Source of the DNA: Breznakia sp. PF5-3
Lineage (GTDB): Bacteria; Bacillota_I; Bacilli_A; Erysipelotrichales; Erysipelotrichaceae
DNA: 16,344 nucleotides
Assembly (NCBI RefSeq): GCF_029504745.1
Contig: NZ_JAQFIQ010000050.1
Span: 1 to 16,344, forward strand
Direction of reading: 5' to 3'
Under the pieces are notes generated by a model. The model was not told where the DNA came from. It searched no databases and saw only the letters and a program-made list of their open reading frames with translations. Both the position numbers and the translations under genes were made by a program. Positions 1 through 16,344 of the stretch are shown piece by piece (the stretch's first letter is position 1; every line of letters begins with the position of its first letter).

Positions 1-870
1 CTGTATTCGAAAGGTGTGACAACTGCTGAAATCGCTGACCTTATTGAAAAGATGTATGGTCATGCGTATTCACCAGCAACGATTTCAAACATCACGATGG
101 CAGTTGAAGAACATGTGCAAGCATTTCACTCGAGAAAACTGAACAAGCGTTATTCTGTTGTTTATGGTGATGCCACAATGATTAATGTCAGACGCGATAG
201 TGTTTCGAAAGAAGCGTTGCATATACTAATTGGGATTACCCATGAAGGAACTAAGGAGGTACTAGATTACCAACTATATCCACAAGAATCAAGCGAAAAC
301 TACAAAGAAATGCTTGAAGACATTAAGCAACGTGGTACTAAAGAAATTCTTCTTTTCGTAACGGATGGTTTAACTGGACTAGCGAATGCTTGCTTAGATG
401 TTTACCCAAAAGCAAAACATCAAGCTTGTTGGGTACATGTTCAACGAAGCGTTTCAAGAAACGTTCGTGCCAAAGATAAGAGAGAAGTTCTTGATGATTT
501 AAAACCGGTTTATAGGGCGAAAGATGAAGTTGAAGCACGAAATCATCTTGAAGCTTTTAAAGATAAATACAGAAGTCGTTACCCAAAGGTGATTAAATCA
601 CTAGCGGATAATCAATCACTATTCAGTTTTTATGAATTTCCAGAAGCAATTAGAAGTAGTCTTTATACGACAAATCTCATTGAGGGGATGAATAAGCAAC
701 TAAAGCGAAATACCAAACGTAAAGAACAATTTCCAAACGAGGATTCACTTGATCGTTTCGTATGTGACTACATGATGGATTATAACAGACGATTTTCCAC
801 ACGAATCCATAAAGGATTCGGATTAGTACAAGCAGAGATTAATGATATGTTTGACAAAAGATACAATTAA
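1..870 (+). CDS. IS256-family (Mutator-type DDE) transposase, 3' portion; the N-terminus lies left of the window
   Basis: Frame 1 is open from nt 1 (LYSKGVTTAEIADLIEKMYG...), so the GTG at 16 in the ORF track is not the true start. Family-typical motifs are present: YSPATISNIT, VVYGDATMINVR, FVTDGLTGL, CWVHVQR and TTNLIEGMNKQLKRNTKRK. Stop TAA at 868-870. Confidence 0.9.
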   Translation: MYSKGVTTAEIADLIEKMYGHAYSPATISNITMAVEEHVQAFHSRKLNKRYSVVYGDATMINVRRDSVSKEALHILIGITHEGTKEVLDYQLYPQESSENYKEMLEDIKQRGTKEILLFVTDGLTGLANACLDVYPKAKHQACWVHVQRSVSRNVRAKDKREVLDDLKPVYRAKDEVEARNHLEAFKDKYRSRYPKVIKSLADNQSLFSFYEFPEAIRSSLYTTNLIEGMNKQLKRNTKRKEQFPNEDSLDRFVCDYMMDYNRRFSTRIHKGFGLVQAEINDMFDKRYN

Positions 871-909
871 ATTCTACTATGACGTTTACACAAAATTATT
901 GACACTGCC
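1..909 (+). mobile_element. Right-hand part of an IS256-family insertion sequence; candidate right terminal repeat at about 884-909
   Basis: The transposase stop at 870 is followed by GTTTACACAAAATTATTGACACTGCC (884-909). From memory this resembles the TTTTACACAATTAT...-type terminus of IS256. Past ~910 the sequence becomes very AT-rich, promoter-like DNA. The left end is outside the window, so the inverted-repeat pair and target duplication cannot be verified. Confidence 0.5.
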
Positions 910-983
910 TAATTTCTTTCATTTTTATATAATATAATTACTATCTATTATGAAAAAGTAATATAATGAATATAGGTGATGAT

Positions 984-1457
984 ATGAAAGTTGTCTTTTT
1001 AGATATAGATGGAGTTTTGAATTCTTATAAGTATATGGAAAAACCTTTTGTTTTAAAAGGGAAAAATTATCATTTTATTGATAAGAAAAATATTGCTAAT
1101 CTAAAAGAAATTATTAATAAAACAAATGCAGTTATAGTATTATCTTCTACTTGGCGGCTATCTTTTTATGATGATTTAACAAGTAATAATAAGATGGGAG
1201 AAGCATTAATTTATGCACTGAAGGAAGCAAATCTTTCTTTGTATGCTATGACTCCTTATAATGGCATTGATCGCTACCAAGAAATACAAGAATGGTTGTT
1301 AGAACATCCAGAAGTTAGTACATATATAATCTTGGATGATACAGATTATGATTGGAAAGATATAAAGCCTTATTGGATTCCTTGCAACCCTAAGGTAGGT
1401 TTAACTAAAAAGGATGCAAAGAAAGCAATTCGTTTGCTAGGAGAGGTTAAAAAATAA
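984..1457 (+). CDS. Small HAD-superfamily phosphatase-like protein (resembles the stand-alone HAD domain seen in RNA-repair 'Swiss army knife' proteins)
   Basis: MKVVFLDIDGVLNS (motif I DxDGVL), VLSSTWR (motif II Ser/Thr) and IILDDTD (motif IV acidic pair). The ORF track starts at ATG 966. ATG 984 is preferred because AGGTGA (974-979) sits just upstream and motif I then falls at the usual N-terminal position. Either start is possible. Confidence 0.7.
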   Translation: MKVVFLDIDGVLNSYKYMEKPFVLKGKNYHFIDKKNIANLKEIINKTNAVIVLSSTWRLSFYDDLTSNNKMGEALIYALKEANLSLYAMTPYNGIDRYQEIQEWLLEHPEVSTYIILDDTDYDWKDIKPYWIPCNPKVGLTKKDAKKAIRLLGEVKK

Positions 1458-1493
1458 TAAAGAAAAAAGGGTATACTAAGCTTTGAATAGGTT

Positions 1494-2168
1494 TCATTCT
1501 GTTTCGTAAATTAATGATTGAATGTGAATGGTTAGAAATATAATTTCTGTTCCTGTTAAGTCGAATTCATATTTTTGTTTTAGGAACTGTGCTATGTTTT
1601 CTGCACATTTATATGGTAATTGATATTTTTTTCTAGCTTCAGGAAACCATTCGTCTATATTGGATACATCTTTTTGTTTCTTTAAAATTCGAATGGATAG
1701 ATATTTTAAATGTTCGATTAGTCTTCTTCCAGATATAGATTTATGATCCAGTTTAAACATAAAATGATATTTTATCAGTTTTATCATTTCATTGATTTGT
1801 TCCATAATCTTAAGAATGTGAAGGGGTGAAACATGATGTCTAGCAGCAGCAATGATAATTGCTATATCTGCCATTGCATTATCATTCAAAGATAAGTTGA
1901 AGTTAGCATTCATATCTTCAATGATGACTTTAGACATACTATATTCTTCTTGAAAAAATGTAAGTACATTATATTTTGTGATATTGGATAAAGACAGTTG
2001 TACATGTTTGTAATCAACGTTGAGAAAATACTTATAGAGTGTAATATAGATTGAATTATCAATTTTTTCGGGTAATTTACTTTTAATATAAGATACATGC
2101 TTTTTTATGTAAGGGGCATAATTCATTATAGAAGGATGTGTATAAATGATGTTGTGAGTTTCTTTCAT
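1494..2168 (-). CDS. Stand-alone PRD-domain protein (PTS regulation domain) with no recognisable RNA- or DNA-binding module
   Basis: 224 aa. The C-terminal half matches the PRD pattern (ARKKYQLPYKCAENIAQFLKQKYEFDLTGTEIIFLTIHIQS). The N-terminal half has a second PRD-like unit (ADIAIIIAAARHH). RBS AGGAG (complement of 2176-2180) lies 7 nt before the ATG at 2168. Confidence 0.6.
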   Translation of the reverse strand: MKETHNIIYTHPSIMNYAPYIKKHVSYIKSKLPEKIDNSIYITLYKYFLNVDYKHVQLSLSNITKYNVLTFFQEEYSMSKVIIEDMNANFNLSLNDNAMADIAIIIAAARHHVSPLHILKIMEQINEMIKLIKYHFMFKLDHKSISGRRLIEHLKYLSIRILKKQKDVSNIDEWFPEARKKYQLPYKCAENIAQFLKQKYEFDLTGTEIIFLTIHIQSLIYETE

Positions 2169-2192
2169 AGGAATACTCCTTTCGCTATTAAA

Positions 2193-2241
2193 ACTATAAG
2201 CTGTCTTGTAACTTGACAGTCAAGCGATATTAAAATAGTAT
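2193..2241. promoter_or_regulatory. Divergent promoter pair sharing the 13-bp palindrome CTTGACAGTCAAG (2212-2224)
   Basis: Plus strand: TTGACA (2213-2218), 17 nt, TAGTAT (2236-2241), then GAAAGAGG RBS and ATG 2259. Minus strand: TTGACT (complement of 2218-2223), 19 nt, TATAGT (complement of 2193-2198). The perfect 6-1-6 palindrome contains both -35 hexamers. Confidence 0.4.
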
Positions 2242-2258
2242 TTAAGAAAGAGGTTTAT

Positions 2259-3077
2259 ATGGAAAAAATTGATCGAGAAATATATTTATCAACAGGAGAG
2301 TTTGCAAAGATGGTGGGTATTCGTAGAAAACATCTAATTTATTATGATGAAATTGGATTGTTTTCGCCTGAAATTGTTTTAGATAATGGATATCGTTACT
2401 ATTATTATCGTCAATTGTATACATTAAATATGATTTTAACACTGAAAGAGATAGGGATGTCATTGGAAGAAATTAAGCAATTTACAGATAATAGAAATCC
2501 GGATAGTATGATTTCAATTTTTAAAAATCAAAATGAAAAAGTAGAGAAAGAAATCGAAAAATTAACTCTGATTAAAGATATGATGAAGGTTCATGTTGAA
2601 ACAGCACAACTTGCAAAATCAGTGAAGGTGGGAAGTATTCAAGTACTTGATTTTGATGAAGAGCCAATTTTTGTAGGAAGTGATAATATTTTTGAAGAAG
2701 ATGAAAAACCATTGCTTTCAAAAGCTATTTCAAGGTTTTACAAAAATGTTAGTTCACAAGGCTACAGTTTTGCTTTTCCAATCGGCTTTTATATTGATTA
2801 TGAGCAATATAAAAGAAAGAATTTTAAGTTTACTTCACATTTTTATTATCGAGTTGCTAGATCAAAGGAGTGTAAGCCAGCTGGGAAATATATTGTGCTA
2901 TATGAATGCAATGCATATAGTGATAGAAATGCTCTATATGAGAGAATATTTGCGTATGCTAAGAAACATCATTATAAACTCACAGGTTACATATATGAGG
3001 ACAATCTTTTAAATGAAATAACAGCAAAAGACCCCAAAGAATATATTTTGCGAATATCCATCAGAATAGATGAATAA
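2259..3077 (+). CDS. MerR-family transcriptional regulator with a C-terminal GyrI-like/effector-binding domain (BmrR-type architecture)
   Basis: N-terminal MerR HTH: YLSTGEFAKMVGIRRKHLIYYDEIGLFSPE...GYRYYYYRQLYTLNMILTLKEIGMSLEEIK. This is followed by a coiled-coil linker (NEKVEKEIEKLTLIKD) and a ~150-aa C-terminal domain of the GyrI-like type. Confidence 0.85.
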   Translation: MEKIDREIYLSTGEFAKMVGIRRKHLIYYDEIGLFSPEIVLDNGYRYYYYRQLYTLNMILTLKEIGMSLEEIKQFTDNRNPDSMISIFKNQNEKVEKEIEKLTLIKDMMKVHVETAQLAKSVKVGSIQVLDFDEEPIFVGSDNIFEEDEKPLLSKAISRFYKNVSSQGYSFAFPIGFYIDYEQYKRKNFKFTSHFYYRVARSKECKPAGKYIVLYECNAYSDRNALYERIFAYAKKHHYKLTGYIYEDNLLNEITAKDPKEYILRISIRIDE

Positions 3078-3103
3078 AAAAACGCTACTTATAGCGTTTA
3101 TAT
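3076..3103. terminator. Bidirectional intrinsic terminator between convergent genes
   Basis: AAACGCTA (3080-3087), loop CTTA, TAGCGTTT (3092-3099). It is flanked by an A-run upstream and a T-rich stretch downstream, and sits between the stop at 3077 (+) and the stop at 3116 (-). Confidence 0.6.
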
Positions 3104-3115
3104 TGTTATGAGAGA

Positions 3116-3730
3116 CTAAAATTCAATTTTACAAGATACCACCCTACCAATGATAGAAACAGGTAATTCATTTACTTCTTGAGCTGTGAAATAACGATTT
3201 TCATAATCTGGATTCGTTGCTTCTAAAATAAGTAAATTCTTTTCTTTGATTACTTTTTTGATAGTTGCTTCATCACCATTGATTACAACAACAGCAATAT
3301 CTCCAGAGTTTACATCAGATTGTGCTTTAACATAAACCTTACTACCATCAAAAATATGTGAGCCAATCATAGAGTCTCCTTTGACTTGAAGGAAGTAATC
3401 ACCTTTGTTTACGTCGGAATCACTTACTTCTTCATAACCTAGTAGTTGCTCATTTGCAATCAAATCATAGCCTGCCTTAACGAAGCCTAATACCGGCTTC
3501 ATTTTTTTTGAATGTTCTTTGGAGTCTTGATTATCCCAGCTGATTAAGGTCATGGGATCAATTTCTAAGATGGTTGCTAATTTTAAAATTTTGTCATTTT
3601 TAATATTTTTTATTTCACCAGTTTCCCAACGGGTAACCGTTGGCATACTTACACCAACATACTTTGCCACTTGCTCAGTTGTCAGTTTTAATGATTTTCT
3701 TTTTCTTCGAATATATTCATTCATTTGCAT
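3116..3730 (-). CDS. XRE-family HTH / S24 peptidase (LexA/CI-like) autocleavable repressor
   Basis: N-terminal XRE HTH: LKLTTEQVAKYVGVSMPTVTRWETGE. LexA-like cleavage-site context: PVLGFVKAGYDLIA (Ala86-Gly87). Catalytic Ser in VKGDSM (Ser120) and Lys in EATIKKV (Lys158), giving LexA-like Ser-Lys spacing. RBS GAGGTGA precedes the ATG at 3730. Confidence 0.85.
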   Translation of the reverse strand: MQMNEYIRRKRKSLKLTTEQVAKYVGVSMPTVTRWETGEIKNIKNDKILKLATILEIDPMTLISWDNQDSKEHSKKMKPVLGFVKAGYDLIANEQLLGYEEVSDSDVNKGDYFLQVKGDSMIGSHIFDGSKVYVKAQSDVNSGDIAVVVINGDEATIKKVIKEKNLLILEATNPDYENRYFTAQEVNELPVSIIGRVVSCKIEF

Positions 3731-3747
3731 AAAATCACCTCATAATT

Positions 3748-3776
3748 ATTATAAGCAAATAAGTACATAAATGCAA
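3748..3776 (-). promoter_or_regulatory. Candidate sigma-A promoter of the repressor gene
   Basis: On the minus strand: TTGCAT (complement of 3771-3776), 17 nt, TATAAT (complement of 3748-3753). It is overlapped by a degenerate copy of the operator (AAGTACATAAATGCAATT, 3761-3778) and by the tandem 8-mer ATGCAATT x2 (3771-3786). Confidence 0.45.
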
Positions 3777-3815
3777 TTATGCAATTAAATAAAAAGAATA
3801 AATTACGTTTTTGTA

Positions 3816-3843
3816 TTGTAATTACGTAACTTTCTAGTATAAT
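3816..3843 (+). promoter_or_regulatory. Candidate sigma-A promoter of the radical SAM operon
   Basis: TTGTAA (3816-3821), 16 nt, TATAAT (3838-3843). The spacer contains the palindromic octamer TTACGTAA (3822-3829). Confidence 0.5.
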
Positions 3844-3853
3844 TAAACTATAA

Positions 3854-3873
3854 AAAGTACGTAAACGTACTTT
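3854..3873. promoter_or_regulatory. Perfect palindromic operator candidate AAAGTACG-TAAA-CGTACTTT
   Basis: An 8-N4-8 perfect inverted repeat lies between the -10 (3838-3843) and the AGGAGG RBS (3875-3880), over the expected transcription start. Related TACGT cores occur at 3804-3808 and 3823-3827. Confidence 0.55.
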
Positions 3874-3886
3874 AGGAGGAGTAACT

Positions 3887-5155
3887 ATGGAAGTTGCTGA
3901 AAAATTGAAAATATTAGCAGATAGTGCAAAATATGATGTTTCTTGTAGTTCGAGTGGAAGCGATCGCAAAAATACTGATAAAGGAATAGGAAATGCAAGT
4001 CTTTGTGGGATTTGTCATAGTTTCTCTGCAGATGGTAGATGTATTTCGTTGCTTAAAATATTAATGACCAATTCTTGCATCTATGACTGTAAATATTGTA
4101 TTAATCGAGCTTCTAATAATATTCAAAGAGCTTGTTTTACACCACAAGAGATAGCAGATATAACAATTAATTTTTATCGAAGAAATTATATAGAAGGTTT
4201 ATTTTTGAGTTCAGGAATTATCAAAAATCCAGATTATACAATGGAAATGCTGTGTGAAGCGATTTCTATTTTGCGTAATAAGTATCATTTTAATGGATAT
4301 ATTCATGCGAAAACAATTCCTGGTGCAAGTCAAGATATGATTAATAAGTTGGGGTTATTGGTAGATCGTATGAGTATTAATATAGAGTTACCTTCTAATC
4401 AAAGTTTGAAATTGCTTGCTCCCAATAAAGAAAAGGATGCTATTTTAGAACCTATGAAATATATTAAGAATACGGTTAAACAAGATCGAAAGTTTGTGCG
4501 AGCAGGGCAGACCACACAACTTATTATAGGTGCAACACCAGAGTCAGATTTTAAAATCTTATCCTTAGCTGAGGGAATGTATGGAAAGATGAACATGAAA
4601 AGAGTTTATTATTCCGCATATGTACCACTTAATCATGATGATCACTTACCAGCGCTTAAGAAACCGCCATTGTTAAGAGAGAATCGATTGTATCAAGCGG
4701 ATTGGTTGCTCCGATTTTATGGGTTTAAAGTTGAGGACCTTTTGGATGATAGTCATCAAAATTTCAATGAATTATTGGATCCTAAAGCAGATTGGGCATT
4801 GCACAATATGGATTATTTTCCAGTTGAAATTAATAAAGCTGATTACTATACACTTTTACGAGTTCCAGGGATTGGTGTTTTGTCAGCAAAGAAGATAATG
4901 GCAGCTAGAAAACATCATAAATTAACATTTGAAAGCTTAAAAAAAATGCGCGTTGTTTTAAAGCGGGCAAAATATTTTATTACCTGTGATGGGAAATATT
5001 TTGCAAGTACTTCATTTTTTAATAGTAATTTAATTTCTAGTGCATTAATCCATGATGAAAGAAAGCTGCTTATCGATTCAACGGATACAGTTCAATTATC
5101 ACTTTTTGAACCCACGACAAAGGATAGAGTAGAATGCATCACTGGACAGTTATAG
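3887..5155 (+). CDS. Putative DNA modification/repair radical SAM protein (TIGR03916-type) with a C-terminal helix-hairpin-helix
   Basis: N-terminal AEKLKILADSAKYDVSC... and CGICHS..DGRC, then the radical SAM cluster motif CIYDCKYC. C-terminal HhH-like LLRVPGIGVLSAKKIMAARK. RBS AGGAGG lies 6 nt upstream. Confidence 0.85.
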   Translation: MEVAEKLKILADSAKYDVSCSSSGSDRKNTDKGIGNASLCGICHSFSADGRCISLLKILMTNSCIYDCKYCINRASNNIQRACFTPQEIADITINFYRRNYIEGLFLSSGIIKNPDYTMEMLCEAISILRNKYHFNGYIHAKTIPGASQDMINKLGLLVDRMSINIELPSNQSLKLLAPNKEKDAILEPMKYIKNTVKQDRKFVRAGQTTQLIIGATPESDFKILSLAEGMYGKMNMKRVYYSAYVPLNHDDHLPALKKPPLLRENRLYQADWLLRFYGFKVEDLLDDSHQNFNELLDPKADWALHNMDYFPVEINKADYYTLLRVPGIGVLSAKKIMAARKHHKLTFESLKKMRVVLKRAKYFITCDGKYFASTSFFNSNLISSALIHDERKLLIDSTDTVQLSLFEPTTKDRVECITGQL

Positions 5156-5898
5156 ATTGTACTTATTTGTATGATGGTTCACTTGAAGGGATATTGAGTG
5201 TTGTGTATACATGTTTAAAAGATAAGCAAATCCCAAATATGGTTATAGAAGAAGAGAACTATGTTGGAAATTTATTTGAACAACCTAAAATGATTTCTAC
5301 AAATCTCGATCATTCTTCTTATATTCTCGAACAAATTCAAGAGAAGGTTTCAGATTTGGCTTTGTATTATGTATATACTTCATTTCTATCAAGTGACAAA
5401 AAGAAAGCCAATGCGCTTCTTCATTACATAATTTATGCTTTTAAATATGGATTTAAAATAAATCAAATGAAAAGTATAGATTGTGTCATTGAAGTACAAC
5501 GAATTGCTAAGAATGTGAAATACGAAGCTCATCGATTTTCAGGCTTTATAAGATTTAAGGAATTAGAAAATAAGTTTTTATATGCTGAGTATGAATCTGA
5601 TAATGATATTTTAACGTTCTTGGCAGATCATTTCAGTGATCGATTGCAACAAGAGATATGGATGATTCATGATAAGACGAGGTTTCAAATTGCTTTATAC
5701 AATCGTGATGAATATATTATTGTAGATTCTAAAACAATTGATTTGACAATAATTGAAAGTGATCAAGAGGATTATTATCTACAATTATGGAAAGACTATT
5801 TTAAAAACATAACGATTAAAGAAAGAGAAAACAGGCGTTGTCAGCGAAGTTTTATGCCAAAAAAATATTGGAAATATTTACCAGAAACAAAAGGATAA
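5134..5898 (+). CDS. DUF4130 / TIGR03915-family putative DNA metabolism protein (obligate partner of the radical SAM protein)
   Basis: N-terminal YLYDGSLEGILSVVY and C-terminal RRCQRSFMPKKYWKYLPE signatures are typical of the family. It overlaps the upstream gene by 22 nt (5134-5155), suggesting translational coupling. A TTG at 5167 is an alternative start. Confidence 0.8.
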   Translation: MHHWTVIDCTYLYDGSLEGILSVVYTCLKDKQIPNMVIEEENYVGNLFEQPKMISTNLDHSSYILEQIQEKVSDLALYYVYTSFLSSDKKKANALLHYIIYAFKYGFKINQMKSIDCVIEVQRIAKNVKYEAHRFSGFIRFKELENKFLYAEYESDNDILTFLADHFSDRLQQEIWMIHDKTRFQIALYNRDEYIIVDSKTIDLTIIESDQEDYYLQLWKDYFKNITIKERENRRCQRSFMPKKYWKYLPETKG

Positions 5899-5918
5899 TA
5901 ATGAAATAAAGGAGTTAA

Positions 5919-7562
<1,644 letters not shown>

Positions 7563-7587
7563 TTTAAAGAAAAATATAACATAAAAA

Positions 7588-7628
7588 ACAAAGTAAAAAT
7601 AACCTTCAATTTTACTTTGTTTTTGTTT
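7588..7628 (+). terminator. Intrinsic terminator of the radical SAM/DUF4130/chaperonin operon
   Basis: ACAAAGTAAAA (7588-7598), 11-nt loop, TTTTACTTTGT (7610-7620), followed by TTTTGTTT. The stem is AT-rich but has 11 perfect base pairs. Confidence 0.6.
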
Positions 7629-7750
7629 ATAGTTCATTACAAATTAATTAGGATTTATAACAACATGAGAAAATTATCACAAATCTGTGGCAATATAGAT
7701 ACAAATGATTTAACTGTATTTTAATATTTATGATTATCTTTATTACGATG

Positions 7751-7796
7751 TATATCACTATTGTTTAAATACAATTTATAGTGATATATTTTTTTA
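7751..7796 (+). terminator. Terminator-like hairpin plus T-run, function unknown
   Basis: TATATCACTAT (7751-7761) pairs with ATAGTGATATA (7778-7788) across a 16-nt loop, followed by a T-run ending at 7796. No annotated gene ends here. Confidence 0.3.
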
Positions 7797-8052
7797 TCTT
7801 TGATAAAAATACAGCGATTATTTTAGGAATGATATAAACAGGGAAGAAGTAGAATGAGATTTTTAAATTAATAAAATCGTCACCAATGGGTTTGATTTAT
7901 GAAAATTGAAACTTTTTTGAATTAAATGGACGATTTTAATTTTATGTTGTGTCTAGATTAATGAGTGGGAAAAATAAAATGAACGATTTGGAAATTTTTC
8001 CCTACAAATTAAGGAGGGATAAGACATAATAAGCAGGAGGGCAAGTATATAT

Positions 8053-9348
8053 ATGGACAAAAGGATGAATAAGGTTGAAGAAGATACAATCGTAAAAGCA
8101 CAGGCGGGCGATACGGATGCGTTTTCAGAAATATACAAGGTATATTATAATAGAGTTTATTTTATTGCTTATCAATATTATCGAGATAGCGAAACAGCAA
8201 AAGATATTGTACAAGAAGTGTTTATAAGAGTTTATAGAAAAATTAAGCAATTAAAAGAACCAGTAACATTTAATGCATGGCTTGGGAAAGTGACTTACTC
8301 TATTTGTGTTAATCATAAAAGAGGAAAGCTGAAAACAATTGATTTAGGAGACACTATGGATATTGAAGACTTTGGTGATCATAATCATGTATCTGTGGAA
8401 GAGGTTTTAGAAAATCAAAGAATTAAAGAAACTATATTTGAATCTTTGGAGACGATGAGTGCACCATTAAAAAGTGTAGGGTTATTGCGTTATTATCAAG
8501 AATTTTCAATTAATGAGATAGCTGATATATTAGATATCCCCCATGGAACTGTAACTTCAAGGATAAATAGAATTAAGAAGATTCTAAAAGTAGATTTGGA
8601 GAATAAAGGAATAACACCAAAAAACTATATGTTGGTAATATCGCCATCATTGCTATGTGCTGCTTATCAAGAATTGAGTAATAAGTATGTTCTTAATCAG
8701 GCAAGTAGCAATAATATTTTAGATAGTATTTTACATAGCCCCAAATTACTGTTAGCAGGGCTTTTTCCAAAGATAGCAACTGTAGGTGTTTTGAGTGCTG
8801 CAATAACAACAGGAATGCTGTTAACAAGAGATACATCATCATCGGTTTCTGCAGATGTTATTGCTCCTCCATATTCGCGCGAGATGATGATTGTGGAAAC
8901 GGCAAAAATAGAAGAAATTAGCTATGATAAAAATTGGACCAATAAGGCTATTAAGCTAAATATTACAACATCAAATGATAACTATGACCAAATTACAATA
9001 AATGATGAAGTAACAGATATGATTAGTGAAAATGGAAATTATAAGATTCAATTAAGGAAAGATGGAAAGGTAATCGATGAAAAACGGATTAAAGTATCCA
9101 ACATAGATATTCATAGTCCAAATGGAACATATAAGCAAAGCGAAAATACATTTACATATCATTTGAATGATGATTTATCACAAATTGATCCAACAAGCAT
9201 TCGCTTTTATAAAGATGGTGTACCAAGCGAAGAATATCATTACAATGTAGAAGATAATGTATTAACAATTCTCAGTGTTGGAGATACAATAGATACATTT
9301 TTTATCAGTGATCAAGCAGGAAATGAACTGGAAATTATAATTAAATAG
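8053..9348 (+). CDS. ECF-type sigma-70 factor fused to a transmembrane helix and an extracytoplasmic C-terminal domain (sigma/anti-sigma-like single polypeptide)
   Basis: Region 2: DAFSEIYKVYYNRVYFIAYQYYRDSETAKDIVQEVFIRVY...FNAWLGKVTYSICVNHKR. Region 4: LLRYYQEFSINEIADILDIPHGTVTSRINRIKKIL (nt ~8053-8610). A ~50-aa linker follows, then a hydrophobic helix LLLAGLFPKIATVGVLSAAITTGMLL (~8746-8826), then a ~170-aa beta-rich domain (8827-9345). The frame is continuous with no stop at the junction. AGGAGG lies 11 nt before the ATG. Confidence 0.8.
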   Translation: MDKRMNKVEEDTIVKAQAGDTDAFSEIYKVYYNRVYFIAYQYYRDSETAKDIVQEVFIRVYRKIKQLKEPVTFNAWLGKVTYSICVNHKRGKLKTIDLGDTMDIEDFGDHNHVSVEEVLENQRIKETIFESLETMSAPLKSVGLLRYYQEFSINEIADILDIPHGTVTSRINRIKKILKVDLENKGITPKNYMLVISPSLLCAAYQELSNKYVLNQASSNNILDSILHSPKLLLAGLFPKIATVGVLSAAITTGMLLTRDTSSSVSADVIAPPYSREMMIVETAKIEEISYDKNWTNKAIKLNITTSNDNYDQITINDEVTDMISENGNYKIQLRKDGKVIDEKRIKVSNIDIHSPNGTYKQSENTFTYHLNDDLSQIDPTSIRFYKDGVPSEEYHYNVEDNVLTILSVGDTIDTFFISDQAGNELEIIIK

Positions 9349-9370
9349 ATTAAAATACGGAGGAAATAAG

Positions 9371-10462
9371 ATGAAGAAAAAAGTAATATCATTATTTATA
9401 TTAAGCATTATATGTGGAGTGTTTTTTGTAGGTGAGACAAGTGGAGTAAGTGCAGATTCGGAAATTGATACAGATGTAGAATTTCACAATTTAACAAATC
9501 CAGGTAGAGCATTTACAGAGGATGATGAAATCCAAGTAAAAATTACAATGAGCTCAGAACGTAAGCTCAAAAACATTTATTTAAGTATGGAATGTGTAAA
9601 CTATGAAATTTTAGATGGAAGTATAAGTTTTTCAGAGCCGCTTTCAAGCTATGGGATACAAAGCGATGGATCATATGAATTTAAGATTAGTACAATGGAA
9701 GCTGATACAAAGTATACGTTAATATACACAATTCGTTTTACAGGAACGGTTGGAAGCAATGTTGAAATGATTGCACCAGCTTCGTTTGGATATCGAGGAA
9801 CATACAGTGTTGGAGGAATATTTGGAGGTGCCAATGTACAATATGCAGGTACAGAAATTTATGCAGCACCACAAAAACAAATTCAAAAGACCTCTAAGAA
9901 CCTTACTAGTGTAGATGGGACAAATAACGTTGGGGATATGGTTGAATACACAATTGTAGTAAAAAACAATGCAACAAATGCATCTTTGTGGGATAAGATT
10001 AATGTATATGATTATTTACCTTTAGGAATGAGTATTGATACAAATACGATTACTGTAAATGGAAGTAATATTAGTAATTATGTAGAAAAAAACAATGGAG
10101 ATATTATAATTCCATTGAATAATCTAACAAATGGTCAATCCGCAACGATTACATATCGTGGAATAATATTAGATTCAGCAGTTTCAAAAACAATTATTAA
10201 TACTGCCGAAGTAGATACATTAAAAGCAAAAGATAATGGTCTTTATGTATCTGCAAAAGAAAAACCAAGTGTTGTCCCAGATAAAGATGATTCGACAAAT
10301 AATAAAACAACAATTATGAAGCCTAGTGTAGCAAATCCCAAAGCTGCTAGTGGAAGTACAGTTAATACTGCAGATACAACAAATACATCATTGTTATTGT
10401 TATTAATGGGTGTAAGCTCTATTAGTGCATTGATGATGTTGAGAAAGCAAAAAAGATCTTAG
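9371..10462 (+). CDS. Secreted cell-surface protein with DUF11-type repeat domain(s) and a C-terminal anchor signal
   Basis: Signal peptide MKKKVISLFILSIICGVFFVGETSGVSA. Canonical DUF11/conserved-repeat pattern: VGDMVEYTIVVKNNATNASLWDKINVYDYLPLGMSID...GQSATITYRGII. A degenerate copy lies upstream. Ser/Thr/Pro/Lys-rich stalk. C-terminus is VNTAD + LLLLLMGVSSISALMML + RKQKRS. GGAGG RBS; 22 nt after the sigma gene. Confidence 0.7.
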   Translation: MKKKVISLFILSIICGVFFVGETSGVSADSEIDTDVEFHNLTNPGRAFTEDDEIQVKITMSSERKLKNIYLSMECVNYEILDGSISFSEPLSSYGIQSDGSYEFKISTMEADTKYTLIYTIRFTGTVGSNVEMIAPASFGYRGTYSVGGIFGGANVQYAGTEIYAAPQKQIQKTSKNLTSVDGTNNVGDMVEYTIVVKNNATNASLWDKINVYDYLPLGMSIDTNTITVNGSNISNYVEKNNGDIIIPLNNLTNGQSATITYRGIILDSAVSKTIINTAEVDTLKAKDNGLYVSAKEKPSVVPDKDDSTNNKTTIMKPSVANPKAASGSTVNTADTTNTSLLLLLMGVSSISALMMLRKQKRS

Positions 10463-10478
10463 GATCTTTTTTTGTTTT
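10449..10478 (+). terminator. Weak hairpin/T-run overlapping the stop codon, possibly a partial terminator
   Basis: AAAAAAGATC (10449-10458), loop TTAG (includes stop TAG 10460-10462), GATCTTTTTT (10463-10472), then TGTTTT. The stem is almost all A-T, so termination is probably leaky. Confidence 0.4.
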
Positions 10479-10608
10479 AAAATGACAATTATACTTTTGA
10501 TTGTTTACAATTGTCAGAAATATTGGTTACTTTTGTAAAGTGCTTTTTGTAAGCTCTTTCATTTATAATGTGAATATAGACGCAATGTTTATTGAGGAGG
10601 AGCAAGAT

Positions 10609-13600
10609 ATGTATACAAAGAAACTGTATAAAGTAGGGTATGTTTTCATTTGTACGTTGCTAATCGTATCATCATTTTATAGTAATACGATTAGTTTAGA
10701 AGCAAGTGATATTCGTGATGATATTCGCGAAGTCGTTGAAGAAGGAACATTCACAAAAGGATCAAATGGGGAAATCCTTAAGGATTTTACTTCACAAAAT
10801 GGGACATTACAAAAAAATGAGGGAGAGATCACCCTTTCAAAGGAAGCAGGAGATCATTTTGTCGCTTATGATGCAGATAAGCGCTATAAAAGTTTTATCT
10901 ATGAGGCGGATGTTGATGTTTTGGATGGACCTAGTGCAGCATTATTAGTAGGAATAAAAAATAAGGATAATGTGAGCGCGGAAACATGGTATGGAGCAAA
11001 TTTTAATACCAATGATTTTGATAATACAGCTAGATTGTTTAAAGTTAATGATTTTCAAGAATACTTTAAAGTAAATAAAGATGATGCTACAGCGATTGTA
11101 GATTTTAATCAAACACTTCATTTGTCAATTGAATTTAAAGAAAATGGAGATTTTATATATAAATTATCTAATAAGGGAAGCAATCAAGTATTAGAAAAAA
11201 GCGGAAATGTGGCAGGATGGGAAGGCGGATATGTAGGTTTGCTTACCTTTGATACAGAAGCAAAATATTCTAACATAAAACTTTTAGATACATCACTTTC
11301 AAATTCGCAGTCTTTGTTTAAAACAGATTTATCTAATCTGCATGCAAAAGAAGGTGCATGGAGTGTGCAAGGAAACGGGTTACAAAGTGTTTCTGAAGAT
11401 TATAAAGATGCAATTTTACTTTCTGATGCAACAGCGAAAAATTTTGTATATCGTGCAGATGTAAAATTTAATGAACGTAAAGATACAGCTGCTTCATTAG
11501 TCTTTAGAGCTGATAGTGATATGAATAACAAAAATATGTATGTAGCAAATCTGAATGCACAATCCGGAGAAGCACGTATCTTTAAGTTTGAAGATGGAAG
11601 AGCATTAGATTTGGTTCAATCTCAAAAAATAAAATTAAATGATAAAAATGAATATCATTTAAAAGTAACAGCAATTGATAAGCATTTTGTCTTCTACATT
11701 AATGGAGAGTTAGTGCTGAACACAGCAGACTATACGATGGGAAGTGTTGGTGGACAAAATGATGCCCTTCTTGATGGACAATTAGGGCTTATGACATGGA
11801 ATGGTAATGTTACATATCAAAATGTAGAATTTATGGAACTTGATGATACAACAACACCTACATTAAGCCAATTATCGATTGTACCAAATGGAACGATTGA
11901 TCAAGATTTGAAATTTGCAGATGGTCAATATGTATATATTGGATATGTGAAAAATGATACAACATCAATAGCTCTTGATGCGACTAAGAAAAATAGTAAT
12001 ACGGATTTGGTTGTAACAAATGCTAATGGGGATGTATTAGATATCAACAATTTACCTGTAACACTAGGAAAAAATGTGTTTACGATTACAGCAAGTAATG
12101 GAAATGCAAAACTTGTGTATCGCGTAATGGTGCATAAACGTCTTCCAGATGCAAATTACTATAATGAAGATTATCGTGGACAATACCATTATTCAGTAAA
12201 AGAAGGATGGGCGAATGATCCAAATGGTATGGTTTATTATAATGGGAAATATCATTTATTTTATCAATTTTATAATGATACAAATTGGGGGCCAATGCAT
12301 TGGGCACATGCAACTAGTAGTGATTTGATTCATTGGGATGAACAACCAATTGAATTTTATCCAGATGAATATGGAACGATGTTTTCAGGGTGTGCTGTAA
12401 TTGATGAAGGTAATACATCAGGATTGTTTAGTAGTAATGCGGGTGGATTGGTTGCCTTAATTACTACCGATGGAAATGGACAAAGAGTAATAGCTGCATA
12501 TAGTGAAGATGGAGAAACTTGGGAAAAAGCAGAAGGTGTTGCAATTGATTGGACAGAAGATTCTTTACAATCAGAAGCATTCCGTGATCCAAAGGTTTTC
12601 CGTTACGAAGGAAAATGGTTTATGGTCATTGCAGGAGGCCAATTAAGAATTTATTCTTCTGATAATTTATTAGATTGGACAGAAGAATCTGTTTATCCAA
12701 ACTTGCATACAGAATGCCCTGATTTATATCCACTTGAAGTAGTAGATGAGCAAGGTGTAAAAACAGGAGAAAGTAAATGGGTATTGGATAGAGGTGGACG
12801 CCAATATAAGGTAGGAGACTTTAAGCAAGTAGATGGTAATTGGGAATTTGTTCCTGATGATGCATATAAGAGTAATAATGATGCAAAAGGAATGGGACAT
12901 CATGATGTAGATGGAATTATGAATTTTGGAAAAGATTCTTATGCAGCAATGACATATTATATGGGTGATTTTGGAACAAGCACATCAATGAATCATCAAC
13001 GAATTATTGCGATAAACTGGATGAATACGTGGGAAGATTATTGTAATTTAGTAGATGATGCATCTAATAATACGGTATTCAATGGTACTTTTAATTTACA
13101 GTTGGAATTATCATTGACCAAAAATGATAATGGTGACTATGTATTACGTCAAGTACCAATTAAGGAATATGAGGATTTACGTGATACAGAGATAAAATAT
13201 GAAAATGTTGAGGTAACAGAAGGAAAAAATATTTTAGCAGACTTTAAAGGTGATACATATGAGGTAGTGGCAAACTTCAAACCACAATCTGGTACAAAAG
13301 AAGTAGGTTTTAAAGCACGTACTGGAAACAATCAAGAAACAGTAGTGAAATACAATTTTGAAACACAAAAAATTACTATTGATCGTTCAAAATCAGGAGC
13401 ATATCCAACAGCGAAATTCTTGGAAGTGGATGAGCAAAGAGTAAAAGTAAATGATGATGGTTCAATTGATTTGCATATTTATGTAGATAAAGCGAGTATT
13501 GAAGTATTCACAAAGGATTATACAGTTACTGGAGCAAATCAAATATTTCCAAACCCAACAAGTTTAGGGGCAGAAGTATTTTGTGTTGGTGAAGCAGCAA

Positions 13601-15048
13601 CAGCCAATATTACGATTTATTCTATGGAATCTATTTGGACAGACAAAGTTATTCCAACACAACCAATTGCAATTGGATTGAGTGATCATGAAAAAAATAT
13701 ATACGTTGATGATCAATTTGATTTAGATGCTTGGGTAACACCACTTAATGTGAGCCAAGATGTAGAATGGAAAGTAGAAGATGAAAATATCTTAAGTGTT
13801 ACACCAGCTACAAAAGAAAACCGTATGAAAGTAACTGCACTGAGTGCAGGGACTACGAAGATAACTGTAGCAAGTAAAACCAATCCAGAAATTAAAGCAG
13901 AATGTATAGTGAATGTTAGGGTAGATAATTTCCAAACAAATTTAAGTGGGTATACAGCTAATGGAGGAACATGGTACATAGATGATACATATTATCATGG
14001 AATAGATAGTGGAAATGCGTTTATGTTTGCTGAAAATAGAGCAACGATAGATACGTATACCTATGAAAGTGATGTGCTATATAAGAATGGAATTGTAAAT
14101 GTTATCTTTGCTTCTCAGACAACGAATGTATGGGACGGATGTTATGCTGTGCAATTAGTTGATAACAAAGTAAGACTATTTGACTTCAAAGGTGATTATA
14201 CATTTGCTGAAACATTTACATTGAAAAAAGCAAGTGATGATATTTATCATGTTGAGATAGATGTTGAAGGTGATAGGATTATTGTGAAGGTTAATGGAGA
14301 GCAATATATAGATCATACATTAAGCAATGCAGAGCAATCTAGAAGTTATCGTAATGGTTTATTTGGTATGGGAATTTATAATGCTCATGCACAATTTGCC
14401 AATGTCTTTGTTACAACATCTGCACCAGCAACACAAGTGATAGATACCTTTGATACGATTGAAATGACATTTGATAAAAGCTTGGATGATTTAAAAGCAG
14501 TATTAGCTACAGAAGCTAGTGTTGCCTGTGATGCTGGGATTGTGAAAAAAGAAAAAGAAACAATCACATGGGATTTAAGTGGTGTTAATATGGAAATTCC
14601 AGGAGTTTATGAAATTACAGGGAAAACAGCATCCAACTTAGAAGTTAGTGTACAACTTGTAATTAAGGCAGATAAGCAATCTATGTTGCCACCAATGGAG
14701 GCGTACAAAGACTTGGATAAAACATTGTATACAAGGGAAAGTGTAGAGATCTATACAGAAGCTTACTTTGAAGCACTTCTTATATACAACAATCCAAATG
14801 CTACTTATTCGCAAATGTTAAGTGCAATTGAACAATTGCAGCAAGCAAGAGAAGGATTAGAAAAATTAAGTACAACGCCTGATAAAAAGCCTAATGATGA
14901 TGGTAAGCCTGCTACAAAACCAACTGATTCAATTGAAAAAGGAAATGGAGTTATGTCAGGAGATAACAGTAATGTCTTTGGATATATGATACTTTTGATT
15001 AGTAGTGTAATAATTCTTGCATTTGCTCGAAAGAAAGTAAAAGAATAA
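10609..15048 (+). CDS. Large multidomain cell-surface GH32 beta-fructosidase (levanase/inulinase/fructanase-like)
   Basis: Start is ATG 10609, preceded by GAGGAGGAG (10594-10602), and followed by a signal/TM segment YKVGYVFICTLLIVSSFY. GH32 catalytic motifs: WANDPNG (Asp codon 12217-12219), FRDPKVF (Asp 12586-12588) and ECPDL (Glu 12712-12714). Approximate domain order in nt: two ConA/LamG-like modules (10740-11850), cadherin-like sandwich (11860-12140), GH32 propeller plus C-terminal sandwich (12160-13640), Big_2 Ig-like (13660-13925), third ConA-like module (13930-14420), Ig-like (14430-14680), FIVAR-like helical (14690-14870), Pro/Lys linker, then anchor signal VMSGD + hydrophobic helix + RKKVKE. 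Confidence 0.9.
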   Translation: MYTKKLYKVGYVFICTLLIVSSFYSNTISLEASDIRDDIREVVEEGTFTKGSNGEILKDFTSQNGTLQKNEGEITLSKEAGDHFVAYDADKRYKSFIYEADVDVLDGPSAALLVGIKNKDNVSAETWYGANFNTNDFDNTARLFKVNDFQEYFKVNKDDATAIVDFNQTLHLSIEFKENGDFIYKLSNKGSNQVLEKSGNVAGWEGGYVGLLTFDTEAKYSNIKLLDTSLSNSQSLFKTDLSNLHAKEGAWSVQGNGLQSVSEDYKDAILLSDATAKNFVYRADVKFNERKDTAASLVFRADSDMNNKNMYVANLNAQSGEARIFKFEDGRALDLVQSQKIKLNDKNEYHLKVTAIDKHFVFYINGELVLNTADYTMGSVGGQNDALLDGQLGLMTWNGNVTYQNVEFMELDDTTTPTLSQLSIVPNGTIDQDLKFADGQYVYIGYVKNDTTSIALDATKKNSNTDLVVTNANGDVLDINNLPVTLGKNVFTITASNGNAKLVYRVMVHKRLPDANYYNEDYRGQYHYSVKEGWANDPNGMVYYNGKYHLFYQFYNDTNWGPMHWAHATSSDLIHWDEQPIEFYPDEYGTMFSGCAVIDEGNTSGLFSSNAGGLVALITTDGNGQRVIAAYSEDGETWEKAEGVAIDWTEDSLQSEAFRDPKVFRYEGKWFMVIAGGQLRIYSSDNLLDWTEESVYPNLHTECPDLYPLEVVDEQGVKTGESKWVLDRGGRQYKVGDFKQVDGNWEFVPDDAYKSNNDAKGMGHHDVDGIMNFGKDSYAAMTYYMGDFGTSTSMNHQRIIAINWMNTWEDYCNLVDDASNNTVFNGTFNLQLELSLTKNDNGDYVLRQVPIKEYEDLRDTEIKYENVEVTEGKNILADFKGDTYEVVANFKPQSGTKEVGFKARTGNNQETVVKYNFETQKITIDRSKSGAYPTAKFLEVDEQRVKVNDDGSIDLHIYVDKASIEVFTKDYTVTGANQIFPNPTSLGAEVFCVGEAATANITIYSMESIWTDKVIPTQPIAIGLSDHEKNIYVDDQFDLDAWVTPLNVSQDVEWKVEDENILSVTPATKENRMKVTALSAGTTKITVASKTNPEIKAECIVNVRVDNFQTNLSGYTANGGTWYIDDTYYHGIDSGNAFMFAENRATIDTYTYESDVLYKNGIVNVIFASQTTNVWDGCYAVQLVDNKVRLFDFKGDYTFAETFTLKKASDDIYHVEIDVEGDRIIVKVNGEQYIDHTLSNAEQSRSYRNGLFGMGIYNAHAQFANVFVTTSAPATQVIDTFDTIEMTFDKSLDDLKAVLATEASVACDAGIVKKEKETITWDLSGVNMEIPGVYEITGKTASNLEVSVQLVIKADKQSMLPPMEAYKDLDKTLYTRESVEIYTEAYFEALLIYNNPNATYSQMLSAIEQLQQAREGLEKLSTTPDKKPNDDGKPATKPTDSIEKGNGVMSGDNSNVFGYMILLISSVIILAFARKKVKE

Positions 15049-15050
15049 TA

Positions 15051-15076
15051 AAAAACAAGCCAATCGGCTTGTTTTT
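15051..15076. terminator. Bidirectional intrinsic terminator
   Basis: AAAAACAAGCC (15051-15061), loop AATC, GGCTTGTTTTT (15066-15076). The GC-containing stem has an A-run on one side and a T-run on the other. It lies between convergent stops at 15048 (+) and 15081 (-). Confidence 0.8.
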
Positions 15077-15080
15077 GCTT

Positions 15081-16106
15081 TTAATATAATTGCATAGGAT
15101 AAGCTAAATATTCTAATTCATCTAGTTTTTCAACGGTTACAAATCCACTAGGGGCATATAATACCGTTGGAATTCGATTCACGATGGTAGCACAAGTATG
15201 TTCAGGTGTTGCTGGTTTCACAACATGGAACTCTGTATCAGGTTCTCCTGTGATTTTCCAATCACACATATCTCCATCATCTGGTCCATATACTTTACCA
15301 ATACATTGCGTTTCGATGATTGGACCTTGGAAAGTTTCGGTTGTAACGACAGCACTCATTCCAATACAGTTTCCTTTTGGAATTGTTGTTCCAAGGGTTT
15401 CTGAATATAAGTCTGTATCATAGAAGTAAGGGACACATTTTTGCGTTTGTTTTTTGATTGTCCAACCTAATTTATTACATAATGCTTCATTTGAATTCCA
15501 AACATAAGATGGTTCTAATACTTCAGGATGAGCAACTGTTTTTTCAAATTCTTCAGGTGTTAATCCAGCACCGTGTGCTTTGGCAAGTGCAAGTCCATAG
15601 TCTTCAACATTATAGCTTACAGCTCCTTCAATTTTGTTAATATTATGCACACCACCAGCTACACAACCAACCATATTAATCCAGTAAATATCTTGCATTC
15701 CTGCACCAACGATAGTACATCCAGTTTCTTTTGCAAGTAGATCCAATTTGTTTGTTAAATCACTTGCTGTTGTCCATGGGTAAATTGCTTCTTCACAAGT
15801 TGTGATAACATTGATTCCACGTTCTACACATTTTTCAAAGTGTGGGTAACAATCTTTCACAAAACTAAATAAAGTAACAATAGCAATATCAGCATCACAA
15901 CTATCTAATACAGCGTCAGCGTCATCACTAATCTTTACACCCAATGTGCCAATTCCTGCAAATTCTCCAACATCTTGTCCAACAACATCAGGATTTACAT
16001 CAATAGCACCAACGATTTCCGCTCCTTTTTCGTAAAGGTAACGAATAATATACTTTGACATCTTTCCACATCCATACTGCACTACTCTAATTTTTTCTTT
16101 GTTCAT
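15081..16106 (-). CDS. NAD(P)-binding oxidoreductase of the DapB-N-terminal-like family (2,4-diaminopentanoate dehydrogenase / native amine dehydrogenase-like)
   Basis: N-terminal Rossmann motif [14 protein letters not shown], then ...GAIDVNP.., ..NVITTCEE.. and ..GAGMQD.. The overall pattern resembles dihydrodipicolinate-reductase-like amine dehydrogenases. The true start is ATG 16106, because AAGGAGG lies inside the longer track ORF (ATG 16127), 9 nt upstream of 16106. The specific substrate cannot be inferred. Confidence 0.6.
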
Positions 16107-16227
16107 GATTACTGTCCTCCTTAACATGATTCAAATAAAAACGGAATACTATCTACTGCTTTCTGGATAGTTTCTGCTACCCTTAATATAACAAAGATTT
16201 ATAGATAGTAAAAGAAAATCAAATGAT

Positions 16228-16255
16228 ATTATATTTTTAATTGGTTGTAGGTCAA
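16228..16255 (-). promoter_or_regulatory. Strong sigma-A-type promoter for the oxidoreductase gene
   Basis: On the minus strand: TTGACC (complement of 16250-16255), 16 nt, TATAAT (complement of 16228-16233). This predicts a ~115-nt leader before the ATG at 16106. Confidence 0.55.
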
Positions 16256-16260
16256 TTTGC

Positions 16261-16289
16261 AGAGAAAGTTCCTTATTAGAGAAAGTTCC
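16261..16289. repeat. Two perfect 12-bp direct repeats (AGAGAAAGTTCC; GGAACTTTCTCT on the minus strand) with a 17-bp period, 5 bp upstream of the -35
   Basis: Copies at 16261-16272 and 16278-16289 are identical. An additional inverted half AAAGTTC (16282-16288) / GAACTTT (16300-16306) lies nearby. The position is typical of an activator (response-regulator/AraC-type) binding site. Confidence 0.5.
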
Positions 16290-16344
16290 CTTTTTAAAAG
16301 AACTTTTTACTACAAAGTATTTTAAAAAATGAAAAAACAATATA

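Follow-up and report, generated by a model that had tools for sequence, protein, structure and literature searches.

A single gene in Breznakia sp. PF5-3 joins a complete ECF sigma factor, one predicted transmembrane segment and two Ig-like domains in one polypeptide, and it belongs to a family that keeps this order and whose members stand next to genes for secreted surface proteins. We are highly confident of the architecture and of the operon pairing, taken on their own. As to function, we lean towards a membrane-tethered pro-sigma factor that would be autoregulated, would drive its own operon together with the adhesin gene, and would be freed by regulated proteolysis. The features are given below, numbered from the first position of the window, i.e., the whole stretch of 16,344 nucleotides that was analysed.

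7949 to 7955, forward strand: M2, a conserved upstream block (T-run, then GTGTCTA); GTGTCT is invariant in the upstream alignment A4.
7980 to 8009, forward strand: M1, an ECF-type promoter motif, TGAAC-N17-CTACAAAT; the sole match in the window, with 0.01 expected.
8053 to 9348, forward strand: the whole gene, from the ECF sigma through the transmembrane segment to the tandem Ig-like domains, a single open reading frame of 431 aa with an ATG start.
8134 to 8325, forward strand: sigma region 2, aa 28-91 (Pfam PF04542, Sigma70_r2, 48.2 bits, cut-off 24).
8446 to 8583, forward strand: sigma region 4, aa 132-177 (Pfam PF08281, Sigma70_r4_2, 28.8 bits, cut-off 25.7).
8605 to 8745, forward strand: cytoplasmic juxtamembrane linker, aa 185-231, predicted to be helical; its conserved motif is GISPKNY..V.SP..I..AY..LS.
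8746 to 8826, forward strand: single predicted transmembrane segment, aa 232-258, with many Gly, Ala, Ser and Thr residues.
8827 to 8901, forward strand: variable extracytoplasmic spacer, aa 259-283, the least conserved region.
8902 to 9345, forward strand: two Ig/Fn3-like beta-sandwich domains in tandem, aa 284-355 and 356-431 (AF2 pLDDT 96.1).
9371 to 10462, forward strand: partner gene, whose 363-aa product is a secreted surface protein (signal peptide, borderline DUF11-type repeat, sorting-type tail at the C-terminus).
10444 to 10478, forward strand: A/U-rich hairpin with a T-run over the partner stop codon (inverted repeat I1; -14 kcal/mol, z-score -3.3).

The sigma module (aa 1-184) is complete, with regions 2 and 4 as the earlier note had read them, both above the curated Pfam cut-offs. 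The Pfam Sigma70_ECF match covers aa 13-181, PF07638 reaches 26.5 bits against a cut-off of 21.1, and NCBIfam TIGR02937 (sigma70-ECF) reaches 88.1 bits against 42.9. There is no match to region 3 in the protein, and the domain content is that of the ECF (group 4) sigma-70 factors, which have regions 2 and 4 but lack regions 3 and 1.1. The closest likeness of the sigma domain is to SigW-type ECFs (NCBIfam, 107 bits; Foldseek, 5wuq). Every NCBIfam model except the TIGR02937 superfamily stays below its cut-off, including the named ECF equivalogs (SigW, SigM, SigV, SigX and others), of which the best is SigW PRK09641 with 107 against 209 bits. The full predicted model resembles the structures of SigW, AlgU and sigma-E. 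The structures that Foldseek ranks highest for the sigma part show a compact state, bound by an anti-sigma factor, which is weak evidence for a cytoplasmic anti-sigma segment in cis that would bind sigma2 and sigma4 and occlude core binding.

The sigma module continues in frame into a linker of roughly 50 aa, as previously noted, which is conserved and predicted to form helices at aa 189-227 with low to moderate pLDDT; across the family, the distance from the end of region 4 to the transmembrane segment varies between 39 and 74 aa. The linker matches no Pfam family, anti-sigma or otherwise, at E up to 10, and its 13-sequence profile retrieves no PDB sequence. Likewise, neither FecR nor any other anti-sigma Pfam family was detected in aa 181-431, even at E up to 10. 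The linker carries no His/Cys zinc motif, with one non-conserved Cys and no zf-HC2 match. A separate anti-sigma gene is also missing beside the sigma gene, in agreement with the earlier note, and the next gene starts at 9371, 22 nt downstream.

The transmembrane segment lies where it had been proposed. Its description as strongly hydrophobic was too generous, since the Kyte-Doolittle (KD) maximum over 19 residues is a moderate 1.83 (aa 233-251) and the segment contains P239 and K240. It forms the only hydrophobic peak of the protein, with all the top windows within aa 229-259, and the family mean KD is 1.95 (at least 1.6 in 83 of 91 members). Across the family, the N-terminal flank averages 2.6 K/R and 0.4 D/E, against 1.4 K/R and 2.2 D/E in the C-terminal flank. 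From this positive-inside bias an N-in/C-out orientation is predicted, with the sigma module inside and the C-terminal domain outside, which is the topology suggested before. The segment has conserved Gly positions and is rich in small or helix-destabilising residues (Gly, Ser, Thr, Pro), which are typical of site-2 protease substrates. Indeed, a single-pass, N-in/C-out helix with such residues has the predicted makeup of a substrate of regulated intramembrane proteolysis.

The earlier note had allowed for an artefact, in which an ordinary sigma gene and a separate anti-sigma gene would have been fused by a missed stop codon or frameshift near 8610-8650. This explanation is refuted, and we give it practically no probability. 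The window is 100% identical to the loci L089 and L090 over 7296 and 4610 nt, respectively, in independent assemblies from different runs (SRR35247137 and SRR35246390), and the exact 431-aa protein is present on six contigs. Both alternative frames are stop-rich and closed over 8500-8900. In addition, the fusion is kept by relatives down to ~27% identity, and several fused paralogs occur in the isolate genome of Breznakia pachnodae DSM 16784. The reading frame across the suspected region is thus correct, and sigma factor, transmembrane segment and ectodomain form one polypeptide.

The relatives were collected with an exhaustive phmmer search of 1.84 billion representatives using the non-sigma part (aa 185-431) as the sole query. 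The 90 hits have the fused architecture or are apparent truncated fragments that begin inside the linker or sigma region 4, save five large multi-repeat proteins among the weakest hits. No convincing split version, with sigma and anti-sigma as separate proteins, was retrieved by this search. The order of sigma, hydrophobic segment and C-terminal domain is found in 91 of the 97 family members, and the other six are apparent truncated fragments. So far, the family occurs in Breznakia, in a Coprobacillaceae metagenome-assembled genome and in an Erysipelotrichaceae isolate, with several paralogs per genome. Cultured carriers include B. blatticola DSM 28867 as well as B. pachnodae DSM 16784, and the nearest named relatives, from Breznakia, are 55% identical. 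These sigma fusions constitute a small, undescribed family of Erysipelotrichales; among the Firmicutes groups in the main text of the ECF classification 2.0 (Casas-Pastor et al. 2021), none combines one transmembrane helix with an Ig-like extension.

The gene downstream encodes a surface protein, as the earlier note had stated, with a signal peptide and a sortase-signal-type tail composed of TVNTADTTN, a hydrophobic stretch and RKQKRS. Aligned over its full length with the partner from one B. pachnodae unit (L001b), it shows 42% identity. In all 12 distinct units, the sigma gene adjoins a gene for a secreted surface protein with a varying body, and in 11 of them the partner ends in a VxTGD-type tail, a hydrophobic stretch and a basic tail. 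The partner lies 1-45 nt downstream in ten units and upstream in L015; in L012, its start is uncertain and the called frame begins 188 nt downstream. The only region common to otherwise unrelated partners is a C-terminal stalk, 'T-I-x-N-P-S-x-A-N-P ... VxTGD'. In the window, the two genes are probably co-transcribed as a two-gene operon, with the hairpin at 10444-10478 as its probable weak terminator. No Rfam match was found at E up to 1 in the leader and intergenic regions (7400-10700). The neighbours of the sigma gene in the window are GroEL, the surface protein and a GH32 gene; no protease gene is linked within the window, and no TonB-dependent transducer stands beside this gene or at the family loci examined. 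Small open reading frames upstream of the sigma gene in L005 and L007 are unrelated to each other and absent from the window.

ECF sigma factors use promoters of the AAC(-35)/CG(-10) type and often regulate themselves. M1 precedes the operon, which suggests positive autoregulation, and it is the probable promoter at which this would act. In L001 (two units), L002, L004 and L011, every sigma unit has a single match to the motif upstream; the 81 other loci compared have no match. It is strict only in the Breznakia-like subclade, and the divergent units L012-L015 lack it. M2 precedes most sigma genes of the family, including divergent ones, and could be a sigma-A-type extended -10 element or a second ECF-like -10 element. 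A -35 element for M2 (GGNAC-N15-17-GTGTC) was considered and rejected, as it was inconsistent between loci, unmatched in the window and no rarer than the background. Since all paralogs share the same -35 sequence, TGAAC, M1 might also be read by a different, common ECF sigma factor.

In another explanation, the C-terminal extension would be a mere anchor or localisation device that senses nothing, control would be purely transcriptional through M2 and M1 read by other factors, and the sigma factor would be freed constitutively or by general turnover. The two conserved upstream blocks, one of them maybe a housekeeping-type promoter, would fit with it, as would an ectodomain that shows no ligand-binding signature. 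Nevertheless, the pairwise identity across the family is 43-47% in the ectodomain, which is nearly as conserved as the sigma domain (52-54%), and 12 ectodomain residues are invariant (e.g., D352, P356 and D420). This conservation speaks for a specific interaction and against a passive anchor, and we consider the anchor explanation unlikely.

The ~170-aa beta-rich C-terminal part described earlier corresponds to aa 259-431 and can be divided into the variable spacer of ~25 aa, with 24% pairwise identity and a length of 8-73 aa across the family, and an all-beta ectodomain of 148 aa. The ectodomain belongs to no Pfam family, with sub-threshold noise only. Foldseek against the PDB gives generic tandem Ig/Fn3 matches with E-values of 3e-4 or weaker, such as MDGA1 Ig1-2, SiiE, the CbhA Fn3 modules and SraP. 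A carbohydrate-binding fold, for which the earlier note had proposed to search, is rejected, as neither Pfam nor Foldseek returned a carbohydrate-binding module. Moreover, the ectodomain was not found in partner or neighbour proteins, and its profile matches only the sigma fusions in 14 loci.

The comparison between loci does not support the proposed link to fructans either. In this proposal, the ectodomain would bind fructan and the protein would control the adjacent fructanase; in its favour, the partner gene is followed after 146 nt, in the same orientation, by a gene for a large cell-wall-anchored GH32 enzyme. However, GH32 adjoins none of the 11 other family units, so that the adjacency is peculiar to the window and fructan sensing is not supported. 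In addition, no M1 motif precedes the GH32 gene, and the stretch that separates this gene from the sigma operon contains both the T-run hairpin and a distinct, operator-like inverted repeat. The generic Ig-like fold also speaks against a fructan ligand, as does the ~50% identity of the ectodomain between paralogs with entirely different neighbours. A fructan-sensing regulator is thus very improbable, and the case warns against reading regulon membership from adjacency in one genome. The signal is more likely to be one that every paralog shares (e.g., the condition of the cell wall or surface, a protease, or the C-terminal stalk that the partners have in common) than a particular glycan like fructan.

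A one-component transmembrane signalling role, as the earlier note had proposed, is the best reading. In the regulated-release mechanism that we favour, the cytoplasmic sigma2-sigma4 module would be connected through the helical linker to the single transmembrane helix, and the two Ig-like domains would point to the cell wall on a flexible spacer. The full-length sigma factor would be kept at the membrane, where the linker might mask it. Some extracytoplasmic event that affects the ectodomain or spacer would permit site-1 trimming, after which a site-2 protease of the RasP/RseP type would cut within the membrane, and the freed soluble sigma factor would transcribe its own operon and hence the adhesin gene. 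We infer release by analogy with IutY of Pseudomonas putida, and autoregulation from the promoter motif. The hypervariable spacer, which resembles a flexible, protease-accessible stalk, favours release. Against it, we count the linker with its lack of a detectable anti-sigma domain and the lack of a linked protease in the window, the moderate KD together with Lys240 in the transmembrane segment, and the restriction of strict M1 to one subclade with M2 as a second block.

Some of the same observations would also suit a sigma factor that is never released and works tethered, as ToxR and CadC do, and brings RNA polymerase to its own operon near the membrane. Its ectodomain would then switch activity through conformation or oligomeric state, and transcription could be coupled to adhesin secretion. 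The lack of a recognisable anti-sigma domain is in line with this, the long linker could give the sigma factor reach, the regulated gene lies in cis with a secreted product, and the Gly-rich transmembrane segment could just as well serve for dimerisation. However, we know of no sigma factor that acts while membrane-tethered, and joining a ~400-kDa core and escaping from the promoter would presumably be awkward on a tether. Furthermore, the sole dissected fusion, IutY, is freed by proteolysis (PMC5411451). We therefore regard permanent tethering as improbable. It is a still more doubtful suggestion that the ectodomain monitors the export, sorting or anchoring of its own adhesin, for example through the shared stalk, rather than a nutrient, or that a tethered sigma factor couples the transcription, translation and secretion of the adhesin at one membrane site. 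If true, either would represent a new regulatory logic for sigma factors.

ECF sigma factors that carry regulatory extensions are the 'one-component systems' among sigma factors. To our knowledge, very few of those that span the membrane have been studied, and the proteobacterial IutY is the only one dissected mechanistically. Nevertheless, calling such fusions rare and poorly studied, as the earlier note did, is an overstatement, since IutY was dissected experimentally (PMC5411451) and ECF52, ECF48 and ECF53 have been described as membrane-spanning fusions (PMC8999054, PMC5826349). IutY (a FecI/FecR-type hybrid, ECF243) is a sigma/anti-sigma fusion freed by Prc and then RseP (PMC5411451, PMC8999054). 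It shares with the Breznakia protein a cytoplasmic ECF sigma factor, one transmembrane helix, an extracytoplasmic domain and the lack of a separate anti-sigma factor. In contrast, IutY is Gram-negative, has a FecR-type anti-sigma domain and a periplasmic domain, and signals from a TonB-dependent receptor on aerobactin, whereas the Breznakia protein comes from Bacillota and has no detectable FecR domain, a tandem Ig-like ectodomain and a cell-wall-anchored, adhesin-like partner. In ECF52 (SCO4117 of Streptomyces coelicolor) and ECF48/ECF53, the C-terminal extension also crosses the membrane and ends in an extracytoplasmic domain, and SCO4117 is autoregulated, with processing proposed (PMC5826349, PMC8999054). 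These groups are restricted to Actinobacteria and have a ZAS-type zinc finger (HxxxCxxC) between the sigma module and the transmembrane segment, and a Pro-rich region and a carbohydrate-binding domain outside the membrane, whereas the Erysipelotrichales family has neither a zinc motif nor a carbohydrate-binding fold. Membrane-spanning ECF fusions as such are already known, but the present one stands apart in having no recognisable anti-sigma domain and in the nature of both its ectodomain and its partner.

Several other systems share parts of this design. The SigI-RsgI systems of cellulolytic clostridia also have several paralogous units per genome, each by different extracellular-protein genes, and an extracellular sensing module past a single transmembrane helix (PMC10575876). 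However, SigI is not an ECF sigma factor, and RsgI, a protein of its own, has an RsgI_N domain and polysaccharide-binding modules that vary from paralog to paralog, unlike the ectodomain of the Breznakia family, which is conserved between paralogs. ToxR and CadC likewise combine in one protein a DNA-directed module in the cytoplasm, a single transmembrane helix and a sensor on the outside, but those are winged-helix activators that act tethered, whereas a sigma factor must bind the RNA polymerase core. SigW-RsiW and SigV-RsiV are the canonical Bacillota pairs, controlled by regulated intramembrane proteolysis by RasP. They resemble the Breznakia protein in the SigW-type sigma domain, in the succession of cytoplasmic regulator, one transmembrane helix and extracellular sensor, and, for the candidate promoter M1, in the promoter type (AAC at -35, CGA/CTA at -10). 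In these pairs, however, sigma and anti-sigma are separate and the anti-sigma domain is recognisable, whereas the parts of the Breznakia protein are covalently joined. The latter is a compact Gram-positive example: in 431 aa it combines a single transmembrane helix with a small, well-folded ectodomain, and its presumed output is its own promoter and an adhesin gene. It could reveal how a sigma factor with no recognisable anti-sigma domain stays silent and how gut Erysipelotrichales switch alternative surface adhesins.

Finally, the next-nearest ECFs (P0016-P0021 and P0023) give a hint that fusions of sigma factor, transmembrane segment and ectodomain may be a broad class in Bacillota that has gone unrecognised; the linker compared with the linkers of the next-nearest fused ECFs gives a weak link, with an hhalign probability of 28%.

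The gene at 8053-9348 on the forward strand encodes, in one open frame of 431 codons, an ECF sigma factor continued by a linker, a transmembrane segment, a spacer and two Ig-like domains (Ig1 and Ig2). The G+C content of the window is 32%, and in the junction region of this sigma fusion both alternative frames are closed. The sigma part is supported by the following Pfam matches, all above their gathering thresholds:

aa 28-91 of the sigma fusion, Sigma70_r2
aa 132-177 of the sigma fusion, Sigma70_r4_2
aa 13-181 of the sigma fusion, Sigma70_ECF

The NCBIfam model of the ECF superfamily (TIGR02937) scored 88 bits against a cut-off of 42.9, while none of the NCBIfam equivalog models reached its cut-off, the top one being SigW (107 bits vs 209). 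The sigma part is helical in the full-length AlphaFold2 model (pLDDT ~80), and its Foldseek neighbours are SigW, AlgU, sigma-E and other ECF structures. By sequence, it is closest to the SigW-like ECFs of Bacillota.

The possibility that a frameshift or a hidden stop had created an artificial fusion, raised in the earlier note, can be discarded. The exact protein is present on six contigs from several sequencing runs, including two, L089 and L090, that match the window with 100% identity along 7.3 and 4.6 kb. A word-indexed search retrieved 15 full-length relatives (36-55% identity), including several paralogs from a single isolate genome, that of Breznakia pachnodae. When 1.84 billion representatives were searched exhaustively with HMMER and the query was limited to the non-sigma part (aa 185-431), 90 proteins matched, nearly all of 400-485 aa and matching over residues ~185-435. 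Using two profiles, the sigma and C-terminal parts were found in the correct order, with a hydrophobic peak between them, in 91 of 97 family members. The other six, of 103-226 aa, resemble fragments, their first residues falling within the linker, the transmembrane segment or the ectodomain. Neither this HMMER search nor the 97 members provided a convincing case of a split sigma and anti-sigma version. The one-polypeptide organization first proposed is confirmed.

In the full-length model, the linker forms three helices (aa 189-227) of lower confidence than the sigma part, and the transmembrane segment and spacer are disordered or of low confidence. The sole hydrophobic peak lies at aa 229-259, which agrees with the helix placed at 8746-8826 in the earlier note; its description as strongly hydrophobic, however, does not hold, as the hydrophobicity is moderate (Kyte-Doolittle maximum 1.83; family-wide mean 1.95) and the segment includes Pro239 and Lys240. 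Across the family, the segment is flanked by basic residues on the N-terminal side (2.6 K/R, 0.4 D/E) and by acidic ones on the C-terminal side (1.4 K/R, 2.2 D/E), matching the expected N-in/C-out signature. From this charge bias and the necessity of a cytoplasmic sigma, we infer an N-in/C-out topology.

Modelled in isolation, the C-terminal 152 residues form two beta-sandwiches (pLDDT 96). Foldseek related them to tandem Ig/Fn3 modules (MDGA1 Ig1-2, the SiiE adhesin, CbhA Fn3 modules and SraP), with weak E-values and ~12% identity; the fold is therefore a generic one, not that of a carbohydrate-binding module. No Pfam family matched the linker or the ectodomain, and the linker profile had no match among PDB sequences. 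Mean pairwise identities among 15 aligned members were 54% for sigma2, 52% for sigma4, 32% for the linker, 28% for the transmembrane segment, 24% for the spacer, 47% for Ig1 and 43% for Ig2. Therefore, the ectodomain is constrained almost like the sigma part, and the spacer (8-73 aa across the family) is a variable stalk.

The genomic context was compared in 12 distinct units, each a sigma fusion with its surroundings: the window, L001a and L001b (both from locus L001), L002, L004, L005/L010, L007, L011, L012, L013, L014 and L015. Ten units have a gene for a secreted protein (363-1304 aa) immediately after the sigma fusion, at a distance of 1-45 nt. The called partner ORF of L012, whose start is uncertain, begins 188 nt downstream, and in L015 (MTC7) a surface-protein gene lies directly upstream instead. 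As previously noted, the window partner (9371-10462, forward strand) starts 22 nt past the sigma-fusion stop codon; it is a surface protein of 363 aa with a signal peptide and a sorting-type tail (TVNTADTTN, then hydrophobic residues, then RKQKRS). All but one of the 12 partners terminate in [V/I]-x-[T/S]-[G/A/M]-D followed by hydrophobic and basic stretches, which score weakly against the LPXTG anchor model. Their bodies are mutually unrelated (DUF11-like, Big_8, Listeria-Bacteroides repeat, PMP repeat or SpaA-type domains), and these domains make the partners look like adhesins. Only the last ~55 aa are common to them (window 10280-10462; 3' ends of L001, L002, L004, L010, L011 and L014). 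A motif T-(I/T)-(I/M)-(N/K)-P-S-x-A-N-P, conserved 15-25 residues ahead of the VxTGD tail and absent from the neighbouring GH32 protein, might serve these adhesins specifically as a second signal for sorting or processing.

The upstream regions of the sigma-fusion genes share two blocks, M1 and M2. M1, AAA(A/G)TGAAC-N16/17-C(G/T)AC(A/T)AAT, has the classic ECF layout (-35 AAC, -10 CGA/CTA). Its strict form (TGAAC-N16/17-CKACWAAT) occurs once in the window, at 7980-8009 (0.01 expected), a single time ahead of every sigma unit in L001 (two units), L002, L004 and L011, and at zero sites in 81 other loci scanned; L007 has a one-base variant. M2, a T-run followed by GTGTCT (7949-7955 in the window), is more widely spread, being also present in the divergent Coprobacillaceae units, and has no consistent -35-like part. 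In Bacillus, ECF operons commonly have a basal promoter and, after it, an autoregulated ECF promoter. At the other end, an A/U-rich hairpin with a T-run overlaps the partner stop codon (-14 kcal/mol, z -3.3). In B. pachnodae, two sigma-fusion and adhesin units lie in tandem (L001 6738-12515, the same as L009), and M2 and M1 are repeated with each of them, which points to a recent duplication of the entire cassette with its promoters.

The GH32 gene adjoins the sigma unit in the window only, and no M1 site was found upstream of it even with the relaxed form. Further neighbours of the other units include PTS genes, regulators and ABC transporters. Since a surface-protein gene accompanies all 12 units and GH32 does not, the conserved functional unit is the sigma fusion with the surface protein, not with the glycoside hydrolase. 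Moreover, the ectodomain is ~50% identical among paralogs flanked by entirely different adhesins, making a signal common to all units more plausible than a paralog-specific ligand such as fructan. The initial interpretation is partly supported: the architecture stands, and a link with fructans is not supported. Between the partner and GH32 genes we found an operator-like element:

10483-10516, inverted repeat TGACAATTATA-N12-TACAATTGTCA

This repeat suggests a separate regulator for GH32, whose true start is probably the ATG at 10609 and not the mechanical TTG at 10501. The gene (10609-15048, forward strand) is called as 1479 aa in another assembly; the signal peptide starts MYTKKLYKVGYVFICTLL, and the enzyme carries 3-keto-disaccharide-hydrolase-like, cadherin-like and Big_2 modules. 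It ends with GVMSGDNSN, a hydrophobic stretch and RKKVKE. Since the partners of the sigma fusions have the same unusual VxxGD-type tail, it appears to serve the organism as a general cell-wall sorting signal.

When 185,579 species were scanned, with one genome per species, full-length relatives were only found in B. pachnodae, B. blatticola, a Coprobacillaceae MAG (three units) and Erysipelotrichaceae bacterium MTC7, the remaining matches covering the sigma part alone. Including look-ups of individual proteins, B. pachnodae has at least five units. The next-nearest ECF sigmas (P0016-P0021 and P0023; 334-535 aa, 430 member sequences in one cluster) likewise have a sigma, a 50-90 aa linker and a single hydrophobic segment, followed by a C-terminal domain that is unrelated; their FYGVxPxPFL linker motif is weakly similar to the sigma-fusion linker (hhalign probability 28%). 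Sigma-transmembrane-ectodomain fusions may be a broad class in Bacillota.

The analysis shows the architecture and how well it is conserved, the pairing with a partner gene and the promoter motif. The best supported interpretation is a membrane-tethered pro-sigma, activated by loss of its extracytoplasmic and transmembrane parts; until then, the conserved linker may mask the sigma. It would autoregulate a two-gene operon shared with the adhesin, and site-1 followed by site-2 proteolysis would free the sigma. Such release is suggested by analogy with IutY, whose sigma domain is liberated by Prc and RseP (PMC5411451), and with the processing proposals for ECF52/48/53 (PMC8999054, PMC5826349), and is supported by the variable stalk and by the richness of the transmembrane segment in Gly, Ser and Thr. 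ECF sigmas with a membrane-spanning C-terminal regulatory extension are an already known kind. Nevertheless, the sigma fusion lacks the required FecR domain and the TonB-dependent transducer of IutY/ECF243, as well as the required ZAS motif, Pro-rich region and carbohydrate-binding domain of ECF52, and it differs from SigI/RsgI in being an ECF-type sigma fused to its sensor. The main text of the 2021 ECF classification describes no Firmicutes group with such an extension. What is new here is a narrow family, in Erysipelotrichales, in which sigma-transmembrane-Ig2 fusions are coupled to genes for adhesins. It offers a tractable Gram-positive model of one-component sigma signalling, a concept that is not new in itself.

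Other genes of the window display unusual features. A GroEL-like gene (5922-7562, forward strand) lies 24 nt after a DUF4130/TIGR03915 gene, with no groES upstream; it scores just under the GroEL equivalog cut-off (568 vs 582 bits), and its product ends with DSNAGLY, without a Gly-Gly-Met tail. It comes directly after a LexA-like repressor gene (3116-3730, minus strand) and a putative DNA-repair pair of radical-SAM/UDG-like type (3887-5898), and may represent a second, divergent chaperonin within a damage-inducible cluster. A Mutator/IS256-family transposase ORF (16-870, forward strand) matches only profile positions 115-375 of 379, being N-terminally truncated or cut by the window start. The 224-aa protein encoded at 1494-2168 (minus strand) matches one PRD domain (aa 127-218) but no CAT/RNA-binding domain, and could be a BglG-type antiterminator that is truncated or atypical; near its gene are a HAD_SAK_2 gene (966-1457) and a MerR-family gene (2259-3077).
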